DNA of 62,575 nt, the filler included. It is 10 parts of 10 records of this genome, joined end to end, with 100 filler letters (N's around TTAATTAATTAA, not from the genome) between each part and the next. Parts side by side here need not be neighbours in the genome. Positions count along the whole stretch, not along the records: positions 11,574 to 16,791 come from SRR7504441_11331; 9 more parts are not named here. One strand, written 5' to 3'. Below are positions 1 through 62,575 of the stretch, piece by piece. Position numbers and translations under genes: made by a program. Numbering within the stretch: the stretch's first letter is position 1; each line of letters starts with the position of its first letter. The notes beneath the pieces are model-generated. The model had not been told where the DNA came from and did no database searches. It saw nothing but the letters and a program-made list of their open reading frames with translations.

Positions 1-912
1 GTTTGAGCGTCATCGAGCGGCGTTCGGCTCTCCTAACAGGGTCTGTCTGCAGGGCAGCTGGCGCGCCGCCGTGAGAGCGCCTGTGCAGGTGACGCGGCTG
101 GGGGGATGTCGGCTGGTGGCGGTAGACTCGATAGGGCTGGTCCGGCTGGGGAACCTACGCCGGAACCAAACTGAGGCGAGTTCGGAGGCCGGGGGGCACT
201 CACAGTTGGGGTCCAGGCGTTTGTTAGACATGTGGCAGCCCAGGAGACTGTGCCGACAGTTCTGGTGAGCCAAAATCGTCCGAACTGGGACTGACTGGAC
301 AGGCAGCTGACACACATACCGTTGTGGCGGCCGTTGCGAGCACAGGAGCCGTCGAGCGAGTGCCGATTTGGGATAAAAGCGCACACTTACTACGACTTTG
401 AAAACATGCTGAGCTACGCCCCAAGCCGGTTGCTGCTGGAGGCACTTAATCCGGAGCTAGTGCTCAGCGGTAGCTGCTGCTGTGAGTGGTTAGTCTAACT
501 AGCCGGTCTAGGGGACGACCATCACAGCTGTCGGATCACGCACGAGTGGCACCGGTCCAAAAAGGTCTTAGAGGTGACGGTCCCAACTGTCTCCTGGATG
601 CAAGGCGAGTGGTGGCCTGGATACGCGCTGCTGGTCCTGCAGGGTGGCAAGGTAGCCGTGACACAATGCCATCTGCCCGGCCAAATCCCGATTCTGCTGG
701 CTTATGGCACGTATTGCCTAGCCATTCTAGCATGGCTGCTGGGCAAGACGCTGAGGGCCGTGCGCAAGGCTAACTCGCCGGGGCGCATTTATCCGTGCAA
801 ATTACTCGCCCAGTCAATCGCACTGGCTGCGCCCGAGAGTGCGTTGTTCACAATTTGTGCGATGCTCCTTTTCGTTTTAGTCCGATTTTTCAGCATACGA
901 CTTGTAGCGTGA
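1..912 (+). CDS. MPPE1/Cdc1(PGAP5)-like metallophosphoesterase, 5'-partial, spliced
   Basis: After removing short GT-AG introns reads ...LLLEALNPELVLSGDDHHSC...EVTVPTVSWMQG...PGYALL followed by C-terminal hydrophobic helices; matches the SGDDH/VTVP-SW motifs of Cdc1/MPPE1. Confidence 0.65.
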
Positions 913-1065
913 GCGCGTGGATTTTGTACTGGTGCTGTTGACACGGCGTGTGCATTATATATGCTATCATTTATGATCTGCAACACTACGTATTAGGGTA
1001 AATATAACGGAAATCTGAACGACCCTTTAGCGTTGGGGTTGATTGGCCTCAAGTACTAATCAGGC

Positions 1066-2914
1066 ATGCTGGCCGAGGAGCCGCCAGCGGCGCCCGACGA
1101 GGAGAAGGCGCCCCTGGCCAGGGCGCGGGCCGGCCCGATCGACCCTCCGCGCCGCAAACGGATCGGTCTCTACGCTCTGGTAGCGCTGATTTTCTTCAAC
1201 GTGGCGGGCGGGCCGTACGGTACTGAGGGACTGATCAAGTCGGGCGGCCCACTGTATTGCATCGTCACACTGATGATCCTCCCCTGGTTCTGGGGGGTGG
1301 GCCGTCGTCCGACCACAATCCGCCCGACAATGGCCGGGGGCAGGTGCCGATCGGTCTGCTCACCTCGGAGCTTTCCACTCTGTTTCCCGAGAACGGCGGG
1401 TGCTGGCAGCGGCTGGCCGCCGGGCCGAGCAACTGACAGGTACACGCTTTGGGTGCAGCGGGCGTTCGGGGATTTCTGGGGGTTCATGGAAGGGTGGCAG
1501 CCGGGTTGCCGGGCCGTGAGCCGTAGGGCAGCTGGTGCAAGTGGTCCGGTGGGGTGATTGACAATGCGCTCTACCCCGTACCCGCACCGGGCCATGCCGG
1601 TGATCCGGGGCAGGTGCTGCTGCTCGAGTACTTTGAGGCCGGCTCCGGGGTCACCCTGCCAATGGTGCGCCATTGGCCCATCCCCAGTGAGGCAGGGCAG
1701 TGGTGTACATATCTGCTCCGGGTGCTAGCAGCGACCGGGCTCACGATCATCAACCTGACTGGGCTCGAAGTGGTCGGGGCGGCTTCGATCGCGGTGCTGG
1801 TGCTGGTTTTGGTCCCGTTTGTGCTCCTGGCGATGGTCGGTCTAGACGAGTTCCGGCTGGATAGCTGGATCACAACACCAGCGCATGTAGTTGCCCGATA
1901 AGATACCGCTGAGAGCGAACCGCAGGTACACTGGGCCGGGCTGCTGCACAATGTGCTCTGGAATTTCAACGGGTTTGACTCGATCAGTACAATCACCGGC
2001 GAGGTGTCCGATCCGAGCAGGACAGTGCCCCGTGCTCTGCTGCTCTCCACTGTACTAATCCTGCTCACTTACCTGGTCCCTGTGATGGTCACCACGGCTC
2101 TCGACCCGGACTGGCACCTGTATGGCGACGGGCACTACACACAAGTGGCCAATCAGACCGGCGGGCCTGCACTCAACGCTATCTTCTCAGCCAGGCATCT
2201 TGCGATCGGCCACAAGTGAGCCGGAGGCCAGCGCCACGCTCTCGTGTGCGGGTATGTTCATGGCTGAGCTGGCTGCGGATTCGTACCAGCTGAGTGGAAT
2301 GGCCGAGCTGGGGATGGTGAGCTGCGGGCTGCTGGACTGAGCGGCCAGCAGGTGCCGAGGATGTTTATGCTGAGACTGCAGCAGTACGACACCCCGTGGG
2401 CAGCAATCTGCACCAGCTACGTGCTCATGCTCGCACTGATGCTCCTCCCTTTCAGCAGGCAAGCCCAGCAGCCGCCCCCAATCTGAAGTGCGCGCAGGTT
2501 GCTCGAAATAGACAATTGGCTGTACTCAGCAGCGCTGCTGCTCCAGATCGGGAGTTTAATCCGGCTGCGGCTCACCCACCCTGTGGAGGGCCGGAGCCCC
2601 GATTGCTTCAAGATCCCGGTACCGGCCGGCAGGCTGTGCTGATCCTGGCAGGTTGGGACTGGAGGGCTGATGGCGCTGTATGTCCCAACACTCGTGCTGG
2701 CCGTCTTCTCGCTGGTCGCTGGCTGGCTGTCCGGGTGGCGAGCCCGGCTAGGTGATGTGCCGGGCGATCACACATGCGATTGCTGTCGGGATCGTGCTTC
2801 TGGGGCTGGTGAGCCAAGCTAGCCCAGGCTTAGGGCTCCTAGCTAGCGATCGGGCAGGTGCTTCGAGTGGTGCTGGTCCGGCTCAAGCTACGACGGTTGG
2901 TGCGGTTTTGGTAG
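1066..2914 (+). CDS. APC-family amino acid/polyamine permease (PUT/RMV1-like), 12 introns of 33-49 nt
   Basis: Spliced motifs IFFNVAGGPYGTE, ELSTLFPENGG-YTLWVQRAFG, IDNALYP, LWNFNGFDSISTITGEV, DSYQLSGMAELGMVP; all 12 introns restore frame. Confidence 0.9.
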
Positions 2915-3104
2915 AGCGCATACTTTAGTTTAAATAATTACACTGAATTAATAATTAAGCAAAGTCGTGAAAACTCAAGTTAGTTTGGTTCCAAAAATCT
3001 ACCAAACTACTACCAAACATCATCATGGGATAATGATAAGGGTACATGATAAGCGAGGTACATGTACCGATTTCGTACATGTATACGAGTAGAGCAATAG
3101 AATC

Positions 3105-4792
3105 TTACAAGCCCTCATTGACCTGCTCTTCACTCAGCCCGGAAAAGTGTGCAAGCGAGTAGCAATCCGTAACAAATCCATAAACCGCGACAGCCCGAAG
3201 CATCCAAATCAAGTATTTCCATGGAGCTCTGCATACCCAATTTACCGTGCCAAGTTGGCAGCATAGTTCACCGGTTCGGCGCTCGGTGCACAGCCGAGGC
3301 TAGGAAGATAACACCGTGATAGGTCACGAGCTTGAAGAAGAGTTCCATGTAAATAAGGTCGCGCAGCCCGTCGTCCTTAAAATCATAGTACAGAGAGGAT
3401 ACAAATCCGATCATCACAAAGTTGATTGTGATATTGGCACAGTACAGGAGCAGCATGAGTTGCTGCGTCAAGTCCACGTCCACTGTTCAGTCTAATCAGC
3501 CCTGCCCTGCTCTGCAAGACTAGCAAGCTCGCACCGTTGTCTGGGTGCCATTCGTTATCCAAAGTCTTTGCATAGCCCAATCCAAATTGCTGTCACAGAG
3601 TTAGCTGACTCGCTAGATGAGCAGTTACCTGAGATTTCCACATCCACAGTGTAAACCAGGACGAGAACGTGAAGAAGATCGATCCCACAGTGAATGGCCC
3701 CGCGGCCCAGTACGTCACAATGTCGTCTGTCCTGTGGCTCAGGCCAGCTCTAGAGCAGCTATACCGTTGCCCTTGTCTGCCTCCTCGGTTGCAAAGTCAT
3801 TCCTGCCACCCTGTCAAGTCGTCTGGTGAGCAAACAGTCGCTGACCAGTAAACACCATATGCAATAAAGAAAAGCGTGCCTCCCCAGAAATTGAGCAGCG
3901 ATTCCATCAACGGAAATGCGTGCTGCAACCAGCCTCAGCCGCCCACCCCGGCCCGCAGATGCCTTATCCTTCCAAGGGTTCCAGCGAGACAGGCATCCAG
4001 AGCTCAGGTTCCTCCAATCGTTGTGCTCACCCTCGAGCACCGCTGACACCATGAAGCAGAAACTGCCAATCATCCCAGTCCCAACGTACCACCAGTTGAA
4101 TTCCGCAGTGGTGAAGGGCTGGCCCCATTCGAACATTCCACCACCGTACATGGTATTGACGTTGTAGAATATCGCGCCAAGCACACTCAATAGTGCGCCC
4201 GCTTCGCCGGCGTTCAGTTTGGAGAAGTTGATGAATTTGGGGCATCGCGTCAGCTTCTCCTTGACTTCAATCTCGATGCTCTGAGAGTTGCGCAGCTCTC
4301 GCCGGCTGATCACTCCGTCGTTGTCCTTGTCGGCCTCGGCAATCTGCTCCTCAGTGACGCCAGCGTCGAGCATTTCATCAATTCCGTGCTCGGCGTTGAT
4401 CACCAAGTAGTAGATCATATAGTTTCCAATCTGCCGGACCAGTCCGCCAGCCCCGGCCCACACGGCCGCACCGTGAAGGTCCAGGCGCCGAGCATGAACG
4501 GCCAGTCGACCCATGCCTTGTACTTCCACTTCGGCTCGCCCTCCAGTATGCTCGGGTACATGCAGATCGAGCCGATCGTGAACAGCACAGAGCCTTCAAC
4601 GAAGAACACCGCCGACCAGAACGATAATGTTTCCTGGAAATCGAAGCTCTCCAGGACCACGGTCCTGCTCTTGGGCCGGTCGCTCGCCGGCGCGGGGCTC
4701 TCGCTGGGCTCGGCCTCCTGCTTGAGTGGGTTGGGCTCCACCGCCTGCATTGTAGGCGGCCCGTCCAGCTCGATCACGGACGGTTGAGCCAT
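3105..4792 (-). CDS. Multi-pass membrane protein (YrhK-like helices) with one internal EF-hand, spliced
   Basis: Repeated hydrophobic helices (FWSAVFFVEGSVLFTIGS, GALLSVLGAIFYNVN, GMIGSFCFMVSA), loop DKDNDGVISRRE; introns include GC-AG 3923-3962. Confidence 0.65.
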
Positions 4793-4842
4793 CGACAAGC
4801 CCGACCGTTATAACGGCTCCGGCTGGGCTCCAGAGGACGCAA

Positions 4843-5932
4843 ATGCGGCCAGAGGACGGATTCGAGTACCATGGGCCCAACCTGGCGCACCGGCCGCTCC
4901 GGCCAGACGAGCTCCAGTGGGCGAAGCGTCTGCGGAAGCAGCACGTCCCAGGAGGAGTCACAGCCGCTCCGCCAGCTGCTCAGGCTGCGGCCCAGGCTGC
5001 AGCGCAGACTGCAGCGCGGGCGGGGCGGGAGCCGGGCTGGATGCCGGCCTGGAGCAAGAAGTTTGGGGAGCACGCGAAAAGAGCAGGTCGCGATGCTGAC
5101 CGCCAGAGCGAAGCACCAAACGACCTTGAGATAGCCAACCGCTCGCCAGGGAAACCGACGTCGAGGGCAGGAGCCACGCCGGTGGATTGGCAACCGGCGT
5201 GTGTCAAGAGCAAGCGGTTTGAGAGCAGAACCTCGCAGCAAGCCTCAGGGGCGCAACGCCAGGAGGCTGTCAGAACACCGGCTTCTCTCGCCCAGTACGC
5301 CGACCGAGGAAGCCGACGGGATCCCGAACCGGTGCCGACTGGTGGAGACCAAAGGTCCAGGCACAGGTCACCGGTCGACCCGGCAGATGGAGCGCAGCGC
5401 GATCCCACGGTCGCACAACGCCACGCTCCATCTGCCAGTGGCTCCAGACCGCGCAGCAGCGCGGCGGCAGCCCATGAGTCTGTTTGCAGCAGAGGCATGA
5501 GCATGCAACCCACCCGGGGAGCAGCAGATCCGGTTGCACAGGGCGAGAGTGCGGTCTACCACAGGGCCGAGCTGGCAGAGGGGTCTGTTGATCGCTCGCA
5601 GCGGGAATATTCACTGGCGATAGCCCAAGCGGTGATTATCCTGATTAGCACTAGATTGTTGATTATCTAACACTAGCTTTGCCGCCATGAAATTGACTCG
5701 CCGCCAGGAGCGCAAGGTTGAGATCTGGGAGATGGATTCCCACCAGGACTACCGCCTGGCGCACGCAATGGTCCCGGAATCGTGGACTCTCCAACACGAG
5801 GGCAAGGTGCCTGCCATTGCGAGCTGGTCGGAGCATTCCGCAGGTGGTAACACCGTATGGGGAGTTCTTGAGAGCATCGCAGCTCAAGTTGACTCACTCG
5901 GCATTAGCTTCGGTGCGTTTCCTGAGTTGTGA
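4843..5932 (+). CDS. Hypothetical low-complexity protein; 3' exon structure uncertain
   Basis: 275-aa ORF from an ATG 50 bp from the divergent neighbour; AT-rich intron-like segment near 5632-5676. Confidence 0.4.
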
Positions 5933-6196
5933 CCGCCACCAGTCCAACATCTAGACTGCTGATTTGCGTCGAGGCGCTAAGTGAGAGATCACGGTTTGTC
6001 GGCCGTTTGCCTCGCTGTAGTACGCATCAATTGGGCCTTAAATTGGGCCGATGAACCCGCCGACGGTCCGGTTGATGTGTTTTCTAGCTCTTTAACTTTT
6101 TATTAACGGACTATTAATTGACTGGTACGACTCGTACGTTGTACTTGGTAGTGATCACTTCGCGTCCGCTCGTCCCCGCTCGTGGCACTCGTGACA

Positions 6197-7249
6197 ATGC
6201 CGCGGGCGCTCGTTCTCTTCCTTGCGGTGTTGCAGCAGGCGACCCAAGCTGCCTGGCTAAGGATCGGCGATGCCCCGTGGGCTGCTCGCTCCGCAGCCAC
6301 CGTCACCTACGATCCTTCCACAGGCGGCTATCTCATGGCCGGTGGCACCGAGGGCTGGAACGGATCGGACACAGCTCACTACTGGCTAAACGAAGTCTGG
6401 CGCATCGACGCAGCCGAAGGAAACTGGACCAAACTCGCCAGCGACGAGCTGACTCCGTGGCAGCCCAGGCAGAACCCGGGCTTCGCGGCGACCAGGCAGG
6501 GAGTGGCGATTCTGGCGGGCGGGGAGGCGTGGCATCCACCGACACAGGACAAGGACACCTGGAACGACGTGTGGAGCATGGATCTGTCGACCGGCGCGTT
6601 CTCGCAGCTGCCCGACGCCCCATGGCAGGCCCGCACTGGGCACGGGCTGGTCGCGCTGGACGACGACACGCTCCTGATGGCTGGTGGGGGCTCATGTCGG
6701 AGCTGCGCCGTCATTAAAAAGTTTGCGGACGTCTGGGAGTTCAAACTGAGCACCAAGCAGTGGAAGCAGCGGCCAGATGCTCCGTGGCAGGCTCGATGGT
6801 TCCACGGCATGGCGGCCACGAGTGCCGGCGAAGTGGTCGTCGCCGGTGGCCAGGCCGGGTTTCTCTCTCTACACGACGTTTGGAAAATGGACACCGGCGG
6901 CAAATGGTCGCTCCTGACGCAGAAGGCGCCTTGGTCGGGTCGGAGTCAGTTCGCCCTGATGGCGTCTCCAGTGGCGCCCGTGATGGTGCTCGCTGGCGGG
7001 ACCGGGTTCAGCGCCGAAGACTCGGTGTGGCAGCTGCATACTGAGACCTGGGAGTGGACTCAGCTGCCGTCCCTGCCGAGCCCAAACATTGGGCCAGCAC
7101 TCACGGTGTGGGGCTCGGTTGGCATTGCCCGCGTCTCGGGCGGCTCCGTCCCATGCCGCGGCTGGCACTGTGGTTCGCAAACGCTCGTCCAGACCTCGCA
7201 ACAGTGGCAGGTTGTGCTGAACGCGACCGGCCGTGTTGCCAACGCGTGA
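6197..7249 (+). CDS. Secreted Kelch/galactose-oxidase-type beta-propeller protein, intronless
   Basis: Signal peptide MPRALVLFLAVLQQATQA; repeated PW-x-(A/P/G)R...GG...(N/D)-(D/E)VW Kelch motifs. Confidence 0.85.
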   Translation: MPRALVLFLAVLQQATQAAWLRIGDAPWAARSAATVTYDPSTGGYLMAGGTEGWNGSDTAHYWLNEVWRIDAAEGNWTKLASDELTPWQPRQNPGFAATRQGVAILAGGEAWHPPTQDKDTWNDVWSMDLSTGAFSQLPDAPWQARTGHGLVALDDDTLLMAGGGSCRSCAVIKKFADVWEFKLSTKQWKQRPDAPWQARWFHGMAATSAGEVVVAGGQAGFLSLHDVWKMDTGGKWSLLTQKAPWSGRSQFALMASPVAPVMVLAGGTGFSAEDSVWQLHTETWEWTQLPSLPSPNIGPALTVWGSVGIARVSGGSVPCRGWHCGSQTLVQTSQQWQVVLNATGRVANA

Positions 7250-7353
7250 GTACTTAAAACGCTGTGAGATTTAAATTCTATTATTAATTTTATCTCGCTC
7301 ATATTTATGTTGATTGCATGATTGTACAGTAGCCCGTGACCCTCAAAGGACCT

Positions 7354-10300
7354 TCACGACCAGACTACGTTGGAGACACATTCTTGCAGCTCTTTGAGCG
7401 ACACCTTCGGAAGCACTGCTTGCGCCTCGGCAGGGAGCAGTACTTTCCACGGTCGGCGAGCAACCAACCGAACAAACTCGAAGAAGCTAATTGAACCATT
7501 GCCATCCTTATCGAACACAAGCATCGCGTCGCGCACTTCCTCACGCAGCTGTGCATTCACCGGTCGGTTCAACATTCGCCACACCTAATCGCACAATCAT
7601 TACCTTGCGCACTTCTATGGACTTGCCTGCTCGCAGAGCTGCAGAAGTTCCGACTCCTCCAGCTGGCCGTCTCCGTTGAGATCCATCTGGTCAAAGAGCT
7701 TCTTTGCCGCTGTCACCACCAGATGCAGATCCGGCTCACCATCAGCCTTGCTCACAGCAGGTTGCTGCTTTGCCGGCGAGATCTCGCGCATCACCATCAA
7801 AGGGAGCTGCTCTTGCACATCTGGCGGGAGCAGGTCCTTCCATGGAGCTCGCGTTAACATCCTGAGGAATTCATTAAACGAGATCGTACCTGACCGCCAA
7901 CACACTCAGGGCTGGCCCTGAGGCACGGAACACACCGCTATCGTCAGTGTCAAACACAGCCATAGCACTCCGCACTTCAGTCATCAGATTGAGGCGCTGG
8001 TCTGCAGGGAGAGGCACCCCAAGCTGATCCCACAGCTTCTGAAGCAGTACAGCCATCTCGTCTTCGTCTATCTCGCCATTGCGGGACGTGTCAGCATCCT
8101 CAAACAGCTGCTTTGCAACGCGAATCACAGCCTGGCTCGCCATTTGCGAAGCGGCTTCTGAATTAGTCTCGGATGTTGAAGGTCCTGCACAACACGAATC
8201 ATGGAACTGGCATTGCACACAACTCGAGCAATGATGCACACACCTTCTGATGCAGGGTGAGCTGCTGCTCGAGGTTCTTCGTGGCTGAATTGCGTTAAAT
8301 TATGCTTCATCACTTGGATGGGCAGACCCTGCTGCACATCCTTTGGGAACAGCATTCGCCATGGAGGCATGGTGAGCATCTTGGCGAACTCTGAAAAGCT
8401 TAATACGCCATCGCCATCTGCATCGAACCTGCGCATGGTGTCGCGCACATCCTCTACTAGACCCATCCGTTGACCATGCTGCAAAGGCTTACCAAGCTTT
8501 TCCATTAAATGTGGAATCAAAGCAGCCAGCTCTTCTGCATCGATTGTGCCACTATCGTTGGCATCAAAATTGTCGAAAAGCTCCTGTGCTAAGCTCATTA
8601 CCGTTGCAGCAGCAGATTCACTCGAATCCTTCCAGATCCAATCGGCTGAGCCTCGTCTACCGCGCTTCTTGACTGGCGATGCGCTTCTGGCTTCGGCCTT
8701 GACCCTCTCCATGAGTTCAAGTGGTAACAAAAGCCAGAACGGCTTGACCCTAACCATCGCCCTGAAGCTGTCTAAGTTGATACCCTGGCTGCTGGCATGC
8801 CCAAACTTTTCGATAACTGCGGCGACATCTTGTTGCCGCCGTTCCTCATTTGGAGGGCATTGGCCAGACACTTCCCAGACTCGTTGCAGAACTGTCCTCA
8901 TCACACCCTCATCCAACCTACCTATTTGAGTAGCATCGAAGCTATTGAAGAGCTTCGCAGCTGCATTGTCGACCGGATCTTCGAACGTCGGTACAGCTGC
9001 TGCCTCTGTAGCGTCGCGTGCAGCAGCTGCAGTGAGGTCTGTCCGAACCATCCTCAGCACTAGGAAAGGCAGCTTGTCCTGCACTGCTGCTGGCATCAAC
9101 GACTTCCAGGGTGTCCGAGTGAGCATCATGAGGAACTCACTAAAACTCATTGTACCGTTCCCATCCTTGTCGAATGTTGCTATTGCCAATCGTACTTCCT
9201 CGACAACTCGCATCTTCAACTCTGGTTGCACCGCCACCCCCGTTTGTTTCCACACCTCCTGTACGACAGCTGCAAGCTCATTCTCGTCTAGGGAGCCACT
9301 GGAATCACTGTCGAACTGATCGAAGATTGTTCGAGCAGTGTCATGAACCTGTTGTGCATCGAGAGCAGCAAGCTTGGCTTGGTCCAATGCTGCCACGGTC
9401 TCCTCTGCCTGTTTGAGTTCCTTCACCATGGTTCGCACGACTTGCGGCAGCTCCTTTTGCACTGGTTCGGGCAAAAGTGTGCAGTACGGCGCCTGGGTCA
9501 GCATCCTAAGGAACTCACCAAAGGCAACTGGGCGTGTGAATTCAGACAGCGCGGCATCCAGAAGATCGGCTGAAGTTTTGGAGGATAGACCGCCACCAAG
9601 TTGATCAATCAATGTTCCCAACAATCCAGGCAGCTCTTGCTCCGAAACAAGGTTGTCGTGGTCAGTGTCGACTTTCTCGAACAGTTCTCTTGCAAATCTA
9701 ACGACCACACTGGCCGGGCTCCCGCTCTCACCATCCCATGCCCAGCTCTGTGCTACTTCCTCCATTGCACTGGCATCGTCTTGGGCCTGGAGTGTCTTCT
9801 CAGCCCGTAGGGCTTTGAGCAGGATCATTGGGAGCTTGACGTGCACAGCTGGCGGGAACATATCTCTGAAAGGACTCATTGTGATCATCCGAAGAAACTC
9901 AAAAAAACTGAGAGTGCCGTTCCCATCCGTATCGAAGCGTTGCATTACTTTCCGAATCTCTCCCATCATGTTCATCTTGAAATGGTTTGGGAGCCGCTGG
10001 CCCAGTCTCTCGAACAGATTTTTAATTACAACAGCTAGCTCGTCGTCGTCTAGACCACCACTCTGGTCTGTATCGGCTTCAGTAAAAAGGTCTTTCGCTA
10101 CCTGATAGACCATTTGTCCCGCGTTCTCTGAGGACCCTTCCTCTTCCCATGCCCAGCGCTTTTGATTAGATGTCACTGCTGGTGTCAGGGCTCTCTCGAA
10201 CCGGCCAATAAGCAGGTTGACTTGACGGCCAGCCTCTGGAGGCAGCAAATCGAGCCATGGCGGTCGAACAATCATTTTGAGGAACTCATGAAAACTGATT

Positions 10301-11448
10301 CCCCCAGAGCGGTCCAGATCGAACTCATCTAGCGAAGTTCTGACATCCCGCTCCACGCGCATCTGGCGGTCACCATCAAGAGGCTGGTCCACTTTGTCCC
10401 ACATGCCTACAATCAGGCTGCCGAGCTCAGCGTGGTCAATCTGGCCGGAGCCATCTGTATCAAACTCCTCAAACAACTGGCGGGCAGCCTCCACAAGCTT
10501 CTTTGCCTCCTCTCTTCCCTCCTGCATTGCCGCCTGGACTGCGTCTGCGACCTGCTCCTGCTGAGATGTGCCTGCCTGCTGGGCTAGCTGCTCAATTGCT
10601 TCTTCCTCGCTGCTTGCCTTACCAGCTTGCATCAGTTTGAGCACCAGTTTCGGTAGCACTGTCGTCACTTCTTGAGGCAGCAAGTCTCTCCATGGCTTCA
10701 TTGTAATCATTCGAAGAAATTCTGGGAATGACAATGATCCTGATTGATCGAGATCAAATTTATCCATGCTTGATGCCACAAAATCGTGCATGTGCAGTTT
10801 ATATTCTGGTGGGAGTTCTTTGCCAATTTGGTTGAATAGCGTGCTGATCAGCCCAGCTACCTCATCCACTTCGACAGCCCCACTTTGATCAGTGTCGGCC
10901 ATTTGGAACACAGACTTGGCGAACGATAGCACGACACTGGCTGGTGGCTCGGTACTGTCCTCCCATACCCAATGCACTTGAGGTGGTCGAACACGGACAG
11001 GTGATGCTGCTCTGAAAATCTTATTCGCGAACCGAGGCAGCGACTCAGTAAGACTGTCTGGTAGCAACGTCGACCATGGCCTGTGAGTGAGCATCCTCAG
11101 GAACTCACTGAACTCAAGCTGTCCGGAATTGTCGACATCAAACTCTACCATCGATGCACTCACAAGCTCACTGACCGATTCACCCTTATCTGATGCCAGC
11201 TTCTCGAGCTCTTTTGTCTGCCCAAGCTTGTTCAGAATAGTGGAGAGAACTGACTCAAGTTCAGATGCTCCTAGCGCACCACTCTTATCCGTGTCTGCAC
11301 CATTGAATAGAGTCTTTGCGAACTCGACAATCTCGGCTGGCGCTGACTGTCCTTGAGCACTCCAAGACCAGGCCTCTTCTTGTCCACCTGGCGCTGCTGT
11401 TTTGCCTTGGGCAAGCTGCATTACAAGTTTTGGGAGAGTTTGCTGGAC
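7354..11448 (-). CDS. Giant EF-hand repeat protein (at least 10 paired EF-hand modules), 5'-partial
   Basis: Repeated DxDxSG loops, each pair followed by F-x-EFLRM-x(3)-PW-x-x-LLP; three short introns near the 3' end; the exon begins at 11448 after an intron acceptor. Confidence 0.9.
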
Positions 11449-11473
11449 CTGAACGGGCATTAATTGCTTCCAA

Positions 11474-11573
11474 NNNNNNNNNNNNNNNNNNNNNNNNNNN
11501 NNNNNNNNNNNNNNNNNTTAATTAATTAANNNNNNNNNNNNNNNNNNNNNNNNNNNNNNNNNNNNNNNNNNNN
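11474..11573. other. Artificial contig linker N-TTAATTAATTAA-N (also near 16792, 32918, 37465, 40568, 43857, 47023, 51338, 56087)
   Basis: Identical ~100-nt N-padded spacer with stops in all six frames. Confidence 0.98.
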
Positions 11574-11637
11574 ACCGCTGGACCTGCGGGCTGAGTATGG
11601 CTATCGTATCCCCGACGCAGACCGGGTCGCGGCGTCC

Positions 11638-12285
11638 ATGCCGAAGAGCCAGGCCTCCTTTGGCGGCCATGGCGTCGTTGTATTGCTTCCAGAGGACTCC
11701 GAGGCCCACTCACGCGCGCGCTCGACCATGGAAAAGGGTGCGACATTATTCAGCCCCGAGCTCGAACTGTGCACGTCGTGGCCGCCTCATGTCACCATCG
11801 CCGCCGGGCCATGGCTCGACGAGGCAGCGGCAAGGCAATGCGCTGAGCATGTGGCTCGGCAGACAGCTCCGTTTCAAGTGACGCTTGGACCGCGAGTGGA
11901 GGTAGAAGAGGACGAGGGTGAGCATCGCGTTGCTGCCTATTCTGCCGACCAGACACTTCGAGGTGGATGGGTGGGAGCGACAACCCCACAGGCGCTGACA
12001 GACGGCACTGATCAATGTACAAATGAGTTCATGCGGCTGCATGGCGTTGCCATGACGTTCCTTAACAAGGAGTTGCACAAATTCGAGCCGCACTCGAGCC
12101 TTCACTACTTTGTGTCCGGAGAGTGCTCGGCTGCTCAGAAGGCTGTCATGTACGATAGCCTCAAGGCGACTTGGGAGACGCCTGTCAGCTTCCTCGCGCC
12201 CGGGCTTCACGTCACGCAATACCTCGGCAGGACACCAGACGAATGGAAAGCAATTGCCTTCTTCCCTTTTGAGGCACGTGAATAG
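11638..12285 (+). CDS. 2H phosphoesterase (cyclic phosphodiesterase-like)
   Basis: Two H-x-(T/S) motifs: WPPHVTI and FEPHSSL. Confidence 0.7.
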   Translation: MPKSQASFGGHGVVVLLPEDSEAHSRARSTMEKGATLFSPELELCTSWPPHVTIAAGPWLDEAAARQCAEHVARQTAPFQVTLGPRVEVEEDEGEHRVAAYSADQTLRGGWVGATTPQALTDGTDQCTNEFMRLHGVAMTFLNKELHKFEPHSSLHYFVSGECSAAQKAVMYDSLKATWETPVSFLAPGLHVTQYLGRTPDEWKAIAFFPFEARE

Positions 12286-12397
12286 CGACGAGCTTGTGTT
12301 CCAAAAACGGCATGTTTGACGAAGTCGCGCGTTGACGCAACACATTGCCGACACTCCCGCGCCCTCAGTCCGCTCGCCGCCGCCACCGCGCATCACC

Positions 12398-12619
12398 ATG
12401 AGCTCGGGCCGGAAGCGAGCCGCTTCTGCCTCACTGGAACGCGGTCCGGACGCGTCGCCCACATTGCCGACACCGTCGCTTTTGAAGGCGTCGGGCATGG
12501 TCACAATCAATGTCGGCGGCACCAAGTTCACATCGGCCGCGGATACTCTCTCGTCCGGCTCATCCTACTTCTCGCGGCTCTTTAGTGACCTATACCGTAT
12601 CCACTACTCGTACATGTAG
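12398..12619 (+). pseudogene. Truncated KCTD-type BTB/POZ (BTB_2) gene
   Basis: VTINVGGTKFTSAADTLSSGSSYFSRLFS then an abrupt switch to AT-rich intergenic-type DNA near 12586. Confidence 0.6.
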
Positions 12620-12806
12620 TCGTATTCTAATTACATGTACATGTAACATTTTTGTCGTAAGTTTCCGAACCTCTCATTACATAGCTCGAGCCTTAAGTAG
12701 CGGCTATAGGTACTCCTTTAATTGTTTAAATGATTATGTGCACGTACAGTTAGAGAAGAATGTGACGAATGTAGACGAATGACTTTGTCACTAACCATTG
12801 GCATCA

Positions 12807-15341
12807 TTATTGACCATCATGATTCTTGTATGGCGCTTCTGCTCGCGGTAAGCTCATGGCCGGCGGTGGTCCATAGTCAGCCAAAGAAGGAGGCATCCTG
12901 CACAACCGACTAAGCCTCCTCTGCAATGATCTAATCCAATCATGATCAGAGCGCGCTGCATGAGTGCCTTGGAAATGCGATGCCACCTTAATCACGGGTG
13001 TCTATTAACAGGCGTCGTACCTCGGCTATTTGCTCCATTATCGTAACGAACTCGTCAAACCCGATCGCACGGGGGCCTCCATTCTCGAACCGGCCTCCAT
13101 TCGGCTGGATCAGACCCCCATTTCCCTCCTGCGCCTTGCGCATCAGCTCCAACAGATCCAGCCTCAACGGATCCAGCCGCTCGAGCTCCAACGTGCCACT
13201 CCCAGTTACTTCAAACACCCGCCATGCCCGCGCCATGTCTGGCTCACCCCTCATGCCGGCCCGAGCTGGGGGCGCACTCTCGTGATTCTGGCTGACAAAA
13301 AGAGCCCGGCACACGTCGTTGATCTCGGCTGGAGCGTACCTGAACGGGCATTATTCCCTAATTGGGAAGGTCTGACGGGCACTATTCCCTAATCAAGAAG
13401 GTCTGTCGGGCACTATTCCCTAATCAGGAAGTCGATCTGGTCGTGCCTGGCCAGTTGGAGCTTCTGCACAATCACGCCCGCCTTCCGCATCTGCCGAGCT
13501 GCTCAGCACAAGGGCACCTTCCTAATTAGGCAATAACTGCGTCACACCTTCCTAATTAGGGAATAACCTGGAATGGATTCATCTGGAAGGTAGTCCCCAT
13601 CGGGAGCACCCCCAAAGCCGCCCAAACCTCCCCGAACGAGTCCCCGAGCGCCCCGAGCACACCGCTCCCGTCGTCGCTAGAAGAGCGACTGTCTTCCCCC
13701 ACCAGTTTGCCTGCCCACCGGCTCATTCCACAATTAGAAACGGCCGCACGCTGCAGATCGTCGTTCTTGGCCTCCAGTTCGGCCTTCTCTGCCTCCAGTT
13801 TATCAACCATGTCCGCGAGGTCCAGCACCTGCTCAGCAGTTACACCTGCCTAATTAGGGAATAACGCGCACCTGCGTCAGCATCTGCCGTTCGGTGCCCA
13901 TGCACGTGTAACTGCTCAGCCTGGATCTCCGCGACTTCGGACCGGGGTCCGCCGAGGCCGGCCTCCAGCGGGGTGTCGAGCCACCGGCCCACAACTGCAT
14001 CGCGCTGCGGTTGCTCCTCGGTTGCTCCTCAAGGGCTCTAGGAGTTGCCGGCCTGAACAGTTCGTCCTCCTCGATCCTGGATCTCTGCCTGGCTCTCCGC
14101 GACTTCGGAATGGGGGCGGTCGCGCCGCGAGGCTCGCTCCCCTCTCCAGTGACCCTCTCCAGCGAGGCTCGCTCCACGGACCCTCTCCTATCCCTCGCCA
14201 TCAGCGACCGGGCTGTCAAAGGACCAGACTGATCAGACCGCTCCCCCAACCTGCTGCCAGTCAGCGGCCTACGGGGCGCTGCGAGGCGCCTATCAAGCCA
14301 GGCTTCCGCGTCCGCCGAGCAGTAGATCGCCGGGAGCTCGTCCTTTCGCTCGCTCCGTCGCCGGCTGCTCGGGGCGGAATCGTGGGTCGATTTGGGGGAG
14401 GCGGATGGGGAGGGGGCTTTGCTCTCAATTGCGGACTCAATACTCGTCACGAGACTGTTGAGGGCTCTTGGAGTTGCCGGCCTGAGCAGTTCGTCCTCCT
14501 CGAGTCTGGATCTCCGCCTGGCGGATGGGGATGGGGAGGGGGATTTGCCCTCGATTGCCGAGTCAATACTCGCCACGAGACTGTTGAGCGCCTGACCTCT
14601 CGCTCGGGCTGGGCCAGCCCGGTGCCTGCCTGCCGGTCCTGCCCGCGCGGGGTCGAGAGCATCGTCTGCTCAAGCTGGTGCAATTGATCGTTCAGAAACT
14701 TGTCCCTCTCTGCCCTACCGTCGGCGGCTGGGCAGCCCCGACAAGCGCACGGCTGAAACCGAGTCCGATCGGGCCGGGCACTTCGATGCAGTACTCGATC
14801 GGGCCGTGACACTCAGCCGGATCACCGTCCCGGCCGGCTGGGAAACTCAGCTGCAACGACAGCGGCCTCTCTGTGGCCCTCGTAAGCCGGTCAGGCCGCG
14901 CGAGGTGCACCTTGGCAGGCCTCTCGGATCTGCCCGGCCGGCTGGCGGCGTGCCGGAGGCGGGGCACACCATGGCCATCGCCTCCTCGTAGCCGGATTCC
15001 CGCAGCCCGCGCCCATTCACTCGGGAGACGTAGCAACCTAGCCGCGCTTCCGGCCACTTTTGGGCGTCGCTGATTTTGGTGACAACCTGCCGCCGGTCGG
15101 CGCCGGCCGGCCAGGGGAGGGGCACCACTTGGGCCTCGGCCAGAGGAGCCAAGCGGTCCACCAGCCCGGCCACTTGTCCCTCGGTCAGCATGGCCATCGA
15201 GTGCATCGCCGTCCGCTGCGCGACCGACCGGCCGGCCTCCGCCGCCTCGGCGGCCTCCTGCTTGCGCTCCGCAGCGGCCGCGGCCACTGAGGCCGCGTTC
15301 CAGACGTACCGCTTGCAGTAACGGCCGCTCCCGGCCGGCAT
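12807..15341 (-). CDS. Hypothetical protein with PDZ-like segment, internal repeats, coiled coil and EF-hand-like C-terminus; multiple introns
   Basis: Spliced reading VSRVNGRGLRESGYEEAMAM ... EEDELLRPATPRAL repeats ... VLDLADMVDKLEAEKAELE ... RQMRKAGVIVQKLQLARYAPAEINDVCRALF ... IGFDEFVTIM. Confidence 0.65.
13340..13871 (-). repeat. Three introns (13340-13446, 13499-13567, 13829-13871) carrying six copies of a TATTCCCTAATTAGGAAGG-like motif; introner-like
   Basis: Motif visible as three ~31-bp tandem units, two units and one unit respectively; splicing all three restores the ORF. Confidence 0.8.
14027..14590 (-). repeat. Coding internal duplications (~120-bp units)
   Basis: ggagttgccggcctga-x-cagttcgtcctcctcga at ~14041 and ~14470; tcaatactcg-x-cacgagactgttgag at ~14437 and ~14563. 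Confidence 0.8.
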
Positions 15342-15407
15342 CGCGCCCCTGGCTACCGTAGTGTTATCTCACCACCATCTTAAGACCATGAGAGAAACGC
15401 CAACCGC

Positions 15408-16109
15408 GTGCTTGCCGTTCGGTTGGAGCACTGTTCACCACCCATGCTCATGGCCGCGGGGGGGCCCGACGCGCGGCACCCCAAGCCACCAGGCCCGCCG
15501 GGCTGCTCCGAGGCCGAGCGCAGCTGGCGTCGTTCCATAGCCGGCAGCCGGTGCGCCGTCCCGCCCTCCGGCCCACCCGGCGGCCGCAGAGGACCGTCCG
15601 CCTCGCCGCCCCGCGCCCGTCGGACCCCCCGCCGGGATCGGCCATCGGACCGGCCGGCGATCCGGCCGGTGTCGGGCCCGCGGCCGGCAGTGCACCGGGT
15701 GGCCACCGCGGGGTCGCGGGGGGATCCGGCGGCAGGTCGGGAGTGCGGTGCGCGAGTGGCAGGAAGCTACCTTTTCGCCGCTCGAACTCTGGCGGGCCGA
15801 CAGCCGGCGGCTGCGGGCTCGGTGTGCGGGTGGGCCCGGCGTGAGGTGAGGACGCCGGGCAGGTCGGTTGAAGATTGGCTACGCACCGAGCCGGTGGGGA
15901 GCGACCGGTTGCTGCGGCAACGTCTCACCGACGGTGGCGGCCGGGCCGGGGCCGGCGGACGAGGTGGGGCAGTGGCGGAGCAGCAGGCGCGGCTGGGACG
16001 GATTCGGAGGCTGGACGACGCGATTGCGGAGCAGGACAGTCAGTTGGCCGAGCTAGTCAGGCGGGCGCAGCAGCGGATCCCGAGGGTGCTGCCTCCCGAT
16101 TATTATTAA
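15408..16109 (+). CDS. Hypothetical protein, start and introns uncertain
   Basis: GC-rich ORF ending in a coiled-coil-like RIRRLDDAIAEQDSQLAELVRRAQQR before an AT-rich spacer. Confidence 0.45.
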   Translation: MLAVRLEHCSPPMLMAAGGPDARHPKPPGPPGCSEAERSWRRSIAGSRCAVPPSGPPGGRRGPSASPPRARRTPRRDRPSDRPAIRPVSGPRPAVHRVATAGSRGDPAAGRECGARVAGSYLFAARTLAGRQPAAAGSVCGWARREVRTPGRSVEDWLRTEPVGSDRLLRQRLTDGGGRAGAGGRGGAVAEQQARLGRIRRLDDAIAEQDSQLAELVRRAQQRIPRVLPPDYY

Positions 16110-16569
16110 TAATTGATCGCCGACGGGACCGTATGAAATGATATTAACAATTAGCCCGTGTGTGCCGTATGTTCAGCGTAAAGCTGTCGATTCGGTCGTA
16201 TCAAGCGCACTTTAATACAAGTACTCGTACGCGCACACCGATCGACCGATTCATGATATTAATTATTATTTAGCGGCCATCATGATTATCTTGGCAACAG
16301 ATAACTAGCAGATGCGAGCAATACGCGCCGGAGATTCGGGGACATCCCAGCGTCAGGGCGAGTGCACAATCAGCCGCGGCAACGAGTGCACTGCAGCCCC
16401 GCTAGAAGCCCCCCGCCGAGAGGAGAGGGAACCAAACGCGATGTCGCCGCTGGAGGGTTCGGCCTGCTGCCCCCGGACACGCTGGACGGCGACGACGCTC
16501 AGCCGGACCGAGGGCACCGCCTGGCTGAAGGCGACCGAGGCGAGCAGAGTGAGTTGGATGGGGTTTAAT

Positions 16570-16791
16570 CTTAAATTAAATCGTCGACATCGAACGGGCA
16601 CGGCGGCGCCTAGTCCCACCACCAGTGAGCCCGGGCGACCCGGCCGGACGGGCACCTTCCAGAATGTGGTGCTGGCGTGCTCGCAGTTGTCCATCTGGAC
16701 CAACCCTCCGTGGAAGCCGCCCCCCTTGCAGTTCTTGGCGACCTGCCGCGCGGGCTGGCGGGCGGGGCGGGCTGCCGGCACCTCGGTGGTC
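16570..16791 (-). CDS. 3' end of an unidentified spliced gene
   Basis: Two short GT-AG introns give ...TTE|VAKNCKGGGFHGGLVQMDNCEHASTTFWK|APPCPFDVDDLI*. Confidence 0.5.
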
Positions 16792-16891
16792 NNNNNNNNN
16801 NNNNNNNNNNNNNNNNNNNNNNNNNNNNNNNNNNNTTAATTAATTAANNNNNNNNNNNNNNNNNNNNNNNNNNNNNNNNNNNNNNNNNNNN

Positions 16892-18108
16892 GTGAGCCCC
16901 CGGGAGCAGCTGGGCGGTCTGAGGTGCCCGCCATTGCTTTGCGCTCGCAAGAATGTGAACTAGGGTGCCCCGGCCGCCGCCTGTGCCGCCTGTGCTCTCA
17001 CCCGGACAACATTTCCGCTGAGCGATCGAGTCCCAACCACATGTCCGTTAGGCTAGCTCTGACAGCGATGAGCGCGCTCGGGCGGCTCCCTCCGCGGGCA
17101 TCGTGCCGGTGCGGGGTGGGCTGCTCGGAGCCCTCGTTCGGGGCCTCGCCGGTGGCTGCATCGCCGGAGTCGACCGGGCTGTACTGCGCCGCCTGCAAGA
17201 AGCGGTTCCAGTCGGCCGCTGCGATGGCCAACCACCTGCAGAGCAAGAAGCACCTCCAGCGCGCCTCACCCTCCGCCCGGCCCGCCCAGTCAGGACCGCC
17301 CGTCAGTCCAGGAGCCGCTGATGCCGCCACTGCGGCCCTACACAGGGGCCGGCAGCATGAGGACCCGGTCAAGGCGGCCGCGGCGCTGGCCGAGGCTGCA
17401 GTGCTGTTCGCGGCCGCTGGGAGGCCACGGGAGGCGTACGCCAGCTGCTGCGAGGCCGCGGAGCTCCAGCCTCCTGTTGGGCTGGCCGCGGGCCTCGAGG
17501 TGCTTTGCGGGCGGCTGGCGCGGCCGTTCGAGCCAGCGACCGCTGTTGGGCATTATGAGAGCGCGCTGGCGGCCGAGGCGCCTGGGGCGGGGTGGCCGGA
17601 GGAGGCTATGTCCGGGCTGCTGCCGTTGGACCGGAGCGGGCTCTTGTGCGAGCTAGCGAGTGCTAGGAGCGCAGTGGCCGACTTTGGAGGGGCTCTGGCT
17701 GCGTACCAGCAAGCCAGCGGGCTGTGCGAGGGGGAGGGCCGGTGGGGGGAGGCCCAGCAGATCTGTGGGTACCGGGAACAGCTCAGCCGGCACATGGGCG
17801 ACCTTGCCGCCGAGTTTGCAGCTAAGTGTGGGGCCGTGGCTGCGGCCGTCCAACAAGGCGAGCCGGAGCCACGGCTGGTCAAGGGGATGCTCGAGCTGGC
17901 GCTGAGAGGCCAGGAGCCGGTTTGGTGTGGGCGGGCTGCGAGACTGGCTGCAGGAAGTGGAGGCCTGCTGGAGTTGGCGTGCGAGGCGTTTAACCGTGGC
18001 GATCCTAGCGCAGCGCGGGATATCGTGCAACTGCTAAGGTTAAATAGCGAGGATAGTGGTTCAGAAGCCAAGGGTGCGATTGATGCGCTATTGACGCTGA
18101 CGGTTTAG
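16892..18108 (+). CDS. C2H2 (JAZ/matrin-type) zinc-finger protein with helical/TPR-like repeats, 5'-partial
   Basis: YCAACKKRFQSAAAMANHLQSKKH. Confidence 0.7.
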
Positions 18109-18197
18109 ACGTTAAGCTCAATCAACTCACATGACTTTTATTCATATGTTTACACTCGTACACTCTCCGTACTCGTAGTCTGCTATAGAGGAAATGA

Positions 18198-20100
18198 TTA
18201 TCTTATCTTGAATCGACTGAGTACCGAGGCAAAGCGCACGGCCACTCGGGCGCCTCGGGCCACCAAGCCGCTTGTCGATGCCGCCGTGTGTATGCCGCGT
18301 GCCCAGGGCCGGCCTTGCCGCCGTTGGGCGACTCCTGTCCGTGCTGCATCCACACATCCGGCCATGCTTCCAAACCGAACCCGGCGGTCCATCAGTCCTG
18401 GGGCGTAGTGTGCGTACTTTGCAGAGTTGGTGATGAGCGTGGTGCTGTGGGGGGGCACCACAGGCTCAGTGAGCATGCACCAGCACGTGTCGTTCACCAC
18501 CCGTACTCCGAACCGCTCGATGGGTCCCAGAAACCCTCGCGCCGCAGCCTGCTCCGTGATGGTCCGGCTGGCAGTGGCTACTATGCTCACACTCGGGTGG
18601 CTTTCCCCCTCCTCGCAGAGCTGGGCGAGCATCTCAAACTCTGTGAGCGACAGGTGTGGGTTGCCCAGCGCCACTAGTTGCACTGGCTCAGGGTCAACCG
18701 CCGGCCCACCGCCGTCCAGCTGACCCCAGACCCGTTCAAGCTCGTCCAGGGTGAGCGACACGCTAGATGTCCCCTCTGGGGCGGCTGAGCTTGCCTCTGG
18801 AGTGACGCCTTCCATGTGAAACATGGCGGCTGTCCCTGTGGTCCCAAACGCTGCAGAGAACGCCTTGAGCTGATCCATGCTCGGGCGCAGCTGTTCCACG
18901 CCGGTCACCAGCGGCAGTTTGCCCGTGGCGGCCAACCCGCAGAGGTAGCCAAACACAGGCCAGAACGAGGGGTGGCCGCTGGCAGGCTCTAGCAGGCTCG
19001 CATCAAGCCTGACAGTAGCCTCCCGATATTCGGGCAAGTGGCACCCAGCCAGAGGGGTCCGCCCAGTGAGAGCCGCGCAGATGTCTAAATAGTCGGCATA
19101 CTTCTGGGTGCGGGCCCCCAGCACCTGCACCTTGGCTCAGCAGTCGCCCGACAGCACAGCGGACCGAGTTAGCAAACACGACAGCGTTCGACTCGCCCTG
19201 CCCAGCCCGTCAACGACCGACCCACCCAGCACGCACCCAGGCGATCTGCTCTCCCAACCGCGGCTTGCTCTCCAGTAGGTACGGCGCGCATGTGAAGCTC
19301 GGTGTAGCCCCGAGTGCGAGGTACGCCTCACCAAGCGCAGCGGATGGCTCGCCCCGCTCAGCTGGCACTCCGAGCTTGCGCCACTGGGCCCGGTCTACCG
19401 AGATTGAGTTGAGCGTAGTCGGGACCGCCACCTTGCCCCCGAGTTCCACGAGTAGCTCGGCGAACCTTAGCCCGCCCGGCCCGATGTACGTACATCCGTC
19501 GATGTGCGCCTGACTGATGGGCACTAGCCGCTCAGCGCCCTGCACCCGTCCGACCCTCACCACGATCCGCATCGCCAGCGCCGCCGCCTCGCCCCGCGCG
19601 CCGTCGAGCAGCTGTTGATCCTCCGCCGTCAGCTCGAGCTCCGGCAGGCCCGGCCCCTCGTCCGCGGGCCCGAGCACGGCCCCGTCCAGTGCCAGCGACC
19701 CCCCGGCCACCTGGGCCTCCCCGGCGGTGGCCATCGCGTCGAAATCGTCCGGGGCGAGCGTGACCACCGGGATGGACCGGCCGAAGAGCTCCTCGGCCAC
19801 AATCACTCCGAGCGCCAGGATCTCGTCCGGCTGGCTGAGCACCACCGCGGCGGGGGCCTTGCCGTTGAGCAAGAGCTCCAGCATCACCTGGCTGCCGGTG
19901 CACGAGCCCCGCCCGGACGGGATCGCCAGCACCGCCCCGGCCACCGTCCGCCCGAACAGCGGGTGGTGCTGGTCGATCACCCGGCCGCTGGTCGGGTCCA
20001 CTCCGCCCCAGAAGCTCAGCCCGGTGTCGGCGTGCATCACCGGTCCCTTGCCTTCCCCCGCAACCAGCGGCCGGCCTGCTAGCTGTCCTGCCGTCGCCAT
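18198..20100 (-). CDS. acnX: Aconitase X, fused swiveling (DUF126) and catalytic (DUF521) domains; cis-3-hydroxy-L-proline dehydratase-like
   Basis: LSFWGGVDP...HHPL...GRGSCTGS; AHIDGCTY; FTCAPY; W|GESNAVVFANS|VLGART; GNPHLS; DTCWCM; TNSAKYAHY; two ~40-nt introns. Confidence 0.92.
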
Positions 20101-20226
20101 CGAGACAAGCCCCCCCTGACTGGTCTGCTGACCGGTCCCCAACCCGCACTGGCAGACTGGCACCACTCGAGCTCTCGTCAATTTTTTTTCGTGGCGCGCG
20201 CCAAGCCAAGCAGAGCGCGGACTCTC

Positions 20227-21057
20227 ATGCTCGCAGTGGTGGGCCGGGCGGCGCTGCGGGCGGGCGGCTGGCGGGCGCAGCGGATCGCCGCCAGGCTTTG
20301 CGCCGGGCAGGCTGAGAGCGGGAAGGAGACCCGGATCCGGGTGGTCTGGCGCAGCCCGGACGCGCTGGCTGGGTTCGGGGGGCAAACTCCGGCCGCCCAG
20401 ACGATCTGGGTGACCGGACTGGACCCGGACATCCGGGCGCAGGTGCTGGCCGACGCGTTCGTCAACTGCGGCCCGGTCGAGCAGGTCAGCCTGATAGACG
20501 ACCTCAGGCTGCCGCCGGACCGGCCAGCCGCCGGCCGCACCAACGTCCGGGCCTGGCGGGCGATGCAGCCGCTGGCGCCCCGGCGGGCGGCGTTCGTGCG
20601 GTTTGCAAGTGAGGTGATTGGCCGGCCCCCGCCGGGTGCTGAGTACCTGGGGCAGGAGGGCCGGCTGACGGCACTGAGGCCGGAGCTCAGAATGCTTGGG
20701 ATCGTGGTGCCCAGCGCCGGGCCTAAGAAGGGGGGCGCGGTCTGCCGGCCGCACCCGGCCGAGTGGCGCCGGTCGCTGATCGTGCGGGAGGGCCCGGCGG
20801 GGGAGCTGGACCCGGAGTTTGAGCTGCTGAGCGAACTCCAGAGGGTGCTGGGCCCGTACCTATGGGTGCGGAACTTCAGGCAAGCTGCTGGGCCGGACAA
20901 GGCCGATTACTGCTTGCTCAAGTGCTCGAGCCACGTGGAGGCCCAGGCGGCGTTGGAGATGCTTCGGATAGAGCTGGCTAAGCACAATCCGCAGAGGTTG
21001 CTCGCTGATTGGGCGTTGGACAGGCCACGTGCTGATAGGATCGGACTAGTTATATGA
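20227..21057 (+). CDS. RRM-domain protein with probable mitochondrial presequence
   Basis: MLAVVGRAALRAGGWRAQR...; TIWVTGLDP...FVNCGPVEQV; AAFVRF. Confidence 0.6.
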   Translation: MLAVVGRAALRAGGWRAQRIAARLCAGQAESGKETRIRVVWRSPDALAGFGGQTPAAQTIWVTGLDPDIRAQVLADAFVNCGPVEQVSLIDDLRLPPDRPAAGRTNVRAWRAMQPLAPRRAAFVRFASEVIGRPPPGAEYLGQEGRLTALRPELRMLGIVVPSAGPKKGGAVCRPHPAEWRRSLIVREGPAGELDPEFELLSELQRVLGPYLWVRNFRQAAGPDKADYCLLKCSSHVEAQAALEMLRIELAKHNPQRLLADWALDRPRADRIGLVI

Positions 21058-21211
21058 ATGTGGCTCAGATTAAATCGACTTAAAACATCTATTGCAAGTG
21101 CCGTGACTCAAAGCGACTCAAAACTTCGTGTACGTGTACGTATAAATAGAGTTCATATCACATGTATGTAGCTTACTTTGCATCCCAATCAGTCGCATGC
21201 ACATTGGCACT

Positions 21212-21353
21212 TCAGTGGGTGCGCTGTGTGAGCTTGGCGAGATCGTCGGTCATCTCGCCAGCCTTCTCGATCTCCTTGGCAGGGTTGTGGCCTGCAGCCA
21301 GCCACTCAGCGCGGCAGCCGCCCCCCCCGAGGCTCACAGCATAGGTTCCCCAT
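21212..21353 (-). CDS. 31-aa truncated paralog of the adjacent acylated coiled-coil protein
   Basis: ATG at 21353, intron 21292-21337, gives MGNLCCHNPAKEIEKAGEMTDDLAKLTQRTH*. Confidence 0.65.
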
Positions 21354-21474
21354 CGCGGATAACGCCTTTCGCAACGGTCCCAGCCGTCCCAACCCATGGT
21401 TTGCGGTACGCCGTTCGGATTTCGGATGGGCCATTTATTCGCGTGCTGAGAGCGGCCGTTATCCATAAACGCCA

Positions 21475-22691
21475 ATGGGGAATCTGCTCAGCTGCTGTGC
21501 GCCAGCCCCGGACTGCGCGCGCTGAGTGACTGCCGGCAGGCCACAACCCGGCCAAGGATATCGATAAGGCGGCCGAGAAGACCGACAACCTCGCCAAGCT
21601 GCACCAGAAGACCCACGAGGCCGAGGTCAAGTGGCTGGCCAGCCTGAAAACAGTGTCGGATGAACACTTTAGCGACGATAACTCCAAGGACGTCCAGGAG
21701 GCTATCGACGAGCTGCAGCATAAGATCGAGGGCGACAAGGAGCGCATAGTGCGCCTGTGCTGCCGTCCGCCGGCTCAGCTGTGTGCAGGATGAGCTGGGC
21801 AAGGCCTACAACGAGCTGCAGGAAAAACTGGACAACATCTCTCGGTAAGCTGCCGCCGCGCCAGGGAGGCGGGGGGGGCTGAGCCGGTGGGCTGCAGCGA
21901 CGTGAAGCAGGAGACTGACGCTCTCAAGAACTTCGAGGATGCCAAGTCGGTGGGTGGCGCTGCGACGGCTAGTAGCATAGCTAGTGCCCTGCAGCAGGCC
22001 TGAGCAATGTGTCGAATGCCCGTGCGCTGGTCGGCTGGCCTGAGCTGCTCGTGTGTATCACAGGACCTTGCCAGCGCACAAAAGGACGCCTTACAGGCCA
22101 GGGGCACGCAGGAAAAGGTCTGCCCGGCTCATTCAGCCGGTGGTCTGATCGCTTTGAGGCAGAAAGATGCCGACACCAAGTTGAAGGTGTGCGAGAGTAA
22201 GCGGAAGAGCGCAGAGTTGGAATGGATCGTAACCGCCCTCTTAGATAGCCCGCACGCGGCTGCAGTACGACTAGTGAGCCAGTCGCGCTGCAGCCACCCA
22301 GAGTCGAGACCATGAGCTGACCCCAACTGTGCAGGAGCGCAAGAATCTGCTGGAATCGTCCAAGAAGCCGAATATCAAGGCTGGCCTGACCGCCTTGCTC
22401 GAGGTGCGATTAACCGCAAGCACTTGGCTGACAGCGTTGCTGCAGAGGCTTGAGGCCTACTACACGCACCACCAGAACTGCACCGCTGCACTCCGAAAGG
22501 AAGTTGACGAGATAGTTGAGACCACTTATGATGTGGAGCCCGCGCCGTTGAGCCCACAGGGCAACCCTGGGCAGATGGGGTCATCCATATCACCAAAGGG
22601 GGCTGCCCAGGCCTCGCCTAGGTCGCCTGCAAGAGAGAATCGGAGTACGCCCGCGTCACCTACCAGAGAGAATCGGGGAATGAGCCGATGA
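21475..22691 (+). CDS. Predicted N-myristoylated/palmitoylated coiled-coil (BAR-like) protein, several introns
   Basis: Spliced N-terminus MGNLLSCCHNPAKDIDKAAEKTDNLAKLHQKTHEAE; helical body; Ser/Pro-rich tail. Confidence 0.7.
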
Positions 22692-23011
22692 GCAACAACG
22701 AGCAGTAAACGAACTGTACATAAACGAACAGATGATCCACACTCTGCAACTGTGCTCTCTAACGCATGTACAGACACGAGTCTGTGTGACGCCTGGGTAT
22801 GGATACACTCATTTGAAAAATCGCATAACAATTCATTGACTAAATCAAGAAATGAATCAATGCCGGCTCATACGCTGTACTTAGGCCGCTCTAAAAGCGC
22901 TCTAAGATACTCGTACATACGTTGTTTCGGATGACGGGCCGACCGGGCCGGTGTACCAGTAGACGTACAGCATCATGTCGGGAATTCTCCGTGTCGGTGC
23001 AGACATATTTC

Positions 23012-25905
23012 TTATAACTGGCTCCCTTTGCACAAATGCCCCCAGCTAGTCTGTGGGTCTAGCTTGACCAAGCTGACGATAGCACGCTTGCTTGAAGGGC
23101 GCCACTGCACAGTGCACGCGTCCTCGTCAATATCATGCTTGAGATTCTCAATCTGGAGACAGTAATTGCCAGCATCGCTCCTAACGCCAACCCAAAAGCC
23201 ATCAAACTCTGCTTTCAGCTCCACCTGCGATAAGGGCTCAGCAGCGTGTCCAATGAGGCCGAGGTCTATAGGCAGTACCGATGCTGCGCTGTCCACTTGG
23301 GGCAGACTCATCGAGAGCTTGATAGTGGCACCATTATCCTCCCAAGAATACCTGCCAGTGCGTCGGCTCAGCCTCCCAAGCGGGGTTTGGTCTGACCCAG
23401 CGATAGTAGTCCAGACATCCTCAGGCGCAACTGGCTCAGCCTTCTTCTTGTACAGCAGAGGAGGTGCGTTGAGCTCATCCAGCTCTCTCTGCCTCTGCTT
23501 CTCCAGGATTCGCTTCTGCAGCTTGGTAAGCTCACGCGGTCCATCTGCATCGAGACAGCAGCGCTTAGAGACCAGCTTTGAGATTATGGGGCTATTACCG
23601 TCCTTGGGCCGGTTCCGTTCAGCCTCCGCAGCACGCTCAGCAGCCTTCTGTGCAGCTTTGGCTGCCCATACCGCTCATTCACCGCCCTGGAGCTTTACTT
23701 GCCTTCTTTGGCTGCCTGCCTGGCCTCGGCGGTTGCAGCTGGTGCAAAGTCTCTGGCCCAGTCTTCATTCCGTTTCTTCCGTGCCTCGAACGCCCACTCG
23801 TCCAGGGGTTTGATCGGTGGCTCCTGCCACAGCTGCACCGTGCGCTCTGCCACTTGCTCGCTCGGTTCAGCTCCAGGCTCCGGCTCTGGGATGTGCTTGA
23901 TCATGTACAGTTTATCTATCAACTTGGCTTTTTCAAACTCCTGCAGAGCTGTCAGGCCACAGCCAATAGCTCTAGGGCGAGGGGCTCGCAAACCTTCAAG
24001 TGCTCTTCGGCGTCCTTCGAGAGCAACGCGCGGTCACGGTAGTGGTCCTGCACGCACGAGTACATCCGCGCCTCGACCTACCCGCAAGTCATGCTGTGGC
24101 CAGCAGCGTACGTTACCATGCCGTAGATCTTGTGGGGGTCGTCATCTTCGATAAAGAATGGTCGGGCATTTGGCCTGGACGACCCAAGCTCAGCCCTGGC
24201 CACAGCGGATGGGCACCTGTGCTTCTTCTGCTCCTTCTTGTCGCCGATTCGCGTGTGATGACGAGGCAGCGAGAACTGGACAGCACTGTCGACACCGAGC
24301 TCAGTCCACAGGCCAACTGCGGTCGGTCACCAGTAGTCGTCACCCTCGTTGACTAGATTCCAAGTGGCTCCCGCCCAGTCGACGTAGCGGTCCCTCTCAG
24401 CCCTGAGATAAGTGTGCGTCTGCACAAAACGGCTCCAACAGCCTGTCACAGCCATGAGCCAGAGCAGGGCCGGCAGGTCACCCCAGCCGGGAAGCGAGAA
24501 CTGGACCAAATTGTTTTCGAGTTTCACGTCGGTAATGTGTCGCGCGCACGTCCCGACCGGCACCTCGACGTTCACCTCCACCTCCTCCAGGTGCTGCATG
24601 TCCTCCTTGCTCACGGTGTGCTCACACTCGTCGAAGCAGCGCGCTCCGAACGTGTCCCCCTCAAACACGCATGTGACGTGCTCCCCTAGGTTCTTCTTTA
24701 CGATCTGCGCCGCAAAGAATGGAGAATTCTCCGCAAATACAGCATCTGGCTGGGTGTCGGGGTCGCATTCAAACGACAGCTTGCGGTCCACAATCACCGT
24801 GCCGCACTTGGTGACCATCCGCAGCCCAAATAGGTCGCCCTCTCGCGTGAATCTGACGTCCTCTTGTGCAATCCCCTCGAGTGGCAGCCATACCACCAGC
24901 TGCACCAGATTCTCGGTCTGGCCCCAGGCATAGAACCACTTCAGCATCGCCTCAGCGATCGCCTGCTCCTCGCCGCCCTTCTCAAGCTGCTTCCTGCAGT
25001 ACTTGAGTGTGCGCAGCTCGCCCTCGCGCGTCTCGTTCGACCGGGCCCACTTGGGCGCTTCGAGCTCCTTCTGCACCTTCTGCACCTTCTCCTGCCGCTT
25101 GATCTTCTCGCTGTACTCCGGGTGGGCACGTACGCCATAGTGCGGCTGCGTGTCGCTGGTGTAGTGCGGCCGGATCACACAGTACTGGCAGACGTTCGAG
25201 TTGCAGGCGTAGCATATGTCGAACGCCGCGTTGCCACACAGGTCGCAGGTGAGCACCACCGCCTGGTCGTTGGCAATGTCCTCCTTGAGCTGCGAGGACA
25301 TCCGCTTGCCCACATCCGACTGGGCGATGAAGTCAACGTTCTCAGATCGCTGCTCCTCGGTCAGGTTGCGCGGCCGGGCGTTGTTGATGGTCCGCTGGTG
25401 CTCGTATTCGCGCATGCCGTCGTGCAGCTTGCGCTGCCGCGGGTTACTGACCAGCGCGTACGATCGCTGGAGCAGAATGAACTTATCCACATCCCCGCCC
25501 CTGCCGCCCGGGCTGAGCAGAGCGGGCAGGCTAAGCCGCACTTGTCGGGGTGGTGCTGCAGCGCCTGCTGCTGGTAGGCCTTCTTGAGCTCCGAGTCCTT
25601 GCAGTCGAACGGCACTCCGAGCACCTTGTACGGGTCATCCTCCAGGATGCCAGTCCCGACCGGCCCGCGAAAATACATGGACTCCTGCTGCTCCTACCCG
25701 TCGACAGTCAGCCAGTCGCAGTCAAGCATGGCCAGCCGACGCACCGAGTCCCGTGTGAATCGCGCTCTCCTGCCTGGTTGCCTCGCTTGCTTGGCGCGTA
25801 ACTCTGCAGGTGTGCCAAGGCGATTCCGTTGTAGATCTGCAGTCTCCGCAGCTTCAGTCAGTGTCAGTCGGTTGCCCCCGTTGCCCCTGCAGCGTACCTG
25901 CATCG
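23012..25905 (-). CDS. DnaJ-domain protein with B-box-like zinc finger and CS/p23-like domains, spliced; start approximate
   Basis: DPYKVLGV...KKAYQQQALQHHPDK|GGD; CDLC...CYAC...CQYC...H; YAWGQTENLVQLVVW; C-terminal SSKRAIVSLVKLDPQTSWGHL. Confidence 0.75.
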
Positions 25906-26041
25906 CTCGTGACAAGATTTCATGCGTGCAGGCTTGGTATGCAGGCCTGGCTTCAGTCGTCCAATTGGCAGTATGCAGTACATGACACAGTTTAATTGAC
26001 CCAGCTATCTATCGGTCAAAAATAAGCGCATGTGCACGTGC

Positions 26042-28889
26042 CTACTGCCTCATCCGCAGCCCCTTGGGGTCGTACAGCGGCCTAAGCCCCAGCTCGGCCT
26101 CCACAAGCTCACCCGCGATCTCCACTTGGAACGAGCCTTGTTTGATATCCTTGGGTGCCAGGTGTCCGCCTCCCGCGGCCCGCACCGAGCCCAGCCCGAC
26201 CGCCGCCCCCACTGTGTGTCCGTACCCTGCAGAGCTGACAAACCCAACTGTGCCTTGCTCGCTGTGGACTATAGGCTCGCCGCCCCACAGCTGCAGCTCC
26301 GGCTGGGTGAGCTTGAGGCTAACCACACGCTCGTTCACCACACCGCTTTGCTTCTGCTCGAGCAACGCCTGCTTGCCACAGAATTCCTTGTCCCAGCACA
26401 CAGCGAACTCGAGTCCGGCCTCGATTGGAGTCACCTGCCCGCGCTCAGCGCTGGCCCTCGCCCCAACCACCTGCGGCGAGAGCTCGTGACCCCAGGCCCG
26501 AAATCCTTTCTCCAGCCGAAGCGACTCGATAGCATAGTACCCGCCGTTGCGCCAGCCGCCCGCTTGCTGCAGCGCGGACCACGCAGTTCGGGCCATCTCG
26601 GTAGGAATGTAAAGCTCCCACCTGCGCACTGCTCAGACAGCCCAGCCGCCCGACACACCCGAGCTCACCCACGTACGACACCCGGGCGGCCCGGGCCATC
26701 GCGTGCCCTAGGAAGAGCTCTTGACTGGTCTGCCCGCCGCTGCTGCCCGGGCTGCTGGGCAGGTACACACCCCGAAAGGAAAAGCGTCAGATGAGAGCGC
26801 AGACTCTGGCAGCCCGCAGGCACGTGAGAGCACGGCTCGACTCTCCGGTCCCTGCAGCGAGAGCACCTGTCCAGGGTCGGCCGGACTGGAGGGGAGGCGG
26901 ACTGTGTAGGCCGAACTGAGGTCGGTGAGACAGACGTGTTCGAGAGAGTGCTGCCGAAGCTGTTGAGAGATCCAGGCCCTGTCGCGCGTGGCCTGTGCAG
27001 TGGCGCCGACCAGCTACACGGTTCGGGTCAGGCGGACCCGAGCGGGGCCGGCACCAGGAAGCTGTCGGGTCCCATCCGGGTGACCGTCAAGTCGCTCTCG
27101 AATCCGCCCTGAGCGTTGCTGCCCGTCCGACTGAGCAGCCAGCCACACCAGCCCGCACAGCATTGGGGTGTAGACCAGGTCAAGCTCAGCCTGCGGGAGC
27201 CGGTTGGCGCAGACCAGGTCGAGCGCCGCCTCGGCCTGCTTGCCCTGCACCAGCAGCTTGCTAAACGAGCTCAAGTCGAACAGAGCAGCTCCGGTCCGGC
27301 AGCCAACGTGCTCCTCGCCAGACAGTTCATGCCAGTCCGGCCGCCCAAACTGCCCCAGGCTCGCTGCTGGCCGCCCGGGCGGCACCGTCGGGCAGCTTTG
27401 GTACTCGGTGCCCGGCGAGAAGAAGTTGACTCTCTCCCAGCCGTACTTGTTCCCCCAGACCGCACCGGCCGAGTCGAGCTCGTCCCAAACAGCCGACCGA
27501 CGGATCGGCCGGCACGACTGGAGCTCGCGCCGCGGCCAGCCCATCGCTGCCCCGGCCGGTGAGGCTTGGCGGGATGGACTAGTCACCGTAGTGCAGGCCT
27601 AGAGTCTCGCGTGTTCTATCAGCCAAGTAGCGAGGGTTGCGCTGGAATGGATGGAACCGGCGGATGTCTACGTCCCAGACGTCGGTGGACGGCTTGCCTT
27701 CGTGTGCCCACTCGGCCACAAGCCGGCCAGCCCCGCCCGCCGAGGCGATACCCGACGAATTCATCCCGGCTGCCACAAAGAAGTTCCGAAGCTCCGGGGC
27801 CTCGCCCAGGATGTACTGGTTATCCGGGGTGAACGACTCGGGCCCGTTGACCATCTGGACCTCCGCAGTCTCGAGCGCCGGGGTGCGCACCAGCGCGGGC
27901 TCCATTAAGACCATGAAATGCTCCCAGTCCTCCTCGAGAAGTCCGAACTCAAATGTGTCAGGCACACCGTCCGTGAAGCACGGCTTGCAGTCCGGCTCGA
28001 ACCCGCCCATCAGCAGCCCGCCGGACCACTCGCGGTAGTACAGGAACGAGTCCAGGTCGCGCATCACTGGCAGGCCCTGCGGCACCCTCGGCTCGAGCGG
28101 CTTTGTCACACAGTAGAAATGCTCGGCTGAGTGGAGCGGGACAGACACGCCTGCCATTGCACCCAGGTTGCGGGCCCACTGGCCGGCGCAGTTGATGAGC
28201 TTGTCACATTTGATCAGCCCCCGGTCGGTCTGGACACCGGTCACGGCGCCGTCGCTCGTGACGACTCCGGTGACCCTCGTACGCTCGTGTAGCTTGACGC
28301 CTTTCATCTTGGCCCCTTTCATCAGCGCGGCGCACAGATCCGATGACGTGGCTGTGCCGTCACCCGGCAGCCACAGCCCGCCCTGAAGATCGGCCACCTC
28401 CATGTAGGGCCAGAGCTCGGCGCATTCGGCCGGGGAAACCATCTCGGCTTCGATGCCAAACCCGCGCGCCCGGCCCGCCCGACGGCGGAGCTCGGTCATC
28501 CTGTCTGCGGTCTGGGCCACGGTGAGCGAGCCGCATTGCTTGTACCCGGTGGCCTGGCCGGTGCTCTTCTCCAAGTCTGCGTACAGTTGGTGCCCGTAGA
28601 CTGACAGCTCTGTCTCCTGCCGAGTAGCCCGCAGCTGCCCGAGAAGCCCGGCTGCGTGCCAAGTGGTGCCGGCGGTCGCCACCGCCTGCTCGATCACCAG
28701 CACGTCCCGGCAGCCCAGCTCGGCGAGGTGGTAGGCAGTCGAGGCCCCGAGAACCCCGGCGCCTACCACCACCACCTCGGCTTGATCCGGCAGACTAGGC
28801 CGCTCGGCAGTCGCCGACTGAGCAGACCGGCAGGGCGTCGGTCGGGGGAGGGCGCGCGCCAGTCGCGGGACGGGACGGAGCGCGTGCAT
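26042..28889 (-). CDS. Mitochondrial sarcosine/dimethylglycine dehydrogenase family (FAD oxidoreductase + GcvT), 7 introns
   Basis: VVVVGAGVLG, GTTWHAAG, NGPESFTPD, GWERVNFF, FDLSSFSK, SYVGELG|WELY, SLRLEKG, LYDP. Confidence 0.93.
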
Positions 28890-29194
28890 TTATCCTTGTG
28901 GCTCGTGGCGCGCCGACGAGACGTTCGGAGGACTGCTCCGAATGCTCACCCTGCAGCTGTGATAGTCGTTGGAGCCTGGCCGTTGAGATCTTGCCACAGC
29001 GTGGGGCTGCATCTAACATGATCAATTCTAATACAATTCTAATACTATTCTAATACAGTACGCATGCATCCTACATGCATCCAAGCACCATCACAAGTAA
29101 TCACTACGATAAGCCGCCGTGCGTTACGCCGCGCGTACGGGTAACACGTACTAAAAACTCGTGCAGGACGTGCAGACATTTTGATGAAACAGTG

Positions 29195-30598
29195 TCATGC
29201 TGTGTGCGCCGTCACGCTGGTTGTACTCAGGTGATCTTTGGCATGAATCTCGAGTTTGGCAGGCGGCTGTCCCGCTGTTTGCATCGAACCCTCGGCGCTG
29301 CAGTAGCTCTGTGCCAGTTGTGCTGACCGCTGATTGGCTCCAGCTAGTGTTTGCGGCCATTGCAGTGCCTGAGCGGTCCCGGCGACCATCCGGGCCAGCC
29401 TCTGGTGCCGGCTGCCGGGCAGCTCGGAGATCTGGACCAGTCGGTCTTGGATTGCTTCAAGCTGAACAGCATCAAGCTGCTTCACTCGATCAGCAGCCAC
29501 CCTCTCCACCATCGCAGCCACAGCTCGGCGCAGCTGTCGCGTCACTCGATCGCTGGCCGCCAATGCGTCCAACACGGGCGCCAGCAGGTAGCTTGAGCCT
29601 GCCTCAGCCCACCAGTCCCGCACTGCCTCAGCGAGCGTGCGAGCCATCTCAGTCGCCTCTGGATGGCTCCAGCCCGACAGCGAGCCCCCTCCTCCCTACA
29701 TCCCGACATCAGCTACCCAGGCAGCCGGCCGACCCACCCATAGCTGCTCGAGTCTTGAGGCCGCCCGGCCCACAGCCTGCTCGTCCAGCTCTTGCGTCTT
29801 TGAGCCGGCTGTTGCCGCAAATAACTCGGCGAGCACTTGCCGCTCCTGCGGCCCGGAGCGGCACTGGCGCCAAGTGGAAGTCGCCACGGCCACCAGGATC
29901 ATACAAGGGCCAAGTAGCCACCAGAAGAGCGCCCAGTACGGGGTTGACAACGCGATGCAGACCGCCACGACCCGGGCCAGCGCGCACGCCTGCAAAGACC
30001 AATCGACAGTGCTCGAGCCACGAAGCCGGAGCGTCACTCCGAACTCGACCGCCTCGGTCACCGAGCCCACAGTCCGGTCGGCGTAGACCCAATAGGCGGG
30101 CAGCGCCACCGCGCCGACCAGCAAGGGCAGCGGCAGGAGCAGCGGCGCCAGGGGCCAGAGCGACCAAAGCAGCGCGCAGCGGATGACCCCGCTGAGCACC
30201 ACCAGGCTGACCGGCTCGCGCACTGGTCGGTAGCCGCACCCGAACAGCCGGTCCACAGGCTCTAGTTGGAGCAACGGCAGGCGGAGCGCTCGCCGGGCAA
30301 GCAGCTCGAGCCCGGCGGCCACCAGCGCACAGGCGAGCAGCGGCGCCGAAACTGGCATTAGCAGGAGGGCCGCGCGTGGCTGGCGCGCCACCAGCTGGAC
30401 AACCCAACCGGCGGATGCCTGGTGCCGGGCCATTAGCGCCGCAATCGTCCGGGCCTGGCGCTGCAGCTCAGCGACCAGCGAGGTGACGGAGGCGGTGCCG
30501 ATCTCAGCGGCCCGGGCCTTGAGCGCACGCGGCGTGGCGCCCCCGAGGACCGTGGCCATCCGGTGCTCCAGAAGAGCCAAGCTGCGCGCATCCATCAT
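29195..30598 (-). CDS. Hypothetical membrane protein, spliced
   Basis: Several hydrophobic segments; an intron near 29696-29737 joins two ORFs in frame. Confidence 0.5.
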
Positions 30599-30650
30599 CG
30601 AAGAGTTGCCAAGTTCAAAGCTGCAGCTGGCTGGGCGCTGAGGTACGGGC

Positions 30651-31521
30651 ATGGGAGCGGTGAATGCACTGGCGTTTCCCAAGCCGCCGCGGGAGTGGAG
30701 CGAGGCAGACCTGCGGAATGCGCCTGAGCTGGTCTGGCTGCCGCTGCCCGACTACGACGAACCGCTGCCGGCGCTGCACATTAAGGTGGCGGCCCCAGAG
30801 CCCAAGTTCACCCTACTTTACTCGCACGGCAACGCGGAGGACATTGGGCTGTCGCTCGGATACCTGCGGAGCATGGCGGCCTACTGCGAGTGCGACGTGT
30901 TCGCTGCCGAGTACGTTGGCTACTCCATAGCACCGGGCAAGCCTTCCGAGCAGGGATGCTTCCAGAGTAGCCGCCCGCTGCCCGCCCGGCTGAGCGTTCG
31001 GTGCAGGCATCGACGCGGCCTGGGAGTATCTGACCAACGGCCCGCCCCGAGTGCCGGCGCACAGGATTGTGCCGTTCGGCCGATCTCTCGGCTCCGGCCC
31101 GACTGTGGACCTGGTGAGCCGGCACCCCGAGATTGCAGGGATGGTGCTCCAGTCCGGGCTCGAGTCCGGGGCCCGGGCGGTGGCCAACACGTTTGTGTCG
31201 TTTATCGGGCGGCCGTTGGATATCTTCCTGAACTACGCCAAGATAGACAAGGTCGAGGCTCGCACGCTGATTATTCACGGCACAGCCGATAGAGTGGTGC
31301 CGGCATCAAACGGACGAGCGCTCTACACGGCCTTGGAGAAGCGCGGCCTGGCGCACGAGCCGCTCTGGCTCGAGGGGCGCGGGCACAACGACTTGCCGCA
31401 GGGGCCGTGCCTGGACGCAGTGAAGGGGCTGCTAAAGCACCTAGCTAAGCTCCCGGAGCCAAAGGGAGCGCCTAGCGAGGCGGACGAGGGCTACCGGGGC
31501 GCGCCGATGCCGGTGTTTTGA
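30651..31521 (+). CDS. ABHD17-like alpha/beta hydrolase (protein depalmitoylase family), 1 intron
   Basis: LLYSHGNAEDIG, EYVGYS, GRSLGSGPTVDL, IIHGTADRVV, GRGHND. Confidence 0.92.
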
Positions 31522-31555
31522 TCCCTTATTAGAGTGTGTTTATTAGCTCGAGGTT

Positions 31556-32020
31556 TTAGTTGGTCAAATACAAATTGATTGCGCTCCAAAGTACATAGCC
31601 ACCGTAGCACGGCAGATCGAAGTAGTAGAGCGACCTCAGCTTGGTACGGGCCTCAGGGCTGGTCGTGTCCCCCAACCGCCAGAACAGCGCCACTTTGCAT
31701 CCCATCAACACCGACATGGCTGCGCAAAACGGCGCCCGCAGCGCTGGGTCCACCAGCCCGGCCCACCCGACGCAAAGCGGGAGCAGCACGCCGTAGGCCG
31801 AGTAGGCGATCATTAGCACCGCCCACACCTCGGCCACCGCCTCCCGGGCCTGAGTGCCCAGCTCGGTACGTTTGATCCGCCGGGCCGGCTCGGGGACGAT
31901 TTCGAGGAACCACTCGGGCCCGTTGGCGTAGAAGGCGCTGTAGGTGCCGGCCAGCAGCATCAGGTCGACCAGGGCCGGCGCCCAGAACAGAAACTCGGCG
32001 CTGTCCTGCAGAGAGACCAT
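31556..32020 (-). CDS. Small hypothetical membrane protein
   Basis: ATG at 32020; four hydrophobic helices; GC-rich coding-like composition. Confidence 0.6.
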   Translation of the reverse strand: MVSLQDSAEFLFWAPALVDLMLLAGTYSAFYANGPEWFLEIVPEPARRIKRTELGTQAREAVAEVWAVLMIAYSAYGVLLPLCVGWAGLVDPALRAPFCAAMSVLMGCKVALFWRLGDTTSPEARTKLRSLYYFDLPCYGGYVLWSAINLYLTN

Positions 32021-32595
32021 GTGTGTCCCACGAATCGAATTCCCCCGCTGGTTTCTTCGGCTGCTCGGTATCCTCGAGGCCTGGGGCGGTTTCCAAACGG
32101 ATTTTCCACTTTGTCGCACTTGTCAGCTTTCTCAATAAGGCGTGTTTTTCATTCAAGCCCATGAACAAACACTCAGCATGGCGAGCGCGCTATGCGGAAC
32201 GCATGCACTGTATGCACCAGGGTGCCCGCACGTGTACGCGAATCTTTGTCATGCCGGCTTCTTCGGCTTCTTCGGATCGGCTTTAGATCTCGAGTATATC
32301 TTGATGGCACCGGCCAAGTGCTGGCAATATCATCGCCCTCGATCGAGGTGGGGGCCAGCTGTCCTATTGTTTGCGCCGCATACAAAGCGCTGCTAGGAGT
32401 TTCATTCATGTTTGTTAATTACAAGTAATATATCGCAATACCACATGCGGTACAATTCACCTCGCGACATGCAAATTTAAGAGCCGAGCGCCCGCTCTGA
32501 TCCGCGCCATCCCCCTGACCATCTCTCCACAACTGCCGCGGGGCTGGGATCCGCCAGCTTGGGCCTCCAAGCCAGCCCCGACCCGAGATTGGGGT

Positions 32596-32876
32596 TTACT
32601 GTGGCGGCGGCGGTTTGGGCTGACCTGAGCCACCCGGCTGGGGGCGCCGGCGTCAGGCCGCCACCTTGCGCCGTGCGCTGGAGCAGACTCGGCCCGCCGC
32701 GCCCCTTGCCGGCCTTCTCCATCATCCAATCGGCCGAGTCGAACCGCTTCATCTTCTCCTGCACCCCGCCGGTTCCGCCGAAGCTGCCGGCGGGGCACCC
32801 GTCGGTTGAAGGCGGCCACCCGGTTCTTGTCCATCCCCTGGAACTTGGCCTGCGCCAGTCTCTCCTGCTCGGCCAT
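32596..32876 (-). CDS. Endosulfine/ARPP-19 family PP2A inhibitor, 2 introns
   Basis: Spliced ...AFNRR|EKMKRFDSADWMMEK... contains the Greatwall target motif FDSADW. Confidence 0.85.
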
Positions 32877-33276
32877 CGTATCCGCCGCGCCTGCCCCCCC
32901 CCCCCCCCCCCCCCCCCNNNNNNNNNNNNNNNNNNNNNNNNNNNNNNNNNNNNNNNNNNNNTTAATTAATTAANNNNNNNNNNNNNNNNNNNNNNNNNNN
33001 NNNNNNNNNNNNNNNNNAATAAACCGGCTGCTATCAGGGTGTCGGTTGGTTCGCCTAATCCTCGCTCGCCCTACAGCATCGCCGTCATGCTCTACAACTC
33101 GTCCACCGGACGTCTCAGCCGCACGGGGCCAAATCGGCCATTTTAGGCTAGTGCATTGACGGTATTTTACTACGTAGGTATTTACATAAAGTTGCAGTCT
33201 CAGAGTGAGTACTTGGACTCGACGCTATGATACACGTATGCGCAATTTAGAGTTGGTTGACAATGTATACACTACG

Positions 33277-34332
33277 CTAGCTCGGCTTTGTCAGCCGAAT
33301 CAGCACAAACACGTCGCTCCCTACCTCCGAACCTGCCGCTGCCAGACCTCAGCCGCGCCGCCAAGCCGGCCGGGCACCGCCCGAGCACTCTCTCAAGACC
33401 CGCTCGGTCGCTCGGATCGCCTGCCCTGGCTCGGACCGCCCGATCGGGCCGCCCACCTCCTCCGGCAGCTCGCTACTGACCACGGCACCAGGCCCAAGCT
33501 GCGCGGCCGCTTCTGTGACAAACGCTGTGTGACCTGCTCGCGACTCCTCACTGATTGCCACAAAGCTGCCGCCCGGTCGGAGGGCCGAGAGCACGTACGA
33601 GAGCAGCCCGGGCATCGGCTCCGGCTGGTACATTATGTCAGCCCCGATCACCACATCAAAAGCGCCTGCCGTGCCGGATCGCGGTGCAGGGCTCGAGCGG
33701 CGCACCCGGCTCGGCTGGAGGCTCACGCCAATCAATCAGCTCGACCTGGACCGTCTCCAGCTGATTGAGTGCCACATTGGCCTCGAGCTCCTGCCCTCGG
33801 CTCGCCTGGCCCTGACCCGCCGGGGTACCGGAATGACTAAACGGTCGCAGTCGCTCAGCGTGCACTGGGCGGCGAGCCCAGCCACTGCGCAGCCGGCCAC
33901 CCCGAGTCCGCTCCCGAGCTCGAGCACCCGCTGGCCCGCGAACAGGCCCGGGCAGACCTCGAGCGCCCAGCACCCGAGCAGTACGCTGGCAGCCCAGATG
34001 GTGGAGCCCGACCGGCTCATGTCGCCCCGAGCGGCCCACATCCGACCGAAATGGAGCAGATCGCCGTCTCCGATCTCGCCGAACCCGCCGGGGTCGACTG
34101 CCGACCGGAAGCGCAGCGGGGGGGCGTGGTCGGCCAGCTGGAGTTCAACGAGCTCGGTGGCGGCCGGCTCGGGGGGCTCCTCGGGCGGCTCCTCGTCCAT
34201 GTGCTCGAACAGAAAGGCCAGTGCTGCCTCCATGTCGCCACCGGCGTGCGCGGCCGCCCGCAGGCACAGCGGCATCCCGAAGCCGCCCTCCCGGTGGAGT
34301 TGAGCCGCCAGCTCCTCCTCCTCCATTGACAT
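33277..34332 (-). CDS. UBA-like domain + Methyltransf_16 protein lysine methyltransferase, spliced
   Basis: GGDMEAALAFLFEH; SGSTIWAAS, VLELGSGLG, LSD, LIDW, FDVVIGADIMY. Confidence 0.85.
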
Positions 34333-34409
34333 AGTTCCGTTACTTCTCGGAAGCTGATTAGCTCAAGTTGGCACCACTTGATTTTGGCAGCACGGTGCCG
34401 GCGACCAAG

Positions 34410-34890
34410 ATGTCCGGGCGGCTGGTGTCGTTCGACGAGTCCGGGATCCGGGTGCTCGATGCGGACAAGTTCGAGGAGTCGCGGAAGATGGCCGACGAGT
34501 GCAAGGCCTTCGTAGAGAGTGCCCACCCCCCGGCCCGCGCCCGGCTGACCCCCCGGCAGAGGTCACCGAGTTCAACGACAAAGTCACGGCCGTGGTGAGC
34601 GCCGTGGACGGGCAAGCTCAGCACATTGAGAGCGAGAAGATGAAGGTCGGCCCGCCCCACGGCCGGGCCCGAGCCCTGGCCAGGCGATCGGGCTGCGCAA
34701 CAAGTTGGACGGGGAGGAGACCAACAGGCGCCAGCGGCAGCTGGAGCTGCAGTCGCTCATCAATGACAAAAAGCACGAGTGCGAGCGGTGAGCCACGGCC
34801 GGCCGGCCGGGCTGAGCGCGCGGACAGGCTGAACGTGCAGCTGGAGTCGTTGGTGAAGGTGGAGCAAGAGCAGAAGGCCCTGATAAGTAC
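34410..34890 (+). CDS. IFT20: Intraflagellar transport protein 20 (3 introns; 3' end unresolved)
   Basis: FDESGIRVLD...ECKAFVE|KVTEF...IESEKMK|AIGLRN...ER|LNVQLESLVKVEQEQKALI. Confidence 0.92.
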
Positions 34891-35306
34891 CCGACCGTTC
34901 CATATCCTGCTCGTGCTTCGACTTCTTGTGCCACCAGCAGCACATTGCGATCCCAACACACAGAAGGCAGGCCCCAACACAGCCGCCGATAAGCCCGATC
35001 ACCTGATCGAGGCCAGTCAGTGTCCCGACAGAGGGGAGGGCAGACCAAGGCCGTGTTGGTATCACAACACTCGCTGGCTTTCTGGGCCCAGCATAAGTCG
35101 TTGTAGTAGTGGCCGGTTGACATGACATAAAAGTCGCCGTTCTTCCAGCAGTCGGTCTTGTCTTCGAAGCTGCCGCAGGTTCCAGACCAGCCGGTGCACG
35201 AGCCGCCGTCGTCACCGGTCGCATAAGCCACTCCATTGATGACGCACCCGCCACAATCGCTAGCGTGGATGACCGCCGGCAGCAGGAGCGCCAAGCTCGC
35301 CCGCAT
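34887..35306 (-). CDS. Small Cys-rich type I membrane protein (3' end unresolved)
   Basis: Signal peptide, Cys-rich ectodomain, intron, TM VIGLIGGCVGACLLCVGIAMCCWW then HKKSK. Confidence 0.7.
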
Positions 35307-35673
35307 GGTGACTGCCTGACTGGGCGCCTCAAGTATTTTTTTTTCTCGGTGCTTTGCGTACTGTACGCGTAGCCTGAGCCGGCTCCGTCATTTAAGCAGT
35401 ACTGCCTGTACTGGATCTCGAGCGCGCCGTGTACATAGCCGTCAAGCAAGTGGAAGGCGGGGTGTCCGCAAGGAAGCCCAGCTATATATACGCCCGGACA
35501 CGTGAAATGCATTTTAATGCACTTTACAAGGAGTCAAGGACCGGTACGTGACAGTCGTGACTGGTGAGCATGTCTAGACAGGCATATATTCATGCCGCCT
35601 TAATGGCACTCCTGTGGCGCCCGCGCCCCGGACCCTAGTCTTGATTGCTGAAGCGCACCGGATAGCACGCTGC

Positions 35674-36996
35674 TCACAGCGCGCTGGTGCCTTCGACACA
35701 GCACCTGAATAGCTTCTCGACGTTGTGCGGCTCGAGCGCGATAGGGTTGGTCCCAGCAGTAGGGTCAACAACCGCCATCGGGACCAGATTGGGGATGTGA
35801 TCTGCCTGCACTCCGATCTCGGCAAGTGTGTGCGGGATTTCAAAAAGCTCCCTCAGCTCTAGAACCCACTTGTGCAGACCCGCCCACGACGGATCCTCCA
35901 GATTGAGGTAACTGCCCAGCGCTCGGCCAGGCATGCGGGCCGGCGCACCGGGCCAGGTCGGCGGCCTTGTCCTCGATGGCCGGCTTGTTGAACTCGAGTA
36001 CGTACGGCATCACCACAGCGTTGGTCAATCCGTGATGTGTGTCGTGCACAGCACCGCACGGGTGCGCAAGCGAATGCATCGCCCCGAGGCCCTTCTGGAA
36101 CGCGGTTGCACCGGCGGTCGAGGCCACTTGCATGTGTGCCCGGGCAGTCAGATCGCTCCCGTCTTTGACCGCGCCAGGTAGGTGCTCCTTGACTAGTCGC
36201 GCTCCTTCGATAGCAATCCCCTGGGCCATTGGGTGGTATACAGGGCTAAAATACGCCTCCAGGCAGTGCGACAGCGCATCCATCCCCACCTGCCCCATCT
36301 GTCCGCCCCGGCCGGCCGGCGCGGCGTACGGCGGCCGTGATGTTGGCCGGCAGCCCAGCAGTAACTGCTGGGTCCAGAATAACTTGGGCTGGGAGCATAT
36401 TTGGGTGGAAAATAATCTTCTTGGTCTGTCAACGGACTCAGCCTGGCCCAGCTGCGCCGGCGCACGTGGGTCTGCTCGTCGGTGATCACAGAGGCCCTGC
36501 CCACTTCCGAGCCGGTGCCCGAGGTGGTGGGTACCGCCACCACTGGGGCCATCCCAGCAACGTTCACCTTGGCCGCATCCCAGTGCTCGTCGTCAACGTA
36601 CGTCCACAGGTCGTGCTCTTGCCCCACCATCAGCGCGATCGCCTTGCCAGCGTCCAGCGCGCTCCCACCGCCAAAAGCCACCACCCCATCGCACTCGTTC
36701 TGCTTGTAGCTCGCCACGCCCGCCTCCACGTTGGCCCCTACAGGGTTGCCGCGCACCTCAGAGAACATGCGCATCTCCATCCCGTCCGTCCCAGCCGCCT
36801 GCTCGAGCGCGGCTTGCACCATCGGGCTGTCCGCGAGACCGTTGTCGGTCACCAGCAGCGGTCGGCGCATCCCTAGCGCCTGGCAGCTGCTCGGGAGCTC
36901 GGAAATCCGACCGGCCCCGAAGGCGATCGCGGTCGGGTAGTTCCAGTTGCCCGGAGCCGCCGCGGCGTGGTACAGCCGCCGAGTCGCCCTCCGCAT
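35674..36996 (-). CDS. Iron-containing alcohol dehydrogenase, 3 introns, short presequence
   Basis: NWNYPTAIAFGAG, GGGSALDAGK, PTTSGTGSE, GMDALSHCLE, HSLAH, HHGLTNA. Confidence 0.93.
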
Positions 36997-37851
36997 GAGC
37001 TTGATGAGAAACGCACCTCGAGCGCTGAGGAGAAAGTTCGTTACGGTTGGGCTTGCCGCGACCTTCGGCGCTGGCTTCAATTCATTTAGCGGGGGGGGGA
37101 CTAAAGAAATGCCCTACAATGAAACCGGTTGGTTATGTGTAAGAATGGTCCCCTCTAGTGCAACAAATACAACCTTAAAGCGGTTTTGCATAACTTTTTT
37201 TTTCGGTGCAATGGAATAGTCGCTTCAAGTAATTGATCCAGTGTTGACAGTTCTAGTGCCGGTCTTCTGCCTCATCGGACGACTCGGAGTGGTCCACCAC
37301 ATCAGTGGGGCGCAGTCCTGCGCTGCCGTCGATCTCCATCACACATGATGGACAATGCCGCCTGGACCTGCCGGGCGATTCCCTTGGCGAGCGCGAGCGG
37401 GGACGCGGGGAGCTCAGTCGGCGGTCCAGCCGCGGCGACGCGAGGCGATGCCACTCACCACCGCNNNNNNNNNNNNNNNNNNNNNNNNNNNNNNNNNNNN
37501 NNNNNNNNTTAATTAATTAANNNNNNNNNNNNNNNNNNNNNNNNNNNNNNNNNNNNNNNNNNNNATTCAATGACTAAAATTAGACTATGGCAATGTGCCA
37601 TAAGCCATCAGAACAAACTCACTAATTAGCCTGAGTACGTACATTACGCGACATGATTATGCATTGTAGTCACTTTGAACCACTTGTTCTCGAGATGATC
37701 ATTAATATTTGATTGTTAAGATGTGTCAACTGAAGACAACAAAATTAGCACGCACAACGCGTCATTCTGATACAAGTTAAAACCGAGCTGGCCCTGATCT
37801 GCCAGCTCTGTATGGTACATTCTGTCATGCCAAAGGCAGACAGCTCTGGGT

Positions 37852-40494
37852 TCACTTCTTGTGGCGGAAGATCATGCCTTGGGCTCCGATCAACTCGTAA
37901 AACCGCGAGTGATGCCGGATGGTCAGCGGCATCACCCAGCGGTCAATCGCCTCAAAGCCAGCCTCGTCCAGCACATTAGCCACAGCCTCGGTGCAGCTTG
38001 CGCCGCCGTCTTGCCCTCCGAGCCACTCGCTGCGTTCGGTGAACTCTGGCTTCCAGGAGAAGGGGCTCGTGATCATCAGCATCCCTCCGGGGGTGACCAG
38101 CTGCTTCATATTCTGCAGAACAGTCTTGGGCTTGCTCAGCCGGCAGAGCAGGTTGCCGAGCAGTACGGCATCGTACTGCTGCTGGCCCCACTCCTGCGAA
38201 CTTGGGTTCGTGGCATCGCCTTGCACGAAGCTCAGCCGGTCACGCACGACTGAAGCCGGGACCACTGCAGTGAACTCCTCCCGGGCGTCGCCTTCGGCTT
38301 GGATCGAGTAGCTCAGCTTTCCATGCTGCTGCAGCTGCTGCGCGGTGTCCACGAAGCCATGGCTGTACTCAACTCCTGTCACCTCCGAGTATCCCTCCTT
38401 CTGGTCGGCCAGTGCAAAAGAAGCTCCGCCCACACCGCAGCCGAGGTCGAGCGCATTCCGCCGGGGGGCCTTGAGCTTGATCGCCGTCTCGATCAGCGTC
38501 TGGCCACACCGGGCCGGAAAGTTGACAGCCTCAGCAGGCACCCATTCGGGCACAGCCTCCGGGGGGAAGTGCAGGTGCAGATACCGGTTGGCCCACTCCT
38601 CCTGCTCGTAGTCGGCTTGGGTCTGGCGCACCTTTTCGGTGGCCATCGAGGCCGGCACCGCCGAGCCAGCTTGCTTGACTGAGCCGTCGGAAGCGAGGTA
38701 GTTGGGCGGCTCGACGTAGTCGGCTGCCTGGCGATATGGAGCCTGCGCGCTTGCATACGGGCCGGGCGAATCCATGCAGGCCGTGACCAGCCAGGGCTGC
38801 TCGTGCGGCTGCACCACCCGGAAGCCCGCGTGCTGGAAGAAATGCGGCCGGAACTGGTACCGCGCAAACACCGACGCCTGGTCGCCTGTCGAGATGAACG
38901 AGCCTCCCATGATCATATTATGTTCCCCGTCAAAGCACGGCAGCGTGAAGTCGTCGTACAGCTTGTGCAGCTCGAACCCGGGGAAGGCATTCTGGTGGTC
39001 TTCGCACCAATCCCAAGCATTGCCGAACACGTCCGCAAAGCCTTTGCCATTCGGCTCGGCTGCGGTGACTGCGCGTTCGGCGCCAGCGACCAGGTTGTAA
39101 TTATTGCCGGTGCTTGGCTGCATGATCGGGTCGTCGCTCGGCTCCAGATCCCGCAGCTGCCAGTGCTCGGCCTCGGTCAGCACACGGTACGGAGCGTCTT
39201 TCGAGCCGTCCTTGCGAGTCTTCCAAGCGCAGTAAGCCTTAGCCTCGTGGTAATTCACCACTGCCGGCCAGTCCCACTGCATCGGCTGCTCCGAGAACAC
39301 CGTCCGCAGATTAAACTGGTTCAACCCGTTAGGGCCAGTCGTGCGCCAGAAGGTCGGCGCGCGCACGTTCCTGAAGCAGGCCCATCCCCACCCATTGTCG
39401 GACCAGAGCGACTGGTCACGGTAACCGCCGTCGGTGACGAACTCGTAGAACTCGCCGTTGGTCACCTGGAACTCGGAAGCCGAGAACCTGCCCACCTTCA
39501 TCGGCTTGCTCCCATACTCGTTATCCCATCCATAAGTCGGCTCATTGGCCGCCTTGCCCATCGTGACCTCGCCAGCAGGCACCTCGATCATCCGGTTAAC
39601 CGCCGGAAAATTCTCCCCGCGCGCCGGCGGCTGCCAGCCGGCCTCGGTGCAGCTGAGCTGGAGTTTCGCCCAGCCCTCGGGCTCCTGGACCAGTTCTAGA
39701 GGCAGCTCTCGCATCAGCACGCTGCTAGTCTCAAGGTGGATTCTCTCGTGCTCGAACCCCATCGGCACAGACCACCAGGGCGAGTCCTGCAGTCCGGCGG
39801 CCAGCGACTCAAAGTCCGGGCCGTTCTCTATCACGTCGACAACTTTGTTGTACGCCTCGGCGCGGTACCGATGCACGTCCCGAATCGCAGGCCAGTCCAT
39901 GTGGTTCTTGGACAGGTCGTCCCAGCGCATCTCGTCCACGCCGGTCTCGAAGATCGCCTCGAAGTACGGCTCGATCGGCTGGTCGAGCAGCCCGGCCAGC
40001 CGGAACTTATTTATGTAAAACGCAGCCGTGTGCCCGTAGTAGAAGATGAGCGGGTGGCGCAAGTCGTGGTAAGGGGGGCGGTAGTACGGCTCCTCGCCCT
40101 TGAGCCCGGCGAACAGCATCTCGGTCATGCTCCAGGTGTTGTCGAAATACTGCTTCAGCTCGGCCCGGCTCGCGGTCTTCAGGTTGGGGAACGGAAGCGA
40201 CCCGGCCGCCTGGGGCTTAGGGCCGGTCCACCAGCTATCGGGCCGGGGCCCGTGCAGCCACCCGTCGTCGCCCTGGGTGTTCTGCCTCCAGTCAGTCACT
40301 TGTTGCTGGTCGTCCGCCAGCGCGAGCGTGGCGGCCAGCTCCCGCTGCCCAACGGCCTCGGCTCCGGCGAGCGTGGCAAGAGGGTGCGAGGGAGGCCGGG
40401 TGGAGGAGGTGGAGAAGCTCTTCCGGAAGGCCGGGCGGCCCTTGTAAAGAAATAACTTGACCTTGTCTTGGGCGGCGCGGTAGGAGGCGTACAT
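37852..40494 (-). CDS. ovoA: Ovothiol synthase (5-histidylcysteine sulfoxide synthase + SAM methyltransferase), intronless
   Basis: LRHPLIFYYGHTA, GVDEMRWDD, GFEHERIHLETSSVL (HX3HXE), GWDNEYG, YDDF, FRPHFFQHAGFR, ALDLGCGVG. Confidence 0.95.
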   Translation of the reverse strand: MYASYRAAQDKVKLFLYKGRPAFRKSFSTSSTRPPSHPLATLAGAEAVGQRELAATLALADDQQQVTDWRQNTQGDDGWLHGPRPDSWWTGPKPQAAGSLPFPNLKTASRAELKQYFDNTWSMTEMLFAGLKGEEPYYRPPYHDLRHPLIFYYGHTAAFYINKFRLAGLLDQPIEPYFEAIFETGVDEMRWDDLSKNHMDWPAIRDVHRYRAEAYNKVVDVIENGPDFESLAAGLQDSPWWSVPMGFEHERIHLETSSVLMRELPLELVQEPEGWAKLQLSCTEAGWQPPARGENFPAVNRMIEVPAGEVTMGKAANEPTYGWDNEYGSKPMKVGRFSASEFQVTNGEFYEFVTDGGYRDQSLWSDNGWGWACFRNVRAPTFWRTTGPNGLNQFNLRTVFSEQPMQWDWPAVVNYHEAKAYCAWKTRKDGSKDAPYRVLTEAEHWQLRDLEPSDDPIMQPSTGNNYNLVAGAERAVTAAEPNGKGFADVFGNAWDWCEDHQNAFPGFELHKLYDDFTLPCFDGEHNMIMGGSFISTGDQASVFARYQFRPHFFQHAGFRVVQPHEQPWLVTACMDSPGPYASAQAPYRQAADYVEPPNYLASDGSVKQAGSAVPASMATEKVRQTQADYEQEEWANRYLHLHFPPEAVPEWVPAEAVNFPARCGQTLIETAIKLKAPRRNALDLGCGVGGASFALADQKEGYSEVTGVEYSHGFVDTAQQLQQHGKLSYSIQAEGDAREEFTAVVPASVVRDRLSFVQGDATNPSSQEWGQQQYDAVLLGNLLCRLSKPKTVLQNMKQLVTPGGMLMITSPFSWKPEFTERSEWLGGQDGGASCTEAVANVLDEAGFEAIDRWVMPLTIRHHSRFYELIGAQGMIFRHKK

Positions 40495-40676
40495 GTTGAA
40501 GCGCTGAAACCTATCCGCGCTCGAAGCGGCCAGTTCAGTTGTCGGTCAACAAGATCTGACCTAGATANNNNNNNNNNNNNNNNNNNNNNNNNNNNNNNNN
40601 NNNNNNNNNNNTTAATTAATTAANNNNNNNNNNNNNNNNNNNNNNNNNNNNNNNNNNNNNNNNNNNNGCGGCGTCG

Positions 40677-43600
40677 ATGGAGGATTTGGAACGAGCCAAG
40701 GTGAGCTCGCTCGACCAAATGAGGGAGCTCCTGGGTAAGATGGTGCAGGAGTCCGACCGGCTTAAGGAGGCCACCAAGGTGGCGCTCAAGCCAATACAAG
40801 ACCGGTTGGCGATGGCAGAGATGCGGCTGCAGGAGGTCACGCACAGCGACATCCTGCCAATGGTCGAGGCCCGGATGGCCAAGTTGCGGTCGGAGCTCCT
40901 CAACGGGTTGAGCACCTCTGTGGATGGATGGCGGACGAGTCTGAAGGCGCACATATCGCAGGGAGTCAAGGAGGCACTCAAGGGGGACTCTGAGAGTGTA
41001 GTGGAATACGTCCGGCGGACCAAGAACGAGATGGCGATCTTCCGGAAGGACTGTGAGGACGAGCTGGAATCCATGTTCATGAAGATGATGGAGCGAGCCA
41101 GCGAACGGGATGGCAGCATGGCGCTGATGGAGGAGCTTGTGCGGTCGACGGTACAGCAGTGCCAGGTGCTGAAGCACGACGTGGATAAGCTTTTGAAAGA
41201 GCTCGGTGTAGAGGAGCGGGCGATGCTGCAGCAGGAGGTAGCCAAAGTGGTGCTGCTCATGACAGCCAATAGCCAGGAAATTGAAAAGGTGAGGCTCGAT
41301 ACGTCCGCAGAGCTGTCACAGCTTTTTGAGAGGACGAACATGGCAGATATGGAACAGCAAGCACAGCTGGCTGCCTTATCGCGGGACCTGAAGCGACAGA
41401 ATATGCTTGTGGACGATAAGATCCTCCGGCTGGAGGAGCACCTGATGGATGCTGCAAGCAGTGAGCAAGTGCGCAGCATGATCGAAGATATGGACAGAGA
41501 AGGCGGCTCCCTCAAGGGCCTCCGGGTGCGGATGCGAGCAATCGACCGTTGGAGAGATCAATTTGTACCAGAGACAAAGCTCTCGCTCTCGTTGAGCTTT
41601 GAACAGCTGCGCAAGCAAGCTGAACTGCTGAATCAGCTGTTGGATGCGACTGGCCTGCCAACAGATCGTCTCTCACCAATGAGCCCAATGGTCCCCAAGA
41701 TCCCACTGGGCACTTTGACGATTCCAGATGACTTGGACAACTACGAGAATACTGCCGATGACTACGATAGCTACTCTACAGCTGCCAGCCCATACAGCAC
41801 CACTAAGCCTGGAGGCCCAACCCCACCGGCTTCATCCAGATCCGCTAAAACAGAAGCAGGCACCGCGGCCACAGGGCAGCCTAAAAACCGACAAGCCCGC
41901 AGGCCTAGCACTGGTGGTGCTATCCGCAGACCAAGTACCGCCGGCGCTAAAAGTCGAAGGTCGAGCTTAGGCAGCGATAGGACTGTCTCGGCGCCGGGCT
42001 CTCCAGGTCGGGCCAAGGCAGAACAAAGGCGGACCAGCAAGGCTGACATCGCCTTTGGGTCTGGTCAAGCACGGGGCATGTCCTCTGCAGAGATGAATGC
42101 AAACGCACCCTTACCGATGGCCAGTCCACGTGTTGAAAAGGCCGAGACCCGGCGATTCTCAACAAAGCACTCCCCGACGCGACCGAGCGCTTCAGATATT
42201 ACAGTGCCTATTTTTCAAGTACCCGTGTCTGAGGCTGCAGTCAATATGGTGCGACAAGCCGCCACCTGGCTTGATGAGCACGCCCTTGATACGCCTGGCC
42301 TTTGGCGTGAGAGTGGCGACACAGGAGCAATCGATCGAATGCGCGACCAATTCCAACTTGGGCAAACCACTCTTCCACCTATGGGGGACAAGATGATTAT
42401 TGCTCACAATATTACAGGTCTGATCATTAGGTTCCTGCTTCAGGTGCCAGGTAAACTGATCAATAGTGGTATAGCCAGTCAGCTCATTGAAGCGTCCACA
42501 TTCCGCACCAGCGACCAACGGCAGGCTGGACTACGACAGGCTCTTGCAGCCTTACAGCCAGCCTCACAAGCAATTATTGGTTGCCTTCTAGATCATTGGC
42601 AGCGTGTTGCTGAAAATAGTGCCATTAATACGATGAGCTTCCGAAACGTGGCAATTGTGGTCTTTGGAGCCCTCTGCAAATTTGAAAATCCTGCGGATAT
42701 GACAAAGATGCTCCCACCAATTGAGTTGCTGATTCGCATGGGTAGCAAGGCAGCGGGACTCTCACCAGACGGCCAAATGGCAGCCTCGCTCGGTTTGCCG
42801 TCTGTTGAGTCACTTTTCCCTGGTAGACCAAGTAGAACAGCTCGCACACTATATGACGAAGCATCGTCGATTTCTGCTCACAGACAAGCTGTGCAGTTGG
42901 GCAGCCGGCAATTGCCGAAAAGGGCCTCTGGTCTCTCCATACTCCGCCTGGCCTTTGCAGATCTGACTCAAGGCGAGGTGGGGTTCCGGTTAGAGTCATG
43001 GCGCCAGAACTGTGCGCATGCATTCGAGACGGACCCCCACCTCGCCTCCAGTCAGATCTGCAAAGGCCAGGCGGAATATGAGGAGACCGATGTGAGACGA
43101 GATCTGCCTGGTGTGCAGACGTCAGATGATCTAGATGATATACTAGCCGAGTCCAACATCGAACCTGATCCTCTGGAAGAGATACTGGCAGAAACCGACA
43201 AGCTGGATGACATTTTATTCGACCCTGCCGAGCCTTCTGCCAGTATCTCTTCCCGAGGATCACGTTCGAATCCCGGTAGTCCCAAACAGAAAACTCCCAA
43301 GCGAAGCAGCCCTAAAAAGCAATCGCCAGAAAGCAAGGACACTGACAGCCCTCTGCATCCCGCCTGGGCTGCAGCAAAGGCTGGGGCACCGTCGGATAGT
43401 CCAGGCGCTAGCCCAACTATCTCACCTCGCTCACCTCGTGGCTTTGGAGGAGGCTCCCTGCTAGCCCGACTATCTCACCTCGACATTCCTCCTGTAGATG
43501 GCGACACTACGATGAGCCCTACTTCGAATACGACTTCTCCTCAAGGGGGAGATTCTTCTCCGCGTGGCGAAAGCGATTCGCCTCGAGGCTTTGGGAGTTC

Positions 43601-43820
43601 GCTGCTTGGCAATTATTCCCTTTCAGCCCTACGAACTGCGCCCGAAGATGACCCAGATGCAAATAGCTCCTTGGGCGGCACTTTTGGAGGCGGATCGCTG
43701 CTTGATATAGCTTTGCAAGGCACGCGTGACGACGACGCTCCGACTGAGACAAGTGACCTTGGTGGTGGCTGGGACACAGCCAGAACGGCTAGGTCTGACG
43801 ACTCTGGGGCTTCATTATGA
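40677..43820 (+). CDS. Coiled-coil + RhoGAP domain protein, probably 5'-partial
   Basis: PGLWRESG arginine finger, HNITGLIIRFL, INTMSFRNVAIVVF. Confidence 0.85.
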   Translation: MEDLERAKVSSLDQMRELLGKMVQESDRLKEATKVALKPIQDRLAMAEMRLQEVTHSDILPMVEARMAKLRSELLNGLSTSVDGWRTSLKAHISQGVKEALKGDSESVVEYVRRTKNEMAIFRKDCEDELESMFMKMMERASERDGSMALMEELVRSTVQQCQVLKHDVDKLLKELGVEERAMLQQEVAKVVLLMTANSQEIEKVRLDTSAELSQLFERTNMADMEQQAQLAALSRDLKRQNMLVDDKILRLEEHLMDAASSEQVRSMIEDMDREGGSLKGLRVRMRAIDRWRDQFVPETKLSLSLSFEQLRKQAELLNQLLDATGLPTDRLSPMSPMVPKIPLGTLTIPDDLDNYENTADDYDSYSTAASPYSTTKPGGPTPPASSRSAKTEAGTAATGQPKNRQARRPSTGGAIRRPSTAGAKSRRSSLGSDRTVSAPGSPGRAKAEQRRTSKADIAFGSGQARGMSSAEMNANAPLPMASPRVEKAETRRFSTKHSPTRPSASDITVPIFQVPVSEAAVNMVRQAATWLDEHALDTPGLWRESGDTGAIDRMRDQFQLGQTTLPPMGDKMIIAHNITGLIIRFLLQVPGKLINSGIASQLIEASTFRTSDQRQAGLRQALAALQPASQAIIGCLLDHWQRVAENSAINTMSFRNVAIVVFGALCKFENPADMTKMLPPIELLIRMGSKAAGLSPDGQMAASLGLPSVESLFPGRPSRTARTLYDEASSISAHRQAVQLGSRQLPKRASGLSILRLAFADLTQGEVGFRLESWRQNCAHAFETDPHLASSQICKGQAEYEETDVRRDLPGVQTSDDLDDILAESNIEPDPLEEILAETDKLDDILFDPAEPSASISSRGSRSNPGSPKQKTPKRSSPKKQSPESKDTDSPLHPAWAAAKAGAPSDSPGASPTISPRSPRGFGGGSLLARLSHLDIPPVDGDTTMSPTSNTTSPQGGDSSPRGESDSPRGFGSSLLGNYSLSALRTAPEDDPDANSSLGGTFGGGSLLDIALQGTRDDDAPTETSDLGGGWDTARTARSDDSGASL

Positions 43821-44147
43821 TTAGCTATCTCTTACCTGTGCGGAGACCCCACTGGNNNNNNNNNNNNNNNNNNNNNNNNNNNNNNNNNNNNNNNNNNNNT
43901 TAATTAATTAANNNNNNNNNNNNNNNNNNNNNNNNNNNNNNNNNNNNNNNNNNNNCGAATGTCTGGCACCTACTCTAACCGACGATAAGCACTCAGGCAC
44001 CATCTCTTATTATAATAATCACGCCGTGCTTATCAGCCTATTCGAAATCCCATACTTGCGAGCGAGTACATGAATATACATGCATTCAACAAAAGTCATC
44101 AAAATACAATTGTAATACATGTACAATTGATATGCAAGAGACTCATG

Positions 44148-46893
44148 CTAGAGACTTATTCGAGCTCCCATGGAATGTGCTTCGTCCAAAATGTTGAGGC
44201 ACCGTTCTAGTGCCTTTTTCATGTTATGCAGCTGATTTCTTCGGGCCCGCACATCTTCCGTTTCTTTAAGCAGGTCGAGGACATCATGGTTCCTGTAAAG
44301 CTTCCTAACAAGTGTCTTACTAAGGTCGTTCTTCAATTTGTTTACCAGCTTGGCCATGATTGCCTTGGAAACCTGATCACAGATCTTCCTGCGGATGATG
44401 GAAAAATACCGATTCAACATATGGTGAATCATTTCTAGTCCTCTCTGTTCGCGAACAGACATGTCTCCCGTCTCGGTCACAGTGAGAGTGGAGCGCATTC
44501 GCATCTGACGAGCATCTAAAGCAGCTTTCTCCCGATTTAAGGCCTCTTGACCACCAAAGAAGTTGCTCACAAAGCCTTGCTCTTTCGACTTTTGCTCCCG
44601 TTCCTTGATCAACTGTTCCTGTTCAGTTGCAGTAGGCTCGCCACTAGCTGATGGATCTGTCATGGCAGCAATCACGCTTGCAAAGTCAGGATGCTGCAAA
44701 TTGATGTGACAAGACTCCACGCAAACTAGATTTTTGACTAGTTGGGTTGTTTCCACACTCAGTTCATGTACCATTTCATTAACACAGTTCATCACCTGTA
44801 ACCTTTCCATCAGCCCTCTATTTGCTACATAAACCACAGATCCAACTAGACGTTACCTCCATGGGCAAATTCGAGAACTTACGAATGTCGTTCATTTCAC
44901 ATTCGCCACACAGAGTTTGTAGTTCAGCCTGAACAAGCTCGACACAGCGCAATGAAGGGCCCTCTAGTTGCGAAACTTGCCGTTTGGCTAATAGCTCGAA
45001 TGAATCTTCTGGGATAAATAGCCAGGTACTCGCACCTTTGGTGTTGCGCATTGCTGTTCGAATATCCTCATCGGTCAAGCCTGACATTGCATCCAAGCTG
45101 GCCATTTCTGGCACTAGGATCTCGTCAAAGATAAATGCTATTCTTGCACCACCAACCATCATTTTAGAATTCAGCGGCTTGGTGCTGCCCTCAATTGCAC
45201 ACTTGACTTGGTGAGCATAGTCTGTTAGTAAAGTTAACAGAACTCCTGCTGCTGCATTATCCTCATCCTTAGTGAGCTCCTCAAACCCTATTTGCTGGAG
45301 CTCAGTGGACACAGTCTTGAGTGTAGTACCCACCCGCACCCGCAGCTCTGGCAGTGCACCAGCAATATGCGAGACGAGAATCGAGTTGAGCCTGCGTGAA
45401 AGCACTCTGTTGCCAAGATTCGGCATACCCGAGTACACTGAATGTGCATCTATGAATGCCTCCTCGTCAACAAGATGCGCAGCGATTGTCTTTTTGTTCT
45501 GAATGTCTTTCTGGGACCTGTTCATTACACCGACATAGCCATGCTTGAGCGGGATGACCCGGTTGTTGAGTACTCCGCCCGCATGAGTCCCCGAGTCCAT
45601 CAGGTCCAACTTGGTGAGCACACCAATTGTGCGGTTGCCTTCAGGGTCCACTTCCCGGGCCAATTTGAGCGCATCTGAATTCGCCAGGTCCTGATTGGCT
45701 GCCGTAAGCGCCAGAATTAGGCAAGTGGGCCGCGAGATGAACTGCATTATCATATTTCTGATCTCCACCTCAATGTTCTTAGGCTGGTCCCCCACAGGCA
45801 CCTTGGTCACACCCGGGGTGTCTACCAGCGTTAGATTGAGCACATCAGGTGAGTAGACCTTGAGCGAAATCGGGTGAGGCGAGATGCCCAGGTTATTGCC
45901 CGCTACGCGTGCGGTCTCATTCTCAATCTCCTGTTTGATTGCACCAAAATCTACGTACTTGTTGCCTGGCTGGTGAGAGAACTCACCATAGCACTCGTGT
46001 GAGGTGTAGAGGTGCAACACCAACGGCCGCCTGGTGACAATGCCAGAGCCACGCGGTAGGAATTCGTGCCCTACTATTGACTCGAGCACAGAGGACTTGC
46101 CTGCGGATTGGGAGCCGATCACCACAATCTGCGGCAAGTCGACCATTTGGCACAAATTTAGCTGCTTGACAGTGCTTAACGCATCCTGAACCTTTTGAAT
46201 CAGTGGCACAAGGCTGGCCATCCCCAAGCTTGTCTCGCCTGCCCCTGGGTCAGCAGGGTACTGGACAGCCGAGCTACCTGGCATGGCTTCTGCCGAGCCA
46301 GTCCCACTTGATGAGTGCTCCTGGCGGGCTGCCATCGCCTTTTCGGCTGCTTCCCGAGCTGCTGTCAGCATTTTGCAGTCCTGTGCCGCAACCGGTGCCT
46401 GGGCGGCCTTCTGCTTCGAAGGCTTGGCCTTTGCCACCTTCGCCTTCGCCGCCTCTGCCTTGGTTGCCTCCTTCTGACTCTCTGCTTCCAGTCTCGCTGC
46501 CTCGTGACTCTCTGCTTCCGCTGGCGCGGCCTTGTTCTTCGCCTGAGCACGTGCCGCTTGTGCTGCCGCCGGGCTATCGGCGCTCTGTTCGGGAGGCTGG
46601 CTGGGCGGCACACTGGCAGCGCCCAGCTGAGCCTTGGCTATGGCCTGGCGCAAGGCTTCCTGTCGGGCAGGGTATTTTGCGAGCAGCAGGATCATCTGGG
46701 GCAGCACCACCCCGGCCACGTCGCTCCCGAGCGTGTCGATCGAGTAGCTCACAAACTGCTCCCCGGAGATCTTGCTCTTCTTGAACGCCTGAGAGGTGCT
46801 GAAGAACTGTGACTCGGCCTCGGTCGAATCGCCAAGCTTGCTCGTGACCGCAGCGATGATTCCCTCCTGCACCTCGGCCATGTTCACGGCCAT
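44148..46893 (-). CDS. Dynamin-related GTPase (Drp1/Vps1 type) with N-terminal extension, 1 intron
   Basis: LPQIVVIGSQSAGKSS, VTRRP, DTPG, TKLD, middle domain, GED (YFSIIRRKICDQVSKAIM); no PH domain. Confidence 0.95.
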
Positions 46894-47122
46894 GCCTCTG
46901 AGCCACCAGGCCGGGAGTCACGACACAACCTGTCAGCTTCTGAGCTTGTCTCCACGAAACTTTACAGTCTGTACCGGTACGCTATACCAGGTACACTGGG
47001 ACGATCCGTAATTCCCTACAGCNNNNNNNNNNNNNNNNNNNNNNNNNNNNNNNNNNNNNNNNNNNNTTAATTAATTAANNNNNNNNNNNNNNNNNNNNNN
47101 NNNNNNNNNNNNNNNNNNNNNN

Positions 47123-48672
47123 CAAGGACGGGCTGGTGGACGAGGCCGAGTTCGTAGCAGCTGGAGGGAGCAGTGCGGAGTTTGCGGCACGCGATCTGAA
47201 CAAGGACGGCGTGCTTGATTCGCAGGAACTCGAGCTGCGGAGCGCAGATAGGCTCGACAAGCTGGAGATCATCGCCCGCAAGCGGGACGGCGAGGAGCTC
47301 AGCAGCGCGGAGATAGAGGCGTTCATCGGGCAGTTCCAGGAGGGGACAGTTACCGACTACCAGATGAGCGCGTTCTTGATGGCTAGCTACATCCGTGGCA
47401 TGTCTGATCGCGAGACAGCGGCGCTCACTATAGCTATGATGCACTCTGGACGGGTGGCCGACCTGAGCTCGATCACGCTGCCCAAGGTGGACAAGCACTC
47501 GACGGGTGCCCGTCCACCCGGCCGCGGCTCACGGCGGGCAGGCGGGGTGGGAGATAAAGTCTCTCTGGCGCTGGCCCCGCTGGTGGCAGCGTGCGGGGTG
47601 GTAGTCCCTATGATCACAGGTGCGGCCGGCTCGGAGGCCGCTGACCGCTCGGGCAGGCCGTGGGCTGGGCCACACGGGGGGCACGCTCGATAAGCTGGAG
47701 AGCATACCGGGGTTTAGGTCGGACGTGCCAACAGAAAAGTGGCTCCAGATGCTGCATCAGTGCGGAGTCTCGATGATCGGCCCGACCCCAGATATCGCCC
47801 CAGCGGACAAGCAGATGTATGCGCTGCGGGACGTCACTGGGACAGTTGGCAGCCTGCCGCTGATTGTGGCGTCTATAATGAGCAAAAAACTGGCTGAAAA
47901 TCCGGACGCGATTGTGATCGACGTCAAGACCGGCCGGGCGGCCTTCCTGCCCGAGCTTGAGGACGGGCTGCGGCTGGCCAAAGCCATGATTGCGGCCGGG
48001 GAGACCGCCGGCAAGAAGGTGGAGGTGCTCGTGACCAGGATGGACCACCCGATAGGTGAGACGGTGGGCACGTGGCTGGAGGTCAAGGAAGTGATTGAAG
48101 TGCTGCACGGTCGCGGCCCGGCCGATTTGGTCCAGCTGGTCGAGAACTTTGCGGCCAGGATGCTCGTGCTGGCTGGGACTGTCTCGTCGCATGCTGACGG
48201 GCTCTCGACTGCAAGGCAGGCGCTTGCTGATGGGAGCGGCCTGGCAAAGTTTAAACAGATGGTCCAGCTGCAGGGCGGCGACACGAGCGTCCTGGACGAC
48301 CCCGAATCTTACCCGGTCCCACAGTTCTCGGCGCAGATCCGGGCGCCGCGGGACGGCTGGGTGACTGGGCTCGATGCGCTCGAGTTTGGCTGGAGCGGCG
48401 TGATGCTCGGAGCTGGGAGACAGGCAGCCGATGATGTGATCGACTACGGCGCCGGTATCGAGGTCCACAGGCGAGTGGGCGATCGGGTGAGCGCCGGAGA
48501 GCCAATAGCCACCATATACACCAATAGGGAAGGCGCGCTCGGTGCTGCCGAACAGAGGGTGGCGGCAGCTGTGGAGGTCTGCAATGAAGGACCGCCGGTT
48601 GCGTCCAAGTTGATTGAGTGGTATGTAGACCGAGATTCTGTTCAGCCTTGGAACGAGTTTCTGGAAGAATGA
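47123..48672 (+). CDS. Thymidine/pyrimidine-nucleoside phosphorylase with N-terminal EF-hands, 5'-partial, 2 introns
   Basis: IIARKRDGEELS, DYQMSAFLMA, VDKHSTG|GVGDK, G|RGLGHTGGTLDKLESIPG, ASIMSKK. Confidence 0.93.
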
Positions 48673-48949
48673 GTGCCCGAAACAAAACTGAACAGCACTG
48701 CCGTAATGATCAGTGTATTTTTGCCGCGTCGTAGCTTGATTTATTCGACGTACAATGTCATGTCCGAGTACCTATTTGCTCGTTCAAATTTTAAAGCAAC
48801 CGGTCGTGAAGAGAGAGAAAGCAATAAAGTAGCCATAAAAGCGTACCAAGTAACGCGTTTTGTTTAACCTATCATTATCAATGGTGATGCAATTAATTAT
48901 CAAATGACCATCGTCATGCAATGACCGTTTTCTCAATAAAATCAAGGAT

Positions 48950-50990
48950 CTAGCGCGAGCCGTTTCCGAACTGCTCACGATCCCGGCGCTTCTTGTTCGC
49001 CACGGCGGCCCGCACCTGCAGCCTCTCAAAGCCAGCATGGCCCAGGAGAGCACCATCTCACGTGCATTCTGCTCTATCTGCTTGTTCAGCGTCTGAGGTA
49101 GAGCGTGCGCGTTAGATATCTGCCCAAACGGCTGGACAGAGCACCAACTCAGTCGCCAGAGCGGTACACATGCCCACCTGCGGCGATCCCGACGGCCCTA
49201 GAGATCGCGAGAGCTGCTCGATTTTGAGCTGCTGCTGCTCCAGCTGCTTCTTGTCACTGGCGCCAGACGCTGAGTCCGGGCTGGCCAGACGGCTACACCT
49301 GAGCACTTTCTTCCGCGCTTTGGACTTGACTCTCGAGAGCTCAGCGAGCGCCGTGCTTAGTCGGTTCTCGCTCTCTTCGGCAACGTCCACCAGCTTACGG
49401 CAATACTCCTCCTGCAGTGCGGCCACCTGCGCACAGTCACACCGACCAGCGCTTCTGGCACCTTCTTGGCGCATACCAGCTCGCTCTGGGTCTCGGCTAG
49501 CTTGCTCGCGAGCGCCTGCACTGAATCAGCCGATGCAAGCCACCGGAGCATGCCTGATACTGCATCACTGAGGCACCCTCGGGCAGTAGCACGTCCGTCT
49601 CTACAGCATCAGCCCGCTGCCCGGCCTGTTCGGGGTGCAGCACCGGCCAGCGCGCACCGCGGTGAGCATTCGGGCAAGCTGCTCGCAGTGCTTCCGCTGG
49701 ATGGCCACAGTCTGCTCTAGAGTGCTCTTTTCCATCTTGTATAGTCGCAGCCACGCGTCGACGTCCGACCCGAGTCCATTATGCAGCCGCTGCGCGCAGC
49801 AGAGTGAGCGGTGCACGCACCGGGCGGTACCGTCCGGGCAGGCACGGCCAGTTCGTTCAAAGCTAGTTCCGTGCCCTGTTGGGGGAGCCAGAGCGAAGGG
49901 TCATCCTGCAACAGCTGCTGGAGCTGTGACGGGAAGCACTGCCCTCCGGTCGGGCCGGATGTGGCAGACACAAAGTCGTTATACACCGCAGGCGAGGCCA
50001 CCTGCCCGCCTGGTGAGCTCATACACGGCCCGCAGTGCACCGGCTTAGTCCGCGCGAGGTCTTGCCTCCTCGTAACAGACGGCTCGCTCATGATCAGCTG
50101 ATCCAGCGGGTTAGTCCCGTGCACTGGGAAGCTCTCCAGCTGCCCCCTCCCGTCAGTCCAAACACCGGCCCGTCGCACCAGCGAGCTCATCTGACGCTCC
50201 ATGTCCGCAATGCTCTGGTCCAGATTCTCCGGGTCGCTCCTGAGCTGTCCACCCACAGGCGCTCCAGTGGATGCAATCGCCGGATCGAGCCGCTCCGCGA
50301 GCTCGGCCGCCGCACGCTCCGACCGTTCGGCCAGCGCGGCCGCATTCGCAAGTAAGGCGTGTCGCGCGGCGTCTTGCGACTTAATATCCTCAGCAGCCGC
50401 CTCCTCCGCGGCCTGAGCCTCCGCTTCCGCGGGCGCCGCCTCCGGCTCAGCAGCGGTGGCCTCTGTCGCCGCAGCCTCGCCCGCGTCTACCCGCGGGGCT
50501 TCTTCGTTGCGCACCGACCCATCGGATGAGGACTGGCAGTCCTCCTCCGGCCGGATGCGCATAACCAAACGGATCTCGTGCTTCTCCCTGAGCTCGTTCA
50601 CCATCTCATCCTCCGTGGTCGCCTCGTTCGCCCTGAGCACCTGCCCCCGCCCCTCGCCCGGGCCCGCACCCCACGGCGCGCCTGGTCCCCAACCTCCAGC
50701 TCCCCGCTGAGCGCCGCCAGTCCGTCCGGGCGCAACGCCTTAATCTCAATGGCGCCGTCCGCGGTCGGGCCCACCTTGATCCCGTACCGCTTGCCTGGGC
50801 TCTTGGTCAGCAGCACGGTCCGCTCCTCCAGCTCGCGCTGCTTAATCAACCGCTCCTGCTCGGCCTGCTCCCGCTCGTGCTGCGACCGCCAGCGCGCCCC
50901 GAGCTGCTGGTGCACCGGCGGCCCCGGCGGCAGCTGGCCGCTCTCGAACCGCCGGTGCGCCTCGGCGAGCTCCTCGTCGTTGGCGGGCAT
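48950..50990 (-). CDS. PDZ-domain + coiled-coil protein, multiple introns
   Basis: KSPGKRYGIKV...LRPDGLAALSGELEVGDQ|VLRAN; GC-AG intron 50641-50681. Confidence 0.75.
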
Positions 50991-51861
50991 CACAGCCTCA
51001 GCACAGCGCCGGATGCCGGATTCATCCAAAGCAAAGTTCTTCAAAAGCCGTTATCGATAATTATGCCCAGTGGCTTTAGACTCACGTAGACTCTACATGT
51101 CTCGATGTCTGAGCACATTAGACAGGGGTACGTACCTACCGACTCGCCGACTTGCTTTTAAGGCGGTGCCCAGCGAGTGAGCAAGAAAAAGAGGGAACTC
51201 TCTCTCTCATTCAAGGTACATGTATGGGACCTTTATGGTTTGAATCATTGTGCACGCAATAATTGAGCGCAGTTCAGCTTTCGGACAAGGTGCTCGGCAG
51301 CTTGGGCCGCATCAGTCAGCACGAGAGCGTACCGCGGNNNNNNNNNNNNNNNNNNNNNNNNNNNNNNNNNNNNNNNNNNNNTTAATTAATTAANNNNNNN
51401 NNNNNNNNNNNNNNNNNNNNNNNNNNNNNNNNNNNNNGCCGCTCGGACCGGGCGGACGGCTGTGCGGAGAGGGCGAAGCTGCAGCCAGCTATTACTACCT
51501 GGTCCGGCCTGCAGGTCTGAGTTTGGCTGGCCTCCCGGCTCCCGCGCTAAGGAGGCGAGCCGCCCCACGGTGTCAACTTCACCCGGCGTTGGCGCTGGTT
51601 GTGCACGTCGGCGGGGTCCGCCGCGCGTCGGGCCGTGTCCAGGGTTCTTGTGGACAAGTACCGCGAGTACCGGTACTGGCGGGGGTATAGCGGGGTCGCG
51701 GGGAGGAGTCAGGCATCGAAAGACCGTTGATCAGCCGTTCAGGCGTTGCGGGCTGCTGCAGTGGGCAGTGGGCACCAGTGGTGTGGCGGGTGGTGAGCCC
51801 TTGAGTGTTGGCCGTTCGCCGCCAGCAGCCGCCCACTGAGCCTCGCTGCGCGGAGACGACC

Positions 51862-54800
51862 ATGGAGGAAGAGGACCAGACTGCGCAGCTGGAGGAGGAC
51901 ATCGAAGAGCTGCGACGGCAGCTGCAGCTCGCCCAGCACGAGTCCTTCAACAGGAAGAACGAGCTGAAGCGCGATCGCGCCTTCCTCGGTGAGCGGATCA
52001 GGGTGGCAGCAGTGTCTGACAATTGTGCGCCTTGCAGGCAACGAGCTGCAGCGGGTGCGAGAGAAGGCTGCAGTCACCGAGCACGAGAAGGAGGCGTACG
52101 AGATAAAGCTCAAGCGGCTGCGGAACCAGGTCAAGGAGTTGCAGGAGGCAGCCAAGCTTCGGAACGAGCAGCTCGGCCCGGACTCGGCGGACCGCGTGCC
52201 GGATGACGACAGTGCGCGACGCGAGGCCGAGGTGGCAGCACTGCAGTCGCAGGTTGAGGCACTGCGGCGCGTCTGGGTGATTCAGGACGAGCAATGGTCG
52301 AAGGGCACCCTGGTCGACGTAACATCCCCTGACTCGGCAATAATCACGACAGCAGATGGCCTGAAAGCTGACCACGCACTGGCTGACCTGGCGCCTAGGG
52401 ACCTGCGGCCGGACGACGAGTGTGTGGCCAATCTGGCAGACCTCGGGCCCGACGGACTCCAGGATCCGGTTCTAGTCGAAACCTTGCTGGACAATAAGAA
52501 CAAGGGGGCGTGCTTCACTTTTGTGGGATCAGTGCTGCTGTACTTGACTGATCTTGAGCCGAACATTGACAAGGGCCCCGAAGACCGATTGGCCTATCGC
52601 TGCTGCAAACACACTCGAGAGCTGAGGCCGCACGTCTTCTCCGTGCTGGAAACCGCCTATCGGTCCATGAGGCTCGAGCAGCTTAGCCAGTCCGTCATCC
52701 TGACTGGGACTGCTGGTGCGGGCAAATCGGAGCTGTTCAGGTCTGCTGTCGAGTATCTAGTGCTGGATAGACACGTGGGCAATGTACACAGAATCATGGA
52801 CGGCCTGACGGTGCTCGAGGCTTTTGGCTGTGCTCAGACTGTGACCAGCAAATTTTCGCCACGAATGTCAACTCTGGTTGAAGTCCAGTACGATATTGCG
52901 GGCACTGCCTTAGGCGCTTCAGTCGCTGTCTATGGCTTTGAAAAAATGCGGATTACTGAGCAGGAGGACTTCAACTTTGCTGTGTTCTATCAAATGTGTG
53001 CTGGTGCCACTGAAGGTGAGAAGCAAACCATGCATTTGATGAGTGCATCGGAGTTTCCCTACCTGAATTCCTACCTGAACAGCGAGGAGAACCGTCGGAT
53101 CACCAACTCGGCTGGCGTAAACTATGATAGCGCTGGCGATGTTGAGCGTTACAGGCAGCTCAAGAATGCAATGAACAATATTGGGCTTGATGCTGTGATG
53201 CGTGCTGCTGTGTTCCGCGTGCTTGCAGCAATCCTGTGGCTAGGTAAGATCGATTTCCTTGAGGAGAACATGAGGCAGCAAACTCCAATCATTGTGGACA
53301 GAAGTGTACTGGACAAAGCTGCACACCTGCTGCGGTGTACTTCTACTGAGTTAGAGGCAGCTCTCACATCTGACACCCAGCATAGCTTTGGCGAGGTTGA
53401 TGGGCTTAGTGACATTGAAATACAGAACCAGAATGCAGCTTATGCACGAGACATGCTTGCACAGGCTCTCTATACACGAGTGTTCAATTGGATTATTGAG
53501 CGGATCAATGCACTGTTGAGCAATGATGATGCATTCTCCGTGGTTGGTGTCTTAGATTTAGTATCCTTCGAAATGCTGGATGAAGATAACTCATTTGACC
53601 ATTTTTATCGCAACTATGCAACAGAGTGTGTGGAGAATCTGTTTAATCGGGACTTCTTTGAAATTGAACAAGAGGAGTATGAAGCAGAGAAACTCAAATT
53701 GCCTGATTCCTTTGTATTCCCAACCAACAGGGGTTGTATTGATTTGATTGACCGGCAAGGTGGCTTCATTTCGCTTCTCGATCAAGAATGCCAATTTGTC
53801 AATGGCAGTGAGCCGGCTCTCATCAGGCGTTTAAAAACTGCGTTTGATCGCGATCCCCACTACTCACAAGGTCGAGCAAAGCGAGGCTTCAATATCAAGC
53901 ACTGGCAGAGCGAAGTCCACTACTCTACTGCTGATCTCATAGAAAAAAATCAGGATGTCATGCCACCCAATGTGGTGAGCTTGATGGATGAATGCAAGTG
54001 CCGCTTTCTAGCTGAGCTGTTCCCCAGTGCTGACATACCAGAATCTTCACGGCCTGTGACACTGCTGACCCAGCTCAAGAATCAAATGGCTGCCCTGCTG
54101 AGGCCGATGAGTTCACCTGTAAATGGAAGCACGCCATACTTTGTTCGCTGCCTGAGCACAACACGGCCCGGCGATTCAGAAAACAATCAGCTTGACTCTG
54201 GGTACCTGCTCAAGCAGCTGAAAGCATACCGCATCCCACAAATGCTGCAGCTGCGGCATCTTGGTTTTCCTGTACGGAGTTCATTTGTCGACTTCTACCA
54301 TCGATACCGGATCTTTTCAGAGACGCAGCTCGTCGATCGTGCAGATTCGATGTACAAGCAGCAGTGTGAGTTTATCCTGGCTGCAATGAATTTTAACCGA
54401 GGTACTTTCCAGACTGGGCTTACCAAGGTCTACCTTAAGGAAGCCCAGCTGAAGCTTCTTGAGAAGAAACGACATGACTTGAGGGAGAGGGCTGCTCTCA
54501 GAGTGCAGAAACAGTTCAGAACTGCTCGATTTTTGGCGCGATTCAGGGAATGGCGGAAGAATTCTGGCTTGCTCAAGCCGATTATCCGTGGAGTTCTTGC
54601 TCGACAGCAGTTCAAACAGCTTGAAGAAGCCAGACGCATGGCTGAGGCTGAAGAGCACAGTACTGCTTTTAACAAATATGTGCGAGAGCAGCTGGACATG
54701 GCGAAGCGAGAGGCAGAGAGGATGCATGCTGCTTTTCTGGAATCCGAGGCGTGGAATATCGAGTGGCGGCGCGAAATGCTGGAGAAGGCACAGGAATTGG

Positions 54801-55942
54801 CGAAAACCATGTTTGAAAAGGTCTCTCAGAGCAATGCTCACATGGACGCCTTGGGAATCAGAGACTGGCGTGCTCCTGAAGAGATAGACGAATCCATGCT
54901 TATGATACCTCCAAAAGAGGTGGCAGCATGTGTGCATGAAGTTGTGACATTAGGAAATGAAGAGGCACTTAAAGAATACAGGCGTCGTGAGCAAGAGAAG
55001 GAGGACGAGAAGAAGGTCAAGCAAGCATTGTGGGCCGAGGAGCAATATTTGCGCAGTGTTGCACAGGCTCTGAGCCGCAGGTATGACCCTCATCCTCTGG
55101 AAGAGCTCGCCTGGATGCGGGCAGAAGAACAATATCAGAGGGTTGCTGATGCAGTCAGGGCTGCGACAAACTTTGATGTAGAGTCATTGAAAGCACCTTC
55201 ATCTCTAGAAACCCAAGATGGTGATCCTGTGGTTGATCAGAATCCTTTACTGGCTGCAATGTTGACGCTACAAAATGGTCTAGTTCAGGATGAGACAGAG
55301 AGGATTGCTGCTGGCGATCTAGTCAAATTTGATGCACCACCACCTCGTCCAGCAGGTGTATTCGAGATCGTTCAAGTGCCCCAAATTGAAGAAGACGAGG
55401 AGGAATATGTGTACGAGACTATTCCCGAAGTAAAACAAGTTGAAGTCGGAGTTGAAGTCAGTGTGCCACCCAGAGCAGAGCTTCCTGCAGCACAGGTGGA
55501 AATGCAAAAGGCAGACATACACATACCGGTGGAGCCAGAACCTGCTGCAGAAGCCAAGCCAGAAGCCCCCATTCCACCACCTCCTGATTTCGTGCCACCA
55601 CTAGAATTGGGAACGCAAGCAGCTACTCGCAATACTGAAGTTGCTATCCCGTTCGATGCCAGCAAGGACGATGAAGCTCGTGCAATTGATCAAATTATCG
55701 ATCGGAAACGGCAACAGAGAGAAAACGCTGATGTTGACATCGATAGCCTCTTTGCTGATATTGACAATGAGCTTGCGAGCATCAAGCACATGTACTTTGA
55801 GCCGGCGGAATCACAGAGCACGTACGAATATGTGGGCAAGGAGGAGGAGGAACCCGAGCTTGATTACAAATACAGATTCAAGTACAAATTCCGAGGTGTT
55901 GATGCCGGGCTCACCGATAAAGATTTGCAATCTCTCGTGTAA
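51862..55942 (+). CDS. Divergent myosin: N-terminal coiled coil, SH3-like region, motor, IQ motifs, acidic tail; 1 intron
   Basis: RPHVF, QSVILTGTAGAGKSE, LEAFG, ARDMLAQALY..F.WI, LLDQEC, PYFVRC, GFPVR, GLTKVYLK, IQ-like VQKQFR and IIRGVLARQQF. Confidence 0.92.
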
Positions 55943-56186
55943 TAGATAGAATCATTTAAATATTGGTGGTTTTCATTACTTTTTCTATAGTATATTTATT
56001 AGAAAGTCGGAACCCTAATAAGGCCCACATAACTTTATACTCTTGGTCCACTGATGGAAAATATCGCCATCCATTTCCGGACCTGANNNNNNNNNNNNNN
56101 NNNNNNNNNNNNNNNNNNNNNNNNNNNNNNTTAATTAATTAANNNNNNNNNNNNNNNNNNNNNNNNNNNNNNNNNNNNNNNNNNNN

Positions 56187-56470
56187 GTATGGCCACCGCT
56201 GCCGTCTGGACCAGCAAGTTTGAGCTTCCACTGGGCTCCTGCAGAGTGTCGTTGGATCTCGTGCATCTGGTGGTCGCCAGGCGCTCCAATCCTTGATCAG
56301 ACTGCCGGATAGCTCGGAAGCGGGAGCGTATTGCGATACGCCCATGACAGCGCCACGCACAGCAAGCCGGCCAAGCAGGCGTCCAGCGGGCCCAGCTTGC
56401 CGATATCGTCTGCCTCTGAGGCGCTGACGACCGCCATGGTGGTCGTCAGCGCAACCGCGATGAGCGACTC
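56187..56470 (-). CDS. Fragment of hypothetical membrane protein
   Basis: Hydrophobic ORF divergent from the TRAP gene, running into the contig end. Confidence 0.3.
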
Positions 56471-56596
56471 GATGACCACCGGACACAACTCCATCGAAGG
56501 GACGGGCCGACGGGGTGCGGAAATCAGCAGATCGTCCGTTGTTCTGACTGCCCAGCTGACTGCAAAGCGGAAGGGCGCTCTGAAGAATAATCAACC

Positions 56597-57872
56597 ATGG
56601 CGTGCGCTCGCTTCCCCTCCAAGACCTGCATGCTGGCGCTCATGCTGGCTGCCTTTGCCGCGGCGGAGGAGATCGGAGCCCCGGCACAGACATGCGGCGA
56701 GCTCAAGGCCGGGTACAAGGCGGCGGCGTGCTGCAACCAGTCCAAGGCCACGAAGATCCCGAGCAAGCTGGTCAAGGTCTGCGGCGCCTGGCCGGCTGGG
56801 TTCTCCGGGCTGGGCGACGCGGCCGAGGGCGCGATGCAGATGATTTCCGAGCTGAGCCAGGGCAGCCTCCAGTTCAACTATACACCGACTTACTATACCA
56901 CGATCTTCAACGCCACCCGTACCGGCGAGTGCGACGCCTACATTGCGGCCGACTATTACTTCATGGACGAGGATCCGCCGGCCAGCAAGGCGCTCGCGTT
57001 CTTCACCTCCGTGCCGTTCGGGATGACCGCCACCGAGCAGTCCGCCTGGATGTACGCGGGCGGCGGGCAGGAGCTCTACCAGCAGCTGCTCGATCGGTAT
57101 GGGCTGATCGGGTTCCTTCACGGGAGCACCGGGTTGCAATCGGGCTACTGGGCCAAGTTCGCGATCAACTCGCTGGAGGATGTCGTGAACAAGACCCTCC
57201 GGATCCCTGGGATGGGAGGCCAGGTCTGGAAGAAGCTTTAGGGTTAGGGGTTAGGTTAGGGTTAGGTCTGGAAGAAGCTCGGTGCCAACATTGTCACCGT
57301 ACCTGGAGGCCAAATCGGTGCAGAGATGGCAAACGGCACGCTCGACATGTTGTGCGCCCCCGGCTCGGCTGCGGATGTCTGAGTGCGTGTGCAGCGAGTG
57401 GGTCGGGCCCTGGCTGGATACCAAGATGAAGGACGCGATCAGACCAGCGACCCACCTCTACCACCCGGGCATCCACGAGCCGGGCTCCGCTCTCTCTCTC
57501 ACTTTCAACAAGCAGTTTTACTCAACCCTGTCGACACACCAGCACAAGGCGATTGAGCTCGGGTGCAAGGCGCAGCTGCTGCAGAACTTGGCCCTGTTCA
57601 CTGCCAAGAATGCCGAGTACCTGGAGCAGGCTGAGGCGAACGTGACAGCCGGGATGCTCCCCGAGCCGGTGATGCGCGGGCTGTTCAACGCCAGCATGGA
57701 GTACCTCGACGACATGCAGGAGGAGCTCAAGAACGACACTGTGGCCAGCGAGATTGTGAGCAGCTATCGAGGGTTTATCGCGAAGCAGAACCGGTGGCAG
57801 AAGATCCTAACCGAATACACCCAGTCCCGGATCCAGTTCATGCAGCCCGATGAAGCAGCAACCGAGCACTAG
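56597..57872 (+). CDS. TRAP transporter solute-binding protein (DctP/TakP-like), signal peptide, 2 introns (57224-57265; ~57352-57394)
   Basis: FFTSVPFGM...WMYAGGGQEL, LRIPGMGGQ|VWKKLG...PGGQI...GTLDMF|EWVGPWLD, YHPGIHEPG. Confidence 0.9.
57222..57279 (+). repeat. Telomeric-type TTAGGG tract flanked by 16-bp direct repeats
   Basis: AGGTCTGGAAGAAGCT-ttagggttaggggttaggttagggtt-AGGTCTGGAAGAAGCT. Confidence 0.97.
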
Positions 57873-58341
57873 CGCGGCGTCGCTGAATGTGAAGTCGACG
57901 CTGTACATATTAAGCAAGTTAGTTATACTCGTACTTATACTCGTAGAAATGCATACTTGCATAGCATCAGTTTAGGTAGCCAGTTAGGGTTAGTCAGTTT
58001 AGTGAGGCAAGTATGAATCATTTTATGAACGATTGAATTGTCAGGAATTGTTTTACAAGCAATGACATTTGAATTACAATGAATTGAATAATGACAATCA
58101 TATGAACCATTCAAGCAGAATTTAGAGAATCGTCGACGGAATGGATTACTACTGCATGCATGGCGTTCATTGCAATCAGCCGTTCATCACACTCGCTAAC
58201 TATTGCGCGTGAGTGTGGGGCGGGAGCCTAGGTTGCAGGACAGCGGCAGCGTGCTGACGGCCAGCAGGTCAACCGTGCCGACCTTCACCGAACACTCAGA
58301 TACCTTGTATAATATCATCTAATTGCTTGTATGAGCCAAGG

Positions 58342-59955
58342 CTACGCAAACGCGGCTTGAAACACAGCAGGAAGGCTCAGCGTCTTGTTGATCAGGAGGC
58401 TGAGCTCGTCGTCATTGCAGAATGCAGGGTCGCCCTACCGGCCGATCAAGCAGAGCCTCGACTCACAGAGCACCTGCAGTAGCTGGGTGGCGACAGTGAT
58501 GCCGTCGGGCTGAACCCTGATGCGCCAGCTGCACAGATTTCCACTGGTTGGATGCTGTGAAGTCACCTGAAACAACGATGTCAGGACTGCCTACAGGACT
58601 GGTTGCCTGAACGGTGGCTTCGTCTGGGAGCCTGGCCACCTCAAAGCAACGAGCATCCGACGGCACCACTCCGGCCAGAGCCGGGAGCTGCAGACAGCTC
58701 TGGCACAACTGATCAAGGCTAGCATGCATTCGCATTTCGGCCAGTAAGCTCTGCAGTTGCTCGAGTGTATCAAACTTGAGTCTGTGGACAGAGACCACCT
58801 GCTCTGGAGGCCAGACAACGTGCCAAAGCTGCCCAGGTGATTGGAGCTCACGCACGTGCTGCCCTGGGTGCCACGCGGCCAGCGGGTCAGCCGATTCGGC
58901 CGAGCAGCCGACCAGCTGGCCAGCGGCTAGGCCAGCGACCATCACAGCCGGTCGCAGCGACACCATCAGCTGGCCAGTCGTGGTCGAGTTCCGCTCTAGT
59001 CCAATCACGGCTTGCCAGGCTGCATCGCCTGGGGGTTGCCAGTAGTCCACCGCGAGTGAACCGGTGTCCATCTTTGCCGTTAGAGAGGGCGCTGCCCGCA
59101 CGGCGGACTCCATCCGGAGCAGCGCTGTTGACGAGTCAGTGCATAGCTCAACAGTTTCATCGGTTGCAACAAGCACCGACAAAAACCTGGCACAAGGCTG
59201 TCAACCCGGGCTCAAGGGAGCAGCCCGGACCAGCGGAGACGGTGGCACTCCATCTGCGCCGGGGTGAGCTGCTCGTTGTGCTCGCTATCGTTGATGACTC
59301 GAGTGAGCTGCGTGCCAGAGGGCTTGACATCTAACACCAGCGTGTTAGACATAATCGTGAGCTGCCCTGGGGTGCTGTGCACGTCCAGTCCGAGCTCCGC
59401 GGCCAGCTCCTGCAGCTCACCGTTCCCTCGCCCCCCGGTGCCCTGGTCGTCCTGAGAAGATCTCGCAACCCGCCGATTAGCGATCGACTGCCTCACCGCT
59501 CGCTGCAGGCCGGCAGGTCGGGCGCACCGTGCACTGACTCAGCACGCTCTTCAACGCGTCCGCCCTCGCAGAGGCCTGTGCCCGGCCCTCAGCTCCGGGA
59601 CCGGCGCCGGCGCACATCCACGTAGCTCCGCACGGCCCGCTTCAGCCGGGCCAGATCCGCAGGGGCCGCAGACTCGCTCCAGTGCTGCCCCCCGGCGGCT
59701 CAGTCCAGCTCAGCTAGGCTGGCACCGCATGCGAGGCCACCACTCGTCGGAGCGCGGCCAGGTCAGCCGCGATGGCGGCCTGCATGGCAGTTGTGCGCAC
59801 TGGCCCCAGCGAGTGCCGCGAGTGCTCTGGCTGGGCCTGGAGCTCGCTGCTGAGCCGCCGGACCTGCCCGAGCCGCTCGGCCGGTGATGCCCCCAGCGCG
59901 GTACCGTCGCCCGGACCGCCTGCAGGCTCGCAAGCGCCGTCCGGGGCGGCTCCAT
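58342..59955 (-). CDS. Mediator subunit Med1-like protein, spliced
   Basis: LQELAAELGL...LTIMSNTLVLDV; FDTLEQLQSLLAEMRMHASLDQLCQSC; FCNDDELSLLINKTLSLPAVF resemble Med1 domain blocks (recognised from memory). Confidence 0.55.
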
Positions 59956-60168
59956 CTCCAAGGCGCTTCCGTTGTGGCTTAATTCCTCCCAAACGTAACT
60001 GTACCTCAGTCTCCAAGGACAGGTCGAGGGATAGGTCTGTCTGTACTAGACAAGTATTTAGTACCGGAATGCTTTTGAAGGCAGACGTTCGCGTTCACGT
60101 CATTATACATTTTGATCATCATTTAATTTTTACTTGTACCTAATAAGTCGAGTGACAAATAAAACTCC

Positions 60169-61266
60169 TCACAGCTCCGGGTGCGGCGTCAGCGACCTGG
60201 TCTCCACCGCCCCGCCACTCGCCACTATCCACTCCATCACCGCCGCACCGCCTGCTTCTCTGCCTACAAACTTGTGCCCTTCGTAACTCTCAAGCTTCAG
60301 TGGTTTGCCCAGCTCGACTTCACCGACCGTCACCGCGCCCTCCGGCCCGACCCACTCCACACTCAACCGCTGCCCGGCCTGCAGCACCACCGGCAGCCTC
60401 GGGGCCGGCCGGCTGAGCCGGTTGATGGCGTGCATCTGGTCCGGTGAGAGCTGCCAGCTCCAGAGCTCCAGGTTGGACCGCATGTGGCCAGGGCGGGTGG
60501 ATCGTGGGATGACAGCCACTCCCAGCTGGAGGGCCCAGCGGAGCACCACCTGAGCCACTGACCGGCCCAGCCCAGCCGCGATCCGCTCCAGGGTGGGGTG
60601 GCTCAGTATCGGATTTGGCGAGCCGTGCTGGGTACCGAGCGTAGAGTACGCCTGGTACTGAATGCCGCGCTCCGCGCAGAGCGATCGGACGGCCTGATCC
60701 TGGTGCAAGGGATCCATCCAGTTCTGCACAATATGCGGCGGCTCCTCAGCTACGGCCAGCAGCTGCTTCAGCTCGGCAACGCCCACATTACACACCCCAA
60801 TCGCCCTGAGCTTGCCGGCCTCGTACGCCCGCTCCAGCACGGCCCAGCTGTCTAGCCAGGAGCCCTCCGCCTCCGCCGGGTCGCACATCGGCAGCCAGCA
60901 CACCGGATGGTGAAGCAGCATGCAGTCCAACTTGCCCCTGAACAGATCTAGCGACATCTCCAGCTGCCGCTCGGCGCTCGTTCGGCCGTGGTGCCGTGCG
61001 TGCAGCTTGGAGGTGACCCACACCGACCGCCCGGCCACCGCCCGCCCAGCCGCCGGCTCATCGTACCATTCGGGCGCCTGGGCCGTGTCGAGCAGACGGT
61101 ATCCAGCCTCCAGCGCCGCCGAGATCTGGGCACGGCCCATCCGGCCGGCCGAGCCGTAGCCCACTGCCGGCATCCGCACGCCGTTACGGAGCAGCAGCGT
61201 CGGCTCCGGATCCGCCGCCGCGCCCAGCACCGCCCACAGCACCGCCGGGAGCCAGCACCGTCCCAT
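60169..61266 (-). CDS. Aldo-keto reductase with signal peptide, C-terminal VHL-beta-like domain and HPEL end
   Basis: LRNGVRMPAVGYG, GYRLLDTAQ..WY.E, VTSKLH, LLHHP, AIGVCN, AQVVLRWALQ, VIPRS. Confidence 0.9.
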   Translation of the reverse strand: MGRCWLPAVLWAVLGAAADPEPTLLLRNGVRMPAVGYGSAGRMGRAQISAALEAGYRLLDTAQAPEWYDEPAAGRAVAGRSVWVTSKLHARHHGRTSAERQLEMSLDLFRGKLDCMLLHHPVCWLPMCDPAEAEGSWLDSWAVLERAYEAGKLRAIGVCNVGVAELKQLLAVAEEPPHIVQNWMDPLHQDQAVRSLCAERGIQYQAYSTLGTQHGSPNPILSHPTLERIAAGLGRSVAQVVLRWALQLGVAVIPRSTRPGHMRSNLELWSWQLSPDQMHAINRLSRPAPRLPVVLQAGQRLSVEWVGPEGAVTVGEVELGKPLKLESYEGHKFVGREAGGAAVMEWIVASGGAVETRSLTPHPEL

Positions 61267-61291
61267 CCGGCCGCAGTGTTCCGTCTGTAAT

Positions 61292-62302
61292 CTGGAATCC
61301 GTTACTCGGGGGCCAGTGTTCGGGCGGCGGGGAGTGTTCGCGACGATCGGCCGTCGAACTGCTCTTCTGGACGTGGCGGCCGGGTTGGGTTTCGGGCTGT
61401 TCCTACTCCTTGCTGGGCTGCCCGCCTTTCTCCTGCCCAACCGGGCGCTCGGCCAGCTGCCCCCCAAGAGCATGGCCAAGCCGTACGAGGAGCGCGACTG
61501 GTCCGCCCTCGATTGGTACCCCGCAGCCGGGCGCGAGCCGGTGCACGGGACTCAGCTGGCGGTCGGGCCCGGCGAGCTCGGCCCGGGCTCGATGGGCCAC
61601 CTGGCGTTCATCCCGCGCCCGGCGACCCCGGGCCAGCTTACCCCAATGCTGGTCTTCCTTCACGGCCAGGGCGAATCGAGCCCATCCCCGCTCCCGTCGG
61701 TCGCGCTGCAGGGCCCGGCCCAGACCGCCGGCGTGTACCCGGACCAGCTGCAGTTTGCGGTGATCAGTCCTCAGAAGCAGATGCGCGAACAGTTCTTCGA
61801 CGAAGCCCCCGCCGGCCAGATCATGCAGCTGATCCAGCACTATCTGAACACGCAGAGCTCGCTCGACCGGTCCAGAATCTACCTCACCGGGATGAGCCAA
61901 GGCGGGATCGGCACTTGGAACTTGGCAGCCCGGCCCGAGTTCCGGAGGCTGTTTGCAGCGATTGCGCCCGTATGCGGCGGGTTGAGAAAACCTGCACTGG
62001 CCGCGGAGCTAACCGACATGCCGATCTGGGGCTTCCACGCTGTGGACGACGCTGTGCTGCCGGTGGAGATGAGCGATAGCAGTGTGGCGGCTTGCCGGCA
62101 GACGGCCCGGACAGCGTATGCTGGGGATGTGCGGTATGACAGGATGGAACGAGGCTGGTCGCAGGATCGCAGTTGGCAGGCGGCGGGGATCCCGGCCATG
62201 CAAGGACACGCTTCGTGGGTCGAGGCCTACTATCCGGACGGGTCTGTGCCCGGCGACAACGCGCTCTACCGCTGGTTTTTACAACACCAACGGACAGCTT
62301 AG
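61292..62302 (+). CDS. Alpha/beta hydrolase (carboxylesterase/peptidase-like); start uncertain
   Basis: LVFLHGQGE, ISPQ, RIYLTGMSQGGIGTW, FAAIAPVCG, PIWGFH..DD, GHASW. Confidence 0.85.
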   Translation: MESVTRGPVFGRRGVFATIGRRTALLDVAAGLGFGLFLLLAGLPAFLLPNRALGQLPPKSMAKPYEERDWSALDWYPAAGREPVHGTQLAVGPGELGPGSMGHLAFIPRPATPGQLTPMLVFLHGQGESSPSPLPSVALQGPAQTAGVYPDQLQFAVISPQKQMREQFFDEAPAGQIMQLIQHYLNTQSSLDRSRIYLTGMSQGGIGTWNLAARPEFRRLFAAIAPVCGGLRKPALAAELTDMPIWGFHAVDDAVLPVEMSDSSVAACRQTARTAYAGDVRYDRMERGWSQDRSWQAAGIPAMQGHASWVEAYYPDGSVPGDNALYRWFLQHQRTA

Positions 62303-62575
62303 TTGCAGAAGTATTAGATCTCGAACATGATTCCTCTATGATTCCTCGTGAGACTCGAATCACTTCTGGGTAAATTAGGTGCTAGGCTCCGAGTAGCATG
62401 CGAGTGAAGGGAATCATAGGAATACATGTATAAGGGTGTACCAGAATCCAATCAATCCAATCAATCCATGGGCACAAGACCAAGTAGCTGGGCGTTCGAT
62501 TTTTGATTTTCCGTCTCTTTTCTTGCACCTTTTCCCCGATCAGGCATGATGGGAGTAGCTAGCTCCCAGTTGGTT

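Follow-up and report, generated by a model that had tools for sequence, protein, structure and literature searches.

The origin of introns is a long-standing question, and most gained introns have no identifiable source. In Daphnia pulex, new introns have been attributed to the repair of staggered double-strand breaks (PMC4202315; reviewed in PMC3443670), and junction repeats together with internal repeats are described for them (PMC4202315). In the snap-back form of synthesis-dependent microhomology-mediated end joining (SD-MMEJ), as presented in PMC2943611, synthesis starts from a short inverted repeat that acts as primer, after which the newly made end anneals to the other side of the break. 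Introner families, in the definitions given in PMC9860276 and PMC12130899, consist of at least four introns after secondary insertions have been filtered out, and their similarity spans both intron ends and not merely a sub-portion. For runs of adjacent intron gains, there was no general model as of 2012, according to PMC3514964.

In the present study, a three-member intron family in a marine microbe was analysed. The family is real and so far confined to one gene, and its members are probably spliced. The explanation that we favour, with fair but not high confidence, is that of a gene-private family, born locally by templated break repair and spread by copying at the DNA level. A repair-made intron copied next door is more likely than a jumping element, since the apparent founder looks assembled from adjoining DNA.

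Materials and methods

The window, i.e. the whole stretch of DNA that was analysed, is 62,575 bases long and consists of ten contigs joined by N-linkers; the intron family lies on the contig at 11574-16791. The host is a eukaryote of high GC content whose introns are very short. Only a very small part of its genome lies in the window, and all counts of copies apply to the window. The splice grammar of the host was learnt from a simple gene model, which predicted 193 introns on both strands. The control set comprised 74 of these 193, picked by eye from genes with sensible proteins; the controls are predicted introns. All of the duplication and template tests were designed once the pattern had been seen.

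The 74 control introns were 33-61 nt long (median 40) with a GC content of 0.70 ± 0.10. Their donors were GT in 66 cases and GC in 8, GTGC was the commonest intron start (30/74), and CAG stood at the 3′ end in 72/74. The word CTGA was found within the last 24 nt of 39 controls, in 37 of which the distance of its A from the end was 10-21 nt, and the word GCTGAG stood near the acceptor in 13. A GC-AG intron (8/74) or a GCTGAG near the acceptor (13/74) is therefore ordinary in this host. For a dynamin encoded on another contig of the window, no relative above about 60% identity was found.

Results

Host gene and reading frame

The features of the host gene, from its upstream part to its end, are as follows:

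13872-14669 (-): upstream low-complexity coding stretch with internal duplications, the last 160 nt in an ambiguous frame (frame scores)
13829-13871 (-): I1, the apparent founder, a 43-nt putative GT-AG intron with a single unit (frame test; stops in six frames)
13750-13828 (-): exon, coiled-coil-like (frame score +9.5, top of six; E 0.018 for the Pfam M repeat, not reaching the cut-off)
13711-13749 (-): probable 39-nt intron with CTAATT (gene model; missed in the preliminary description)
13568-13710 (-): exon (best of six frames)
13491-13567 (-): I2, a 77-nt putative GT-AG intron with two units (period 30) and, behind them, the terminal 10 nt of I1 (frame test)
13447-13490 (-): exon of 44 nt, the spacer between I2 and I3 (best of six frames, +3.9)
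13340-13446 (-): I3, putative GC-AG intron, 107 nt, 3.3 inverted units of 35+31+31+10 nt (TRF, frame test)
12988-13339 (-): last coding stretch, EF-hand-like (calbindin E 2.5e-4; atlas EF-hand clusters 0.92-0.94)
13239-13277 (-): probable further 39-nt in-frame intron within the last coding stretch (gene model; likewise missed before)

Each of the three blocks has stops in all six frames and lies between well-scoring exons, and the frame demanded by the model of 43 + 77 + 107 nt is the top one of six in 5/5 flanking exon pieces. For these two reasons the three blocks are, judged from the DNA, very probably introns. Their GT/GC...CAG ends are usable, and their removal restores one open frame. 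The boundaries given in the preliminary description for I1 (43 nt) and for I3 (107 nt, GC-AG) keep this frame as they stand, their splicing being a prediction. The middle intron had been placed at 13499-13567 (69 nt). With that version the next exon meets a TGA, so the intron must end 8 nt further on, at 13491, which is the nearest acceptor to open the frame to the last exon when I1 and I3 are held fixed. The branch A of the resulting 77-nt intron lies 13 nt from the end, within the usual range of 10-21. As a consequence of this shift only I1 ends in TGCTGAGCAG, an ending previously ascribed to both introns; in I2, TGCTGAGCAG stands 8 nt before the end. The tandem copies in opposite orientation noted earlier in I3 are indeed present, and the entire intron, not only three copies within it, is built of units. 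In Pfam, the last exon gave only E 0.13. A 4-nt micro-exon within I2, proposed by the gene model, was considered implausible, and the intron at 13711-13749 was also considered as a fourth family member; its score of 8.5, against a control best of 9, was reached by 60/1000 shuffles, and its membership is unproven.

In one RNA run, a poly(A) metatranscriptome, 5% of the words were present. None of its four aligned records shows a joint; RNA contigs span 13906-14055 and 14097-14247 without gaps, and the blocks at 13340-13871 lie outside this coverage. The upstream exon is represented in the metatranscriptome at 97-99% identity, which may reflect DNA or pre-mRNA. Neither an orthologue of the host gene nor a second allele was found in the searches made for them, and of the two hits obtained, one was a tandem-repeat ORF and the other a distant EF-hand-like protein. 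Two short RNA records at 15228-15267 do not align out to their ends and probably come from other organisms. The end of an RNA contig at 13906, beside the GT of an intron-like 34-nt segment, was judged to be chance (a 151-nt record).

The blocks could alternatively be unspliced and represent insertions left unrepaired in a gene copy that is dead or dying, which we consider quite improbable. This would agree with RNA coverage that starts at 13906 and holds no joint across the three blocks, with the failure to find a homologue and with the frame ambiguity upstream. It would also agree with the branch word of I1, only 5 nt from the intron end (2 of the 39 controls with this word have it that close), with I3, which has no TGA-type branch word within its last 24 nt, and with a long I2-I3 stem over the I2 donor (z -5.8). 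A dying gene copy is, however, hard to reconcile with splice-like ends that restore one frame ranking best of six in every flanking piece, with the EF-hand likeness kept in the last exon, or with an upstream exon so closely matched in poly(A) material, subject to the reservation on its origin given above.

Several other coding features of the window were recorded. The upstream coding stretch of the host gene carries in-frame internal duplications at 13915-14591 (-), with spacings of 126, 168 and 429 nt. On the same contig, a BTB/POZ-like frame at 12500-12620 (+) (Pfam E 0.03) ends in AT-rich, intergenic-type sequence after about 30 residues and is possibly a fragment. A very large multi-EF-hand protein of >1100 residues without an intron is encoded at 7354-11517 (-). 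The long intron-free ORF at 38000-40500 (-) resembles by eye an ovothiol synthase OvoA-type fusion (sulfoxide synthase + methyltransferase).

The unit and its six copies

The sequence CCTAATTAGG was found three times in the window (13521, 13551 and 13849), against 0.01 expected. In a search of all 62,575 bases, a 21-nt core gave six matches with at most 4 mismatches, all within 13351-13864, and allowing 5 mismatches added no match elsewhere. The six copies of the unit of about 27 nt lie within 13350-13865, three per strand:

13839-13865 (-): unit copy c1, 27 nt (sequence comparison)
13541-13567 (-): unit copy c2, 2/27 differences from c1; gives I2 its GT donor
13511-13537 (-): unit copy c3, 5/27 differences from c2
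13350-13376 (+): unit copy c4, inverted, 3/27 differences from c2 and 5 from c1
13381-13407 (+): unit copy c5, inverted (sequence comparison)
13412-13438 (+): unit copy c6, inverted, the most decayed (sequence comparison)

The opposite-strand trio has a period of 31 (TRF 13344-13431, 2.8 copies, 89%). Over 27 columns the copies differ pairwise at 2 to 10 positions, and TATT(C/G)CCTAAT is kept in 6/6. The GC content of the three blocks is 0.49-0.51, a level as low as this being found in only 4-6 of the 74 controls. Thus, the preliminary description was right in reporting a motif shared by three nearby introns in both orientations, within introns that are AT-richer than others, and the comparison of the copies supports the common descent and tandem expansion proposed there. 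The motif had also been called palindromic, and this is strictly so for c1-c3 (I1 and I2), where the palindrome is perfect; each I3 copy carries 1-2 substitutions.

The same description had suggested a spreading, intron-generating element. In its sharpest form, this would be a dispersed introner, a tiny non-autonomous DNA transposon inserting in either orientation, here after three local hops. The unit has several of the expected properties, being AT-rich, with a central palindrome, copies in both orientations, GT...AG within it and 4-bp GTTA/TAAC ends in c1. Moreover, aquatic species are enriched in introners, and TSDs or TIRs are described as lacking from many of these (PMC9860276). We nevertheless regard this explanation as unlikely. 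The unit was found in none of the 74 control introns (best family score 9), nor anywhere else in the 62.6 kb, the other nine contigs included; the motif is therefore confined to one gene within the window, the outcome that had been named beforehand as speaking against an introner. In a metagenome scan, 17/17 matching loci were single chance matches with unrelated flanks, and a scan of viral sequences gave 0 matches. The three introns have different ends and lengths (43/77/107 nt), and TSD/TIR structure, suggested as a check, was not family-wide: the junction scores are 12, 3 and 6, so that a junction duplication stands out in one intron only, and the inverted ends of c1 extend over just 4 bp. 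The unit alone does not form a stable fold (z +0.64). As to the introner definition, three family introns were counted among 78 in the window (with one doubtful intron and the 74 controls), the ends of I1 and I2 are out of register by 6 nt on the 5′ side and 8 nt on the 3′ side, and I3 is an array with ends of its own. Finally, half of the unit is templated beside I1, the apparent founder, at a distance of 30-50 nt, and this local template of c1 is a stronger argument against a dispersed family than the negative searches.

AT-rich repeats of other kinds were seen in the intergenic DNA. TACTCGTAC and TACATGTA recur there, e.g. at 12605-12645, 16222-16235 and 57923-57945, and are candidate 3′-end or promoter signals; short tandem repeats with a period of 9-11 nt occur at 29023-29057, 62327-62347 and 62445-62468. 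A scan for bacterial promoters and terminators, which is not relevant here, gave 0 matches.

Anatomy of the apparent founder

I1 and its flanks contain the following parts:

13868-13882 (-): junction duplication, first copy, 11 nt before the donor + the first 4 nt of I1 (junction score 12)
13825-13838 (-): junction duplication, second copy, the last 10 nt of I1 + 4 exon nt, one base shorter (junction score)
13893-13920 (+): local template, whose antisense matches I1 at 17/19 (13831-13849) + 7/9 (13864-13872) (alignment, shuffles)
13850-13863 (-): 14-nt AT-rich filler without a local template, with one TTAGGG (+ strand) and most of the palindrome (local comparison)

The junctions of I1 form a direct repeat of 14/15 nt around CAG|GTGC. 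The score of 12 was reached by 0/74 controls (best 9) and by 2/5402 cross-paired junctions, and of the three family members only I1 has its exon end directly repeated at the opposite intron end to a degree that exceeds the background. The second copy of the junction gives I1 its branch word and acceptor.

At the same time, the 3′ half of I1 is the antisense of 13902-13920 at 17/19, i.e. of DNA 30-50 nt upstream, and the first bases of I1 extend this match by 7/9 at 13893-13901, an inner match that was missed by the aligner. The inverted match between I1 and its upstream flank scored 14, which was reached by 0/74 controls (best 12.5-13.5) and 10/5220 cross pairs; 0/395 tiles scored at least 12. 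When the duplicated ends were kept constant, 1/20,000 shuffles of the interior reached the match, and 0/5000 codon-order shuffles of the flank. The inverted match overlaps the direct repeat by 8 nt, and without the last 10 nt of I1 it scores 8.5, the level of 11/395 tiles. The fold of the region had z -4.66, versus -4.34 for the best control. I1 and its flanks therefore form an inverted repeat with nearby sequence, the 14-nt filler lying outside it, and about 29/43 nt of I1 can be read from DNA within 50 nt. The single TTAGGG of the filler is weak evidence for a telomere link, and the filler, as the carrier of the palindrome, could come from a dispersed element.

The DNA just upstream of I1 suggests that an older intron may have been involved. 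The segment 13872-13905 (-) resembles an ordinary 34-nt intron, with one AACGG, so the duplicated junction of I1 may once have served as an acceptor; I1 would then have enlarged or replaced an earlier intron. The coding score of 13872-14030 is +2.9 in the other frame versus -6.1, and the change of frame is marked by a tandem duplication of 11 nt, at 14008-14030 (11 + 34 = 45 nt); a frameshift compensated by intron retention is a possible reading of this pattern. Only a 43-nt I1 is compatible with the sequence as it now stands and with the gap-free RNA contig. A 92-nt element at 13829-13920, with inverted arms of 19 nt and a duplicated AG, was considered too, and was not preferred: it needs the other upstream frame, and this frame runs into a stop near 14030, where the RNA contig is free of gaps.

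A separate intron of the window, at 57224-57265 (+), is a 42-nt GT-AG intron made of TTAGGG-variant telomere-type repeats together with a perfect 15-nt duplication of the start of the downstream exon. Its junction score of 16 was reached by 0/74 controls and 0/5402 cross pairs. It sits in a gene of the DctP family (TRAP solute-binding, bacterial-type), and its removal restores the frame; it is an independent repair-type intron in the same window.

I2, I3 and the order of copying

The likeness of the copies to the template 11-mer falls from c1 (10/11) through c2 (8), c4 (7), c5 (6) and c3 (5) to c6 (3), and the differences form a chain (c1-c2 2, c2-c4 3, c1-c4 5). In addition, the terminal 10-mer of I1 recurs behind the second unit of I2, whose flanking exons hold no template for it (scores 5-7.5); its 8-nt parts each occur in the last 24 nt of 1/74 controls. 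Taken together, these comparisons show descent from I1 to I2 and from an I2-type unit to I3. Compared with I1, I2 lacks the first 6 nt, has a doubled unit and carries 8 extra nt at its end. It starts exactly at the GT of the unit, after an exonic CAG, and its junction duplication has a score of 3, which 41/74 controls reach. I3 draws both its GC donor and its CAG acceptor from the unit. A target duplication of I3 (score 6) was not significant, being matched by 4/74 controls and 287/5402 cross pairs. Similarity ends at or inside the introns; the flanking exons are unrelated, i.e. they were not duplicated.

The start of I2 at the unit GT behind an exonic CAG, without target duplication, is what would be expected if spliced I1, or its 37-nt GT-AG part, had been reverse-spliced into the same transcript and then reverse-transcribed. 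Transposition within the same transcript is, moreover, the reading offered in PMC3609843 for half of the fungal same-gene duplications. Nonetheless, I2 is not an end-to-end copy of I1, given its missing start, its doubling and its additional end, and we hold this route to be improbable. A reverse-spliced intron keeps its sense, and since I3 is antisense, a DNA step is needed in any case. An antisense member lies beyond the reach of reverse splicing as treated in PMC4122922.

A selected regulatory array, consisting either of sites for a dimeric DNA-binding protein or of an I2-I3 stem that controls the 44-nt exon, seems very improbable. The word TAATTA is of the homeodomain type, six related sites within 0.5 kb all keep TATT(C/G)CCTAAT, and the pre-mRNA stem around the 44-nt exon, which covers the I2 donor, is better than 200/200 shuffles. 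On the other hand, the likeness extends over 27 nt, far past a binding word, as descent predicts, and the palindrome has decayed in 3/6 copies. Any inverted copy would produce such a stem as a matter of course, the frame would shift if the 44-nt exon were skipped, and the Rfam search gave 0 matches. The pairing of I2 with I3 is read as a by-product of the inverted copy.

Discussion

Local birth by templated repair, followed by copying at the DNA level, could account for the family in three steps. First, a break at the junction 13872 would have been repaired with templated synthesis: the free end would have folded back about 20-50 nt upstream, where 28 nt of antisense were copied, a 14-nt AT-rich filler would have been added, and rejoining via the shared word TGCTGA would have duplicated the CAG|GTGC junction. 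Because the two copies of the junction supply a donor and an acceptor, the 43-nt insert would be spliceable without a change in the protein. Second, the last 37 nt of I1, which by themselves run from GT to AG, may have been copied 260 nt downstream and duplicated in tandem, giving I2. Third, an I2-type unit may have been copied onto the opposite strand, 45-160 nt further, and have grown to the 3.3 units of I3, a G-to-C change in the unit providing a CAG acceptor in the inverted orientation. Inserts of this kind would be tolerated because the splice grammar of the host is weak (a GT or GC donor, a short TGA-type branch word and CAG). The choice between new introns and the enlargement of existing ones is nearly balanced for the inserts, with a slight lean towards new introns; for I1 and I2, the other idea of the preliminary description, a repeat that colonises introns already present, may therefore apply.

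A wider proposal can be put forward tentatively, namely that this lineage gains introns without a transposon, repair-built newborn introns serving as templates at further breaks nearby, in either orientation. If this is true, genes would grow private intron families, because a newborn AT-rich intron with a palindrome would template repairs a few hundred bases away, and the present locus, with founder, template and copy order all readable, would be a model for adjacent intron gains. The immediate interest of the locus is that most of a 43-nt intron is traceable to the adjoining 50 bases, and two further introns, one of them on the opposite strand, to the 43-nt intron. Should splicing and gain both be true and the pattern be common in the genome, the organism would offer a natural test bed that sets repair and local copying against transposons or reverse splicing as sources of introns.

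Among the described systems, introners resemble this family in having similar introns at different positions, which are AT-richer and may lie in opposite orientations, in recruiting splice sites partly from a duplication, and in their aquatic hosts (PMC9860276, PMC12130899). Unlike introners as described there, the present family comprises three introns in one gene without end-to-end similarity, has no family-wide TSD or TIR, and has an apparent local origin. The symmetrical sister (stw)introns of the Hypoxylaceae are also related introns with a central, 10-nt AT-rich palindrome, and end joining repair is invoked for them in PMC8469720. They are, however, dispersed in many genes, 90-200 nt long and equipped with inverted arms of 45-55 nt (PMC8469720), whereas the unit described here has no such arms.

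Fungal same-gene duplications share with the present case near-identical sequence within one gene (here, in the window), a founder of normal size and the lack of a stable fold (PMC3609843). The flanking exons are not duplicated here, as in the transposition subtype of that study. The differences are one antisense member and two tandem arrays at this locus, orientation being undiscussed in the account of PMC3609843. The new introns of Daphnia have junction repeats of 4-12 bp, compared with 14/15 nt in I1, and the main text of PMC4202315 mentions no inverted templates, nor does its account report copying into neighbouring introns. The Daphnia introns are described as gains, whereas I1 is a putative gain, known from one sequence.

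In anatomy, I1 has the pattern of snap-back SD-MMEJ, together with the junction repeat of introns put down to staggered breaks (PMC4202315, PMC3443670): I1 and its flanks form an inverted repeat, a short primer and microhomology repeats can be assigned, and complex inserts from several rounds are described in PMC2943611. The breaks in that work were induced in Drosophila, templates were analysed within ±20 bp and most inserts were very short, and its account makes no tie to intron creation (PMC2943611). A literature search, weak in that it took in few subscription papers, gave no intron that had arisen as an inverted copy of its flank and had later been copied to its neighbours in both orientations. 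As a single locus, the family is an illustration made from known parts, and not a new class of element.
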